A stretch of 62,563 bases of DNA, the filler included, from Asterionella formosa (taxonomy: Eukaryota), in the NCBI GenBank assembly GCA_002256025.1. It is 5 parts of 5 records of this genome, joined end to end, with 100 filler letters (N's around TTAATTAATTAA, not from the genome) between each part and the next. Parts side by side here need not be neighbours in the genome. Positions count along the whole stretch, not along the records: positions 1 to 28,448 come from NKIB01001224.1; 4 more parts are not named here. One strand, written 5' to 3'. The notes below the pieces were generated by a model. That model was given only the letters and a program-made list of their open reading frames with translations, was not told the DNA's origin and made no database searches. Each line of letters begins with the position of its first letter. Position 1 is the first letter of the stretch. A program made the position numbers and the translations under genes. This document shows, piece after piece, positions 1 through 62,563 of this stretch.

Positions 1-728
1 GCGCTTTGCTACATTTCTACTACGAGTTCGTATCAGAAGCTACATGACGAATACTCAGCTAGAGAGAGTCAATAGTTCTGGAGCAGCGTGGCGATCACGC
101 TTGCTCAGAATGGAATGATCAGGGTTGCTTGTTTGGTGGGCAGCGGAGAGGAATGACTGTGGCGGAAATACTGCTACTGGTGTCAGGCTACTACAGCGAT
201 GCGCATGGTTGCAGAAACCAGACCATTTACGCTAAATAACGATGCAGGTCTACATTGGGTTGAGCTTTTCCCTTCTTATTTCGGTCTTCAATTGTGTGGT
301 GATGGAAAGTGAATGTTGCCTGCTGGTGTGTAAGTACTACAATGATTCACAATGCATACGTCCCCATTGGAACTCTTATTTTTTATTTCATTTCTAACCC
401 AAAACAATTTTCTCTATTTCTCATTTGATGCTACTTATTACATCGCATTTCATACTTTGGTTGCTCCAAACATCATGTTCAATTTTCATTGATGTTGCAT
501 GTTACAATCATTCTCGTGTGTTTTACGCTTGTTGTACCATCTCCATGCATATTACCGTTATTTTGGTTGTCATGCTAAAATCGGCAATTTTATTGCCGAA
601 AAATTCGATGTGCCCCATATTGCCCTTAAATAAAAATTACTTAAGAAATTACTTAAGAAATTACTTAGAGACTAAAAATTACTTAGAAGTACCCGAATGG
701 CAAGACGATAGCTGGAGCGGGAATTGCC
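1..728. repeat. Dispersed repeat, probably a transposon relic; second copy at about 28750-29460
   Basis: Near-collinear match to 28750-29460 (GCGCTTTGCTACAT...GCTGGAGCGGGAATTGC). Contains a 12-bp AAATTACTTAAG tandem expansion at about 635-688 that is shorter in the other copy. Confidence 0.85.
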
Positions 729-1076
729 GTTACAGAGATATATTTGTGAAATGCATCTCTGTAAAGACTCATTTTTTTCTGAAGATGAAATAAAAAATAA
801 TTTGTATCTCTGTTAAGATTGGCCCTTAATTTTGCTGAGTCTGGTGCACATGTTTGAGGAGACATTTTAAAAAGGCAAACTCTTTTGTTTTTATTTGAAT
901 TTCTATAAAGATGTTTTTGCATCAAATCTTCGAAAAGATGAAAAATATGTATCTAAATTAACCCCTATTTTACGATTTCTTCTGTTTTTTAATCTCAGTC
1001 ATGCAGATGATTGAAATAGGTTTGTGGATCCCAAACTTTTAGGTTTGTGGATCCCAAACTATCATTATATGAAGCC

Positions 1077-1940
1077 ATGGTCACAACACTCTTATTGATA
1101 GACGTCCAGAAGGACTTCCATCCTGGAGGATCGCTAGGTATTCCATCAGCTAGCGAAGATGCTGAACGAATCGCGAAACTGATTGCTACTCATGGCAGTA
1201 AAATCGACAGGATTGTCGCCACTTTGGACTCGCATCATAAGCTGCACATTGCACATTCGTGCTTTTGGTTCGACGGGCTTGGACAACACCCAGCGCCATT
1301 CACGATCATTTCTACCGCTGATCTTGAAGCGGGAAAGTGGAAACCTCGAAGCGATTTGCGTTGGGACCAATACCCACTGGACGCTGTCGTGTTTGCCGGA
1401 GCGCAGGAACTCATGAAAGGGGACGGGACATTGAACCTTGACAAGTATGTATTAGAATACTCCAAGCGTCTAGAAGCAAAGGGACGCTTTCAGATATGTA
1501 TTTGGCCGGAACATTGTCTCATCGCCACGAATGGACAAGCGACTGTAGATGTTGTCCGGGACGCGGTTGACAATTGGTCCAATTTGACAGGAGGGACAGT
1601 AGAATTCATCATGAAGGGACAGCACCTTTTGACTGAGATGTATTCAGCTCTCGAAGCGGATGTTCCCGTTTCGCAGGAAACTGCGTTCAACGAAAACCTA
1701 CTGCAATCCTTGCTCAAGGCCGACAAACTGTTAGTATGTGGCCAAGCATTGAGCCATTGTGTCAACTACACTCTCAGGGATATTGTATCACATTGGCCCA
1801 AGGAAGGACTTGGAAAAATTGTTTTACTCACAGATTGTGCTTCTTCAGTTCCTGGGTTTGAAGTGGCTGCAGACCAATGTAAAATTGATATGGAGAAAGC
1901 TGGGATTCAATTAAAAAAGGCTGAAGAAATTTTTAGTTGA
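1077..1940 (+). CDS. Nicotinamidase/pyrazinamidase (isochorismatase-family cysteine hydrolase)
   Basis: Motifs LLLIDVQKDF, LDSH..LHIAH, WPEHC, KG...EMYSA and GQALSHCV (catalytic D/K/C). First in-frame ATG is at 1077. Confidence 0.88.
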   Translation: MVTTLLLIDVQKDFHPGGSLGIPSASEDAERIAKLIATHGSKIDRIVATLDSHHKLHIAHSCFWFDGLGQHPAPFTIISTADLEAGKWKPRSDLRWDQYPLDAVVFAGAQELMKGDGTLNLDKYVLEYSKRLEAKGRFQICIWPEHCLIATNGQATVDVVRDAVDNWSNLTGGTVEFIMKGQHLLTEMYSALEADVPVSQETAFNENLLQSLLKADKLLVCGQALSHCVNYTLRDIVSHWPKEGLGKIVLLTDCASSVPGFEVAADQCKIDMEKAGIQLKKAEEIFS

Positions 1941-1992
1941 TCGAATTAGATGTGATGCACATTATCTATCAAACTAAATTAGTTCTTTCAAA

Positions 1993-4191
1993 TTACGTTG
2001 CTCCCGTTACATCATTAGTGAGAGAAGCAAATGATGTGACCCGAGCAATAGCTAGCGATCCCACTTGCCAATGACGTTCGCCTCTATACCTCCGTGCAAT
2101 CATTTTCAATTGTGGCATTGAAATCCTTACATGCTCCAACGCACGAGAAAGTTGAATCAAGCATTCTTCCAAATGTTGCCATTTGTACCCAGTTCCAACG
2201 GCAAGACAATCTGCCCAAAGTGGCTGCAGCCCCAACGTTTGCTTCGCCAAGACAATGACACAAGCAGCAATCAAAGATGGGCGGAAATTGAGATACAATG
2301 GCGTCTGTAGGGCCAATTCAGAGAGAAAGGAAATCATGGAATCCATCAATCCATCGTCAACAGCGATTTTGGCGATGTATGCATGAGAGAAACTGGAGAT
2401 AGAAGGTATTGCAAGACCGAATTTGAGGTTCTCTAGAATGAAACGAAGACACACGTCAACGTCTTTGGTTTCAAATGTGTTGTCCGAAGAGAAAGTCAGA
2501 TCTCTGGCACTTACTGCTACAGAGTTGGGATCAATCTGACTCGCCAAGAGGAAGCAGGATCCCAGAGCTAGCTGGTGTCGCTCCCATGGTATTTCTCCGT
2601 AGGCAGCGAGAAAAATCTCAAAGTAGCCCATTGCCTGAAAGACCGCCTGTCGGCTGACGGAACAAAGGACTTCCGCCATCTCAAACAGCCAATCTGTCAG
2701 TGCTGCCCATTGGTAATCATCCACATGATATCTAGTGGGGTCAGGAGAAGCGCACAATCTCTCTTGTGCCAATAATCTTTGAATCTGGCACGCTGCAAGA
2801 TCATGTGGCATTTTGTGACTTCCAGGTTTTCCACTAAGAAAACGATGCTCGAGTGTTTCTCTAGGATCCATTCGTTCCGCAATATTCGGATGCAGCAGCT
2901 GCTGGATGAAATCAATACCTTCTTCATCCAACATTGGAATTTCTCTTTTGAGAAAGGCACGAAAAGTGGTGTTTGTTTCAATTGAGCTGCCAACGAAGTT
3001 GTGAATTTGCTTCAATAGACATGCAGTGGATCTAGCCGAAAAAAGGGGAACACCGCACCGAGCAATTTGAGCGCAGATGCAGCCGAGGGCCCACATATCA
3101 GTTTTAGAATCAACATGGTGAGTATTCTGGAGCGAATCAGGAGATCTACAATGCAATTGGCTTTTTTCCGATCGAAATGAACCTGAACGCATATGCAATG
3201 GACAAGCAAGACAGAGAGAGTTCCCATCATCGGTAACAAAAATAGATTTGGGACAGAAATCTCCATGAAAACCATGTCGGCAGTCCGTCCATGGATTAGA
3301 ATTGTCATAAATCGCGATGATTGCAGTGCATAAATCTCGCATCCAGCATTTCAGGGTCGGCAATGGGATCGGTAGTACTGTGGGAACTCGTCTGAGGTTT
3401 GGATTCACACAATTTACGGAAGTATCGAACCAATCTTGCAGGGAATGTTTGGTCGGGCGATACCAGGTCAATAACTTCGCGCCTTGGATATCCACTCCAA
3501 TAGGCAATGATATGCAGTAAGTATTTTCATGTGCATCCATGAATGATTCCCCCATGATCAAATGAGCCGCCTGAAGTTCCCGAAGTTGTTCGGTGCATCC
3601 GATGGCCATATCCCTCGTCTTCATCGTATACACCTTATTTGTGGCCCGATCTCTCATCGTATAGATTAGCTCACCATGAGGACGTCGCTCGATTGCTCCT
3701 ACCTTCACGAAGCCTACCAAAGAACTCTGAACTCCAGTGGCATGAGAGGTCGATATATCCTTCCATGCTGATAATCTATAGTTCTTTCCTGAGCCGTCAG
3801 CTTTCGACCAAAGCACGACCGAATTGGCCATTGTTTTCCAGATTTTGCAAACACAAGAAATGCTCCGAAAAGTGTTTCCATCTACTTGCGCATTCGCTGA
3901 TGAAACAATGAACGTCATGATATAAAGAAGCAAATCATCAGCCAATACGCTCATAACATTTGTTGCACTACATTTCGATGTTGCAAATGTCACTTCGTTA
4001 CTGCTTTGATTCTGTTCAACGACGCTATCACTAGGCTGATAATATCTATTCAAAAGTTCCGACTTCGCCTTTTTGTGCCGCTTGATATTTCTTGTTGAAG
4101 GGTCCCGTTGGTTTTCCAAATTTCGACACCTTCGAAGGGGTCTACCAGTGACGGAGAGAGACTGATCGCTGCAGCTGTTGGGAGAGAACAT
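1993..4191 (-). CDS. F-box + CDK-like (pseudo)kinase + cyclin N/C fusion protein
   Basis: F-box LADDLLLYIMTF...ISCVCKIWK...LW. Kinase remnants YTMK, EQLREL, HGD, RSPD, DMWALGCI, RMDPRETLEHRFL. Cyclin box WAALTDWLFEM, HQLALGSCFLLAS, PSLIAAC. One uninterrupted ORF; first ATG is at 4191. Confidence 0.85.
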   Translation of the reverse strand: MFSPNSCSDQSLSVTGRPLRRCRNLENQRDPSTRNIKRHKKAKSELLNRYYQPSDSVVEQNQSSNEVTFATSKCSATNVMSVLADDLLLYIMTFIVSSANAQVDGNTFRSISCVCKIWKTMANSVVLWSKADGSGKNYRLSAWKDISTSHATGVQSSLVGFVKVGAIERRPHGELIYTMRDRATNKVYTMKTRDMAIGCTEQLRELQAAHLIMGESFMDAHENTYCISLPIGVDIQGAKLLTWYRPTKHSLQDWFDTSVNCVNPNLRRVPTVLPIPLPTLKCWMRDLCTAIIAIYDNSNPWTDCRHGFHGDFCPKSIFVTDDGNSLCLACPLHMRSGSFRSEKSQLHCRSPDSLQNTHHVDSKTDMWALGCICAQIARCGVPLFSARSTACLLKQIHNFVGSSIETNTTFRAFLKREIPMLDEEGIDFIQQLLHPNIAERMDPRETLEHRFLSGKPGSHKMPHDLAACQIQRLLAQERLCASPDPTRYHVDDYQWAALTDWLFEMAEVLCSVSRQAVFQAMGYFEIFLAAYGEIPWERHQLALGSCFLLASQIDPNSVAVSARDLTFSSDNTFETKDVDVCLRFILENLKFGLAIPSISSFSHAYIAKIAVDDGLMDSMISFLSELALQTPLYLNFRPSLIAACVIVLAKQTLGLQPLWADCLAVGTGYKWQHLEECLIQLSRALEHVRISMPQLKMIARRYRGERHWQVGSLAIARVTSFASLTNDVTGAT

Positions 4192-4344
4192 TGTGGGCCG
4201 AGGGCTAGGCTGCGTGTTTTTCTTCGTCTTGTTTGGTGCTCTCAATCTTGTTTTGATTTTTGACGAATTACCGGTCTACTCGTCATTTTTTGATGCTCTT
4301 TTTCTTTGTTGATTGAGGGCTGTTCGCTATCCACTTTGACTGTG

Positions 4345-4499
4345 TTTGAATTTCAAATTGCGGTTAATATACCGGTATATAAAGGCGCACGTCGAATAAC
4401 ACGAGGTGGAAAACGAGTTATTAACCGTTAGTGTTACTCAGACCATAACAACAAGGTTTTATAACGCTTGCCGTCACGAGTACTCCAATCCCAACCGTT
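4345..4499 (-). promoter_or_regulatory. CHR (TTTGAA) and MSA-like (AACGG) cell-cycle promoter elements upstream of the cyclin fusion gene
   Basis: TTTGAA at 4345-4350 and TTCAAA at 4352-4357. CCGTT at 4425 and 4495. The 14-mer CAATCCCAACCGTT at 4486-4499 is identical to 41775-41788 upstream of CDC20. Confidence 0.55.
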
Positions 4500-4510
4500 G
4501 CTAGCAGGGT

Positions 4511-7409
4511 TAGGGTTCAAATGCAGGAATCGTGGAAGGAGGAACATAAATATATCTTATCCAGGTATCTTATGATGATATACATCTTTCAATTACCCGT
4601 ACGTATATCATATGGAATTATTCTTTAGTCTGCAACAAGGAGGGTCATCCTTACACTAATAACGACAGTATGCATTCATACAATCTCTGTATATGAAACA
4701 TTCTATGTAGACATTTTGCTTTCATAAATACTTCTATTGTGAGCTTATAAAACTAGAGATAAATTTACAATAAATTCAAGTCCATTTATTTCAGATCAAG
4801 TTCGAATCTTTTGCCCAAGCTTTCATAAAGATAACCAAGTAAGGATAATGTTCTGTACTTAATCATTCAATCTTTCTTTTAATACTAGAGTGCTAGTAGG
4901 GTGTAGATAAGGATAGACTGTTATCCTGGTACCAGGATCTCATCGGTGTCTGAATGAAGATCATGTATTATTCCACCAGTAGCCTTCCAGCAGGTACGGC
5001 TGTGAGGACGTTTCACAGTAACAGTACCGTACCCTGGTGGTATCATGATACAGTGCATTTTCCCATCACCTGTGGTACGTCATACCACAAAGAATGCATG
5101 ACAAGAAAAATGGTTTTGCTTGATTGGGCTGCATACTGGCTGCTGTGGATGTTGACAAGATGATAACAGCAAATCTTGTGAATGGTGATAACAACACATG
5201 GAGCAGTCCTCGTGACAGATGGAAATTTGCATCGTTATGTCTTTTATGGCAGGTGCGTCATGTAGGCCAATGGTTATTTGAAAAATCGAATATTTTTATT
5301 TTTGTGACCACCCTCCTTCGATGGCTGAACCTCATTGGCTTGCAAGACGGTTTTTTGCAACATAGGTCCATCACGGTTGCTGTTCTTGTTAATGATAACA
5401 ATAAGTCCCTGTTGTGAATCAAGGAGCAGCAGATGCATAGCTAGCTTAACCACGAGACTATAAAGTGGATATTTGTTAATTCAATTCCTATGAATATATA
5501 GTAGTGAACAAAAGTTTGTGCTCCTAAAATATGGTGACATCACTCAGCCATGGGACCAGCACATTCTCTTCCAAATGTATCCATCTGCACCTGACAACAT
5601 CCTTCCACTACAGCATTACCAAATTATTTTAGTCCCTGAACATCATTTTGATGGCTCAAAGATCATCACAAGAAACTAGGAAATAGTTTTCCTCATTCAT
5701 GCCTTCTATAAATATTTTCATATTGCATTTTCTAAAAATGCACTTGAACACTGTGCCTGCTTCAGAAAAAGTTTATAAAAGAAGACGGATGATAGGACAT
5801 TCCAGCAATGACAATCAACAACAATGACTTTGAGGATCATGATAACTTTGACACCAGCCTCAATGGTGGGCTTACCTTCTCCATCACCATCTTTGCCTTT
5901 CTGACAAGAATCATTGAGGACACCACCAAAGCTCTATCCTCCAAATGGATTATTCTCTCCAAACTCTACCATAGAGGATTGGATGGAGTGGAGTAGTCAA
6001 ATTATGTTGGGATTATTAAATGCTGCGATGTTTTTTTGGTTTGATAATGATACAGCAATTAATGTATTGAAATGGTTTTGCTCACACAGCCCATGCATCA
6101 CGCCAGAATTTTGATACATGGATCCAAATCAATTTGAGTATGAAGGTAAATGTGGTTACTATTTCATACTAGCATATATCATAACAAGCTACTATTGATA
6201 AATACATTGATTCTTATGTAGAAAGATATAATCGAAAGAAAAGGCCAGTGCAGAACGACAAACAACGACGGAACAAGCGATCAAAATTGACCATGGAAGC
6301 GATCAAATCGGAAATCCGACAATTAGTATCTACAATCACATTCAGTGTTTCACTGTTATACTTACCGATCCGCTATAACAACAAGCGTAACATGCAGCAG
6401 ACAACGGGATCTTAAGGAAGTCGAAAGTTCCTTTTGCAAGCCCGAATTGAGCAACGGCAGGCAGGATAGAGTGGGCATTATAATCGTGAGAACGAAATCG
6501 GGCATATGTAAAATTTATGAATATGTGAAGCAAATAATTTAACATAATAGTCTTGGAAAGATAATACAAAGTCTTCATTAAAGTTTAGCTTAAACCATGG
6601 GTGGTTATTTTTAGTATCACGTACGTACATAGGCTAAATGACTAGAGTATCAGTTAAGTATCACATACATCACCGGAGCAATAACTTGCCGCCAACATCA
6701 GATGTATCGATATTATCAATATGGATGATAGCGACTGCATGAATCCATCGAAAAGACAAGCAAGCCAACATACAACTGCATCCGTTTGACAACAAGAAAT
6801 TGCTACTGGTGTCATCAATGAACTAATTTCGCTTCAGACTGGGCATGATGGACGATGATTGGCATATAATTGTTCATTCAAAGAATTGGACAACGCGACT
6901 ACATGCATCCCAAGAAAAGACAAGCAAGTAATAATCCAACAACCTACCGCATCCATTTGACAACGAATCGCTACTGGTGTCATCAATGAACTCATTTCGA
7001 TTTAGACTGGGCATGGTGAAAGTGAATTCCTGTAGTCTGTTTTCAGGCGACAAACAAAATCAAGGTGAATACTAGATATCATTTAATCAAATCTGTAGAG
7101 TATCTACTATGGTTTCCTTATCTAGACCCCTTGCCGATTTCGGCAAGGGGTCGGCAATCCCAGGGCTTGAAAGAAACCGAGGGGCAATTGGCGTCAGTTG
7201 CCTTGCCAAAATGCTAACACATGAAATTTACAACATATATTTTAATGATGGGCAATATCGGACCTTTGGCAAGATTTTACGTTAAGATAGGAAATAAAGG
7301 AAATAGATTTTGCATGATGGGCTATAGTAAGCTAAAAATGACATTTGTGTTTATATGTGGGCAATAGGTAAGCGAATGGCGCGACGATAGCTAGCTTGTG
7401 AATTGCCTT
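4511..7409. mobile_element. Composite of decayed transposon sequence ending in a TIR-like end
   Basis: No credible ORF. 6190-6306 is the reverse complement of 28549-28640. Internal direct repeat at 6750-6850/6913-7020. The end at 7388-7409 is the reverse complement of 54774-54795. Boundaries are approximate. Confidence 0.55.
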
Positions 7410-7748
7410 CTCGGTGGCTACTTGCCTTCACGTATACATGTGTACTGGCAGGCAAGAGACCACCTCGGGCGTGTCTTGCTTTTTTTCAGGATGATGGAGT
7501 TGTGGGGTGAATATATTTATTTATTCATATTCAGTTGGATCTTGTCAGTGATTTTTCCGATTCTATTGCCCTGGCATCCGAATCCTCTCCGTAACGACGA
7601 GTGCTCCACGTGAGTATGAAATGTGGGCATTTGCACCTGCTCGCTGTGAAACGAAGCCGCGATTGGTTACTTCTATTGATCTCAGCCAATATTCAGTCAC
7701 CAAGATCCTCTGAGCATAGTACCAACTTGTATTATTGTTTTTTTTCAA

Positions 7749-8608
7749 ATGCGAATGCGATTATTGCTATCAGTTGCATCCCTGACCGGATCCGCCTTTG
7801 CCAAATCGAACACGTCAGCCTTTGTATTATCGTCTATAGGAAACCTAGAGGCTCGAGTTGCTTCACTTAGCACTTCCACAACGTCTCAACTATACATGAC
7901 AATTGATCCCGAATATCCTGGCACTGCCGTCGAGCGCATGCTGGCCGTGCGAGACCGCGTCAAGAAGTTAGCGGAAACGGATGTGTTCAATGGGAGATGG
8001 GAAGACGTGAGGAAAAAGATTTTGTGGTGTGGTGGTCTCAAAGACTTGCCTGACGCACTCCCAGGTCAAGGGTATACCGGGCATTCCTTTAACGACTTTA
8101 ATCACGTCGATTTGACTGCTATGAGAGATGTCGAGTCTGATAACCAAAATGAAGGAAGGGTACGTTGTCGCTGCTGACCTATTTCTATTTCAATGATCAT
8201 GTCGAAACTCATCGTCAAGCACGTGTGTATCTCTATCTTCCATGCCAGGTCGCTGGAATCGCCTATGGAAATCCACTTGGGAATGGAATTCGCTTAGCAT
8301 CGCTTCCAGAACTCGGTCCTGGTGGCTCATGGTCCACTTGTGCCATGGGTTGCAACAAGGACCCTCCAGTTGACGTAGCACATGTGCAGTTTAGGTCCAG
8401 AATCGCCTTCAAATTAGTCTGGGTCCCTAACGAGCAATACGACACGTTTGTGCTCGTAGACGACGATGGCGACCTTCTTGCCAAGGGAACACCATCAAAT
8501 GGTCCAGAGGGCCTTCCTTCGTTGCGAGAAAGACAGCAAAACTTCCTGATCGTTAAGGGTTCCAAGTATGCAAGAGAAGCGGCTGCATTGGCAAGAACCG
8601 TTGAGTAA
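7749..8608 (+). CDS. Uncharacterized plastid-targeted protein, 2 exons (7749-8159, 8249-8608)
   Basis: A phase-0 GTACGT...CCAG intron at 8160-8248 joins two ORFs in frame. Signal peptide followed by GSA|FAK, an ASAFAP-like motif. Confidence 0.8.
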
Positions 8609-9120
8609 ACGACTTTCCGTGTGATTCATGAATACGCGATCAACAAACTGCCGGTCCACACAAAGGCTTGCCATTTGTCAGTACTATGTTTTTAAAGAAA
8701 GGACCACCTGGTACCAGGTGCAGTAAACTATAATATGATATCTACACGAGCGAGTTTCATGCATCGTTAATTGTATTTTTTGTCATCCCACCCGTCACGT
8801 TATATGTCGAAGAAATTTTAATGAGACCTGTGACTAAACAATCACCATGATCACATATTGTTCATCCTCATAACTGTAGGTGTCAATAAAAATGGTCGGA
8901 CAGTACGACAAAACAAGCGACTTTTGTTGTCAATATTGTTTCTGTCGAGCTACAAACGTCCTGTCGCCCCTAAAGGATAGAAGAAATGGGATCGCTCATC
9001 TAATGGGAGAACTCTAATCTATTCAAGACGACAAAAGCATCGCCATCTCTGCGACATGAAAGTGCGTGCGATTAATTTGCCAAGTAGCCCAACTCTGGTG
9101 AAAACAGCAAATGTCTAGGG

Positions 9121-10933
9121 TTAGGCTCCACCATCATCTTGCTCACATTCCCCAAATCCAGCTTCTCTTGCTTGCTCGAAATAGAGATTAATGAGGTGAG
9201 GCCCTGGCTTCACGATTTGGCATCGTACATCCACCAGCTGGTCTTTGGTAGTTTCATGTTTTCCAAACTGAGCCATGAGCCACATTCGATCCAATCCCAG
9301 CGGAAGCAGCTGGACAGGAACAGGCCATTCAACTACTGCAGAGCCTTCGAAATCAATTGGGGCCAAGTTACTCTCGTCTGCAATGGTCAACGCATAACTG
9401 TGTGCTTTGTTTGCAAGAGGGATTTTGTGCCATGCTTGAATCCGATCTTGTTCCTTCAATTCGACTTCAGTCAAGCCCTTCAAAATGAGCATTTCGCTGC
9501 TTTCGGTTTTGTTTTTCCCGTCGCATCCGTCGAATCTAGTCGTTTCCTTCTGTAACGACACGAGCGCATACTCCTTCTCATTACCAAAGAAGTTGACCAA
9601 CGACCAGGTGGTATGAGCACTGGTGAATGGTTCTCCGTCGACTGTGTAAATCTGATGTAAGCGTTCGCTCAATTCATGTCTAACAGGGAGCAGTTCCAAC
9701 GAAGTCCTCAACCATGTCATGGCGGGTTTCCAAGACCGTTTACGAAGTGCCCATACCACAGAAACTCCAATAGCACAGGAGTGCTCCTCCAAGATGATCC
9801 ATTCACGATGAGGAGCTTTGCGACTGTCCATGCCTGCTAAGAATCGTACAAGAAACTCGCACCTAGAAAGTTCAGTTGCTCCCCAAAATTTGTCACAATG
9901 CCCGGCTTTACGCCAATCAACAATGCGCCCAGTGTGATATTGATTTCCATTGGGACAATATATACGTATAGCTTTTCCCACCAGAAAATCTGGCGTTTGG
10001 AGTACCGGATCAGTGGCTGGCGCCTTCCATTCTGTGAGTGCGTCGTGGTGCAATTTAGAAAGTCGGTCGAGCTCAGAAAGAGGGATTCCATCCCCCTTTG
10101 TGCTGGTTTCATTCTCCTCTTCCATTTCTGTCAGCTGCATGATTCCACCTTTCAGTTGTGCCTCGACAAATGCGTGGCTATTCTCGAAGTTGGCACGGTC
10201 TTCATTTACCTTGTCAAAATACTCTTCCAACCCCCCAGTTGATCCTTTCGGGCTACAGTCAATGCAGTAATATTCCTCGTTTGGAACCTCCGAAAATTCC
10301 GGCAAGCAACATTGTAGATGATACTCCGAACCGCATCCTGGTCCATCGCATAAGAGTATGGGTTCCAAGTGAAGTTCCATGTCCCTGGCACCGCAACAAC
10401 CAGCACAAACATCTGAAGGATTCTTAGGCAAAGGTCGTCCGTACAGCTGGTCCACCATTGACTTTGACTTTCGCGTATTAATTTTGGGAGGCAGTATCGC
10501 CTTTATTTTCAGAGCGATCTTGTTGGTTCTGAGCGACTTCGGCGAGTCATGAGCGCCAGGCACTGTGCCGTCGTTCTGCCCCCGACGGTGCCTACTATTG
10601 CCGTAGACAACCGATGAGCCATGGTCGTCGTCAATACTTCTTTTTCTCGAATACTGAGATCGATCTTTTAGATTCCTGCAGCGTCTACGTACACATGCTT
10701 CTTTTCCAGTACCGTCCCCGCCAAACTTGACCTGAATGCCCCCGTACATATGTGGAATAACACGAAGTTGTCAAAACAATGAAACAACATCGCACGCAGT
10801 TTTCGATTCCTTTTCCATTGTTTCGTACCTTCCTTAAGCATTGCTTGCAACATCCACAATCTGTATTGTTGCATGCTTCGCATTCCCCACACCGTATTCG
10901 GTTCAGCTTTGCTCGGGGTCCTGGCATGGTCAT
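9121..10933 (-). CDS. CXXC zinc finger + PHD finger chromatin protein with a Tudor-like segment, 2 exons (10933-10829, 10731-9121)
   Basis: Splicing out the intron at 10732-10828 gives RCGECEACNNTDCGCCKQCLRK|VKFGGDGTGKEACVRRRC, a CXXC finger with KFGG. PHD C4HC3: CAGC...CDGPGC...HLQC...CIDC. LVGKAIRIYCP..QYHTGRIVDW is Tudor-like. Confidence 0.82.
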
Positions 10934-11550
10934 GTCACCAAGAACATTGGGGTAATAGTGTGCAATAGTGTGATACTTGTTTGTTTGTACCGGTAATAGC
11001 AACCTGCATACCGAAACTAAAGTAATAATTACTCCGTACCAGGTAACAGGTACTAAAACACGAGTATTTAGTGATAGTATAACGGTATATATATGCCCGA
11101 CCTTCTGCTCAATACTCCGAGTAAATAATAGATACCGGTATACAGCATTTACTGTCTAAGCATATGCTGTACAGTATATACACTACTTGGATATTGATAC
11201 ACAAATTAAGGTTCAGACACGTTGTTTTCTAAATTTCGCCTTGAAAAAGGAAAAGTATAAAAATTGAATGGTGGAACATAGATACCGGTATTGGAGTTTA
11301 TTTGTACCGTAAAAGACAAGAAAAAGGAAATAAACGAAAAGTCAAAAAATCGTGAACAATGGGGGAAAACGTAGTATGGTAACAACCAGGTGTGGGTGTC
11401 AGGGGTACCTTTCACGCGACTACTCGGTATGTACCGGGTAGTTTAGTTCACCAAAGCAATACCATCGCAGCTTGCCGAAGGTTGACCACTGCCGCTTCTT
11501 GCACATGATAGAAGAAAGGAGGAGTTCGACGTGCGGTAATATTGTCAAAA

Positions 11551-12509
11551 ATGACGAGCAATAATAATGAAATGAAATCGAAAAAGAAACAAAGACATGA
11601 AATGTACGACGACACATCATTATCATCATCGAAGCAACGAGGAAGCTACGCTCCATCAAGGCAAGATACCATGCCCAGCATCACGAAGCGACAACGTCAT
11701 GGAAACCAGGACGAAAAAACTGAAACTGATTGTATTACTAAACAGGAGCAAGAGCAGGAACTAAACGAAGGCAACCTTATAAAACACGCTTTTCCAACAA
11801 ATCCATTGGATCACTGCGAAACCCCGTTTCAGGCCTACCAAGATCTGAATAGCTTACTCATGGCATTTTGCAAAAGTTTAGACTTAAATCCATCATCCCT
11901 CAAGATTTGGGATCCATACTTTTGCAATGGCATGGTCAAAGAGCACCTAGATCAATTGGGTTTCACGAACGTTCGGAATGAAAATAGAGATTTCTATCAG
12001 CGCATCAAGGACAACGACATGCCTGAGTATGACATGATCTTGACGAATCCGCCGTACTCTGGTAAGTGTTATTTATACACGCAGTTTAGCATTGAGGAAT
12101 GGGTAGCATTTTACTCACTACTGTGTTGACAGACGACCATGTTGACAAGCTGTTACAATTTTGCAAATCTCAATCCAAACCGTTTGCACTATTGATGCCA
12201 AATTGGGTTGCCAGGAAGAAGGTGTATGGCTTGAAAGGGGATCAACTATTTTATCTGTCTCGGACGGAGGCGTACACATATATCATGCCCTCGTGGGCGG
12301 AAGCACGAAAGGACTACGTTGGCGACGACGGCCTAACAAGGCCCTACGTTAGTAGTTGGTATATTGGTGGTGTATCCAAACAGAGCTCGGAGAGATTCCA
12401 TGACGAAATGGATCGCATTTCAAAGAACCAGTCTTGGGTTGTGGCCAAGACGATTAAGGGACTCAAGTGGAAAATCCAAAAGAAGCAACTTAGGCAGCGG
12501 ACCCTATAA
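11551..12509 (+). CDS. SAM-dependent amino-(N6A/N4C-type) methyltransferase with NPPY motif, 2 exons (11551-12061, 12133-12509)
   Basis: Motif I-like IWDPYFCNG, then ENRDFY and motif IV ILTNPPYS, followed by PFALLMP. A phase-1 GTAAGT...ACAG intron at 12062-12132 joins the two ORFs. Confidence 0.75.
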
Positions 12510-12652
12510 ACTCAATTTTAAACTCAAAATGGACATTGAAACCAGCGGTCGATGCTGGTATCTAAGATAGACTAACAGACATGATATTATCAGTAACATG
12601 TATGGATGTATATTATTCCGGTATATTTAGCAAGAGAATCAATGCACATGCA

Positions 12653-13585
12653 CTAAACAAGCTTACTAGCAGCAAGAATCTTGTCATATGTATCAAGAAT
12701 AGCAGGAGCCTTTCCAAGAGCGCCAGCAACGCAGGCGTCGGCAACACTGGTAGCACTGACAGGGGGTTCCAGCGCAATTTTAATGAATCCCTCTGGAGCA
12801 ATATTGGCCGCAGCTCTCAGAGGACCACTGCTCAGAATGGTTTCCACAATATTTCCATAGGCGTTAGCCACCCGTGGCGGATTAATGTTGAATGCATCTC
12901 CTCCATAGATAAAGGTAGGTTCAATGATGGTATACGATTTTCCTGTCTTGCCAAAGTATGTCTGGATCGACTGCTCCGAGAATGCCTTGCCTGTCATGTA
13001 GTTATTCAAAAAGTCAATGTTTTTGGCAAATGCCCTCACTTCTGGGGCAACTGAAATGTATACAAAGTGGTCGACTCCCGCCGCAGCAGCGCCAGCGGCA
13101 GCCAACCCAGTAGCACTGTTGATCAAATCATCTTGCTCCGTTCCAATAGCACCAACACAGCTGATAACTGATTGACATCCCTTGGATAACTGTTCAATAG
13201 TTGTAGCTACATTATTCGTTGTAGTAAAGTCCATCGCCACCGTGCCGTCGCGACCATCTCGAGAGGTGGCTACTACGGTTAATCCTAGACTCTTGAGCTT
13301 CTTGACTACTTCTCCACCTACCAGTCCTGTTCCTCCGATGACCAACACTGTTCCACTGGTGTCTGAAGTAGCAGCAGCTGACGACGACGGCGTTGTTGTC
13401 GTTGTCGCCAATAGAAACGCCGATGCTCCAACGCGCGACAGGAACTCTCGACGATCAGATTCGGCATCAAGACGGTGGAATGAATAATAACGGAATGAAT
13501 GAGAGGACGGTATGATGGAGGAGAAACTAGTGCATGCGACCGCCAGCAATAAGACAGTCAACGAGGAAAGGGGGAGGGAGCGCAT
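12653..13585 (-). CDS. NAD(P)-binding atypical SDR/epimerase, plastid-targeted, possibly thylakoid lumen
   Basis: Rossmann motif VLVIGGTGLVG, YxxxK (YMTGK), and PTFIYG. Signal peptide + CTS|F, then RREFL...AAA, a Tat-like signal. Confidence 0.85.
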   Translation of the reverse strand: MRSLPLSSLTVLLLAVACTSFSSIIPSSHSFRYYSFHRLDAESDRREFLSRVGASAFLLATTTTTPSSSAAATSDTSGTVLVIGGTGLVGGEVVKKLKSLGLTVVATSRDGRDGTVAMDFTTTNNVATTIEQLSKGCQSVISCVGAIGTEQDDLINSATGLAAAGAAAAGVDHFVYISVAPEVRAFAKNIDFLNNYMTGKAFSEQSIQTYFGKTGKSYTIIEPTFIYGGDAFNINPPRVANAYGNIVETILSSGPLRAAANIAPEGFIKIALEPPVSATSVADACVAGALGKAPAILDTYDKILAASKLV

Positions 13586-14350
13586 CGTCGTCGCCGTGTT
13601 TTGTTGATCCCCCACACAAAACATAATAGTATTTTAGGATTAGCTCACTTTGACAATCTCTATATTTAGCTAACATGGACATGATCGCGCTGGTCTGGCT
13701 CTCTCCTTGCTACATACCTGGTACCAGGTACCGTACGTGATTGACCGCAACATGCTGTATGTCCATGCTGGTATGTATGTACCAGACCGTACATACATAT
13801 TTACCGGTAGTTGTTTGTTGTACATTTGCTATCTGTCCGTCGCACGACAATGTTTGGTAATGGCAATCATCACCAGTATCGGTCATGCTGTTCGTAAATT
13901 TGGACGTGTGCATGTAATTTTAGCACTTGGTATTAGTTTACCTGGCATCATGGAATAGTCTACCGGTACGCATGATACTTACTATACTATATGGCCCATT
14001 AAAAGGTTCCTGCATTTGAACCCCTAGCTCGAGGTAGGGTTTAAAAAATTGAGTCAGACTAATCAAAAACGTACTTTTCACGTATAAAATAGATATATAG
14101 ACATAATGAAGGAGTACATATGTACCTACCGGTACTGGTTGGCTCCATCACATATAATCCTACATATGTATAATTATGTTCCGTACTTTACCTGATGGTT
14201 ACTGCTATTCCACATGATGCATACTTGATGGATTTACCACTGGTATAGTCCCGGTCCAGTTATCATGTACATAGTGAAATGTCGACGGCCACGGGAACAG
14301 CATAATTCAGAGATCGACCGACCTGCAGCGCCGCACGAGTGTTGACGATC

Positions 14351-17300
14351 ATGTCGGGCCCACCGCCACCGCCGCCGCCACCACCACCTCCGCCGCCACC
14401 TCCTCCTCCTCCTGATCGACGAGTTGGGATGCGTCCTCCTCCAGGACTAACCGCTCCTCCAGGAATGGCGCCTCCGGGAATGCACGCTCCTCCCGGAATC
14501 TTTCAGCATTCCTTTCAGCCTCCGCCGGGATTTCCTCCTGGCATGTACACTCAAGGAGGACCTCCTCCACCGCCACCGCCGGGAATGGCTCCCCCCGGAA
14601 TGATGCCGCCTCCGGGAATGATGACTCCTCCAGGAATGATGCCGCCTCCGGGAATGATGCCGCCTCCGGGAATGATGCCGCCTCCGGGCATGTCGTATGC
14701 TCCTCCTGGGATGAGCACACAGAGGCCGCCTCCCATGTCACAGCAACAGGCGACGCCTATGGTAACTGCGGGATTGCAAACTATCTCTCTGGAAGAAAAG
14801 TCAAAGCGATGGGCCAAGCTTCAGAAGAAGAGATATTCACACAAGCGTCTCCAGACATTTAGTGCTCCGCAGAAGGAGCAAATGCCACCGGACTTCTTGC
14901 GAAAGATTCTGCAGGACCATGGCGACATGTCCTCGAAACGCTATCAAACAGAGAAACGTCTATACCTAGGTGCACTTAAGTACGTTCCGCATGCATTGTA
15001 CAAACTATTGGAGCACATTCCTATGCCATGGGAAAACTACAAGGAAGTTCCTGTCTTGTTTCATGTCACTGGGGCCATTTCATTCATTGATTCAACACCC
15101 AAGGTTATTGAACCCATTTACCGCGCTCAATGGGGAACTGCGTGGTTGTTAATGCGTAGGGAGAAGCGTGATCGCAGACATTTCAAGCGCATGCGCTTTC
15201 CTCCATTTGACGACGAAGAACCACCATTGGACTATGCCGACCACTTGTTGAATGTTGAACCTAGTGAAGGGATTCGCTTGGATTTAGAAGATGAACAATA
15301 CGCGCTGATCAAAGATTGGTTCTATGACAACATGCCATTGAGTGATATTAGGCAAACACGCGAAGAACCTCTCTCAAAGCATGTTTTTTGTAATGGACCG
15401 TCTTATCAGACATGGCGCTTGAGTACAGATATCATGGGACAGCTATACGGACTAGCCGAACCCCTCCTCAACGCATTTGATGACAATGTACGATACCTAT
15501 TTGATGTGCCACACTTTTTAACAGCCAAGGCATTGAATGTGGCCATTCCCGGTGGTCCAAGGTTTGAACCACTCTTCAGAGACTTGGATGATGATGAAGA
15601 CTGGAATGATTTTAATGATATCACCAAGTTAATCATTCGATTGCCCATTCGAACGGAATATAAAATTGCGTTTCCTCATGTGTACAACTCCAGACCACGG
15701 AAGGTCAAGCTATCTCCATACCATCATGTTCAGAATAACTTTGTTGGTGACGAAGATGACAATGATGTCATGTGCTGGGAAGCATATCCTTCACAACTCA
15801 ATCCAATTGTGAGAGTGGATAAAAAGGTGTATGTTGGAAAGGACGATGATGAATTCGCAGAAGAACTCCCTATGGTGGGGGAAAGTGAAGATGGTGACGA
15901 CTTCTGGGATGTTGACGAAGCTGATTGGAACGAAGATGACGAAATTACTGTGGTTGAGTCGTTGACTCCATTGTTGGAGGTAGCACCACTGGGAACTAGT
16001 CGCACATCGGCTGGAGTTTCCTTATACTTTGCTCCTCATCCTTTCAATACTCGATCTGGTCGAACGAGGCGAACTATTGATGTGCCCTTGATCGGTCACT
16101 GGGTGCGTGATCGAGTTTCGCGAGATCTTAATTATCCTACAAAGGTTCGTGTTTCATATCAGAAACTTTTGAAAGCTTGGGTGTTGAATCAGCTGCACTC
16201 AAAACCATACAAGAAGAAGTGTAAGAAGGCCCTTTTCAAATCGCTAAAGGGAACCAAATTCTTTCAATGCACTGAACTGGACTGGGTGGAAGTTGGCCTT
16301 CAAGTATGCCGTCAGGGTCATAACATGTTAAACTTGCTAATTCAGCGAAAGCAACTCAAATATTTGCACTTGGATTACAATTTCAACTTGAAGCCAACAA
16401 AGACATTGACAACTAAGGAGCGTAAGAAGTCTCGATTTGGAAACGCTTTCCACTTGGTTAGAGAAATTCTAAGATTGACAAAGTTGATTGTTGACTGCCA
16501 TGTGCAATTTCGTCTCGGAAACGTTGATGCTTATCAATTGGCTGACGGCTTGCAATATACTTTCAATCACGTGGGCCAGTTGACTGGGATGTATCGATAC
16601 AAATATCGCCTCATGCGTCAAATTCGAACCTGCAAGGATTTGAAGCACTTGATCTACTATCGGTTCAATACTGGACCCGTCGGGAAAGGACCAGGAGTGG
16701 GATTCTGGGCACCGAGTTGGCGTGTTTGGATGTTCTTCTTGCGGGGAATTTTACCTCTCTTGGAACGATGGCTTGGGAACTTGTTGGCTCGCCAGTTTGA
16801 AGGCCGTCACTCAAAATCGGTTGCGAAGAATGTTACCAAACAGCGAGTGGAATCTCACTTTGATCTCGAGTTACGAGCTTCTGTAATGCATGACATTTTA
16901 GACATGATGCCAGCAGGCGTAAAGCAAAACAAATCGCGAGTCGTACTCAGTCACTTGAGTGAGGCTTTCAGATGTTGGAAGGCCAACATCCCTTGGAAGG
17001 TGCCAGGCATGCCGGCTCCGATTGAAAATATGATTTTGCGTTATGTTAAATCGAAAGCTGATTGGTGGACGAACATTGCACACTACAACAGAGAGCGTAT
17101 TAAGCGCGGTGGAACAGTCGACAAGACTGTCGTCAAGAAAAATCTTGGTCGTTTAACTCGTCTGTGGCTCAAGGCCGAACAGGAACGTCAGCACAATTAT
17201 CTCAAGGACGGTCCATATGTATCCGCGGAGGAAGCTGTCGCGATTTACACCACAACTGTTCATTGGCTGGAGAGTCGAAAGTTTACTCCAATCCCGTTTC

Positions 17301-20300
17301 CTCCATTGTCGTACAAACACGATACAAAGTTGTTAATCTTGGCACTTGAACGCTTGAAGGAGGGCTTCGGGTTGCAAATCCGCCTGAATAGTGGCATGAG
17401 AGAGGAGTTGGCTTTGATCGAACAAGCTTATGATAATCCTCATGAAGCCTTGAGCCGAATCAAACGACACCTCTTGACTCAACGTACCTTCAAGGAAGTT
17501 GAAATCGAGTTCATGGACATGTATTCTCACCTCTCGCCTGTTTACAATGTGGAACCCTTAGAAAAGATCACTGATGCATATCTCGACCAATACCTTTGGT
17601 ACGAAAGCGACAAGCGCCATCTCTTTCCCAGCTGGATCAAGCCTGCTGATTCAGAACCACCGCCATTGCTTGTTTACAAGTTCTGCCAAGGCATCAACAA
17701 TCTCGAAGATATTTGGGACGCAGACGAGAACGGGGAAAGCGTTGTTCTCCTTCAATCACAATTCGAGAAGATGTATGAGAAGATCGACTTAACATTGTTG
17801 AATCGATTGCTTCGACTTATTGTTGATCATAATATCGCTGATTACATGACCGCAAAGAACAATATAAGCATCTCATTCAAAGACATGATGCACACAAACG
17901 GATATGGATTGATTCGAGGTCTTCAATTTGCGTCGTTTATTGTTCAATACTACGGCCTTGTGCTCGATCTCTTGACTCTTGGTCTCTCCCGTGCTAGCGA
18001 GATTGCCGGACAACCTCAGCGGCCGAACGAATATCTCACTTTTGAAGACATTGAAACAGAAACGAGTCATCCTATCCGGTTATACACACGGTACATGGAC
18101 AAGATTTACATGTTATTTAAGTTTGACGCCATAGAAAGCAAGGATCTCATTCAGAGATATCTTATCGAGCATCCTGACCCTAACAACGAAAATGCCGTCG
18201 GTTACAGAAACAAGAAATGCTGGCCTCGGGATTGTCGAATGCGCCTTTTAAAGCGAGATGTCAACTTGGGTAGAGCTATCTTCTGGGATATCAAGAATCG
18301 CTTACCTCGAAGCATATCTTCTCTTGACTGGGACGATTCATTTGTCAGTGTTTACAGCTCAGACAATCCAAATCTTCTTTTTGACATGAATGGTTTCGAA
18401 ATTCGTATTCAGCCAGTTCGAGCTTCTCGAAAAGCTGTTATTGGTGGTCATTCAGCTGCATCGACACCTGCATATAAAGATGGAGTGTGGAATTTACAGA
18501 ATGAAACCACAAAGGAGATGACGGCACAAGCGCACCTAAGAGTTGACGACGAATCTGTCCTGGCGTTTGATAACCGCATTCGGCAGATCTTGATGAGTAG
18601 TGGAGCCACGACTTTTACTAAAATTGCTAACAAGTGGAACACCGCTCTCATTGGTCTGATGACTTACTACAGAGAAGCAGTTCTGAATACCCAGGAACTT
18701 CTTGATTTATTGGTGAAAAACGAGAACAAGATTCAAACAAGGATCAAAATCGGTTTGAACAGTAAAATGCCGAGTCGTTTTCCTCCAGTTGTCTTCTATT
18801 GCCCAAAGGAGCTTGGAGGCCTCGGCATGCTTTCCATGGGCCACGTCTTGATTCCGCAGAGCGACCTTCGTTATTCTAAGCAAACTGATACTGGAGTCAC
18901 TCACTTTCGCGCAGGCCTCAGTCACGATGCCGATCAGCTTATTCCGAATCTGTTCCGATACATCCAACCTTGGGAAAGCGAGTTTGTTGACTCCCAGAGA
19001 GTATGGGCTGAATATGCGCTCAAACGCCAAGAAGCGAACGCGCAGAACAGAAGATTGACACTCGAGGATCTTGAGGACAGTTGGGACAGAGGTATACCAC
19101 GCATCAATACGTTATTTAGTAAGGATCGGCACACCCTAGCATATGATCGCGGTTGGAGAGTTCGCACAGTTTTCAAGCAATATCAAGTCCTCCGTGTCAA
19201 TCCATTCTGGTGGACGCATCAGCGTCACGACGGGAAGCTTTGGAACCTCAATTCGTACAGAACTGACATGATCCAGGCCCTTGGTGGAGTTGAGGGTATT
19301 CTTGAGCACACTTTGTTCAAGGGAACTTACTTTCCCACGTGGGAAGGTCTTTTCTGGGAGAAGGCATCTGGTTTCGAAGAGAGCATGAAATTCAAAAAGC
19401 TGACGAATGCTCAACGGTCCGGTTTGACCCAGATTCCCAATCGACGTTTTACGCTGTGGTGGTCGCCGACCATCAACCGAGCCAATGTGTATGTCGGCTT
19501 CCAAGTGCAGCTCGACCTCACTGGTATCTTTATGCATGGTAAGATTCCAACCTTGAAGATTTCTTTGATTCAGATCTTTCGAGCCCATTTGTGGCAAAAA
19601 ATTCATGAAAGTATTGTCATGGATATTGTTCAAGTATTTGATCAAGAGCTCGACGCTCTCGAGATCGAGAGTGTGCAAAAAGAAACAATTCACCCGCGTA
19701 AATCGTACAAGATGAACAGCAGCTGTGCTGATTTGGTTCTGTTCGCTGCTTACAAATGGCCAGTTTCAAAGCCTAGCTTGCTTCACGATACCAAGGACGA
19801 CTTTGATGGCGGCAATACTACCAATAAGTTTTGGCTCGATATACAATTGCGTTGGGGTGATTTTGACTCTCATGACATCGAGCGCTACTCCAGGGCTAAG
19901 TTCCTCGACTACACAACCGACAACATGTCAATCTATCCTTCGCCGACTGGATGCCTGCTTGCGTTTGATTTGGCTTATTCCCTATACAGTGGATTTGGAA
20001 ATTTCATTCCCGGAGGCAAGCCCTTGCTGCAGCAGGCCATGGCAAAGATTATCAAAGCCAACCCAGCACTGTATGTTTTACGTGAACGTATTAGAAAGGG
20101 GCTCCAGCTCTATTCTAGTGAGCCCACAGAGCCATATCTCAGCTCACAAAATTACGGTGAATTGTTCAGCAACCAAGTCATTTGGTTCGTGGACGATACA
20201 AATGTGTACAGAGTTACAATTCACAAAACCTTTGAAGGTAACTTGACTACAAAGCCGATCAACGGCGCTATTTTCATTTTCAACCCAAGAACTGGGCAGC

Positions 20301-21892
20301 TTTTTTTGAAGATCATTCACACTAGTGTCTGGGCCGGACAAAAGCGTTTGTCGCAGTTAGCCAAGTGGAAAACAGCTGAAGAGGTTGCTGCACTAATCCG
20401 GTCCCTCCCAGTTGAAGAACAACCAAAACAAATCATTGTCACACGTAAGGGAATGCTTGATCCATTGGAAGTGCATTGTCTTGATTTCCCAAACATTGTC
20501 TTGAAGGGTTCAGAACTCCAATTGCCGTTTCAAGCCGCCCTTAAGGTTGAGAAATTCGGTGACCTAATTCTTCGAGCGACTGAACCTCAAATGGTACTTT
20601 TCAATATATTCGATGACTGGCTAAAGAGTATCTCGTCTTACACTGCCTTCAGTCGGTTGATTTTGATCCTCCGAGGACTTCACGTGAATGTCGATAAGGT
20701 TAAGATGGTTCTGAGACCTGATAAAAGTGTGGTGACTGAGCCACATCACATCTGGCCCACGTTGTCGGATGAGCAGTGGATCAAGATTGAAGTTGCCCTG
20801 AAGGACTTAATTTTGGCTGATTATGGGAAAAAGAACAATGTCAATGTTTCAAGTTTGACTCAGAGCGAGATTCGAGACATTATTCTCGGTATGGAGATTG
20901 CTCCACCATCTGTTCAGAGGCAACAGGTTGCAGAGATCGAGGCTCAAGCTCGCGAGCAGTCTCAACTGACGGCCACGACAACCAAAACCACCAATGTCCA
21001 TGGGGAGCAAATTGTGGTCACTACAACCAGTCAATATGAAGCTGCTACATTTCACAGCAAAACTGATTGGCGTGTGCGCGCTATCAGTGCCACGAATCTG
21101 CATCTTCGTACAAAACACATTTATGTATCGTCAGAAGATATTTCAGAAGACGGCTTGACGTATGTCCTCCCAAAAAATATCCTAAGCAAATTCATAACCA
21201 TTGCTGACTTGCGAACGCAGATTTCAGGCTATCTATACGGTGTTGCACCTGCCGATAATGATCAAGTCCGTGAGGTCCGTTGTATCGTGATGGTCCCTCA
21301 AGTTGGAAATCACCAGACAGTGACACTTCCAAGGAAGCTCCCCGACGATGATTTACTGAAGGACATGGAGCCATTGGGTTGGATCCACACGCAGCCAAAC
21401 GAGTTGATTCAAAACGGTGTTCAAATCTTACCTGCTACTGACGTTTTGACTCATTCGGCAATCATGTCCGAAAACCCCAAAACTTGGCAGGGCAAGGATC
21501 AGATCATCATCACCACGTCATTCACTCAAGGGTCGTGTTCCCTTACGGCGTATCATGTAACGGAAGCGGGCTTCGCTTGGGGAGCGAAGAACCGAAACGT
21601 CGCTGGTGGGGTGGCTAATGCTGAAGGGTATTCGTCTAGTTGTTTCGACAAGGTGCAGATGCTTCTCAGTGACCGATTCAAGGGGTACTTCATGGTCCCC
21701 CAAGGTGGCCTGGGCTGGAATTACAACTTCCAAGGCGTCAAGCATAGTGCTGGAATGGATTATTCTCTGAAAGTGGATATGCCAGAACCATTCTATGCTG
21801 AAGTTCATCGTCCTCAGCACTTTTTGTCCTTTGTCCAGATGGAAGAAGCCGTAGAGACGGAGGATACAGACCTACAGAACTTCCTTGATTAA
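14351..21892 (+). CDS. PRP8: Pre-mRNA-processing-splicing factor 8 (U5 snRNP)
   Basis: Hallmark blocks [51 protein letters not shown], and the C-terminal [12 protein letters not shown]. Intronless, with a Pro-rich N-terminus. Confidence 0.99.
14560..14710 (+). repeat. Coding 18-bp tandem repeat (MMPPPG)n in the PRP8 N-terminus
   Basis: Repeated GGGAATGATGCCGCCTCC-like units. Confidence 0.85.
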
Positions 21893-23706
21893 ATAGTTTT
21901 TGCAGTACTAATCGAGTAAAATAAAGCATGGTTTGGGGTAAAAAATCTTCATGTATAGATGAAAAAATATGTACTGAAAGACAACATGATGAGTCAAAAT
22001 GAGTAAAATTGAATGGATTAGATTACCATAGCTGTATGCTCTATGTCAGAACTGATTAAATGATAGCAATCCCCATTCTATTGACAATAATAATTTTCGA
22101 ACTTGGTTCGAATTTATCATTTAAGAAACTTCGATGATTTAAGTTGGAAGAAGGAGCTATTAAATGTTGACTCTCAGTTTTTACCACCTAGTGTTTTTAT
22201 AGAAGGTACACCTTGAAAATCTTGCCTCTTATCAAGCCTCTACTCATTGCTAACAATTTTTCTTCATGATAAAGATGTTTCTCATGTGAGACAAATCCTT
22301 GGAAACAAAAATCAACTAAAAGAACTTTAGCTCTTGTTGATTCCCAAGTATTCCCGATCAGGATGGTCATTAATGCTCTAATGGTAGCTAACACAATTGT
22401 TGCATGTTCTGTGGTGGTTTTTTTTGGTCGCTTTTTCTCACATTTGAGAAGGTTCGGCAGATGTGCACAACTTTCAAGTTCATCCACTAATTTTGCTTTC
22501 TTCCTTGTACTCCTATCCAGAAATGTGTCTTGTTTTGATCTTGCAACTTGTTTGCATAAGTCTGTTAATTGTTATTCAAGCTTGTAGTTTTATTGCTCAC
22601 TCTGCCTCAATGATTTTTGGGCTGAGGATTTTTACCCATTTTTCAGTGGAAACTCCTCAAAAGAGGCAAGCTCAACAATACATTGGGTCCTCATGGATAC
22701 TTACTCCTCTTTGAAGTTATTGGAACTTGCTGATCGTCTCCGTGGATTGTGGATACTGATTCCTCCTCTCATGTGGGTCAGTTTTTTCGTGAAAATAGTT
22801 GAGAGTGACTCCCCTTCTTGGTGTTATAACTTATTTTTTCTTGCTCAGGGGGTACAGAAGAAGCAAACATTGCGAATGGTTCCTTGGAGGTCAAATTTGG
22901 TTTCTAATGTGTACCAACAGCATTCAACAGCAGAACTTCAGGATCTGGTGGGTCGAGAAGGTTTTGAGTATGAATTATATATTGTGATCGGTTGTCTTGG
23001 TGACGAAGAAGTTTTCGCTCTCATCATCCGACCTGTTTTGAGTCCTGTGACTGCAGGGTGGAATATAGCTACGTACATAATATACCGGTACCCTGGTACC
23101 GTTAATCATTCAGATAGATACATAAGTAATACGGTACCACCTGGTGCTCTTTTATTAAACAGTGGCTGACTTCTTCGCTTCGGCGGACGACAAATGATGA
23201 TCTTCGAACAGTATCGAAGCAAAACGAAGCACCAATATACTGATAACAACATTAAGTATCGGCGGCATATGATGCATACCGGTCCCTGTATCTAAGGAGA
23301 AAAAAATACTTGGGGTTGGCATAACTATTATTATTTCTCGTCGCGACTTGAAACTTAACACCGAATACCATTACAAAACGAATCTGTTGCTAATAATTAT
23401 TTTGCATTTTATTTTGTTACCGGGTAGTTATTTTAAGTATCATAATTACGGTCGTAAGAATAGTTCAATATTTGTGTACATAGACTACCGGTATATACCA
23501 TTATACATACCATCATCAGCCAGGGGTAGTATTTTCTGATGCTGTTGCCGATGACGATGCCGGAGATCATAAGCAAAGCATTTCAAAAAGTAAAACGACG
23601 CAGCCAAGTGAACAAGTCTATACTTTCCTTTATTGTCCACTCAGCTGCCATCCAGACGAGCTTCCAAAGATCATCTCCTTTCGTAAACGCTAGGCTCGCA
23701 ACAACC

Positions 23707-24646
23707 ATGTCATCCGACGAGTCCAAACCCATCATCCATTATCCTGCCGACTATGAAGTCCCTGAAGTTTGGACCTTCAAAGAACAGGAGGGACTAATGG
23801 GTGGTATGAACCGACCCACTGCTGGAGCCCGCAGGGAAGAAAGTCTCCCCAAGGGAGACCATGAACTTCAGCTGTACAGTCTCGGCACTCCAAATGGAAT
23901 CAAGGTTACTATCCTTCTGGAGGAGCTGAACGACATGAAGGGAGTCGAATACGACGCTTGGAGGATCAAAATTATGGATCTTGATCAATTTGGCTCTGAG
24001 TTTGTTAGTATTAACCCCAACTCAAAGATCCCTGCCATGCTCGATACTTCTTTTGACCCACCCCTACGTGTGTTTGAGTCTGGAAGTATTTTGAAGTACA
24101 TTGCAGAAAAGTACGATGCTTTCATTCCTACTGACTCTCGTAAGAAAGTTGAATGTTTCAACTGGCTCATGTGGCAAACGGGAAGTGCTCCATATATTGG
24201 TGGTGGTTTTGGTCACTTCTACAAGTACGCCCCACTCAAAGTAAGTACATCGCAGTATATTAAATGGCTCGTTGCGAGAACATGCGCATAGGAGACAACT
24301 CATGAAATAAATTCTTACGCAGATTGAATACGCCATCGACCGCTTCACCATGGAGACCAAGCGCCAACTTGATGTTCTTGATAAGCATTTGGCTGACAAC
24401 GAATACATCGTCGGCGATGAGATCAGCATTGCCGACTTTGCCATCTGGCCCTGGATCTTGTGCACATTTAAGTTCTACGGAGGAGAAAAATTCTTAGACG
24501 TTGATTCCTACAAGAATCTCAATCGTTGGTATTGCCAGATTGGGGAGCGGCCTGCTGTGCAAAGAGGTATCCGTGTTAATGGTTTTGGACCCGATGCGGT
24601 TGTTGAACGCCACTCCAAGGCTGATTTCGATAATAAGGTCGAGTAG
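23707..24646 (+). CDS. yghU: Nu-class glutathione S-transferase/disulfide oxidoreductase (YghU-like), 2 exons (to 24240, 24323-24646)
   Basis: NRPTAGA...LPKGDHELQLYSLGTPNGIKVTILLEEL, NPNSKIPA, FESGSIL, GGGFGHFY, IEYAIDRFTMETKRQLDVLD. Phase-0 intron at 24241-24322. The start may be upstream at 23539. Confidence 0.92.
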
Positions 24647-24833
24647 TAACGATGGAGTTATCTTTAGAAGTAGCTCAGTTTCGTTCTTATCTCGATTGCC
24701 TTCGGCGCAAGAGAAAATAGATAATAGAACTGATGCAAACATGAAATGATGTATTTATAATGCAAAAGGGTGAACCCGAGAAAGCTGAGTTCGATTTGAT
24801 ACATCAGATCATCTTTCATAGGGAATCTTCGCT

Positions 24834-26940
24834 CTAACCGAATTTTCGGCTACTGAAATCCACTGATCGTCCAGTGATGAGAACGAAAAAATCGATTAAA
24901 AAGCCTCTCCACCAAGTTCTAACAGACATTTTGTAAGTCTCGATCGAATCAGCAAAGGTACGAGGGAGCATAATATCGTTTCTGCCAAAGGCATACTTGC
25001 TTGTATTGGCCCGTCCGTCAGCGATGAGTTCCGAAGCGACAGGACGATTCAGACTAGCCTTGGCCGCGACTAGCGTATCATTTGGAGTACTGGTCATCAC
25101 CTCTGATTCGTTGTAAGTCAAGGGCATAACAAGATTTGAGCCTCTTGACGCTGCAGATCCAAAAGCAATGAAGCGGTCCAAAGTGCTTCCTCCGAGTTCC
25201 AGATTCATGCCTCGCACCAGGTTAGAACACCTCAAACAGAATAAAAGATCCCGTGATTGTCCTTCCATGAATTTATTAAATGCAGAAGGTGAAAATGCAT
25301 CTCCTCCATATTTTTCTTTCAAATGCTTCATCATCGCTTCTCTAGCTGACTTCCCCATGGCGGTACCTAGCTTGACGTTTCCCAAGGGAGAATCGTAACC
25401 CACCAACGACGATGGGATTCGATAAGTCAGCATCAATCCCATAAGGTCGAGATAGTTATCGGGAAGACCCAGACCACTGATTCCTTTCATTGCTTGTTGA
25501 TCGTTGCCATTGACAAGACCAGCCCAAAGATTGCAATAACTCGATCGAAAGGTTTCATCAAGACGACGATACATCCCATGGTCCAAAAGAACAATGTCAA
25601 ACTCTCCTTTTGTGAACCTTGGTCTGATGAATATATTCCCTGGGTGAGCATCAGCATAAACAAATCCGTGCACCATCATGAGTTCCGCAAATAGAGAGCA
25701 AGCAGCTGCGGCAACCATTTTTGTCGAGATCCCATGCTCAGCCAGTCTTGCCTTGTCAGTAATGCGAAAGCCTTCTTCGAATGACATTGTTAACATTTTT
25801 GATGTTGTGAGGTGGCTAAATGTATTCGGGACAATTGTCTCTGGTGGTTTGGGCGTGGACCCAGTGATGGTGTAAACGAGCGTTTGGAGAAGTGATATGT
25901 TTGTAGACAATGGGACACCTTTGAGCATTCGCTTTGCGCGCTCGGCATTTCTGGCTTCCTGAGTGAAGTCTAGCTCTGCAATGATTGTTTTATGGAATTC
26001 AGGGCTATAAAAGTGGCAAAGAATGAGTGACAACCGACGAAAATGAAAATGTCAAGCTCAAGCTGGATGGTGAATAACAACACACTTACAGCATCCAATC
26101 AAAGCCAGCCCCGGGGAAAGCTCTTTCTATTGCACGGGACAAGAGACTCAACGCTGCCATGTCCGCTTTTGTTGAGGCATCTAAATTTGGTCGCTGAACT
26201 TTGAGCGCAACTTTTGTTCCATCTTTCAGTGTTGCCGCGTGCACCTGGGCAAGGGAAGCAGACCCCAGTGGAACGAACTCGATATCGTCAAAGACCAGCT
26301 CCCACAATGGTCCCTTCTGGTGGCTTTGATTTGGATATATGGTGCGTAGTTCTTGTTCAATGCATTTCAGGACCTGATCAATTTCCAGTGGAGCACATTC
26401 ATCTTGTAGCGGTTTTAGGGCCTCGACATATTCCGTCGGGATGAACCCACCAGAAGTTGTCGCAATGTATTGTCCCAATTTTACCAACAAGCCTCCGTGT
26501 GTAGTGCAAGCTTCGTGTAGTGACTTTGCGTGCCTCGCATGCACTTTGTGTAGATCCTTGTCCTTGTCAAACATACCATGAAACTTGTATTCTAGCATAG
26601 CGCTGGCTGATCGAGTGAGCACGTCCAGGAACCTTGCCGCCACCATCGCCTTGACCTTGGTATCGGTGAGAGTCGATCCAGCAGCCTCGTTGAAATTCCT
26701 TATGCTCCATCGAAGCTCTTTGCCTGTCGCGTCAAGGATACGCTCGGCAGTATCCTGATCGGTCGAATGAATGGAGCGGTCGATCACGACAGAATCAGAC
26801 TGAGAATCTACCAGTTTGTTTGCTGCCTTTTGAATCTTCTCTTCTCTCAGCCTTCTTGATTCCAAGTTAATCGAATAGACCGAAGCACCCGCCAACGCAG
26901 TGGAAGCAGCGATGGCTGAAAGTTTTCGAGCTGTCATCAT
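24834..26940 (-). CDS. ABC1/UbiB (ADCK)-family atypical kinase, 2 exons (26940-26090, 26004-24834)
   Basis: KxGQ (VKLGQ), LQD, GSASLAQVH, VALKVQ, ELDF..EA, ADAHPGN, LDHG. GTAAGT...TAG intron at 26005-26089. Confidence 0.92.
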
Positions 26941-27019
26941 CGCTACGAAAATGTCTCAATGAATGATTTATAAAGTGGAAGAACAATGAAGAAGAAATGA
27001 AAGTCTTGCCTATGTACTG

Positions 27020-27725
27020 GTTTTTGGTACCCTGGTACCTGGTACCAGATACCTGGTACACGAGTATGCAGATCAGCATCGTAAAACTTGGAATAGTAAA
27101 AACCTTCTCACAAGGGGCACATCAGCGTCTTGCTTTACTACGGTACCAGGTACAGTCTATCATTACGGTAGGAGTCTCCTACCGGTAGTGCAAATTAAGC
27201 CGGGTATAGTAAACCACGTATACTATATTTTGTTGATGTCGTGGTGGTATTACTGGTAAAAGCTATGATGTGTTGGTACCTGTTACCAGGTACCAGGTAC
27301 AAACATCATAGCATGCGACACTTTTGAGACATGCATGTATCAACAGCCATTATGATGTGGTCTAAAAATTTACGACCTTCTAAAGAACCTGGTAGAGTAT
27401 GTCGCCAGGTACCTTGTACCATGTACCTGTACTCCAGTGCTCAAGTGGATGACAGCAACAGTTACAGGTACTGGTACCAGGGAGGCTACTACTGCTTTGT
27501 AGCTCTATTTCACAAGAACGTTCCAATCGATTGCCGGTGCTGGTATCGTAGCTACTGGTACCTGGTAGGAGTACCAAGTATCATACGGTTGACAGGGTAC
27601 CTGGGACCTGGTACAAGGTAGACTGCCAACCTGGTACCTGGTACTAGTAGTCTACCTGGTAGTGGAGTGGGGGGGCGGAGAGACAGTTTCGAAAATGCAT
27701 ACCCTGTATCGGTATCGGTACCGGA
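27020..27725. repeat. Dense cluster of TACCAGG/TACCTGG/TACCGG palindromic short repeats
   Basis: For example GGTACCCTGGTACCTGGTACCAGATACCTGGTA at about 27027-27059. Similar clusters occur at 31300-31570, 43445-43500, 43800-44270, 47790-47990, 48375-48450, 51660-51735 and 61715-61810. Confidence 0.9.
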
Positions 27726-27732
27726 ATGATTG

Positions 27733-28448
27733 TGTTGAGGGGAACCTTATCGTGAATAAAGGTGAACTACAATATTATGACTATTCTATTGCTGTTCCAA
27801 GTACATCGTTGTCAGCACTCACGCATGTACCTAATCTGGTGGCTGCGCCGGTATGGTTCGTACGGCGCATGTATGGAGCATCATATGCAGATATTAACAC
27901 ACCCTCACCAACAGATGCAGGCAGGAGAACAGGAGCGGGGAGGGAGATGCTATCAGCATCGGAAGCCAAGCACGCATAATAGTTAGGAGGACTAGGGAGG
28001 GATGGAGGGCAATGGAGGTAGTGCGGGCGCATCAACATATGATGGGAAGCGGGATGATGTTTAGTGAAATAATCAGCACGATTCAAACTACCTTTTTTCC
28101 AGTATACAAGAAATTGGCCTTGGCGAACCCGATCGCGTACCCAGTAATAACGCATATCCATAGCTTTGGAACGTTTTTGTTGGACAGTATCATTGGCGAT
28201 GCCACTGGCAGTGCTATTATCGGTGACAATACGGGTAGAAGGTTGGGGATGACCAAGCTCAGCAAGAATGGTGCGAATAGCATATGCCTCTTTGCCATTG
28301 TGGAATAAAGCAGCTAATTCGGCCTCAGCAGCACTGGATACAACCTCCTTAAGAATTTGACAGTGGACGTAAATAGCACCGTTAAGAGGAGGGATGGATG
28401 TAGTGAGGCTAGGTGGAGACACGGGTTTACAGCTGAGAAAGTGAATGC
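27733..28448 (-). mobile_element. 3' end of a Ty1/Copia (CoDi-like) LTR retrotransposon: RNase H, PPT and 167-bp 3' LTR (27733-27899)
   Basis: RNase H motifs SSAAEAE, TDNSTA, KRSKAMDMRYYWVRDR, ADYFTKHH. On the minus strand the purine-rich GGTGAGGGTG abuts TGTTAATATC...CCTCAACA. Truncated by the gap. Confidence 0.95.
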
Positions 28449-28548
28449 NNNNNNNNNNNNNNNNNNNNNNNNNNNNNNNNNNNNNNNNNNNNTTAATTAA
28501 TTAANNNNNNNNNNNNNNNNNNNNNNNNNNNNNNNNNNNNNNNNNNNN
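28449..28548. other. Artificial contig linker (N run with TTAATTAATTAA)
   Basis: The identical 100-nt N/TTAATTAATTAA/N linker occurs four times in the window. Confidence 0.98.
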
Positions 28549-29580
28549 TTGATCGCTTCCATCGTTGTTTGTCGTTCCGCACTGTCGTTTTGTTTCGATT
28601 GTACATATCTACATAAGAACCAATGCATTTATCAATGACTACTCATTGAAGATGTGGTATTGTGCCGTTGTTGATCGTATTTGTTGATTTGTATAGTCGT
28701 TGACAATGATGTCAATATTGCCGCCAAGCAATGCTTCTCTTGTACAAACGCGCTTTGCTACATCTCTACTACGAGTTCGTATCAGAAGCTACATGACAAT
28801 ACTCAGCTAGAGAGAGTCAATAGTGCTGGAGCAGCATGGCAATCACGCTTGCTCAGAATGGAATGATCAGGGTTGCTTGTTTGGTGGGCGGTGGAGAGGA
28901 ATGACTGTGGTGGAAATACTGCTACTGGTGTCAGGCTACTACAGCGATGCGCATGGTTACAGCAACCAGACCATTTACGCTACATAACGATGTAGGTCAA
29001 GATTGGGTTCAGCTTTTCCCTTCTTATTTCGGTCTTCGATTGTGTGGTGATGGAAAGTCAAGCAATGTTGCCCCTCCTTGCCTAGTAGTGTGTAAGTACT
29101 ACAATGATTCACAATGCATATGTCTCCATTGGCACTCTTATTTTTTTAATTTCATTTCTAACCCAAAACAATTTTTTCTATTTCTCATTTGATGCTACTT
29201 ATTACATCGCATTTCATACTTTGGTTGCTCCAAACATCATGTTCAATTTTCATTGATGTTGCATGTTACAATCATTCTCGTGTGTTTTACGCTTGTTGTA
29301 CCATCTCTATGCATATTACCGTTATTCTGGTTGTCATGCTAAAATCGGCAATAATTTCCATATTGCCCTTAAATAAAAATTACTTCAGAAATTACTTAGA
29401 GCCTAAAAAGTTGCTTAGAAGTACCCGAATTGCAAGACGATAGCTGGAGCGGGAATTGCTGGAGCAGCTTGGCAATCATACTCAATCAGAATGAATTGGA
29501 ATGGAATGATCAGGGCTGTTTATTCGGAGGAATGTAAAAGTACCCGAATGGCACGACGATAAGCTGGAGCGGGAATTGCC
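28549..29580. repeat. Dispersed repeat, same family as 1-728 and 6190-6306
   Basis: 28750-29460 matches 1-728. 28549-28640 matches the reverse complement of 6190-6306. The 40-bp AGTACCCGAAT...GGGAATTGC segment is duplicated at about 29420 and 29539. Confidence 0.85.
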
Positions 29581-29627
29581 GGCATATTCCTTTTGTTCTC
29601 TACCCCTTCCGGTAGTGCATACGACGA

Positions 29628-29724
29628 CCTGCAAGTTGCGATCATTTTGCTTTAACTAACATTTTAATCTGGGATAAAGATAGCTAAATCTTTAGTTTCT
29701 TGAAAATTACCGCAAGTTGTCTGG
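29628..29724. mobile_element. MITE, copy 1 (degenerate)
   Basis: Homologous to 43555-43650 (inverted) and 61636-61717. Confidence 0.8.
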
Positions 29725-30026
29725 TGTACCGGCATACCTACATATAATATGCAGGCCAGACTGGCAGATCACCACGTACTCGAAAATGTCGTCACATCCT
29801 CACAGTCATGCTTACCGGCATAAGTAAGAAGGAAGAACATTTGTAACATACCTGGTACCTGGTACTTTCGCTTCCCTTCCATCATTCCACTGATCCACCA
29901 TCGCTCATCAGGCTGATTCATCGCGGTTTCAGGTCTGAGACGAAGGAAGTTTACCAAATAGTCAGAAGCGGTTCTTTGTTCGACTTCGGCAACCTTGATA
30001 GCACCAGATACTTACCTTTGTTAAAC

Positions 30027-30845
30027 ATGTACAGATCATTCATCCTACTTTCAGCACTCGCGGCACGATTTGCACATTGCTTCTTGGTCAACACTGTGCC
30101 TTGTGGTCCAAGCAGAAATGTACTTGCGGCCGAAAATGCTCCTGAAAAATCCTATATCACCCAGCCAATCAAGGATGTGATCGACATTGAGGGCGCCATG
30201 TCAGCGTTCTTTGGATCTAAAGAAGATTGGTCACCACTCTTTCGATTCTTGGCAACCGACGCTACCGTTCCGGCCATGACGTTTCTTGGGGGTTCTCCAG
30301 GAGATCAAGTCGTATTCGATGAACCTAATTCCATCGTTCGCCTGCAAGAAGCAATTCCCACCGATGAAGCTGACAGAGGAGTATTGGCAGGCTTTTTGGA
30401 CGCGATGCAACAATCACTCTTGGACATTCCCATCAATGAATTCGTCAAAGAGGATGATGCTGATATGCAGTTCTTGGAAGAAGGAAGACGCTTGTTGGTA
30501 GTTGGTCGATTCCAAGTACTTCGGGGAATCAGTGGGGGAACTATCCAATGTTTTGATAATCTCTTTTCCACTTGTTGGAACGAACTTGCTGAACTTAGCC
30601 GGTCAAATGAACCAAACACAGGATCTTTAATTGTTGTGCCTGACTATGACTTTTCCGATCTCCGACGATTCACTGATATGAACTTGCAGAGGCCGTTGGA
30701 ATGGCTGGGTTTGGGCGGAACCTTTGAAGTTACCAGCTTGGAGCGAGGCTCGCCGGCTATTCGACTCATTCACAAACTTTCTGAGATGCCGCACGAGCCT
30801 TGGAAGGAAGGAGGAGAAGATGAACTTCCATCCAATCTTTTGTAA
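30027..30845 (+). CDS. Uncharacterized, probably plastid-targeted protein
   Basis: 272-aa ORF with coding-like composition. Signal peptide MYRSFILLSALAARFAHC|F. Confidence 0.75.
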   Translation: MYRSFILLSALAARFAHCFLVNTVPCGPSRNVLAAENAPEKSYITQPIKDVIDIEGAMSAFFGSKEDWSPLFRFLATDATVPAMTFLGGSPGDQVVFDEPNSIVRLQEAIPTDEADRGVLAGFLDAMQQSLLDIPINEFVKEDDADMQFLEEGRRLLVVGRFQVLRGISGGTIQCFDNLFSTCWNELAELSRSNEPNTGSLIVVPDYDFSDLRRFTDMNLQRPLEWLGLGGTFEVTSLERGSPAIRLIHKLSEMPHEPWKEGGEDELPSNLL

Positions 30846-31597
30846 TCGAATAAGTGTGTTCAACTAAGGAAATAATTTAGAGCTAATATATGCGATTCTA
30901 TTCTTTAACGATTTTTCTTTTGGATGCTAGGCATTCTATAGTGTGTTACCATCATCCCTCATCGCCAAATTCGTGGTGGACCCTGCCTAATTCGATGGTC
31001 TAATGCACTGTAGTAAGACAGAGTTGACTAAAGCTATGTCTGATACATAGTCCGATAATATTTGATGAATGAACAAAAGTGCAACTGTTGTTTATTCGCC
31101 CTTATTGTTGTATTTTGCTGATAATACCTTTCATCGTTTTTGTCTTCGTGAGGCAAGGTTTTGTCCCCCACGGGCATGATAGTCAAGAAAATAGGAGTAC
31201 CAACGATATGGTTATCACTGCCGAGTCACTAGGATTGTGGACTCGCCCCCTGCTTGAAGGAGTAGCGGTACGTGAACTTCTTGTAACAAATGATTTTGTA
31301 CCGGTAGACTACCGGTTTTTCGTATCTACCGGAATCATGTAGCAGTACCCTGGTACCTGGTGAACTCACCTGATACCAGTACCACTTTTCCTGGTGCTCC
31401 TGGCTACCGCTACCTCCTCCGGTGTTCCTACCAGTTACGGGTACCGGGGGTAGGGTACCAGTAGCTACCTGTTAGCTACCTGGTACCAGGTACCATGTCG
31501 TATCAGGGGTCCAGTTACGCCCTGGTCGCATACTAACTAGTACCAGGTACTAGGTACTAGGTACCTGATACCGTTTCAGCGCTGTACATCAGTTTCC

Positions 31598-31605
31598 GCG
31601 CCAAA
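31598..31605 (-). promoter_or_regulatory. E2F-like site upstream of MND1
   Basis: GCGCCAAA (TTTGGCGC on the minus strand), about 400 bp upstream of the MND1 ATG. Confidence 0.3.
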
Positions 31606-31999
31606 AAAAGGCAGCGGCGGAATTGAAGCAATGTCATGGAGGATGAAGTGCGAATGCACACATTGGCATGCATCCACATCATACATCATGGGGGTGCATT
31701 ACATATCTACCGGCATAAATATATATAATGTATTTCTGGCAAAAACGAGGAAGAAATAAAATATTTGTAACAATGATCATGCATAATAAAGAAAGAAACA
31801 ATAAATACTTGAACATATTTTTTGATGACAACCGATATATAATTCTTATCTGAATACAGCTTCACTAAACCCTTTTTCTTCGTATCGTTCTTTGAGCTCT
31901 CCATCTTCAATCTCTGCCTTCTCCCGCTTTGGATTGGTTAATTGCAACTATTTACTTTCATTCAACGCAATCTTCGAAACAGGAAATTCAGTTTTCAAA

Positions 32000-32844
32000 A
32001 TGGCGAAGCGTATGTCAGCGGAAGAAAAGCGAAAGACAATCCTCGATGTCTACCACAAGACGAAGCAAGTATACACAGAGAAGGAGATTCTCACCCTTTG
32101 TGCCAAAGCTGGAGTCAACGCGAATACGTGAGTATATATCCCGTATAAGGTGTGATTCATCATCGTTGTGCAATCATGATCAGATTTCAGATTTGTCGGC
32201 GGCATCTCGCAATTCCAACTCAACAGTTCCGGATCTGATGGTCCAACTCACTATTGTTCTTTTTTAATATACAGAATTCCGGATATTAACCAATCTCTAA
32301 TCGACGATGGTCTTGTCGATAAGGAAAAGATTGGAGGCTCCAACTACTTCTGGTCCTTTCCCGCCAAGCGCGATCGCATCATGCAACGTCAACATGAAGA
32401 AACAAAATTGACAATTGAGTCCCTCAAGGTCCAGGTGGCAGAAGCAGAAGTAAAGCTCGCGGATGCCAAACGCGGTCGAGAAGATGACGACGGAGAGCGC
32501 ATCAAAAAATTGGCCCGTCTCGCAGACCTTTCCAAGGAAAAAGCGACCATGCAATTGGAACTCGACTCGTTGAAGGAGAACGATCCTCAAGTCTTGGCCG
32601 ACTTTGAGAAAGAACTTCAGCTAGTGATTCAAGCTGCACACCGATGGACGGATAATATTTTTTCTTGCAAGTCATACTTGACCAAAAAGCGCGGGATGGA
32701 TCCGAAAGAGGCCTGCAAATTCCTTCAGATTACGTCAGCTTTTGATTGTAAGTCTTATCTTGGACTACCGACGTTGGTGATATTTGTGTGTTGATGCTCA
32801 CATTGGTGCTTGTTTTAGATCCCGAAGATAAGATCCCAAAGTAA
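32000..32844 (+). CDS. MND1: Meiotic nuclear division protein 1, 3 exons (32000-32127, 32275-32747, 32819-32844)
   Basis: MSAEEKR, SLIDDGLVDKEKIGGSNYFWSFP, ENDP, AAHRWTDNIF. Both GT-AG introns restore the reading frame. Confidence 0.93.
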
Positions 32845-33036
32845 AAATTCCAGACAACCTTGGCATAAGATTTGTACGTGAACTCATCATGTGTTCAGCT
32901 ACGTTGGGACGCGCTTAGAATCGTTACCATTTTATTCATTCATTTTTTCAATGCACAATTAGAAATAAATCATTTTTCGCTATGTAGTGGTGTTATTTGC
33001 GCCTAAGAACTAAACCCATAGACCTTTGATGTACTT

Positions 33037-33955
33037 AACTTGATCAATGCGCTACAAGTTGAATTATTCTCATGGGTAATGCCTCCCATGTAAGTATCTG
33101 GATGATTATCGGTTACTCCTTACTGGGTAACAGGGGCTGCTTCTCGTGTCCTGTACTTGACAGGAGGTGACTACATGTATATCCTAACATGTACTCCGTG
33201 GACTGTATAACAATATAGACCTATTGATCCCAGTAGACCAATTTTAATACTGTACAATATAATAATGGACTATTGAGAGTATAATAATTTGTTATTGAAA
33301 AAATGCGTCACTGACAATTTTACCAGGCGTAAACAAAACGAGCAAACGCTGTGTACTTAACATGCTGGTGGAATCAAGATTCCTTTGTCCAGCCTCAGTC
33401 ATCATTAACTGCGTAGATGTGGTCAGACACAGCATGGTACTCTCTCTCTGGGCGAATACAATTGCGTCATTTTGCAGCAACTCAAGTGCCGAGCAGCTTA
33501 TTTTTAGGGCGGATAACATAGAAAACACAATTCATTTTTCTACATGAGGGTCGACTTACTCGAAAAAATGCCTTTTTATTAGTTATTCAGATGTGAGTAA
33601 AAACTCGTAATCACTAATTAAAAGGATAGTATGTTTTAAAGCCCATTCGTATTCCCCTATTTCTAAGCAAGTCTTTCATGGTGCTACTACCTGCCAACGA
33701 AACCTGTGCTTCCCTAATTTTGTTTGTGTAGGTAAATCTCCAACCACCTTCCACGAAAGGTGATTGTCTTTGCCGCAGCACTAGGGGAAACTCCGACCAC
33801 CTACTAGGAAGGCGACGAAAGCTGCTTGTAGGGGGCAAATCCACTATTTCTTGCACACCAAGCAAGACCGTGCGGGACTTTAAGGAGGGTGGGAGTCAAG
33901 CCCAACAATCGCTTCTACACAGCGGGGATCAAAGGCAATGAGCTCATCTGACTAA
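33037..33955. ncRNA. Candidate structured noncoding RNA or RNA element, family unidentified
   Basis: Many mutually nested helices (see findings), CpG retained, no credible ORF. Strand and boundaries are uncertain. Confidence 0.45.
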
Positions 33956-34101
33956 GCAATTCCCTTTGAATATATCAACTATATGATCTGAATATACCAC
34001 ATTGATTATTTGATCAGAGTACTATCATGTTTTCATTCCTGGTCATCACTATATTACATGATCCTCATCTTCGCGTAATTATTTGAAATATATGTGATTT
34101 T

Positions 34102-34340
34102 GTTCACGTAACCTTAAATTTCATTCAAGTAATTCTGTATTATAGTTCACGTAACTTGTCAATTCTGTTCACGTAATTCTATAATTTAGTTCACGTTATG
34201 TATTAATTCTGTTAAACGAAATTCTATTATTTTGTTCACTTTATTTTCAAAAGTTCATTCAAATAATTATCTGAAAGGGTCATTCAACTAATAATCAGAA
34301 GGTCGTTCAACTATGTATCGTCTGAAGGGTGTTCCTCAAC
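34102..34340. repeat. Degenerate tandem array with a ~22-bp period and core GTTCACGTAA
   Basis: Cores start at 34102, 34123, 34145, 34167, 34189, 34211 and 34234, then decay. Confidence 0.8.
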
Positions 34341-34399
34341 TAGTTTCAAAATTCTATCAAATAATGTAGTGGACCAATTTAACTATTTCACTCTGCATG

Positions 34400-35559
34400 A
34401 GAAATAAATCTTGACATGCAATCAAGGCTGCACTTTCAGAATGGAATCTGCAGTTCTTGAGAAGGCAGGCATTATGGGAAGTCTAAATGAACAATGCAAG
34501 AACAAGAGAAGCGGTTCATTCAGAATGGAACAATTTTTACTCATGAACAGGCATCATTCTTGTGCGACGTTGTTGCAACAGGAATAGACTTCACTGGCAT
34601 CCTCCTTCTTGTCCTTAAAATGCCTTCTTGTTCATTGGCCTGCAAAGATTTGAAAAATCTTTCCATAATTTTAGTTTTCCATGCGTTTTCGGCAAACTCA
34701 AGGAAAATGAAGTTTGCTTTGGCATAATAACTCTACACATTTCACATGCTGACTCTTCACAAAAGTAGCTGCCTTCGGGATTGTTCTCGATGATTTTACG
34801 AAGAAATTTGTTTTCTTCCATGTATGATTTAGAAAAAGATTCAATTTGTTTCTTCAAACTTCGTTCCCAACTCAGTGCATCAACTGCCTTATCCAGCATC
34901 ACATCTCTGTCTGCATTGATCTTTTTGAATTCGAGGTCTTGATCTAGCTCGGACTTTTTCTTGAATATCCTTTCTTTTAGAAATGCAATAGTTTCTCTGC
35001 TTTCATGATGTTCATCTTGATGTTCTGGACGAATAGTGAGACAGCATATTTCTTGGTTTTGCAACTTTTCAACCATTTCTACTTCAGAAGTGATGTCTCC
35101 CAGATTTCCGCCGGTATTTTCATTCAGCGCATGAATTTGTTCATCAAATGAATGAGAATCACTGAGTTCTTCTTCATTATCAGCGATTTCAGGAGAATAA
35201 GGAGCAAAATACGACACTGGATGGAACTGTGACTCTGTAGGAATAGAGTCTTCATCCGTGAAGAACAACTGTTTGGGTTTCCTCTGCTCTTCGAAAGCAA
35301 TCTTTCCTTCTTTTCAATCTCTACCACTATTGTATCAGCAAACTTGCTTCATTATTTTTTCTGGAGTATTATGAATCTGTTCAAAATCATCTGATATTTG
35401 AGTGTATTCAAAGGAATCTTCGATTGATTTCATCACTTTCTTCATTTTCTTTTCCGAAAACGTAAAGTCGTGTAGTGCAAACAATGGAAGTAAGTCACGT
35501 TTCTTGTTTGACTGATCCTTTGCATGAAATTCATGAAATGCCATTTGGAAAGTTGTCAA
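34400..35559 (-). pseudogene. Decayed coiled-coil/acidic ORF, probably transposon-derived
   Basis: ORFs 35335-35559 and 34615-35268 are in the same frame, separated by TGA stops. An apparent frameshift near 34720 is followed by more stops. No recognisable domain. Confidence 0.45.
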
Positions 35560-35945
35560 AGGGCCAGAAGACTACTATGATGTAAAACAGTGGAAGGGAA
35601 ACGCGGAGCTTTTTGCGGCGCTTGTGGAGGTGCAACTGGTGTGATGGTAACCGAGTGTAGTAATTGTTGAACAGAGCACAGTGTAATTTGCATGTTCCGC
35701 CAGCGTAGTGTTAACACAATACATTTGCCAGGATAAATAGCTATAATAAGGAAAACGACACGACGATGAACGTGATGGCTGGTTGTTGAGGATAGCGGTA
35801 TGTGATATGCATCAATCCATATCACAAATCATTTTATAGCGATGTATATATCAATGCATCCGTATACTTAGATCCTATCCACCAAATAATACTATCATGT
35901 TAACTGTTAGCTTTTACTGTATACATTAAAAAAAGAAAATATATA

Positions 35946-36170
35946 GGGGAATGGCTTAGTGGTTAGCACGACACTCACTGTGGTGGCGGGTTCAATTACT
36001 GCATTCTCCACCTGTCTTTTTCATGTATTAGCTAGGGTTCTGGGGGGTGCAGCTGACGAAAAGACAGGTCCCGTTGTATCGTACGGACGAATAAAACCAG
36101 TACTAATTGTGTCCATCTATTTGGTGGGCCCGAGTGCAATTATTGGATAGCTTTAATGTACTATAAAATT
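35946..36170 (+). mobile_element. tRNA-derived SINE-like element
   Basis: A box TGGCTTAGTGG at 35952, B box GGTTCAATT at about 35989, and acceptor-like pairing GGGGAAT/ATTCTCC. Too short and mispaired for a true tRNA. Followed by a CCTGTCTTTT/AAAAGACAGG hairpin. Confidence 0.55.
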
Positions 36171-36572
36171 TAATTGACATTAAAAGACGAATAAATATAT
36201 TGATTAACATACTTTATAATTGATTTATTTATTTTCTATGATGTATTGATATCACTTGCATACATATTTTATCGTATTTTATTATCATTGTATTATTTTT
36301 AGCATGATCATATTTTGATCAAAACTATATCATAAACATTTTAAGAAATCATCACAGTTCTATGATCAATGCATCATAGCTATGTGATATACTTTTTCAA
36401 TATTACGAATAATACTTTGGTGATGTATGCATCGATGTAAACCTATCGTGATATTACATTATCATCTTATCAATCATGATTAGATGATTGGGAACTGTAG
36501 TATTCTGCATTGTACTACAGAGTATGATATTATAACACGCACTTTAGTAGCTAAGTCACTCCTGTAATGTAC

Positions 36573-36920
36573 ACAAGTCGACAGTGCACATACACACACG
36601 CTAATCAGGTTTGAGGCAACGGACAGTGGTTCCAACGAGCGAATGACGATACCATGGGTACCAATTTTTCCAGCGATGGTAACTAAGATGTGGACAAGTT
36701 CAACAGTGAATACAAGAACAACATACCAATGAAAACAAGTCGGCAGTGTGTGTATGCACACGCCAAGTAGGTTTGAGGCAACGGACAGTTCCAACAAGCA
36801 AATGACGATACAGATATCAAATATTTCCTACGAGCAAACAACAATGAAGAGAGCGACTTGCTTTGGCTCTCTTGATGGTATCAAAGATGCGGACAAGTTC
36901 AATAGTAAATACAAGTACAG
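36573..36920. repeat. Diverged tandem duplication, two units of about 160-190 bp
   Basis: AGGTTTGAGGCAACGGACAGT...AATGACGATAC and AAGATGYGGACAAGTTCAA each occur twice. Confidence 0.75.
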
Positions 36921-38545
36921 CATGCCAAATGCAGAAACGAGCGACATGAAAAAGAAATTGTAATCAGAATCATTGTATAACTATAGCTATGTGGACAGTA
37001 GTCTGCTGTTACATCTTTGTATCTCCTTCTATGCTGAATCTCAATAGTAGATGTATTATCATGTGAGAATTGAAAATGTCAACGAGAACAAGTAGAATGT
37101 GTTTGTTTACGGGTTGATTGGCGACATTGTAATGCTGGTGGTTGACGAAACAGATTTACAATGTGCACTGTGTGCAGAACCATTACAAGCTCGAATGATT
37201 TCTTCTCTGTAAACTCTTAATTGAATGATTATGAACAAAGGTTCACTGCACATGACGATTACTCAAAGATATAATGATCACTTGACCAACAATTGAAGAC
37301 GTTGTTATCGCAAACAATCATTCCTCTTGTCATCGCTAGTATTTCGTTGCTGTTGCAAAAATCGGAGTGATGACAGATGGAAATGACGAGCCAAAATACA
37401 TAACTTTAGCTGGTACATTATCCTACCAAGAAATTCGAATACAGGAATCTAATAGAAACAATACATATAATAATTAAATATATGTAGTCAAAAGGGTTAC
37501 TATTTAAATTACAAGAGCATTTATCAAAATTATTAGATGATATAACAAAAAATTATGATCAGATGATCACAATTTTATGATGCATCATGGAAATATGATA
37601 GTTTTATTTGCAGATGTGGTTGTGTGTTGGCTCCTGGACTCTTCCATAACCTTCTCTTGCATGTTTTACTGTCCCCTGCTAGTACCCTTCGAACTTCATC
37701 TTCGTTTTTTCGGCTAAACTGACTTACATAGCTCCCATGGTTGCTAGCCCTTTCTCAGCCTGGTTTTTCTCCTATCACTTACCGCTTCTGTTTGCCCCCC
37801 CCCACATCTCCTCTGTTTCCCTTGTGTATAAAAATAATATTTTTCAGCTTTTACTTCAGAGTGTGCTTGTCTCCACTTATACCCTTGTTTGCTTCAGCCT
37901 TAAGTCTTACCAACAATGGCTAAATTGAGGCAATGCTAGATCTGTTAGCATGTTGAATGTCAATTTAACTGCCACCAGCCAACCAACCGAAATTAAGAAT
38001 GGCTACCACATTTTTGGAAATTGTTGGCTCAGAGGTGTCACACTTGAAGTAATTACCTGCAATCTGAATTTACAGCATGGAGGTCAGCTTTTTAGATGCT
38101 CTGTGTGACATTCTGTATGTTTTTTCGAAAGCAATCTTGTGATTGAGCTTTTTTGGTATGCTGTGATTGCCAGGAGATTCCTTCATGGTGCCATTGCTTT
38201 GCTCATTCATCTTTGTCTTCACCCTTCAGATAAGTTGTTTTCATGGTGCCATTTGCGCCTTCATCTTCGTCTTTTGGATGAGTCTTCTTGTTCAGCTACT
38301 TCAGCTAGATGACAGAGGAAGGGAAAATCCAGAACGCTACTTCCATCACCTGTTCCAATATCAAAATCATCACAGTCATGAAAAAGCTTTAAAATAATTC
38401 ACATCACTTACTGTCACCAAAATGACCAGTATGCATAATATGTACCACTGATTATATCTGCCATACCATGACCAGTACCATTACCAGTACCGGTATGTCT
38501 ACCGGTATACTGGAAATAAATAAAATGTGAGACTTTCCATCAACC

Positions 38546-39535
38546 ATGCTACCGAACAGGTCCCATCAACTTCATTTCATTCCGTCTTCAATAACATTCT
38601 CATCATCAAGATTGCGGGGGCCATTTTTGCTATTCTTGCTTCTGCTACTTATTGTATCGAATCTATCCAGTGGCAGTGCTACTTTCATCGAAACACCCAC
38701 TTTGCTCGAGCGCAGAAAGCAGAACATGCCGCTACAATCCCAAGTTCGCTACCATGACAGTCCCCTGATGAACACAACCGACCGAACGGCTCTCATCATA
38801 CTCAACAGCCCTATCCAAAAGCCGCCTTCCCCTCTCTTTTGGAGACTTTGGGACATGGCTGACTATCGTGTCTGTGCCGATGGAGGGGCGAACCGACTCT
38901 ACGATGCCACTGTTGACATGGCGAACACTTGCAGAATCATCGTACCCACTGTCATTCGAGGTGATTTGGATTCCTTGCGAGACGAAGTGAAAGGCCATTA
39001 CCAAGCAAAAGGATCCACTATAGAGCAAGATCCAGACCAAGAAACGAATGATCTTGACAAATCACTGGCAGTGGTTCTAAGAGATTGGGTCAAGTCGGAC
39101 GAACCACATCGAGTTTGTATTTATGGGGCCTTCGGAGGCCGATTTGACCAAGGAATGGGGTGTATACAAGCATTGTACAAATGGGGAGAGGCTTTTTCGA
39201 ATCGACTTTTTCTCTTTGACGATCACACGTATGCCATTCTGTTGCCACAAGTTGTCCGCAATGAAATAAGAATCCCCTTTTACGGTGACGATCCTGCCAA
39301 TGAACACGACAAGACGCTAGTAGGCGAAGGACCGACGTGCGGACTGATACCAATTGGATGCCGGTGCGAATTCGTAAAGACTACGGGGCTGAAGTGGAAT
39401 TTAGATGGCGCATCCCTGGAGTTTGGAGGGCTAGTCAGCACGTCAAATCGAGTGATGGATGACGTTGTGGTTGTTCAATCATCTCATCCAATAATATTCA
39501 CGGCAGAAGTGAGTTCGGGGGGCGCACGATACTAA
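38546..39535 (+). CDS. TPK1: Thiamine pyrophosphokinase
   Basis: ALIILN, VCADGGANRLYD, GDLDS, DQETNDLDK, GAFGGRFDQ, CGLIPIG, TTGLKWNL, FGGLVSTSN. Start codon uncertain (38546, 38726 or 38768). Confidence 0.95.
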   Translation: MLPNRSHQLHFIPSSITFSSSRLRGPFLLFLLLLLIVSNLSSGSATFIETPTLLERRKQNMPLQSQVRYHDSPLMNTTDRTALIILNSPIQKPPSPLFWRLWDMADYRVCADGGANRLYDATVDMANTCRIIVPTVIRGDLDSLRDEVKGHYQAKGSTIEQDPDQETNDLDKSLAVVLRDWVKSDEPHRVCIYGAFGGRFDQGMGCIQALYKWGEAFSNRLFLFDDHTYAILLPQVVRNEIRIPFYGDDPANEHDKTLVGEGPTCGLIPIGCRCEFVKTTGLKWNLDGASLEFGGLVSTSNRVMDDVVVVQSSHPIIFTAEVSSGGARY

Positions 39536-39640
39536 CTAAGCTAGTGAAAATATTTGACCTTCAATTAATTGTGGAGGCAGCAGTAGCAAAAGGTCCAAGT
39601 GGAGAAAATATCAAAGGAGTTTCTAAGTAAAGAGTGTTAT

Positions 39641-41506
39641 TTAACGAACCGTAGCCGTCCCAGGGCATTGAAAGTCGCCGATCAAGAAGTTCTCGCGTCG
39701 TTTGGACTGAGGAGGTGGTCCGAATATATCCCAAAATCGGAGTGTCTCGTCTGCGCCGACCGAAACCACCGAGCGGCCATCCGGACTCATTTCCATGTTC
39801 AACACACGAGCAGTGTGAGACTTAAACTCTTGAACCTTAGTCATAGTTGGGTATTTCCAGAGAATTAGCTGATTCTCACTAAATCCGTGAGATGAGCAGA
39901 GCTCACGCTGATGCTTGGACCAAATGATGGAGCAAACTTGTGACCCAGTATCAATCGAGTTGGTCATGGTACCAGCGACTGTATTCCAAAATTTGATGGT
40001 TCGATCAGCTGTGCCACCTCCACTTGCCAAAAGGCTCCGGTTGAAGGGACACCAATCTAATGCCTTCACAGCTGCCTTGTGCTGTGTCAGGAGAAAACGA
40101 GGCGCCACAACGTTGGCATCTTGCGAAGCTCGATCACGACCATTGTTTCGTCTCGACATTGCAGCGTCCCAAATGCAAAGGTAATTCTCATTTCCACCAC
40201 TGGCAAGTGCATGGCCATCATCGTTCCACTTCAAACCACAAATTTCTTGCCGATGGCCCTTGTATTGTCCGACGACATGGCTTCCGACCCTTACGTCATG
40301 TTGCAAAATTTGAGAATCGCGGCCACCAGATGTCAACCAATTCTTGCTGGGATTCCAAGTCATAGAACTCACTCGGTTTGAATGTCCTTGAAGTTTTCGG
40401 ACCATTTTTTGCTCTTGTGTGTCCCAAAGTTGGATGACGTTGCTGCTTGTTCCAATTGCCAAGTACTTTGTGTTTCCAGGAATTGTCGACCACGACACGC
40501 TTGATACATAGTCATTGGCACCATTTAAGGTTACTACATGGCCAATTTCTCCAGATATAGCATTCCAAAGGTATACACTCGGTCCCATTGCAACAGCGAG
40601 AATGTTGTCTTTGCTCCATGAGATGAGATTTAGATAGTAGTCGTCAACAATATCAGGGGCATCCAGAACTTTTGTGGGTTTCTCAGAAATTTTTCGCTTC
40701 GATGCTATTGAACTGGTTGGCTTGTCGGCATATTCTGATTCTCCATTGCAGGTTGCTGCTCTCTGGAGTACTTGAAGGTGATTATGTTGGAACGGATCAA
40801 CACGTGGTCGGACCGATCGAGATTCGTCGTGGCAGTTAAATCGAAAGGTTCTCTTAGGTCCTCTCAGGCTTCTTTCAAAAGGAGCAAAACCCTGCAAAGA
40901 ACCATCGACTTCGTCTTCTAGCTCAGGAATGGATGCATATGCAATATGGGAAAGGTCTTTGCGGCATTGTGCCCTCTGAATTTCGGACTTGAGGTTAGGT
41001 GAAATGATACTCAAGAGGGATCCACCAACGTTGATGTTTTGAGAAGTTGACAAGGTATCTGGATTCTTCTCTGGTAATGCTACATCTTCAAAATATTCGA
41101 GAGGAAGATCGTGGAGAGCGGCACCCATTGCCCGACGAAATAACGCTTGATCAGCAGTTTCGATGACAGGTGAAGCAGGTGGCGATTCAATTTGACTGGA
41201 AGGTGGTGTGAGTCCCATACGCAGCGATTTTTGGCGCTCAAGAACTTTTGGTGTAAGCTCGATTCTTCTCCTTTCAGCCACTTGAATGTTCGCGCTGATT
41301 AGGTTTACATCCATGCTGGACCGAGAAGGTATGTACCGATCGGAGAAAGAAGGCGAAGCTGTTGATCGCTTATTGCTCGAAGAAGCATTTCCATTCAGAT
41401 TCTTTTTTGGTGTTGATGTCAAGGGCAAGTCCAAGCCGCGACGACTTGGTGTATGACATAATGATACAGATCCTCGTCGTCTGTTTGGTGTTGATGGTGT
41501 CGTCAT
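39641..41506 (-). CDS. CDC20: APC/C activator CDC20 (fizzy family)
   Basis: C-box DRYIPSR, VLDAPDIVDDYYLNL, WD40 repeats, LASGGGTADR, ELCSSHGFSENQL, and a C-terminal VR (IR-tail variant). Confidence 0.95.
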   Translation of the reverse strand: MTTPSTPNRRRGSVSLCHTPSRRGLDLPLTSTPKKNLNGNASSSNKRSTASPSFSDRYIPSRSSMDVNLISANIQVAERRRIELTPKVLERQKSLRMGLTPPSSQIESPPASPVIETADQALFRRAMGAALHDLPLEYFEDVALPEKNPDTLSTSQNINVGGSLLSIISPNLKSEIQRAQCRKDLSHIAYASIPELEDEVDGSLQGFAPFERSLRGPKRTFRFNCHDESRSVRPRVDPFQHNHLQVLQRAATCNGESEYADKPTSSIASKRKISEKPTKVLDAPDIVDDYYLNLISWSKDNILAVAMGPSVYLWNAISGEIGHVVTLNGANDYVSSVSWSTIPGNTKYLAIGTSSNVIQLWDTQEQKMVRKLQGHSNRVSSMTWNPSKNWLTSGGRDSQILQHDVRVGSHVVGQYKGHRQEICGLKWNDDGHALASGGNENYLCIWDAAMSRRNNGRDRASQDANVVAPRFLLTQHKAAVKALDWCPFNRSLLASGGGTADRTIKFWNTVAGTMTNSIDTGSQVCSIIWSKHQRELCSSHGFSENQLILWKYPTMTKVQEFKSHTARVLNMEMSPDGRSVVSVGADETLRFWDIFGPPPQSKRRENFLIGDFQCPGTATVR

Positions 41507-41665
41507 GGTGTAATAGGTGATGAGATGTATAAATGTGTTTTACTTTGTGTTTTGGCGAAATGTGAGTTACCGGTATATGTAGATGTGCGAGCGTGTGAAA
41601 GATATTGACACCTCGCTCGAACTCCTCAGGTACTCTCAAGACACGATGGGCGATGCATGAGGCTC

Positions 41666-41788
41666 AATTCAAACAATAAGCAGTACTGCTGCTGAAAAGC
41701 ATTTCTATCTCGTCTGTCCTTCATGTTCCTGAAACCTCTGTGGTGAGTGTTGTGATGTGTCCATTAGCATCAATCAATCCCAACCGTT
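41666..41788 (-). promoter_or_regulatory. CHR and MSA-like elements upstream of CDC20
   Basis: TTCAAA at 41668-41673 (TTTGAA on the sense strand) and CAATCCCAACCGTT at 41775-41788. Confidence 0.55.
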
Positions 41789-42449
41789 ATATTATTTTCA
41801 ATACACGGGCGTGGTGGCATGATTGGACAGTCCATTCACGACCATCTCACAATCTGTCCATTTCTACTTGCTTGGATGCATTGTCACACGCCTATGATAA
41901 GTACTGGTACCGACTCCACTGTACATACTACATTAGGTAGAAACTCCTAAAAAAAACCTTGGGAACATTAGCCAAATTCTTTAAAAAAATGCACGGAGCT
42001 TCACACATAAGTGCTCGTTTCCATCCTTTATGTAATCTTTACCACTAGTAAGGAAGTACATACAAATATTCAAATAAATCGAACTGCTTGGCGTAGCGGT
42101 AGTGTTGTTTGATATAAAAGACACCCATTGAAGAAGTTGATGTATTCGACAACGGCGGGCGGCGCAGCATTGCCCTTTTGAGCTCCTCCGAACAAATTAG
42201 AATATTGAATAAAATTGCATACATTTCATTCTCTGCTTAAAAGGTTGTTGTCCGGTACAACTATCAGAAACCACGCCAGCGGCAAAATCTTTCACAGGGC
42301 AATGATCTCGTCGAGTATTATTTTGCATGCAAGTTCAACAAAAATATACGAGCTTGGTAGATGCATACAAGGGGATGTCTAACTACTGAATTCTAACTAC
42401 TGAATTACAAGACTACCGCAGACAATGATGCACTGCCTTAAATGATACA

Positions 42450-43364
42450 CTAACGGAAAGGAGACCTGATGAGATCACGAACGTAAGTGAACGCATCGAC
42501 TGACCCTGTGGATGGCCCTTTTGGTTCTTCCGAGTTGACAAGCAACTTGACTGCGACAGCAGTGGAGTCTATGATGAACTTGCTCCTTTCGAACACTCCC
42601 TCGAAAATCGCATTCACGAATAAATTGACTGACTGTCCAACTAGTGCTCTCACAACTTCGACGTTTCCAGAACACGGGCAAAATTGGCATCCCTTGTCGG
42701 TAAAGCTGCAGTGTGTCAGACTGTTCTCGGAATTTTGAATCTGATATAGGACTCGATACGACTTGTCTCCAATAATATATGCAGCTTTTGCGGCCGCATT
42801 GACGTTAACCGCACACGTAGTTTTGGAATAACCCCACACCATGGAGGGTACGTTGATGTTGCGCGACGAGCCCAAGATAGGGAAGGGATCAAGGCCAAAG
42901 TAGCCCACTGGAGTAAAGGATAAGCGCGACATAGCCCCAATAGCAGCTTCTCCTCCAGCAGAATGACCACCAATGATGATGGGAGCGTTACCATCCAAAG
43001 TGGGGACCAAGTTTGGTAGCTGTTTCTTCGTAGCCTCCACTAGGTCAGCAACTCGTTTTGGGAAGAATTTGACGAACAAACCAGGGACATGATCAAGTAG
43101 AATCACAACCAAAGCTGGGTTAGCTTTGATAACCTGTAATGAGATTAAATCGTAATCAGCTACATTCATGTCAGTACCAACTGCCAGCATCAGAACTATA
43201 CGATGAGGTAGATCAGAAGGCGAATCCTCAAAATGATAGCGGATCACTCCAAACCCCTTCATCTCGAGAGTCTTGGATTCTACATTTCCCGTTGCATGAG
43301 ATATGATAACAGCTAGGCAAAAGAGAAGGGGGGATCTCCAAAGAGTTGACAACGCAAGAATCAT
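42450..43364 (-). CDS. Secreted or plastid alpha/beta hydrolase (chlorophyllase-like)
   Basis: Nucleophile elbow GGHSAGG, GLDP and THCSF. Hydrophobic N-terminal signal. Confidence 0.8.
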   Translation of the reverse strand: MILALSTLWRSPLLFCLAVIISHATGNVESKTLEMKGFGVIRYHFEDSPSDLPHRIVLMLAVGTDMNVADYDLISLQVIKANPALVVILLDHVPGLFVKFFPKRVADLVEATKKQLPNLVPTLDGNAPIIIGGHSAGGEAAIGAMSRLSFTPVGYFGLDPFPILGSSRNINVPSMVWGYSKTTCAVNVNAAAKAAYIIGDKSYRVLYQIQNSENSLTHCSFTDKGCQFCPCSGNVEVVRALVGQSVNLFVNAIFEGVFERSKFIIDSTAVAVKLLVNSEEPKGPSTGSVDAFTYVRDLIRSPFR

Positions 43365-43554
43365 GGCGATGATTTCGATTTTTTGTTCGTATGTGCAGTT
43401 AGAAGTGTCAAGAAGGTTCACATCATCTTGCCTGGTATGCATGATACCGGTACCAGTACCCTGGTTCCTGGAACTGGTACCAGGTACCTGGTACCTGGTA
43501 CTTGGGATTCTATAGGTAGGGGCGGGGAAAGCAAATTTATTAATACTCCCTATA

Positions 43555-43650
43555 CCTGCAAGTTGCAGTAATTTTGCTGTAACTAAAGATTTAGCTTTCT
43601 TTATCCGAGATTAAAATGTTAGTTTAAGCAAAATGACCGCAACTTGCTGG
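43555..43650. mobile_element. MITE, copy 2 (96 bp, 24-bp TIRs)
   Basis: CCTGCAAGTTGCAGTAATTTTGCT ... AGCAAAATGACCGCAACTTGCTGG, flanked by TA and CA. Confidence 0.85.
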
Positions 43651-44436
43651 CATAGGTAGCAGGTAGTCCATTGTTTGTCTTTTGTAGTACATGAGTGAGA
43701 GTTTGATGATGCATACATCCACTACATGGCACACATGATGAGCCGCCCAAAATCAAATCGTGCGGTATAACAGTAGTTGCAGTAGCATGAAGTGCCCAGA
43801 ACCAGGTACCAGGTACCAGGTACTGGTACTGTTTGTAATGTTGATACATACCGGTAATACATACCTGAATTCATAAATGGCACCAGTTACCACGAGGTAA
43901 CAGGGAGTACTGGTACCAGGTACCGTACCGGTACTCCACCTGGTTCCAACAACTATGTACCAGGTAGAAATAAGCAAGCACAGCTCCTGAGGCACCAGAT
44001 ACCGGTAGTTTACCGGTGCGTCATCGCTTGCTAGATTGTACATACATGATATTGAAATCAATATACCGGTATCATGATGATTTATGGACCATCCTGTTTA
44101 TCGGCAGCCATAGCTATCGGCCGATATGAGCACAGGTATGATACGGCACATGGTACCAGGTTCCTGCTACATACGATGTGTAGAAGTAGACTTCCATAGC
44201 ACGAGCAGGCAGCAGGGTAACCTAGTACTAGTACCGTTGGTAGTACCTGGTACCAGGGACCAGGTACTTGCTTTGTGATTGTTTTCATGCATGACTGTTG
44301 GTATGTTTATTATTACAGTTCACGAATAAGGCTGCCCCATACCCATCATTTAGAAAAGCTTTGCTCGTCTTCTTTGTTCTAGCTATTTACTGACCAGACT
44401 GTTGTCTCCTTGACTTGACCTACCTAATCAGCAAAA

Positions 44437-45518
44437 ATGATGGGCTATGGATTCAATGCAACCAAATTGAAGCCTAGTAAGTTCGAAATCATTCCGCATG
44501 CTCCCTCAATTGCCGTTTTGCATGTTTGTTTTACGTGGGACTTAATACTCCGTTTTTCTATGCTCCATTGATTCATATGATAGCCCTCAAGATGGCTGTC
44601 AGTCGATTCCAGATTGCTGCCAACAAAAAGTCGGCTTTGATGAAGCAGCAGATGCGAGAGATCGCAGTCATGCTGTCGGAAGAGCCACCCAAAGAGGAAA
44701 AGGCCAAGATCAGAGCCGAGTCCTTAATTCGGGAAGACAATGCGGTCGAAGCCTACGAAATCTTGCAACTTGAATGCGAGCTTCTTGCAGAGCGTATTAA
44801 GTTGATTTCTTCCACCAAGGAGTGCCCGCCAGATTTGGTCTCCTGTGTATCCACTCTCATCTGGGCATGCGATCGAGTCGATATAAGTGAATTGACGATT
44901 ATCCGCAAGCAATTCAGGGCCAAATATGGGAAAACGTTTGAAGAAGCAGCTTTGACCAACTTGGGCGGAATATTGAACGAACGTGTTGTCGCCAAGTTGA
45001 GTGTGCAGCCACCAGCTGCGTACTTGGTGCAAGTCTATTTGGAGCGAATCTGTGAGCAATACGAAGTTCAATGGAAACCAAAGCTTCGACTCACGGCAGA
45101 TCAAATGGCCGAACCCATGGCAGCCCCAGTAGGATACAGTGTGCAAGTAGCACAAGGAACAGGTCTGGGAGAAGTGGTGATGGGACAGCTCAATGTTGAT
45201 GAAGAGATTGGAGTTCCGACCAAAATGGACATTCCATCGGCTCCTTTCTTCCCCTCTGTTGCCCCTGCCACAGTAGTTGTTCCTGCTGCTGCCTACATTC
45301 CACCAGCTCCCTACATCCCTCCAGCTCCCTCCAACCCAGATTTTGAGGAGGTCGATATCTACATTCCGGCAATTCCAACTGCGCCAGCAGGAAGTGTAAC
45401 GAAGCAGCACGATGAAAAGAAAGACGATGACGACTCATTTGCTCCATCGGCTGGAGGTGGCGACATGGGCTCGTCGTTTGCCAACTTGGCAGCCAGGTTT
45501 GATTCCTTAAAAAAGTAA
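44437..45518 (+). CDS. IST1: ESCRT-III regulator IST1, 2 exons (44437-44476, 44584-45518)
   Basis: FNATKLKP|TLKMAVSR, AKIRAESLIRED, EAYEILQLECELL, KYGK, and a C-terminal MIM FANLAARFDSLKK. Confidence 0.93.
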
Positions 45519-45572
45519 GAGTTACCAGTTTGTATATTAAAGTTACACATAGTGAGAATGTGAATTTGGATG

Positions 45573-47446
45573 TTATTTGGATCCCACGCGGGGCACTGGT
45601 CCTTTGATTGGTCTCTGCAGCCGTTGTGATTCATCTTTTTGCCGTTCAGCTGCTTTTTGTGCACTTCGTGCCTTGACCTCTCGATAAAAAGACTCGTACT
45701 TTCGAAGTGCTGCATCCTTCTTCTTGCTCTCGTCCTTTTCTCGTTTCAGCTCCATCGTCAGCCTTCGAATTGTCTGCTCCTGTCGCCGATGCTCTTCTGA
45801 TTCTGCTGATGTTCTAATGAATTCACTGCTTATCACTGGATTTGTATTGTCTTCTGGATAACCCTTCCGAAACTTCTCGAGGGCTGATTTCAACGAAGAA
45901 AACCGTTTGCTGTACTCCTCCTTGAATCGATGCATCTGATCTTTGGCTGCCTTCGCCTCTATTCGAGCCGCTTCCGCTTCTTCGACCTCACGAAGGAGCG
46001 CCGCATTCTCGTCACCCAGTGTCTTGATAGAGTCCAGCAAGCGCATCAACTGTTTCGTATTGGTCGGCTGTTGCAACCCTCCGTCGCCATGATGTCTGCC
46101 ACCACCAGTCATGGAAACAACCGATGACGCCATCATGTGTGACGCAGTACTTCCACTTCCCCACCAGCTCGACTCTAAACCAGAACTTGCCGGGTTGGGT
46201 CGTTGTGATGCATGCGTAGGCGGAGACAGTATCGCTGCTGCTGTAGATGGTCCCAAAATATGCTGGACACGGTTGGGTCGAGCACGAGGAATTAGAGTAG
46301 GCCGAGAAGGAGTCCATAGAGACGACGACATATAGGAAGATCCTGGTGGAACCACCATGAAACTTCCATCTTCCATAGTTGACTGCTTCATTCTATTTTG
46401 AGTTCTAGTTCCCAAAGAAGCGACTGAGTTCCCAAGCTCAAGTGCCATGTCCATATCCCGGAGTTCCCGTTCTAGCTCCATCATTTCATCAACGGGATTA
46501 TGAGATTCGTCACTGGTTATCCTGTTGGTGATATTCTGATGTGGCAATGTTGCCTTTCCTAGAAACATGGAATCCGAGATATCCGCCTCATTCTTGGTAA
46601 CAAGAGCGCCTCGAACAGTCGCTCGCAGTCGTTCCTTTTGTGTCATGGCCGAGCTAATTGGTGAATCACTCGATGGATGGTTTTTCCCATTTGTATTTTT
46701 CCTTATAAACCTTTTGAACACCAACGCTGACTTTGCTTGGGCTTGGCTCAGAAGGAGTAGCGAATTTGATAGAGAAACTGGAGACAGCGATAACCATGTC
46801 AGCCCCTAACAAGTTGTGCGTAAAGAATTGGCATCGTCGTCCACTCACCATCTTGATCTCTGACTGCTACTGCGGCCTCCCTAAATAAATTTGCAGCTCT
46901 AGAATGTTCGTTGAAAGCAAAATTCAAGTCACCATTCTTCTTCGCCTCTGACGCTTGATGGGCTGCTTCGTTTGCTTGTTCACACGCAATCTATTCCAAG
47001 TAGGAAATGCGGCAGACGTGAGGAATAATAATGCTTGATGAAGAGTCAAGACAAGTCCATGTAGAAAGCGAAAAAACATTCATTGCCCTCTCGAAACGTA
47101 CCGTAATATATTCACCACCATTTTGTTGGGCAGTCCCACTCAATAGGACTGCCAAAATGTCGCCCTTTGGTTGCTCAATCCCCTCATTTGGCATGGTTCC
47201 ACCATCAATTACCACATCAACTTCATCAGCATCGCTTTCCGCGTGAACGAATGTAAAATCAATTGTTTCTGTTTCCAAAGCCTCTTGTCGTTGTTGTTGC
47301 TGTTGCGGCTTGGTATAGACACCACTTTGTTCGGATGGAAAAAAAGATGGCGACCCCGAAGCCATCATGAGCGACGATGACGATGAGTGGCCTAGCATAG
47401 TACTGTCGCCTCGTTCTGGAAAATCTACTGCGAATGGGAGATCCAT
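45573..47446 (-). CDS. Uncharacterized protein with an MIT-like helical segment and C-terminal coiled coils, 3 exons (47446-47102, 46990-46849, 46777-45573)
   Basis: GT-AG introns at 46991-47101 and 46778-46848 join the ORFs in frame. Exon 2 reads ACEQANEAAHQASEAKKNGDLNFAFNEHSRAANLFREAA. Confidence 0.72.
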
Positions 47447-48586
47447 GGTGATCGCCTTTAAACGTTTATTATATGGGACGACGAGAGTTGAGTGATTTCA
47501 ATGCAGACTCAAAGGATTCTGGAATGAAATATTGCGAGATACCGGAATTTAAGCTGGTAATATACCGGTAAAGGAGAGAAAACAATCCATCACAGAATAT
47601 TGGTGTGTAGTAGGTACTATATGGTACCAGTACCTAGTAGCTGACTAGCTTCTACGCTCGGGAAGTACCGGTAGCAGAACTCTCTGAATTTTCTTTTACG
47701 TAAGTTTTGATAGCAAAACGTGTTATTCTCCTGCGTTCAATGGGTCAGAGCCGCACACATATATTCTTAAAGTGGGGTCCTGGCAGGTTTTTACTGGAAC
47801 CAGCGCCAGGTACCGGGGTACCTGGTACCAGGTACCATCCCCGGTTACAAGGTCAGTTATCCCGGGTACGGTACTCCAGATACCAGAATTACCATTTACC
47901 GGTATACCGGTAGGTACTCTACTCAGCAACCTGGTACAGTACCTGGTACCGTTATCGGATAATTAGGAGTACCGGTGCTGGTACCAGTACTGGACAGTCC
48001 AAGGGTATGGAAGTGAGACATTACAAACGGGATACCGTATCCAGATTATGAAAATAAGACACAACAAACGGGATATCCAGAGTTCCGGTAGATTCTATGT
48101 ATGGTGTACGACTGTCTCAATAGAAATTTAAAGATTCCTTTGGAGTCAGGAATCAGGAATCTAGACATTGTTTGGATCAAACACAACACTACATGAGAGT
48201 CATCCTCACCCCATCGTCCTCGTCCGAAGAATGATACGCACTCGTCCATGCGATACATAGTGACAGCGGTTGCCTGATGAGCGCTTCAAAACCCTCCACG
48301 ACGAACCATCCTCTCCCTGTTCATCAAAAATCATCGCTCGCTGCCATGGTGCATATTATATTTTTCATAGTAGGTGGTACCAGGTACCCTGTGATTTTAT
48401 ACCGGTACCCCTGCTACCTACCAGCCAGGTACAGGTACCAGGTACCAGGGTATCAGTATTCATCATCAGCGAACAAGAGCATGCTGCTGAAGCATTCATT
48501 TTACTCCTAAATTGTTCAATATTTGCATACCGGTACATCTCGCTTAAAGCTATATATCCATTGAAAGCTAGCTCATCCTTAAGAAA

Positions 48587-50179
48587 ATGAGTCGCTACCT
48601 CCGGAGAAGCACTGGCCTGCTGCTGCTGTGTTGGTTAAATGCGAGTGCGTCTTTCGTTCCTTCTCTACAACGACACTCGGCGCATCTAACGGCCATGACG
48701 TACAGAACGTCTAGAATGTCCTCATCGCTATCTCGTGTGTCTGCCTCTGCCGATAGATCGAACAACAGCAATAACAATAGTAATAACATGGAAAATGATA
48801 AAGATCGCGAGGACGAGGAACTCCTGAAGCGCGTTGAGAAAAAGATTCGGGTTCAAGCAGCGCAAGAGAAGGTTGACTTGATACTCAAGGGTCCAAATGC
48901 GCCTTTTGATCTTGAAACAGAAATGCTGCGCGTCGAATCGATTGCTCCGGGTCTATCGCAAGAGAGCGAAGAGATTCAAACGGATCTTCGCTTGAGTCAA
49001 TTGGAAGCTAGTATGTATGAAAGTATCGAGAAGCAAGACTACACACTGGCACAGAAGCAGTCTGAAGAAATTTCGCAAATGCACATTGACGACTGTGGAT
49101 CTGTTCTGCAAGTTAATTCCGCATTCTACAATGCATTTTCTAAGAAATCTATGGAACTCATGAAGAAGGTATGGTTACAGGATGCCAGTATCCTCTGCAT
49201 TCACCCTTCGCACCCACCCCTTGTCGGCGTGACTGCTGTCATGGAATCTTGGTCCAATATGTTTGAGTCCACGGATGGGAGCTTCCAACGTAACTGGATG
49301 GAACCCATCAACATTAAACTAGTAGTCAAGGGAACCACTGCGATTATTACATGCGATGAACAGGTTTTTGCCAGACGATTCATTCGAGGCAAACGTCGCG
49401 AGACGGAGCTAATCAACCAGTTGACCGCAACCAACATTTTTCGCAAGGTTGGTCAGAAATGGTGCATGGTCCATCATCATGCATCATGGCATGCGGACTC
49501 GGAAGCGGCGAAGAATGCCATGGGAAAAGGTAAAAAGGGAGATAGCAACTCTGCACAAAAGAGTATTCTAGGAATCGACAACTTCGGTCCATTAGGTGTT
49601 GTGAACAAGGGACAGGAAAAAGTCGGCAAACGTGTTGTATTGGGCACCCTCAATGACATTTTGAATGGAAGTCTTGGAGATCTATTAGGAGGAGAAGATG
49701 ATGATGAGTATGAAGATCGTAATGTAGAAATCCGTCACATTAAAGAAAGAGCTGAAGATGAGTTTGAAGAGGACGACGATTATGACGACGACTCGGACGA
49801 AAGTGAGGAAGATGATGAACCTATTGTCATCCGTAAATGGATAAGGGTTCCAGGTGGTGATAGTGAAAAGAAGATTAAATCGAAAAAGCTAAAGGCCGCA
49901 TTCACTTTGGAGCCTCCTGGTGCATCTCCCAAGGATGCCCTGCGACAATCGTGCATTTCTGCCTTGCGGAAGCTTTGCGACCAAGGATCGATTTCTGCTA
50001 AACAGAAAATGCTGTTGCTCACAGACATTATTTCATGCTCCGCCAAGGGAGAGTTCAGCATGGTTGAAGTTGCCTATGAGCTGCTGTGCGGAGAAGGTGA
50101 TGACAAGGAAGCAGCTGAAGAAGAGTTTGCTGATCAATGCCGAGTTTTCGCTCGTTCCTTGCCCGAGTCGAGTCCATGA
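48587..50179 (+). CDS. Plastid-targeted SnoaL/NTF2-like domain protein with a UVR-like segment
   Basis: VLQVNSAFYNAF, CIHPSHPPLVG, ATNIFRK...WCMVHHHAS. Presequence NASAS|FVP. Confidence 0.82.
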   Translation: MSRYLRRSTGLLLLCWLNASASFVPSLQRHSAHLTAMTYRTSRMSSSLSRVSASADRSNNSNNNSNNMENDKDREDEELLKRVEKKIRVQAAQEKVDLILKGPNAPFDLETEMLRVESIAPGLSQESEEIQTDLRLSQLEASMYESIEKQDYTLAQKQSEEISQMHIDDCGSVLQVNSAFYNAFSKKSMELMKKVWLQDASILCIHPSHPPLVGVTAVMESWSNMFESTDGSFQRNWMEPINIKLVVKGTTAIITCDEQVFARRFIRGKRRETELINQLTATNIFRKVGQKWCMVHHHASWHADSEAAKNAMGKGKKGDSNSAQKSILGIDNFGPLGVVNKGQEKVGKRVVLGTLNDILNGSLGDLLGGEDDDEYEDRNVEIRHIKERAEDEFEEDDDYDDDSDESEEDDEPIVIRKWIRVPGGDSEKKIKSKKLKAAFTLEPPGASPKDALRQSCISALRKLCDQGSISAKQKMLLLTDIISCSAKGEFSMVEVAYELLCGEGDDKEAAEEEFADQCRVFARSLPESSP

Positions 50180-50441
50180 CTCACACATGAGTACACTACA
50201 GTTATACACTACAGGAACTACTGTCAGTCTGGATAACCTGGTCTACGAATTAATAAGCAAATTGCATAAATATGTACCCAAAGTAAAACAGAGCGAGTTA
50301 CTTTTGGAGTTTGCCTTTGTTGCAGTGAGAGCAACACAAAATTTTCACAGGAAGCCTCATTGGCGTGAAAGAAAGGACGTATAGAGGCAAATTTTCTTTT
50401 GCCACAAACTAGAGATATGTACTCCAGAAAGCAGCAGCAAA

Positions 50442-51172
50442 TCACGTCACAACACATGATCGCTTAGAAACACTGATCCCAGCTAATGGATCTATTCCAT
50501 TAAGCGACTCTACGTATTCTTCATAGGTCAAGCGGCATTTGCTTGATTGGTACCGTGTGCATTGAATGTTGGACAGCAACTCCATGAGGACCACTCCTCG
50601 ATACCCTGATTTACGAATCAAGGATGTAACTGCTTCTTCTTGTGTCCACCTTACACAAAGGGGTAACACCAAGCAAAATGTCAGAGCAAGATCAAAATTA
50701 CTCAATAACCAAACATCAAGCGTACGTACTGTTGCTCTTTTGCAACTTCAGGTAGGTAGGTTGCTGAATAGTCGAGTCCATTTTCTGTAAACTTGATTAG
50801 GATCCCGTGGATCCCAACTTGCCAATCATAAACATGAGTGCATTGTTCATACTTGACGAGCAATGAAACTCCCACTCTCAGGTTCGGCACTTCCTCCAAT
50901 CTCACTGGATCAAATCGGTTGTCACGAAGGGCTGACGTGAGCGCGTAATCTCGGACCGCAGTTGCCAATGGGCGGGGGGATAGTGACCCAATACAACCAC
51001 GAAGAACATATTCCACGGACGAGTCAACTTTCTTCTTGTCCCATGTAATGAAGAGAGGGCATGCTATCGTTGGTGGTAGGGCACCCATGAATAATGGTAC
51101 CCTGTCGTTGGCAAACCGATTATTCTCCGAAGACAGATCACTAATCACAATGTCAAAACAAAACTGACACAT
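50442..51172 (-). CDS. AMMECR1: AMMECR1-family protein, exons 51172-50730 and 50649-50442 (5' end may extend upstream)
   Basis: CPLFITW, LRGCIG, DNRFDP, VSLL, DWQVGIHG, ATYLPEVA, RYQSSK. Intron at 50650-50729. Confidence 0.92.
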
Positions 51173-51869
51173 CTCGGAAGTAGCACATGGCTCGGGGGCA
51201 GGTTCAACGTCAGTAGTGTCATAACGAGGACTAATAGGAAGGTCGTAAAGGATTGTGAGAAGGGAGTTTCTCTTCTGTCAAAACGAAATCACAAATTCGA
51301 GGCACACACACCTAGCGCTCACCTCATTTGTTGAGACAACTGTTTTAATGATTGTTTGACAGATTCGAAGAATCAGCGGAGAGAGATGACTGCTACCATG
51401 TACTGTGCTCTCGATTGTGTTGGGGGTGTAGTGCCGCAATACTACCAGGCAACACCAGGTATGCTTAACTGAATACAGGTACTTTGTCAAGGCAAGAAAC
51501 AACTATATGGTCATTCCAGTAACAAATAAACTAATTTTAAGATCAATAAAAAGAAAATATAAAAGGATAATCCAAGTCTGTCAGGTCAATGATGATAACA
51601 GGTACATACTGCTGGTACTTGGTAAATACGTGGTATGCTATACTATGTACCGGACAACTGTACATGGTACCAGTACCTGGTACCAGGCGCCAGGTATCAG
51701 TACTGTAGCATTAATACCAGGTTCCAGGTACCGAGACCAACATACAGCCATGAGTATTGCTAATTTTTAATGAAGGTGCGTTTCTTTAGATGCAAGAGGA
51801 GGACTTTTATTCTTTCTTGCGAACTGGTACTCCATAAGAGCCAGCTCCATTGTTGTTTGTTGCATCACC

Positions 51870-52505
51870 ATGTCTGGCAGATTGGTTATCTTACCAAAGA
51901 AGACGTTCTGTCCCTGGAAGCGAGAAAACGTGGAACGTGTCCTTCGCGATGAACGCTTGGATCGGGAGGTCCGAGAAAATGAGCGAACTCAAGTTAATCA
52001 AGAGGAATCTCGAGCAAGATGGCGTGTACTCAAGGGCCAACAAGAAAATGAAAACAAGCATGTGAATCTATTTGAGAAAGAGGAACAGAAGACAACAACA
52101 AAGGGAATGCAAAATAATACTCTTGGAGAAGTCACACGGAAAAGACCCTTTTACCTGCAACCTCCAACCAATGAAGACGAGATGGGACTGTCATCCAAGG
52201 AGAGAAAACGGAAAGATTCGCTTGATCCAATGAAAGAGTTTGCAAAATATTGCTCTTCGGAGTCCAAACGAGCCAAGTTGTCGGAACCTAACTCGTTTTC
52301 GAGTCAACCGCAGAAACGAAAAACGAAGGACCAGAAGGTGAGTTCTCGTCCTCAAACAAATATGGACGAGCTTAGAAGAAGACGAAGGGAACGAGAAGAA
52401 TATGAGGGCCATCGGGTAACTTCTATCGTTCGAGTAGTAACGGACGATAGGATCTCCCATCGATATCAAAATCAATATAATCCTGGTCTAAGTAAAAAAC
52501 GATAA
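51870..52505 (+). CDS. LENG1: LENG1/CIR N-terminal domain splicing-associated protein
   Basis: ILPKK...W.RENVERVLRDE, HVNLF, LDPM, ELRRRR.ERE, YQNQYNP. Confidence 0.75.
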   Translation: MSGRLVILPKKTFCPWKRENVERVLRDERLDREVRENERTQVNQEESRARWRVLKGQQENENKHVNLFEKEEQKTTTKGMQNNTLGEVTRKRPFYLQPPTNEDEMGLSSKERKRKDSLDPMKEFAKYCSSESKRAKLSEPNSFSSQPQKRKTKDQKVSSRPQTNMDELRRRRREREEYEGHRVTSIVRVVTDDRISHRYQNQYNPGLSKKR

Positions 52506-52969
52506 AGTACCATTTCTTGTCTGTTGTAAACTCTTCTATTGCAATGTGGAGAGCGCAGTAATCAGAAGACAACCTGAGATTCTGGATCGTTTATATTCTC
52601 CCTCAGTCAAAGTTCTGCAGTACCAGCAAGGGATTCAAGATCCAGGCATGCAATTGTACATGCAATTGCTGCAACACTTCTATTTCTCTAAATTGTTATT
52701 GTGCTATGATTTCAATGAGATAGAACTTCAAGAATAGAAACTAATACTGACACAAGTCCAAAAATACTAGATGGCACATGACATGTAATGTTAATAGGTC
52801 TTGATGGTTCCTTCCTGATGGCATGGATTTGATTGGAGTTAGACTAGATTTGACTAGAATAGAGCCACTATGCTACTAGCTACTAGCAAGGACTGCAACA
52901 ACGACAAGTCGCTTTGGGGTTTGGTTGTTTTGGCTTTTTGGCACAGCAATAATAGATACATTGGAGATG

Positions 52970-53230
52970 TGTCAAATTCCAAGTAGCATTGTACCTTTCA
53001 GATCACTTACTTGAAAGAACATGTCTTCTGCTGCCATTAGCGTTGACCAATTTAGTTGGAATGGTTGCTGAAAGGGCATTGACAGAACATGGCAAGTATG
53101 TAATACAGTCCACAGGCCGAATTCTGTCGGAATAATGGTTCCAAGGAGCATGTTGATCTGAACACGACCCAAATTGACGGGTTTATTAGATAGGGAATGC
53201 CCATGAATTGAATTATTTATTAGTATGTCG
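52970..53230 (-). pseudogene. Leucine-rich-repeat gene fragment (frameshifted)
   Basis: Plant-type LRR remnants LLGTIIPTEFGL and, in another frame, NALSATIPTKLVN. Confidence 0.4.
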
Positions 53231-53621
53231 TGCGTTGATGGAGCAGGAATATAAAATCCAATTGCGTAAAAAACAAGGTATATAAATAGAAGAAATGTGA
53301 AGGTTTTGAGAAATACTTACAGGAATATACCGGTACATATGTACATATACATACTTAAATAATGACACAAATCATAGGTGAGAAGAACATATACCGGTAC
53401 ATGATAAAACAAATACCACATATTTACAGGTCATGGTCTGATTTATACGTGCAGGCAAACAATGGATATGCACATCTAACGGTACCGGTAGTGGTGGTAA
53501 TGATCAAGGAGATCATTGACAAGCGTGTGCTGTTCTTCCTCCCTTTTATTTGCTCCCTTTCCTTCTCCTCCTTCCCCTTGTGCAAGTGGCCCGCCGTACC
53601 ACCAGCATTACAATACATAAA

Positions 53622-54008
53622 ATGCAATTCCGTGTCTTAATTCCTGTTCACGTCAAGAGTGGACAAGTCATTCGAATACGATGTCCTGATGGGACCGAAG
53701 GAGATGTCAAAGTACCGAAGGGATTGTCCACGGGGGATTCGTTTATTTTCGAAATGCCAGATACTGTTCCCATTGTGGTGAAAGTAGAAAACCCAAAGGG
53801 ATTTTTGGATCGAGAGATTGTGAATATACAAGACTTTATTGTGGCACTGGCTGTGGGATTGTTGATTGGAATGTCAATGGTGACTGGATTCTTGGTGGGA
53901 GTGTTGGTAGTGACTGAAGGGATCACACCATCATCAGCCGGTGGTAGTTCGAATGTCGCAGAGAAAATGTTTAAAATTACAGTTCCAATCATGGGAGAGC
54001 AGTTGTGA
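53622..54008 (+). CDS. Small uncharacterized membrane protein
   Basis: MQFRVLIP..VKSGQVIRIRCPDG...VKVPKG..TGDSF module plus one hydrophobic helix. Confidence 0.7.
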   Translation: MQFRVLIPVHVKSGQVIRIRCPDGTEGDVKVPKGLSTGDSFIFEMPDTVPIVVKVENPKGFLDREIVNIQDFIVALAVGLLIGMSMVTGFLVGVLVVTEGITPSSAGGSSNVAEKMFKITVPIMGEQL

Positions 54009-54774
54009 CAATGATCCAAAAACATAGAACACACTTGTGTGTATGTGGCACGATTTACTTTCACCTTACATTGGTATAGTGTTGGTAGAATGGATAGGTT
54101 GGGCAATATTTATCTATATCTAAAAATAGAATTTTATTGGTGATAACTTGACCTGACATAGCGTGATTTTAGTGCATATCGTACTGTCCCTTGTGCTGGG
54201 ACATGTTTTGATGTTGGCAGACACAGATCCAGTTTGCAAGGGTGCTAAGGATACTGATCAAAACCATCCAGTCGTGAATTGTCGTGTCCCCATCTCCATC
54301 CATAGTATAGCGAGGTCCAGTACCATGGCATCAATATGAGTACGACCTTCATGTAACCTAAGTATTCTCATACGATTGACTTGATGAGATATCTATTTGA
54401 ACTTGTTGATTGGCTTTTTGTCACAATATATTCATACATTTTTTTAATACAAAAGAAAATTGCCGATACTTTGTACGTACTTAGTATGATAATGGTGCCC
54501 TACAATGTTGTTAACGTGAGCTCATCTACTTAGTTACGACTTAAAGTCAAATGAGTCGACTTTGATGTACCAAGCTCGTCTGATCAACCACACATTATTC
54601 CTCTAACAACAATGAGCCTGACGATATTAGAAAAGTTTGAATTGAATGATCAATGATTATAAAACTATGATAGTAAGTGTGAGATAGACATGGGTCTATC
54701 TATGAATGTATGCTTCTAGGAATGACAACAGCAGTTGGACAATTGTTTGCTCCTCCCGAGAAGGGTATCAGCGA

Positions 54775-55400
54775 GGCAATTCACAAACTAGCTATTGGCG
54801 CGCTTTTCGCTACCACATTGCCCTTTCAGTTAACATTGAAAACCTATTTTAAATAGTTTGTATGTTGGATGCGAACTAGCCAATTGCCCATCATATAAAC
54901 ATATATTGTATTTTTCATATGTACAGTTTTGGATTACTCAATCCTGCAATTGCCCATCATATAAAAATTATTTTGCATATTTCATATGCTCCGTTTTTCG
55001 ACTGCCAAACTACCTTCAATATTTTCAATAGCCCCTAGATTTTATTGCCGAAATCGACTGCCGTTTATTTAAGGGAATAAGATCACTGATCTATCCCAAG
55101 GTCTGTAGAATCAACTTTGCCACTAGCATCTGCTCTTTCCTCTATTTTTTGGAGTACTTGCTTAGCATATCGGACTTCAGCAGGACATGTTGGGTCACCA
55201 GTTGGTATTTACACTTCATGTGCATAGTTGTGCAAGCTTTCGCCGAATTGAAGTTCCAGTCTGATCCTTGTCTGGAAAATTTTCATTGTGCTCCAATGCT
55301 ACACATTCCCATTCAAGTGATTTAATTGGAAGATGTGTCAGAACAGGCAGTGTCCAACAATGACATGACCTCATTCAACCTAAACTGCTGCCCCCAACTC
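54775..55400 (-). mobile_element. DNA-transposon relic (Harbinger-like) with a TIR-like end and a decayed Myb/SANT-like (DUF6818-type) gene
   Basis: The end AGGCAATTCACAAACTAGCTA matches the reverse complement of 7388-7409, with TTGCCCATCAT subterminal repeats. The minus strand at about 55100-55390 gives NEVMSLLD, LPIKSLEWECVALEH, SIRRKL and PTGDPTCPAEVRYAK with frameshifts. Confidence 0.6.
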
Positions 55401-56242
55401 TGCAGGTTGCGGCGGGCCTTTCAAAATGTTGGTGGTTGATTTCACCTGCTATTGATACCCACAGTTGTCCTTTTTGCAACTCTTTGTATGGTTTCACTTG
55501 CATTGTGATGCAACAAATTACTACCATTGTTTGTTGATGAAAGATGAGAGACACCAATCAGAAAGTCAGCAGAGGCATCAACCCTGCTGTCATCATCACT
55601 GGCGCCTTCATTGGCATCATCTTCTTTCTCTTCCTCATCTTGGGATTGCAACTCTTGTTCCTGCTCGAGACGGCAACATTCTCGCAGCCTTGGGGAAGAG
55701 GGACACCCTCTCTGGCTGGTCTCCTTTGCCTGCCAGAAGAGGAATATGACATCGTCGCAATGATCTAAAACAGAGGATCAAAACGATGTACATAAGGCTG
55801 ATTGATGTGTACATATATATGCATGTTACCATCAGGTCCCTATTTTGGCGAGAGCAAGCCATTTCGGGTATGAGCATGCAAGTTATGAAATATTCTGGGA
55901 AATCACATGTAGTCATGCATGGATAGACATATTTCTATGTTTTGCACTGCTATTTCTAACTGTAAAAATTTGTGTTTGTGTAGACCAAATTTGGCAACTC
56001 CAGTTCGCACCTGAACCGGAGTTATCAAATTTGGTCAACACCAACACAAATTTTGGGGTTATGAGTACAGTAATTTATGTAATAAATAATTAATACATGA
56101 TAAAATATTTTTTAATTTCGAAGCGCGCCCTATATAATAATACCGGTAGTTAAATGAAATATGGCTTTTATGAAAAATGACTACCGGGTATTATGCCAAA
56201 CGATGCAAATAGCTGCTGCAACTGTAACTCAACCGACGTTGT

Positions 56243-56958
56243 TGTTGAGGGGAACCTTATCGTGAATAAAGGTGAACTACAATATTATGACTATTCTATT
56301 GCTGTTCCAAGTACATCGTTGTCAGCACTCACGCATGTACCTAATCTGGTGGCTGCGCCGGTATGGTTCGTACGGCGCATGTATGGAGCATCATATGCAG
56401 ATATTAACACACCCTCACCAACAGATGCAGGCAGAAGAACAGGAGCGGGGATGGAGATGAGATCAGCATCGGAAGCCAAGCACGCATAATAGTTAGGAGG
56501 ACTAGGGAGGGATGGAGGGCAATGGAGATAGTGCGGGCGCATCAACATATGATGGGAAGCGGGATGATGTTTAGTGAAATAATCAGCACGATTCAAACTA
56601 CCTTTTTTCCAGTATACAAGAAATTGGCCTTGGCGAACCCGATCGCGTACCCAGTAATAACGCATATCCATAGCTTTGGAATGTTTTTGTCGGACAGTAT
56701 CATTGGCGATGCCACTGGCAGTGCTATTATCGGTGACAATACGGGTAGAAGGTTGGGGATGACCAAGCTCAGCAAGAATGGTGCGAATAGCATATGCCTC
56801 TTTGCCATTGTGGAATAAAGCAGCTAATTCGGCCTCAGCAGCACTTGATACAACCTCCTTAAGAATTTGACAGTGGACGTAAATAGCACCGTTAAGAGGA
56901 GGGATGGATGTAGTGAGGCTAGGTGGAGACACGGGTTTACAGCTGAGAAAGTGAATGC
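56243..56958 (-). mobile_element. Second copy of the Copia 3' end (RNase H, PPT, LTR 56243-56409)
   Basis: LTR appears identical to 27733-27899. About 8 substitutions in the pol portion and different flanking DNA. Confidence 0.95.
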
Positions 56959-57058
56959 NNNNNNNNNNNNNNNNNNNNNNNNNNNNNNNNNNNNNNNNNN
57001 NNTTAATTAATTAANNNNNNNNNNNNNNNNNNNNNNNNNNNNNNNNNNNNNNNNNNNN
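56959..57058. other. Artificial contig linker
   Basis: N run with TTAATTAATTAA. Confidence 0.98.
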
Positions 57059-57959
57059 CAAATGATATGCCCCCACCATGACCACAAAGGGTAACCAAAC
57101 GAGACTGACATCCTCACAAAATGACAGTTCAATTTGAGATCTATTGTAAGACTTCGATGACGTGAAGGAATAAGTGCGAAAGTGAAGGCGAGGAAAGAGT
57201 TAATTAAAGAGTTAACATAAAATGAGTGCCAGAAATGTGATGAGTTGGTTGGTATAATCGGGAAAGGAAACGGAATAATCTCGATCAAGAATTTTCATTT
57301 ATATTGTCTACCCGGTAAGTGCGTCTGTGTTTGAAATGATACCGCTGATGATGGGAGGCATGTTTTATTAACTTTATTCAGGTATGTATATGAAAAACTA
57401 CTCCTTTTATTTTCATATTTGCATGCGAGCCACGATGTCATCGTTTGATGTGCTGACATCGGCCAAAATCACTTTCTTACATGACGCTTACATAACGGTA
57501 TGTAAATTCTAAACTCATTTATTATATACATAGCACATATCCATTGCTGACTACCTGTCACCAGGAACCTATGATAATACCGGTAAGGACTTACGGTAAT
57601 ATAAGATGCTTGCATCATCATGCAACTGATGACTCAGTCCAAAATTTGACGACCGGGTACCTACCGGTAAAAGTTCGCATACCGGCATACTATTTTCCAT
57701 AGGGGTGCTGGTACCTGGTACCTGTTCCACGTACCGGTATACACATTAATTGGACAAAAGTCGTATTCCGATACATGCTGTTAAATAGATTATTCACATT
57801 AGTCGATTACTAAATAAATATCTCTATTCATATAGAAATTCCCGATGGAGAATGCAATCACAATGCATACATACGCACCGGAACCGGGTACCGGTACCCT
57901 GGTAGTGCGAAAGAACTTTTGATTTATTCTTTTTAGGGTCGTTCTTATCATTTTTTTTC

Positions 57960-58827
57960 GTGTATCACGGAATTTGAATTTTTTTGAAAATGTATCAGCA
58001 ACGGTAACTCGATTTGAACTGAATTTCATTCATTCCAAAAGTGTCACTGTATCACTAATTTGTGATCACAGTGTATCATGGAGTAACAAGGATTGTCAAC
58101 GGTGACAGGCCAGCTACGAGCATCTAGATATATATGAGCAGTAATATGCATATTCGTAGCTTAAATAAATATAACAACCGGGATAAAAAACAATTATCAT
58201 ATCATCTTACGGAGCCTGTGCGGTACATGCTACTAGCCCCTGGTACCAGGTATTGAGAGACTCCTCAACACATTGACCATGTCGATAATCAGCTATTTCT
58301 CCATCAAAATGGCAAAGGAGTCGCTGCGCTTTTGCGGTCTAAGATATCATTGTACGAACGATGCAATAGAAAAGGAAATATAGACATATCTTTAAAATTG
58401 CATAAGAAATTACGAATCAACAATGTAGAAGAGGAACATTCGTCATTTTATATGATTGCAAACAGAACTATTGATTTGTTACGGCAACAACTAAAGCTAT
58501 GACTGCTAATACGACTACAACAATACTATTATATGACAAAAGTGCTTGCAAAATCTTTGTGTTATAGACGCCATTAGATCAATCGATTGCACCAGTGGCG
58601 TTTTCAAGTTGCGCTGTGTTGCTGATGTTGATTTTCCCATCCACAAAATAGATTATATAGTTGGCGCTGGCATGTCTACAGTTATTTTATCAGTGGCAAC
58701 GGACGTGATACACAGTGATCAACGGCTTGATCAGTGATACAGCATTGGTCAGGGGTCCAAAAACTGTATCAGTGATACACCCATGATACACCGGTGATCA
58801 GACCAAAAAAACCGTTGGTGATACACA
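57960..58827. mobile_element. Probable non-autonomous DNA transposon with inverted TGTATCA subterminal repeats
   Basis: Left TGATCACAGTGTATCATGG at about 58063-58081 versus right CCATGATACACCGGTGATCA at about 58782-58800. Several TGTATCA motifs on the left and TGATACA motifs on the right; runs into the gap. Confidence 0.55.
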
Positions 58828-58927
58828 NNNNNNNNNNNNNNNNNNNNNNNNNNNNNNNNNNNNNNNNNNNNTTAATTAATTAANNNNNNNNNNNNNNNNN
58901 NNNNNNNNNNNNNNNNNNNNNNNNNNN
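58828..58927. other. Artificial contig linker
   Basis: N run with TTAATTAATTAA. Confidence 0.98.
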
Positions 58928-59587
58928 GAGGCATTAGTTGAAGTAGCCTGTTTAAAGTTTTAATACGAGCTCCGTAATCCATTACCAACATGGAAAAGGG
59001 TTTTGATAAATAACGTAGCATCCATTGTCGTTGATGTTGAAAACTCTCATTTGGTAAACGATCGTCTAACCATAAAGCCATCGCTTCTTCGAAACTATCG
59101 TAAGATTGATCTTCTGGGTGTACTTCCACATTCAACCAATCCGATAAAGCAATGTCTGTCAAACACCTTTTAAAATAGGAAAAGGTATCTGCAGGGCTAA
59201 AGTCACATGTGTTAGCCATATCACGAAATTGACTCACTCCAATTAACAATGCTTCCACTGAGCTTCCATCGATCATATCTTGATCAAACGATTCAAACCT
59301 TCCACCGGTTAAAGCAACTCTGAACGTTTTAGTTTTGATAGTCAATACATTGTAGTCTTTGATCAAAGGAATCACAGGAACCCTTGAATACATTGCCATG
59401 TTTGTTGTCTTCTAATTCGACTCTTTTTGAATTCAAAGTGAAGTATCTAACTAGAAGTAGTAGTATTTGTTGAATATATGAGCTTATTAATTAATCCTTA
59501 TGTATAACTCATTTCCTGAACTGACATCAAAGTATAGAATGGGTGTTAGTCGAGTTCTCTCATTATTGAATTCCGATATATTTGACA
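58928..59587 (-). mobile_element. 5' end of a Ty3/Gypsy-like retrotransposon: ~120-bp LTR (59468-59587) and gag N-terminus (from 59399)
   Basis: The ORF has FKRCL...W and QRQWM...KPFSM....ARIKTLN.LL..P, which resembles diatom Gypsy Gag. TG..CA ends with a 10/12 inverted match (TGTTGAATATAT / ATATATTTGACA). Truncated by the gap. Confidence 0.7.
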
Positions 59588-60411
59588 TAACCCCAACTCT
59601 ATATATATCTGTATCGATGTGCAGGATTGCTCACCAGGTACCCCTTCCGAAACTCGAGCGTTTTGCAAGCACTGGTGACATCTAACAAATGGATGGTACA
59701 TGTACTTTCCTCTCCATAATTTCTTCTATAGGTGGCAGAGCCTTGTTCTGTAGCTTTTTGAAGAAACAGCCTATTCAAGATGACTGAAAACAGGACAAGC
59801 AAGCGAGCAAGCAAGCAATTCGGAATGTCCAGCAAATTGATCTGCTTCCTGAATATGTAAATTGCTGCTGTGATACCACGATACCCGCATGTCACCAGCT
59901 GAACAAATGACTGAACAACGGGACACGACCCTTGCTTCCTACAACGACTCAATCACAATTACCGCTTCAATGCTCAGAATGTAGGCGGCATCCGTGCATC
60001 TAAAACGAGACGAGAGGAGCAATGCTAGAAACACGACGGAAACTGAGAAGCCATGGGTCCGGTCAAGAACCTTTTGATGACGCTGAGACCGAAAGGTGGG
60101 AGGAAAAGAACTAAACGAAGCAAAGCGAAATAAGTGTGCGCAGAGACTCAAAAACTAAAGCAAAGGCGAATTATCATTATCTTTGTGCTTGAGCCATTAT
60201 GTTTGCCTTGCTGTGTATGTCATCGTAATCGCAATCAAAGATTGTGTCCATAGTTGTTGAACGATCGTAATTTCGTGGAAGCAATAAAAATCAATGAAAA
60301 AAAGTGTAAATGATAAAAAGAAGAATTACAATAGAAAACCAGTCGGCATCGGTATACTACATAATGTATCATGTATCTCGTAACAACAATTATACATGAG
60401 CAATCCTAAGT

Positions 60412-60696
60412 AGGGGGGGGGGAAGTTTTGCTCGCTTCCCGTATCTTCACTTGCTAGCAGGAGCTTTTGCTTCTTGTACCGCTCAAAGGAGTACACCGTT
60501 TCTACTGACGGTCCCTATTCTACCTGGTTGTCATCATGCCGGATTATCATTAGGTGGTGGGGGACATTATATGTCCCTATCTCCCGTGCTTGGTGCAGAG
60601 AAGGAAATCGTGCCTTTGCAGCCCTAATCCCTACCTATGAGTCCGTGATACAGTTCGGGGCATTCGACAGTATCGAACCCCCGACCTCACCCCTAC
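60412..60696. ncRNA. Candidate structured RNA element, truncated by the gap
   Basis: G9 run followed by consecutive hairpins GGGAAG/CTTCCC, AGGAGC/GCTTCT, ACCGT/ACGGT, GGGACAT/ATGTCCC, TGCAGAG/CTTTGCA, and TCGGGG..TTCGA/TCGAA..CCCCGA. Confidence 0.4.
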
Positions 60697-60796
60697 NNNN
60701 NNNNNNNNNNNNNNNNNNNNNNNNNNNNNNNNNNNNNNNNTTAATTAATTAANNNNNNNNNNNNNNNNNNNNNNNNNNNNNNNNNNNNNNNNNNNN
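60697..60796. other. Artificial contig linker
   Basis: N run with TTAATTAATTAA. Confidence 0.98.
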
Positions 60797-61173
60797 TTCA
60801 ACAAGGCCAATCCATGCTTGGCTTCTTGAATTGTGGACGATGGCGACACCATGGCAATAATATTTGATTCTTCCACTGCATCCTCCAGTAGAATAGAAAG
60901 AGGTGACAACTCTTCCTTATTGTCAAGAAGGTTCTTGTTGAGATCGGCATGCCATAGATTGCAGTCCACATCAATTAATGACATGGACTTTTTATAATTA
61001 TTAGTATTACTATTCATGAATAAGAAGCGACGATGGTGACAACGATATGAATAATAATGCTGACTTTTGATAGTGGCAAAGCCCAACACGCCAAATGGGA
61101 TACTGCAGTAAGCAGCAGCAGCAGCAGCAGCAGCGGGTTTCCAGCAACGGTGACGGCACCACCAGCTTCTCAT
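60797..61173 (-). CDS. TatD-like amidohydrolase/DNase, N-terminal part (partial)
   Basis: LIDVDCNL...D and MVSPSSTIQEA resemble the TatD beta1/beta2 segments. Start uncertain; truncated by the gap. Confidence 0.55.
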
Positions 61174-61635
61174 ACTGATGATTGGATCATGGGATGGTCA
61201 CATTACAAATACATATATGTAACTGCTGAATCTTCATTGATGGAGGCAGCCCATCTTGCTCAGCTGCATACCGGTACAACCATATTTTCCTGACAAGTAC
61301 TACTCCTACCTACTAAGTAGTAGTCTATGTACATCAATATCAGCATATTTCATACACCGTATACCGTTACGACCGCTTTTTGTAATGGTACCAGGTACCA
61401 GGTAGCAAACAGCCAACACAAACCAACAACTGACACGAGCAATTTAAATATTTATGAAAATACCTGTACCTGGTCCTACCTATCTATGGCATAGCTAAAT
61501 GCATCTGTACTTTTCTCATTCTTTCTTCAGTTCGTATTTTTCTGACGTTGCGGACCCGGTTGACTATTATTTGTACTAATAGTAGTAGTAGCGCTTGATA
61601 TTACACGGATCAGTGACGGTTCCTGGCACAGAGTA

Positions 61636-61717
61636 CCAGCAAGTTGCGGTCATTTTGCTTAAACTAACATTTTAATATCGGATAAAGATAGCTAAAGTTT
61701 TAGTTTCAGCTTGCAGG
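61636..61717. mobile_element. MITE, copy 3 (TA target duplication; deletion in the right TIR)
   Basis: TA|CCAGCAAGTTGCGGTCATTTTGCT...CTTGCAGG|TA. Confidence 0.85.
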
Positions 61718-62262
61718 TACCAGGGGGTCCTACCGGTACCCCCGTGTTCGATTGGCTGTTCACGTTGATTTCCTGAACCCTGTTACCTGGTACCTGGTAC
61801 CTGGTTACTAGATACATACGGTGTCGTTGAGTCCGTCTTGTTGTTGCTGACAAAAGAAGCTTGTTTGTCCAACAAAGATCACCAAGTTGAACTCGCCACC
61901 TGGAACCCCAAGAAATATGTTTGTTGGCTCTGCTCGTCAATACAGAAATAATACATATTATATATATCATGAATATATTTTTAATAAATATGAAAATGGA
62001 ATCATGAGCTTTCCAATATTTGTCTACAGCACCGGTATTACTATATTATTATGTAATGTGCTATTGTTTATATTGTAATGTGCTATTGTTTATATATAAA
62101 CAATAGCACAATAAAAGACATACGCACTGCAATATCATTCGATGATGTTTCCTGGATTCTATCATCAAAACAACAAAATCATAAAAAATTCATATAATCG
62201 GCTCATCAGGCAGTGAATGATATGTGTTTTGCCTTTGCCGCAACCCCAAAAGTGCCAGCATC

Positions 62263-62563
62263 ATGAGACTACTATTCTCTCTTAGTATTACACTCCTTCC
62301 TACTGTGGCCAGCTTTTCTGCTCCTCCACAGTATCATCATCGCACTGTGTCACACCATCGTCATGCTGCAACCCTCAATCCTGGTGATAATGTAATGCTC
62401 ATTGGTCCTGGCTTCCTTCAACTAGTATTGGCTAAAACATGCAAGGCAGCTGGCCTTACTCCCATCATTGTAGGACCTCAATCCAAATTAGAATCCTTCC
62501 AATCGTTGGTGAAGGATGATTCCATAATGATGACTATCGGAATGCCAGAAGTTGGCGAACCTA
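62263..62563 (+). CDS. Plastid-targeted Rossmann-fold-like protein, partial (runs off the window)
   Basis: Open frame MRLLFSLSITLLPTVAS|FSAP...VMLIGPGFLQLVLAK...; not in the supplied ORF track. Confidence 0.7.
   Translation, partial: MRLLFSLSITLLPTVASFSAPPQYHHRTVSHHRHAATLNPGDNVMLIGPGFLQLVLAKTCKAAGLTPIIVGPQSKLESFQSLVKDDSIMMTIGMPEVGEP

Follow-up and report, generated by a model that had tools for sequence, protein, structure and literature searches.

An F-box, a CDK-like pseudokinase and a double cyclin fold in one protein chain of Asterionella formosa

The fusion gene and its surroundings

The DNA analysed here, which we call the window, is a stretch of 62,563 nucleotides from Asterionella formosa. 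On the minus strand, positions 1993..4191 hold an ORF, stop codon included, for a fusion protein of 732 aa. All 732 codons are read through without a break. RNA-library contigs from three studies span the whole ORF collinearly with 0 joints; thus, there is no intron. One poly(A) RNA contig by itself covers positions 1135-4273, with 0 differences from the genome sequence. These data agree with the preliminary description of the locus, which had read it as one intron-free ORF with three modules. That description had also asked for a single transcript to be confirmed. Here, the answer is partial: the contigs are collinear over the ORF, but neither strand nor single-transcript status can be read from them.

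RNA-library contigs are still present upstream of the ATG, and we assign positions 4192..4280 (minus strand) as the probable 5' UTR. The upstream limits of the contigs are at positions 4273, 4280 and 4260, the last with a loose end, and none was placed on positions 4356-5200. Contigs cannot show true RNA ends. Hence, these limits were not taken as evidence for a transcription start.

The neighbour of the fusion gene is a convergent isochorismatase-like gene (positions 1077-1940, plus strand). The stop codons of the two genes are separated by a 52-base intergenic gap (positions 1941..1992), which is bridged by RNA contigs. Such a bridging contig is no proof of one shared transcript. In one RNA library, contig depth was 1276 for the neighbour and 7-9 for the fusion ORF, depth not being a measure of expression. 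Algae, lake water and freshwater are the labels of the RNA runs in which the fusion gene occurs.

Domains of the fusion protein

The protein carries an F-box, a CDK1/2-like pseudokinase and an A/B-like double cyclin fold in one chain. With the protein alone, Pfam returned significant matches to Cyclin_C (1.1e-13, residues 597-706), Cyclin_N (2.8e-9, residues 496-593) and Pkinase (8.5e-10, residues 339-452, C-lobe only). The F-box-like match (residues 106-130) was sub-threshold, with E=0.022 and 15.0 bits against a cut-off of 24.3. Thus, the proposed kinase and cyclin domains were detected directly, whereas the F-box was recovered by a family profile. The full-length AF2 model has a pLDDT of 81.7 and a pTM of 0.83, consistent with a fixed domain arrangement. 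The N-terminal region (aa 1-78, positions 3958..4191, minus strand) is basic (KRHKKAK) and predicted to be disordered, with pLDDT <50 at residues 1-74. It is also the least conserved part of the protein (29-45% identity to orthologues, 14 of 78 columns invariant).

The F-box spans aa 79-132 (DDLLLYIMTFIVS...VCKIWKTMANSVVLW; positions 3796..3957, minus strand) and is assigned from the family profile and predicted helices. In the AF2 model, the helices are at residues 85-92, 105-112, 116-122 and 125-131, with pLDDT 83-93, and a 7-residue insert (consensus SGxVDG) separates helix 1 from helix 2. The profile was built from 30 aligned N-terminal stretches of fusion relatives. Against the PDB, its best match was the F-box of Skp2 (E=1.9e-7), followed by weaker matches to beta-TrCP, FBXW11, FBXW7, FBXL3 and others. 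Only 2 of the 42 PDB rows at E<=10 were clearly not F-boxes (IL-18 receptor). Hence, the F-box of the preliminary description is borne out at the level of the family. The Pfam F-box-like cut-off was reached or exceeded in 12 of 36 selected relatives, and E<=0.1 was obtained for 20 of the 23 members of the clade alignment. Among the core residues, compared in 20 sequences, W128 is invariant and V114 and W118 are nearly so. A total of 25 of the 54 F-box columns are invariant among orthologues. The usual Leu-Pro start of an F-box is absent from the A. formosa protein, which has LADD instead. Given the sub-threshold score, the insert and the missing Leu-Pro start, SKP1 binding may be weak or absent. 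C-terminal to the F-box lie protein-interaction domains, here the pseudokinase and the cyclin, as is the case in F-box proteins.

The CDK1/2-like pseudokinase (aa 158-455, positions 2827..3720, minus strand) was located by profile, Pfam C-lobe and structure matches. It belongs closest to the CDK1/2/3/5 group. A search with the single protein found CDK5 (2.3e-8), and the family profile matched CDK3, CDK2, CDK1 and CDK5 over the entire kinase domain (1e-70 to 1e-64; 3e-67 for CDK2). Residues 136/158-460 of the AF2 model superimpose on CDK1/CDK2 with Z 25 and rmsd 2.8-3.1 A over 259-266 residues. Of the canonical catalytic motifs of an active CDK, the beta3 Lys (K191, VYTMK) and the alphaC Glu (E205, LREL) alone are retained. 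The catalytic loop reads H309-G-D311-F-C313-P-K-S316 versus HRDLKPxN, the DFG position is C330-P-L and the T-loop Thr position is R340. There is no Gly loop (GxGxxG) in the pseudokinase domain sequence. The kinase motifs are therefore all present as first listed. D311, at the position of the catalytic Asp, is shared by two orthologues (HGD) and is Asn in the other two of the four (HGN). The CKS-binding GDSEID stretch of CDKs is replaced by SARSTA. With this stretch changed, the protein may not use any known mode of docking.

The cyclin A/B-like double cyclin fold occupies aa 490-716 (Cyclin_N 496-593, Cyclin_C 597-706; positions 2044..2724, minus strand), as judged by Pfam and structure. Residues 463-721 of the AF2 model match cyclin A2 with Z 31.9 and rmsd 2.1 A over 252 residues. 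By sequence search, the domain found cyclin A2 at 2.4e-17 and cyclin F at 1e-8. The Lys of the cyclin-box 'ASK' motif is replaced by Q552 and the helix-5 Glu by L582, confirming both losses noted earlier. In human cyclin A, these conserved CDK-contacting residues are K266 and E295. In all five rows of the A. formosa clade, the Lys is Q and the Glu is L, R or C. For the other 55 rows listed in the cyclin alignment, Lys is kept in 44 and Glu in 50. The MRAIL position reads QWAALTDWLFE. The hydrophobic patch is only partly kept (W501, E504, Q540), and Q494, A497 and H539 align to M, I and L of cyclin A.

Prediction places the kinase part on the cyclin part within the chain, as in CDK2-cyclin A. 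Complex prediction with kinase residues 150-462 and cyclin residues 480-732 gave 0.69, and the best of 3 controls gave 0.00. In benchmarks, 51 of 78 solved complexes and 2 of 108 mismatched pairs attained that mark; among eukaryotes, so did 39 of 65 solved pairs without a like older complex and 2 of 126 unrelated pairs. Contacts agree between the prediction runs to at least 67%, and the partners have a pLDDT of 81 or more. Predicted contacts join kinase residues 195-211, 233-240 and 333-334 to cyclin residues 549-563 and 575-594. Thus, the kinase alphaC helix would lie against cyclin helices 3 and 5, the arrangement of CDK2-cyclin A. Because CDK2-cyclin A has already been solved, the pass may reflect memory, and it indicates likeness rather than binding by the A. 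formosa copy. With that reading, the packing that had been proposed for a structural check is predicted (0.69 versus 0.00 for controls). The same model alters one earlier argument. Loss of the cyclin Lys and Glu had been read as loss of CDK binding; Q552 and L582 instead lie where the cyclin part is predicted to meet the pseudokinase of the same chain.

Orthologues and the wider family

Four orthologue clusters, from other assemblies, have the same architecture and are 59-66% identical over 99% of the length. The degenerate motifs H306-G310, C313-P-K315 and C330-P-L-H333 are invariant in all five sequences. Among the five, identity is 64-70% in the pseudokinase (160 of 298 columns invariant) and 67-73% in the cyclin domain (125 of 227). 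Because the orthologues carry these same degenerate motifs, and conservation of the pseudokinase matches that of the cyclin, the gene is not in decay. Decay of this copy was the alternative raised in the preliminary description; no version with intact DFG/HRD was found among the four orthologues. That a decayed kinase is conserved as well as the cyclin argues for a structural or recognition role of the kinase fold. A profile search with the clade alignment returned, beyond the four known orthologue clusters and the protein's own fragment, eight weak kinase matches (13 proteins). A scan of metagenome contigs for orthologue DNA gave 291 pattern matches, with no relative among them.

The A. formosa protein belongs to an F-box/CDK-like/cyclin family found across stramenopiles, within which it has diverged strongly. 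A quick cyclin-domain tree (47 hand-chosen rows, 228 columns) split 41 fusion-family rows from 6 ordinary cyclins with an SH-aLRT of 100. The A. formosa clade (5 rows, 99) falls inside a 24-row clade (98) with a sequence from the diatom Ditylum, which is the nearest named relative by tree path. A scan for the catalytic-loop and cyclin-box motifs found 75 fusion proteins, of which 73 have Asn in place of the catalytic Asp. The A. formosa protein and a fragment of it make up the remaining two. None of the 21 HRD proteins in the scan had the cyclin motif, and DFA replaces DFG in 67 of the 69 HRN fusion proteins. Hence, the dead state of the kinase appears to be family-wide. Taken together with the missing catalytic-loop Lys/Asn, DFG and Gly loop, and with Asn for Asp in 2 of 4 orthologues, this supports the earlier proposal that the A. 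formosa kinase is catalytically dead.

The preliminary description knew of no described protein with this three-part architecture. That claim does not stand. Oomycete proteins with F-box-like, Pkinase and Cyclin_N/C domains are recorded as 'Cyclin-F' in UniRef and as 'cyclin-dependent kinase with F-box domain' at NCBI. Of the 120 relatives listed for one distant fusion protein (P0042), 47 have F-box(-like), Pkinase and Cyclin_N domains, by a hand count of precomputed assignments. In addition, CDKs with integral cyclin domains, in which the catalytic Asp is dead, were described by Judelson and Ah-Fong (2010) in oomycetes, ciliates and Theileria, with four in Phytophthora infestans, e.g. PITG_21617 (PMC3019232). 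The same study reported such genes as absent from two diatoms, T. pseudonana and P. tricornutum (PMC3019232). The F-box is unmentioned in that paper (0 occurrences; PMC3019232). In a search of openly available papers, it was the one description of the family, and we found no account of an F-box on kinase-cyclin fusions and no functional study. The architecture is thus already known in the family, of which the A. formosa clade is the most degenerate form.

Proposed role and comparison with known systems

We lean, by a modest degree, towards a gene product that is non-catalytic, imitates an assembled CDK-cyclin complex in a single chain bearing an F-box, and would hence be a putative SCF receptor. 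On this reading, the F-box (79-132) would attach the protein to SKP1 in a ubiquitin ligase of the SCF (SKP1-CUL1-F-box) type. The pseudokinase (158-455) and cyclin domain (490-716) would pack, via alphaC and cyclin helices 3 and 5, into a rigid recognition module. This module could show surfaces, such as the partly kept hydrophobic patch, to substrates or regulators that recognise CDK-cyclin. Proteins captured in this way would then be ubiquitinated. We infer SKP1 binding, ligase function and the capture of CDK substrates or inhibitors from the domains present. An extension of this reading to the A. formosa clade and its sister paralogues seems distinctly unlikely. These would be a diatom-lineage radiation of CDK-cyclin decoy E3 receptors, each with a dead CDK (in some paralogues, the N-lobe only) joined to a cyclin, so as to offer SCF the surface of a complete CDK-cyclin pair. 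Without any kinase activity, ubiquitination would then reach proteins that recognise this surface, such as CDK inhibitors, Wee1/Myt1-type kinases, Cdc25-type phosphatases or RxL substrates.

Other readings turn on the same evidence. The protein could be a stoichiometric decoy or scaffold without ligase function, which sequesters regulators or substrates, the F-box-like helices capping the N-lobe or controlling the protein's own turnover. The sub-threshold F-box, with its insert and without its Leu-Pro start, is what such a protein might show, and a suggestion by Judelson and Ah-Fong that the cyclin domain might regulate fusion stability points the same way (PMC3019232). However, we regard this reading as unlikely, given that W128 is invariant, and V114 and W118 nearly so, in 20 sequences, that 25 of 54 F-box columns are invariant and that the significant family-profile matches are all F-box proteins. 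It is more doubtful still that the cyclin domain serves in trans as the activator of another, active CDK, with the pseudokinase as a regulatory lid and the F-box timing destruction. The fold is very near that of cyclin A2 (Z 31.9, rmsd 2.1 A) and distant family members retain the conserved Lys and Glu, but both residues are replaced in 5 of 5 sequences of the A. formosa clade. Moreover, the CDK-binding face is predicted to be filled by the protein's own pseudokinase, which, being tethered to the cyclin, would be at very high local concentration.

An atypical active kinase, working by a non-canonical mechanism through K191, E205 and D311, is highly improbable. In its favour, all five orthologues keep the beta3 Lys and the alphaC Glu, and three of them have D311. 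Against this, the Gly loop, the catalytic-loop Lys/Asn and the DFG Asp are gone, and the residue at D311 is Asn in the other two and in 73 of 75 scanned fusion proteins. We found nothing in favour of an assembly or annotation artefact, or of a decaying pseudogene derived from fused neighbour genes. The chance of either is negligible in view of the uninterrupted ORF, the four full-length orthologue clusters, the collinear RNA contigs and the high conservation of all three domains.

Returning to the putative SCF receptor, few pseudokinases are fused to the partner that regulates them, and this family unites three core cell-cycle modules, SCF docking, CDK and cyclin, in one chain. It ranges over oomycete pathogens of plants and animals, relatives of brown algae, and diatoms. 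Within it, the A. formosa clade shows how far a kinase can decay while being conserved like the cyclin. Provided that the SCF link holds, these proteins would offer a route of cell-cycle proteolysis specific to stramenopile lineages, and a natural case in which substrates are captured by imitating an enzyme complex.

Kinase and cyclin folds also share one chain in giant viruses. In Nucleocytoviricota clusters, Pkinase is listed for 100% and Cyclin_N for 93% or 65%, with no F-box listed; this candidate likeness comes from an ESM Atlas feature score of 0.93. The oomycete-type fusions match the A. formosa protein in the order F-box, CDK-like kinase, Cyclin_N and Cyclin_C in one chain. They also share an unconserved catalytic Asp, and cyclin domains that form one clade apart from ordinary cyclins. 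They differ in having a near-canonical kinase, with HRNLKPKH, DFA and a TLWYRPPE-like segment, and the distant members P0041, P0042 and P0047 keep the EID motif. The A. formosa clade, at 22-33% identity to them, has lost the Gly loop, the catalytic-loop Lys/Asn and DFG. In the cyclin domain, the oomycete-type proteins retain an xRAxLVDWL patch together with the conserved Lys and Glu, both of which are replaced in the A. formosa clade.

Animal cyclin F (CCNF) likewise has an N-terminal F-box and a cyclin box without CDK-activating function (PMC6792013). It forms an SCF module via the F-box, without a CDK partner, and its cyclin domain serves substrate recognition (PMC6792013). Unlike the A. formosa protein, which has a 300-residue pseudokinase between F-box and cyclin box, cyclin F has no kinase there. 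The cyclin domain of the A. formosa protein is closer to cyclin A2 than to cyclin F. Hence, the likeness to cyclin F is probably convergent, and the shared name does not mark orthology. For annotation, the database name 'Cyclin-F' is misleading, since it suggests an orthology to the animal protein that the fusion proteins do not have.

The CDK inhibitor p27 is a substrate of the SCF(Skp2)-CKS1-CDK2-cyclin A assembly. There, an F-box protein, a CDK and cyclin A act as one ubiquitination platform, a precedent for the proposed role: Skp2 has been solved together with SKP1, CKS1, cyclin A and CDK2 (PDB 7b5l), and with its N-terminus on cyclin A (7luo). That platform consists of separate chains, contains an active CDK and requires CKS1; the A. 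formosa protein is one chain, with a dead kinase and the CKS motif lost. Were the diatom radiation of decoy receptors true, these proteins would be a hard-wired, single-chain counterpart of Skp2-CKS1-CDK2-cyclin A, and cell-cycle control in stramenopiles would have a further layer that has gone unrecognised.

Anatomy and conservation of the fusion protein

The fusion-protein gene is a single uninterrupted ORF of 732 codons on the minus strand (1993..4191). Taken alone, the window protein matches Pfam Cyclin_C (residues 597-706, 1.1e-13), Cyclin_N (residues 496-593, 2.8e-9) and the C-lobe only of Pkinase (residues 339-452, 8.5e-10). An F-box-like match at residues 106-130 is sub-threshold (E=0.022; it scores 15.0 bits, where the cut-off is 24.3). 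The top match among PDB sequences is cyclin A2 (2.4e-17, residues 494-709), with values of 1e-8 for cyclin F and 2.3e-8 for CDK5 (residues 305-453). Every anatomical detail of the preliminary description that we checked was right. The kinase keeps its Lys and Glu (K191 within VYTMK, E205 within LREL). The catalytic loop is degenerate, with H309-G-D311-F-C313-P-K-S316 in place of the CDK HRDLKPxN. DFG is lost, C330-P-L standing at that position, and so is the Gly loop (no GxGxxG). In alignments, Q552 replaces the cyclin-box Lys of '(I/L)ASK' and L582 the helix-5 Glu. Judged by its residues, the kinase is incapable of canonical catalysis.

The three-part chain is conserved. Protein searches returned four orthologue clusters, which align over 99% of the length at 66, 63, 64 and 59% identity and share the Pfam trio, together with a fragment of the window protein itself that is 708 aa long. 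The degenerate motifs are invariant across the orthologue alignment (H306-G310, C313-P-K315 and C330-P-L-H333); at D311, two of the four orthologues carry Asn instead. By part, identity to the window protein is 29-45% in the N-terminus (14/78 columns invariant), 56-61% in the F-box (25/54), 64-70% in the pseudokinase (160/298) and 67-73% in the cyclin (125/227). Hence, the dead kinase is constrained about as tightly as the cyclin.

The fusion gene was found in RNA-library assemblies of three studies, in runs whose labels are algae, lake water or freshwater. A 3141-base poly(A) contig matches 1135-4273 with 0 differences and 0 gaps, spanning the convergent neighbour gene too. No joints were seen inside the ORF in any RNA run compared. 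These collinear contigs, which give neither strand nor single transcript, fit an unspliced mRNA. Contigs over 1135-4280 from three lake or freshwater metatranscriptome runs (X3, X4 and X7) are 95-99% alike to the window, with scattered single-base differences, and therefore represent close variants of the fusion gene in several freshwater data sets. The 121-aa protein P0040, whose first 44 residues are identical to window-protein residues 80-123 and whose remainder is bacterial GldB-like (Pfam GldB_lipo 1.9e-23), is most likely an assembly chimera from public data.

With genes for PRP8, CDC20/Fizzy, Ist1 and thiamin pyrophosphokinase, the window clearly consists of eukaryotic nuclear DNA. It is gene-dense with few introns; PRP8 (14351-21892, plus strand) is a single uninterrupted 2513-codon ORF. 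An isochorismatase-like gene (1077-1940, plus strand) converges on the fusion gene, their stop codons 52 bases apart, and RNA contigs bridge the two, so the 3' UTRs probably overlap. The CDC20/Fizzy homologue (39641-41506, minus strand; WD40_CDC20-Fz 1e-120), an APC/C co-activator, is a second cell-cycle ubiquitin-ligase component; it lies ~35 kb from the fusion gene, not adjacent and with no sign of linkage. Two adjoining minus-strand ORFs (24834-25928 and 26086-26940) encode the C- and N-terminal halves of an ABC1 atypical-kinase domain, and probably belong to a single gene that an intron or frame change interrupts at ~25929-26085. A 142-aa ORF without Pfam match (7749-8177, plus strand) has a signal-peptide-like start ending GSAFA, which we take to recall ASAFAP, the motif that targets proteins to the plastid in algae with secondary red plastids.

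The wider family in databases and literature

The architecture had been put forward as undescribed. In fact, the family is already in public databases, and a 2010 paper described its kinase-cyclin part. Judelson and Ah-Fong (2010; PMC3019232) describe four CDKs of P. infestans whose C-termini carry Cyclin_N/C, the fusions being verified by RT-PCR and all having Asn for the subdomain VIb Asp. They place relatives in other oomycetes, Paramecium, Tetrahymena and Theileria annulata, and state that T. pseudonana and P. tricornutum yielded no CDK-cyclin fusion. 'F-box' has 0 occurrences in the text of that paper. For diatoms, Huysman (2010; PMC2872877) reports, among cell-cycle genes, seven 'hypothetical CDKs' whose cyclin-binding motifs diverge; 'fusion', 'fused', 'SCF' and 'Skp' are absent from its main text. 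The literature searched gave no account of an F-box on these kinase-cyclin proteins and no functional study.

A search with P0042, a distant oomycete-type member, returned oomycete records with precomputed PF12937, PF00069, PF00134 and PF02984 (Albugo, Phytophthora, Peronospora, Saprolegnia, Aphanomyces, Pythium, Bremia and Lagenidium). By our count from the table, F-box(-like), Pkinase and Cyclin_N coincide in 47/120 of the P0042 matches listed. UniRef names these proteins 'Cyclin-F'; NCBI submitters use 'cyclin-dependent kinase with F-box domain' (Achlya, Thraustotheca) or 'protein kinase domain, F-box domain...' (Plasmopara). The nearest ESM Atlas cluster (0.96; Pkinase 100%, Cyclin_N 98%) is also oomycete 'Cyclin-F', in agreement with the named records. 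Kinase plus cyclin occurs elsewhere in Choristocarpus, Discosporangium, Chrysoparadoxa, Tribonema, Phaeothamnion, Hondaea and Durusdinium, and in the diatom Ditylum brightwellii (P0008). Public names for the family are misleading; it is known but functionally uncharacterised. Two giant-virus (Nucleocytoviricota) clusters in the ESM Atlas (~550 aa, Pkinase 100%, Cyclin_N 93% and 65%, feature scores 0.93) indicate that kinase-cyclin fusions may also occur in viruses of protists.

An exhaustive representative search gave 1510 proteins at E<=0.001 (14 at E<=1e-30), and the fusion architecture recurs in many long relatives. When 36 relatives, picked for an N-terminal match or long chain, were scanned with Pfam, 12 combined F-box(-like) with Pkinase and Cyclin_N at E<=0.1. 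The F-box, not significant in the window protein alone, is significant at family level: F-box-like reached the cut-off in 12/36 of these relatives, and E<=0.1 in 20/23 members of a clade alignment. We built a profile from the aligned N-terminal stretch cut from 30 relatives and searched it against PDB. The best match was the Skp2 F-box (E=1.9e-7), followed by beta-TrCP, FBXW11, FBXW7, FBXL3, FBXL17, GID2, TIR1 and others; only two of 42 rows at E<=10 were clearly unrelated, both IL-18 receptor. In the alignment, helices 1 and 2 of the F-box are separated by an insert of seven residues (consensus SGxVDG). Explicit homology of the fusion-family F-box to Skp2-type F-boxes, as drawn from these profile matches, is new here.

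A profile of 20 full-length members matched CDK3, CDK2, CDK1 and CDK5 at 1e-70 to 1e-64 across the whole kinase domain. Distant members have a near-canonical kinase with Asn at the catalytic Asp. Among 272 proteins scanned, 75 carried a cyclin-box motif downstream of a catalytic-loop motif. Asn occupied the catalytic position in 73 of these, the other two being the window protein and its fragment. Orthologues P0003 and P0005, both with Asp, escaped the pattern. All 21 HRD proteins were without the cyclin motif. HRN fusion proteins had DFA for DFG in 67/69 cases and GxGxxG in only 2/69. Replacement of the cyclin Lys and Glu was confined to the window clade (5/5 rows); the 55 other rows printed had K in 44 and E in 50.

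We made a quick maximum-likelihood tree from 228 cyclin-domain columns of 47 rows hand-chosen from the 272 proteins, rooted on six ordinary cyclins; it carries SH-aLRT support only and is limited by long branches and row choice. The 41 fusion-family rows fall on one side of a branch (support 100), making the window protein a family member. Oomycete 'Cyclin-F' branches earliest, then two mostly other-stramenopile groups that also include the dinoflagellate Durusdinium, a long-branched Batrachochytrium row and unnamed rows. The Ditylum sequence falls in a 24-row clade (support 98) together with several sub-families. Five rows make up the window clade (support 99), which lies within a 16-row clade (support 95) that also contains seven proteins without kinase C-lobe. 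New here are the placement of the window protein in a very degenerate sub-family and the sister forms retaining the kinase N-lobe only. The latter (P0009, P0011, P0012, P0017, P0025, P0027 and P0029) have an F-box, both cyclin folds and, between them, ~105-130 residues aligned to the kinase region, the remnant being the N-lobe (beta1-beta5, alphaC). They suggest that the cyclin-touching part of the pseudokinase is the part that matters. P0240, labelled Batrachochytrium salamandrivorans (a chytrid fungus), has the F-box, kinase and cyclin architecture. Its branch, a very long one, falls among ochrophyte sequences, and the record may be contamination or gene transfer.

Predicted packing of kinase and cyclin

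An AlphaFold2 model, built on a 118-row alignment, had mean pLDDT 81.7 and pTM 0.83; residues 1-74 are disordered and the helices of 85-131 confident. Foldseek matched the model to CDK2 chains (TM 0.71 on target) and cyclin A2 chains (TM 0.88-0.89, rmsd 2.1-2.5 A). VIA-align matched model residues 463-721 to cyclin A2 (Z 31.9, rmsd 2.1 A, 252 residues), 136-459 to CDK1 (Z 25.2, 3.1 A, 266 residues) and 158-460 to CDK2 (Z 25.1, 2.8 A, 259 residues). Therefore, the whole kinase fold is present, including the N-lobe missed by Pfam; the window protein also has a cyclin A-like domain.

We co-predicted residues 150-462 and 480-732 as two separate chains. The score was 0.69 (best of three controls, 0.00), a pass that may be memory, since CDK-cyclin complexes have been solved many times, and that shows likeness to CDK-cyclin, not proof of binding by this copy. 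The mark is reached by 51/78 solved complexes against 2/108 mismatched pairs and, in eukaryotes, by 39/65 solved pairs without a like older complex against 2/126 unrelated pairs. Contact agreement between runs was at least 67% and partner pLDDT at least 81. Predicted contacts join kinase residues 195-211 (the alphaC helix, PSTAIRE position), 233-240 and 333-334 with cyclin residues 549-563 and 575-594. The predicted intramolecular interface is the CDK2-cyclin A face. The preliminary description read the Q552 and L582 replacements as lost CDK binding; the replacements are real, and in the model both positions lie inside the predicted interface with the protein's own pseudokinase.

Candidate roles of the chain

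We lean, by a small margin of belief, towards a role as SCF substrate receptor, which agrees with the plausible mechanism first proposed from sequence, an SCF-linked CDK-cyclin mimic. The F-box would dock on SKP1-CUL1, and the rigid pseudo-CDK/cyclin body would act as substrate-recognition domain. A decoy or scaffold that works independently of a ligase would also employ such a body; it is a distinctly weaker candidate, set beside the Skp2-like F-box. Trans-activation of another CDK, to which the cyclin A-like fold might lend itself, is improbable given a cyclin face predicted to be occupied in cis. Of the residues that we assign to the cyclin hydrophobic patch, W501, E504, Q540 and L498 are kept and Q494, A497 and H539 changed; the CKS-binding GDSEID stretch is SARSTA. 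With docking surfaces so changed, the partners are not necessarily those of canonical CDK-cyclin.

An atypical active kinase, for which the retained K191 and E205 could speak, is very unlikely beside the degenerate catalytic loop and lost DFG. Decay or artefact is contradicted by the four full-length orthologue clusters, the invariant degenerate motifs and the gapless RNA contig, and we give artefact practically no credence.

The putative substrate receptor has two parallels. Animal cyclin F likewise uses a cyclin box as recognition domain (PMC6792013). The window protein also resembles a one-chain version of the Skp2-SKP1-CKS1-CDK2-cyclin A platform, which has been solved (7b5l and 7luo, by their entry titles).

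Follow-up and report, generated by a model that had tools for sequence, protein, structure and literature searches.

A candidate structured RNA beside Mnd1 in Asterionella formosa is very likely a decayed copy of a tRNA-derived SINE

The window analysed here, a stretch of 62,563 nucleotides from Asterionella formosa, is eukaryotic and gene-dense. It contains long unbroken reading frames, among them those for Prp8, Mnd1, thiamin pyrophosphokinase and a Cdc20-type WD40 protein (Table 1). Among named sequences, the thiamin pyrophosphokinase is closest to those of diatoms (Ditylum brightwellii, 55% identity; an Attheya transcriptome entry, 55%; Seminavis robusta, 49%), which makes a diatom the probable source, and unnamed environmental sequences match it at up to 74-84%. 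Linkers of the form N44-TTAATTAATTAA-N44 at 28449-28548, 56959-57058, 58828-58927 and 60697-60796 mark the window as separate contigs chained together. Two of the contig ends carry the same sequence, with 56243-56958 and 27733-28448 being 98.9% identical. The repeat copy that is the subject of this report is located in the piece spanning 28549-56958, within the 1.8 kb that separate Mnd1 from an unassigned reading frame at 34615-35313. The only reading frame that runs across this copy encodes 83 amino acids from a TTG start.

Table 1. Genes, repeats and parts of the repeat copy in the window. L002, L012, L013 and L015 are metagenome loci that carry further copies of the repeat.
Feature	Position	Strand	Remarks
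Prp8	14306-21892		
Mnd1	32180-32794		
X module	33443-33622		Different repeat adjoining the 3' end of the element; ~72% alike to L015 276-449
Degenerate copy, very likely of a SINE, 345 nt	33621-33965	-	5' end ~33965, 3' tail ~33621; homology to L013, L002, L012 and L015
Local hairpin CACCTT/AAGGTG	33745-33762	-	Kept in 3/3 covering copies; loop varies
Local hairpin TCTTGC/GCAAGA	33849-33867	-	Kept in 5/5 copies; most conserved stretch of the family; deepest contig bins
P4-like AAAGUCCC	33874-33881	-	Private to the window copy
Second B-box-like, T-arm-like segment	33892-33902	-	GGCTTGACTCC against family GGTTCGACTCC; two changes
Deletion site	33923-33924	-	~25-30 nt missing relative to other copies; alignment gap at columns ~389-418, placement uncertain
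A box remnant	33949-33959	-	TTGCTTAGTCA on the minus strand against TGGCTTAGTGG in better copies
Thiamin pyrophosphokinase	38531-39535		
Cdc20-type WD40 protein	39641-41539		

Several other repeated or tRNA-like sequences are found around the copy. The segment 33980-34090 beside it has a very high summed depth. Next to this segment are two tandem arrays, one at 34097-34239 whose 22/44-nt unit includes TTCACGTAA (22 nt repeated about 6.5 times) and one at 34247-34313 with a 25-nt unit; the array region also has a very high summed depth in the algal-culture metagenome run X1. A tRNA-like unit on the plus strand at 35946-36017, 2 kb from the copy, begins with letters (GGGAATGGCTTAGTGGTT) that it has in common with the head of the repeat, has acceptor-like ends that pair, and is followed by a T5 run. 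It matches the Rfam tRNA model weakly along its full length (1-71 of 71; 14.7 bits, E 0.95, gathering score 29), and ARAGORN reports no tRNA there. Possible identities for this unit are a tRNA pseudogene, a short related SINE, and a relative of the gene from which the head of the repeat derives. Finally, a short element of about 100-110 nt is present in three copies that are 90-93% alike, at 29627-29699, 43576-43650 (minus strand) and 61636-61710. Its ends look by eye like terminal inverted repeats (GCAAGTTGCGGTCATTTTGC ... GCAAAATTACTGCAACTTGC), and it is probably a MITE.

A sequence-only reading of the region had described one multi-branched structured RNA and named a search for homologues among its checks. 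Homologues exist, and they settle the identity of the stretch in favor of a SINE copy. Seventeen runs from 13 studies match in a public-run index, 16 of them labelled as algal, aquatic, lake, river or freshwater metagenomes and one unlabelled. No RNA run is among them, and next to none of the sequence words occur in a poly(A) RNA run made from the sample that gave X1. Four of the runs (X1, X3, X7 and X10) were aligned on the 901-base stretch 33300-34200 at a likeness of at least 80%. X1 yields 3590 contigs on this stretch, of which 85 have a likeness of at least 99%, 434 of 95-99%, 1509 of 90-95%, and 1562 of less than 90%. At the single place 33861, up to 118 distinct contigs in X1 carry an alternative letter. 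Depths are 713-905 for the five diverged pieces listed for this run and 825-930 for those identical to the window, a similarity suggesting that most of the diverged pieces are paralogues within one genome. In the core of the copy (33703-33888), the summed depth in X1 is several hundred times the single-copy depth; summed depth is not copy number, and the figure of hundreds of copies is therefore given as an estimate. The same pattern is seen at lower depth in X3, X7 and X10, which come from other studies.

Individual copies were recovered from metagenome contigs by a scan for a 19-letter word taken from the best-conserved part of the family, which returned 20 loci. Four of these (L002, L012, L013 and L015) are true copies, and the other 16 were dropped, 15 of them matching just 22-27 nt around the word and one (L010) having no BLAST hit. 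The window copy is 84.1% identical to L013 over 296 nt, 77.3% to L002 over 309 nt, 86.5% to L012 over 133 nt, and 87.5% to L015 over 80 nt, while L012 is 94.6% identical to L013 over 168 nt and 92.4% to L015 over 157 nt. The copies differ by indels of 1-4 nt and by larger ones. Two of these four outside copies are partial, with L012 and L015 cut by contig ends; positions 1-27 of L012 resemble a sequencing-library adapter, which we take not to be genomic DNA, so that this copy is cut artificially. Within the 62.5-kb window, neither a BLASTN self-search nor an nhmmer profile finds a second copy, and two patterns scanned against viral contigs gave 0 matches each.

The flanks of the four copies are unrelated to one another and to the window, with the exception of the X module in L015. 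There it lies about 115 nt beyond the 5' end of the element, on the opposite side from its position in the window. Loose ends at 33537 in three runs indicate that copies of the X module continue differently elsewhere. The spacer at 151-300 of L015 aligns to window positions 33956-34110 with a score of 21, compared with a mean of 17.2 and a maximum of 35 in shuffles, and the idea of a module common to the two was rejected.

The boundaries of the element are clearest in L002, where the same 14 nt stand in direct orientation on both sides of a 379-nt copy (1283-1661), at 1269-82 and 1662-75, without a mismatch and precisely where homology stops. The chance expectation for such a 14-nt repeat in 611 nt is about 0.0007, and this repeat is a target-site duplication. 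It is found in one of the three testable full-length copies, namely L002 and neither the window copy nor L013, in both of which inspection by eye gave no convincing duplication. No terminal inverted repeats join the ends of the element in the three full-length copies (window, L002 and L013). At 345-379 nt, the unit is short and non-coding, as tRNA-derived SINEs are, which stay below about 600 nt. Better-preserved copies start with (G/A)AGGGAATGGCTTAGTGG, and four copies show a sharp 5' end. The AT-rich 3' tail carries a shared AAAACA motif / CGAATGGGCTATAAAACA, beyond which both sequence and length vary. When compared with the end of the tRNA-like element at 35946-36112, the family tail scores 18, which is not above shuffles (14.2 +/- 2.2, maximum 24).

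Near its 5' end the family carries a tRNA-like head with promoter boxes. The Pol III consensus is TRGCNNAGTGG for the A box and GGTTCGANNCC for the B box, and the two are separated in tRNA genes by the same 43 nt that separate the strict A box of L012, TGGCTTAGTGG, from its strict B box, GGTTCGATTCC. A second strict B box lies 81 nt from the A box in this copy. L015 shares this strict A box; its second B box is also strict, and its first is one letter off. L013 has a strict second B box, and L002 lacks a strict match to either box. On both strands of all 20 loci, strict A and B box matches occur inside these copies only. The head is followed by a T run in all four copies outside the window (T7 in L012, T8 in L015, T5 in L002 and T4 in L013). 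Past this run lies a second T-arm-like segment, which contains the strict B box GGTTCGACTCC in L012, L013 and L015, and then the body, which measures about 270 nt and contains local hairpins. The two T-arm-like segments of L012 and L013 form a hairpin that has the T run in its loop or next to it. The 104-nt head aligns weakly from end to end with a tRNA-clan model in Infernal (tRNA-Sec, 15.5 bits, E 0.72, gathering score 47), and ARAGORN finds no tRNA in the window or the four loci. Decay of the head to this degree is usual for SINEs.

The window copy, whose ends were placed by alignment to the duplication-bounded copy in L002, is more eroded. Its first B box was lost in the deletion near 33923/33924, where other letters stand in place of the adjoining T run. 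It contains no strict A or B box; a tRNA-like head with boxes is found in the family and not in this copy. At many places the window letter is the minority letter among related contigs, and the window copy has therefore drifted from the family. Decay of the A box and loss of the first B box make it most likely inert.

A defined 5' end, a variable 3' tail, promoter boxes, a target-site duplication and dispersed, decaying copies together make it very likely that the minus strand of 33621-33965 carries a dead and diverged copy of a tRNA-derived SINE, a non-autonomous retroposon about 380 nt long. The minus strand is the sense strand, since the A and B boxes read correctly there, and the sharp 5' end and variable 3' tail fit this orientation. 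The same boxes overturn the preference for the plus strand that had been drawn from GNRA loops. An intact member would consist of a tRNA-like head with an internal Pol III promoter, a T4-T8 run, a second T-arm-like segment, the body and the AT-rich tail, in that order. Transcription by Pol III would start from the head, and the reverse transcriptase of a partner LINE, which may recognize the 3' part of the SINE, would copy the RNA into new sites by target-primed reverse transcription. New insertions would be left with target-site duplications.

Some of the evidence counts against the SINE reading. A T run placed directly after the head should stop Pol III before it reaches the body; it is a matter of speculation that the hairpin around the run might permit read-through. 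The ARAGORN null result, tRNA-clan scores far below the gathering score, the boxless L002 copy, and the presence of the duplication in just one of three copies weigh on the same side.

Comparison with known systems places the family close to tRNA-derived SINEs such as those of Aspergillus fumigatus. Like them, it is short, non-coding, interspersed and multi-copy, with a 5' tRNA-like head, Pol III A and B boxes at tRNA spacing and a unique body; its copies decay by substitution and deletion, and L002 has a short flanking target duplication of 14 nt. The accessible part of the A. fumigatus study gives 4-14 bp for the target-site duplications of its tRNA-related SINE families (PMC5063351). Unlike tRNA-derived SINEs, the present family has a T4-T8 run directly behind the tRNA-like head, a second B-box-like segment together with a body segment resembling it, a variable AT-rich tail without poly(A), and a head too degenerate for ARAGORN or Rfam thresholds.

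In diatoms, SINEs have been reported by repeat annotation in Phaeodactylum tricornutum, Cyclotella cryptica and Skeletonema costatum, and their roles are described as not understood in the available portions of these reports (PMC7466962, PMC8147415). The host group is the same as that of the present family, and what those portions contain is class-level annotation, without a consensus, head type or duplication. A literature search of incomplete coverage, made outside repeat databases and paper supplements, found no tRNA-derived SINE family described in diatoms. As far as the accessible parts of these sources go, the family may be new as a described family, yet it is an ordinary kind of element.

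The fold that first drew attention to the region does not belong to the family. Its five long-range complementary pairs are present as sequence (33587-93/33945-51, 33640-47/33937-44, 33653-57/33924-28, 33725-31/33915-21 and 33762-67/33905-10), as are the local hairpins CACCTT/AAGGTG, TCTTGC/GCAAGA and CCTAC/GTAGG. Folding energies are unremarkable on both strands, which is part of what the sequence-only reading had listed as refuting it. The plus strand folds at -102.4 kcal/mol against -98.95 +/- 6.4 in 100 dinucleotide shuffles (z -0.54), with 28 of the 100 folding at least as well, and the minus strand at -106.6 against -105.19 +/- 4.84 (z -0.29), a value equalled or bettered by 39 of 100 shuffles. 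On an alignment with the four related copies, the 33 proposed pairs give 61.2% paired cells compared with 59.1% in shuffles, 84 of 500 of which reach 61.2%, and a single pair shows change on both sides.

None of the five long-range helices is kept among the related copies. The outermost (33587-93/33945-51) joins the SINE head to the X module, a different repeat, and its X-module arm differs in L015. The helix 33725-31/33915-21 reads AGCGTAG/CTCAAAA in L013 and AGCATAG/CTCCAAA in L002, the helix 33653-57/33924-28 straddles the deletion private to the window copy, and pairs of both 33640-47/33937-44 and 33762-67/33905-10 are lost in other copies. The long-range fold is therefore not real, since it is no better than shuffles and its helices are broken in other copies; the apparent multi-branched structure is chance complementarity within one old copy and a neighboring repeat. 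Nor are the two GAAA-capped stems features of the family: most related contigs differ at 33815, 33817 and 33818, and the ACGAAA loop is CACAAG in three of the four copies, the fourth (L015) not covering this stretch.

Two further properties used to argue for a folded RNA hold in part. The element is indeed richer in G+C than its flanks (0.478 versus 0.388 and 0.324), whereas its CpGs, described as retained, have a lower observed/expected ratio (0.56 versus 0.77 and 0.72). The T6 run at 33563-68, likened to a Pol III terminator, is present but lies about 53 nt past the 3' end of the element, within the X module. Among the three kinds of RNA that had been offered, the mobile-element RNA stands, in the form of a multi-copy, interspersed tRNA-derived SINE, while the housekeeping RNA and the ribozyme do not.

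It is improbable that the copy is a fragment of a larger transposable element, such as an LTR element, a DNA transposon or a composite repeat, instead of a self-contained SINE. The intergenic region is a mosaic of repeats, in which 33443-33622, 33982-34074 and 34168-34198 also have very high summed depth, and the X module adjoins the element in both the window and L015. However, the X module stands on opposite sides of the element in these two places, and L002, L012 and L013 share nothing with the window beyond the unit itself. The 379-nt unit alone is bounded by the exact duplication in L002, and the terminal inverted repeats of a MITE or DNA transposon are absent from all three full-length copies.

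There is a still slimmer chance that the copies represent a multi-copy family of functional structured RNAs, such as a ribozyme-bearing retroelement or dispersed small-RNA genes, in which the conserved local hairpins have a function. Two local hairpins are intact in all covering copies, and RNAalifold on the three full-length copies predicts local helices with 79 pairs, five of which show change on both sides. However, the covariation term contributes just -2.52 of -66.69 kcal/mol, and three sequences are too few for claiming covariation or selection on structure. No ribozyme or other Rfam family is matched in the window, which gives 0 matches at the gathering score, or in the four related loci (0 matches at E 1). 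Hairpins are common in SINE bodies, and the indels, large head deletion and 5-23% divergence are like those of decaying repeats. A SINE also accounts for the duplication and the promoter boxes.

The proposal of a divergent RNase P/MRP RNA gene on the minus strand took AAAGUCCC and GGGCUUU as the P4 helix, with a closing P1 helix and a T6 terminator. In RNase P/MRP RNA, the P4 helix contains a bulged U; both motifs are present in the window copy and could pair in that way, the length of about 390 nt is similar, and the T6 run lies downstream on the minus strand. However, chance alone would place any 8-mer about twice in 62.5 kb when both strands are counted, and the pairing is private to the window copy. 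In X1, a T>G change accounts for the majority of depth at both 33879 (145,676/206,691) and 33880 (201,229/206,691), and the family G G at 33879-80 turns AAAGUCCC into ACCGUCCC; the four outside copies have ACGG or ATGG at this site, without AAAG. Over 33300-34200, on both strands and at E <=10, Rfam returns no RNase P, MRP, intron or ribozyme model. Its two matches, Avalong_thermometer (E 0.67; 19 bits, where the gathering score is 154) and MIR2655 (E 4.4), are taken as chance. With no covariance-model match, with the AAAGUCCC motif altered in most related contigs and absent from L002, L012, L013 and L015, with many interspersed copies, and with a P1 arm and T6 run that belong to a different repeat, so that the closing helix spans two unrelated repeats, this proposal has almost nothing left to recommend it and was dropped.

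Recognizing the stretch as a probable SINE copy removes a false lead: the stretch is neither the missing RNase P/MRP RNA nor a ribozyme, and it represents no new class of structured RNA. It also puts on record a tRNA-derived SINE family whose ends are defined and which has promoter boxes and one target-site duplication, in a group whose SINEs are otherwise class-level annotations in the accessible parts of the literature. We tentatively suggest, as a possibility held with less than even confidence, that this is an undescribed SINE family, widespread in freshwater metagenomes, in which the head is followed by a terminator-like T run set in a hairpin between T-arm-like segments and then by a structured body some 270 nt long. 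Were this the case, a full-length transcript would require another polymerase or read-through by Pol III, perhaps with the T run sequestered in the hairpin, and diatoms would gain a first curated tRNA-SINE that could serve as an insertion marker.
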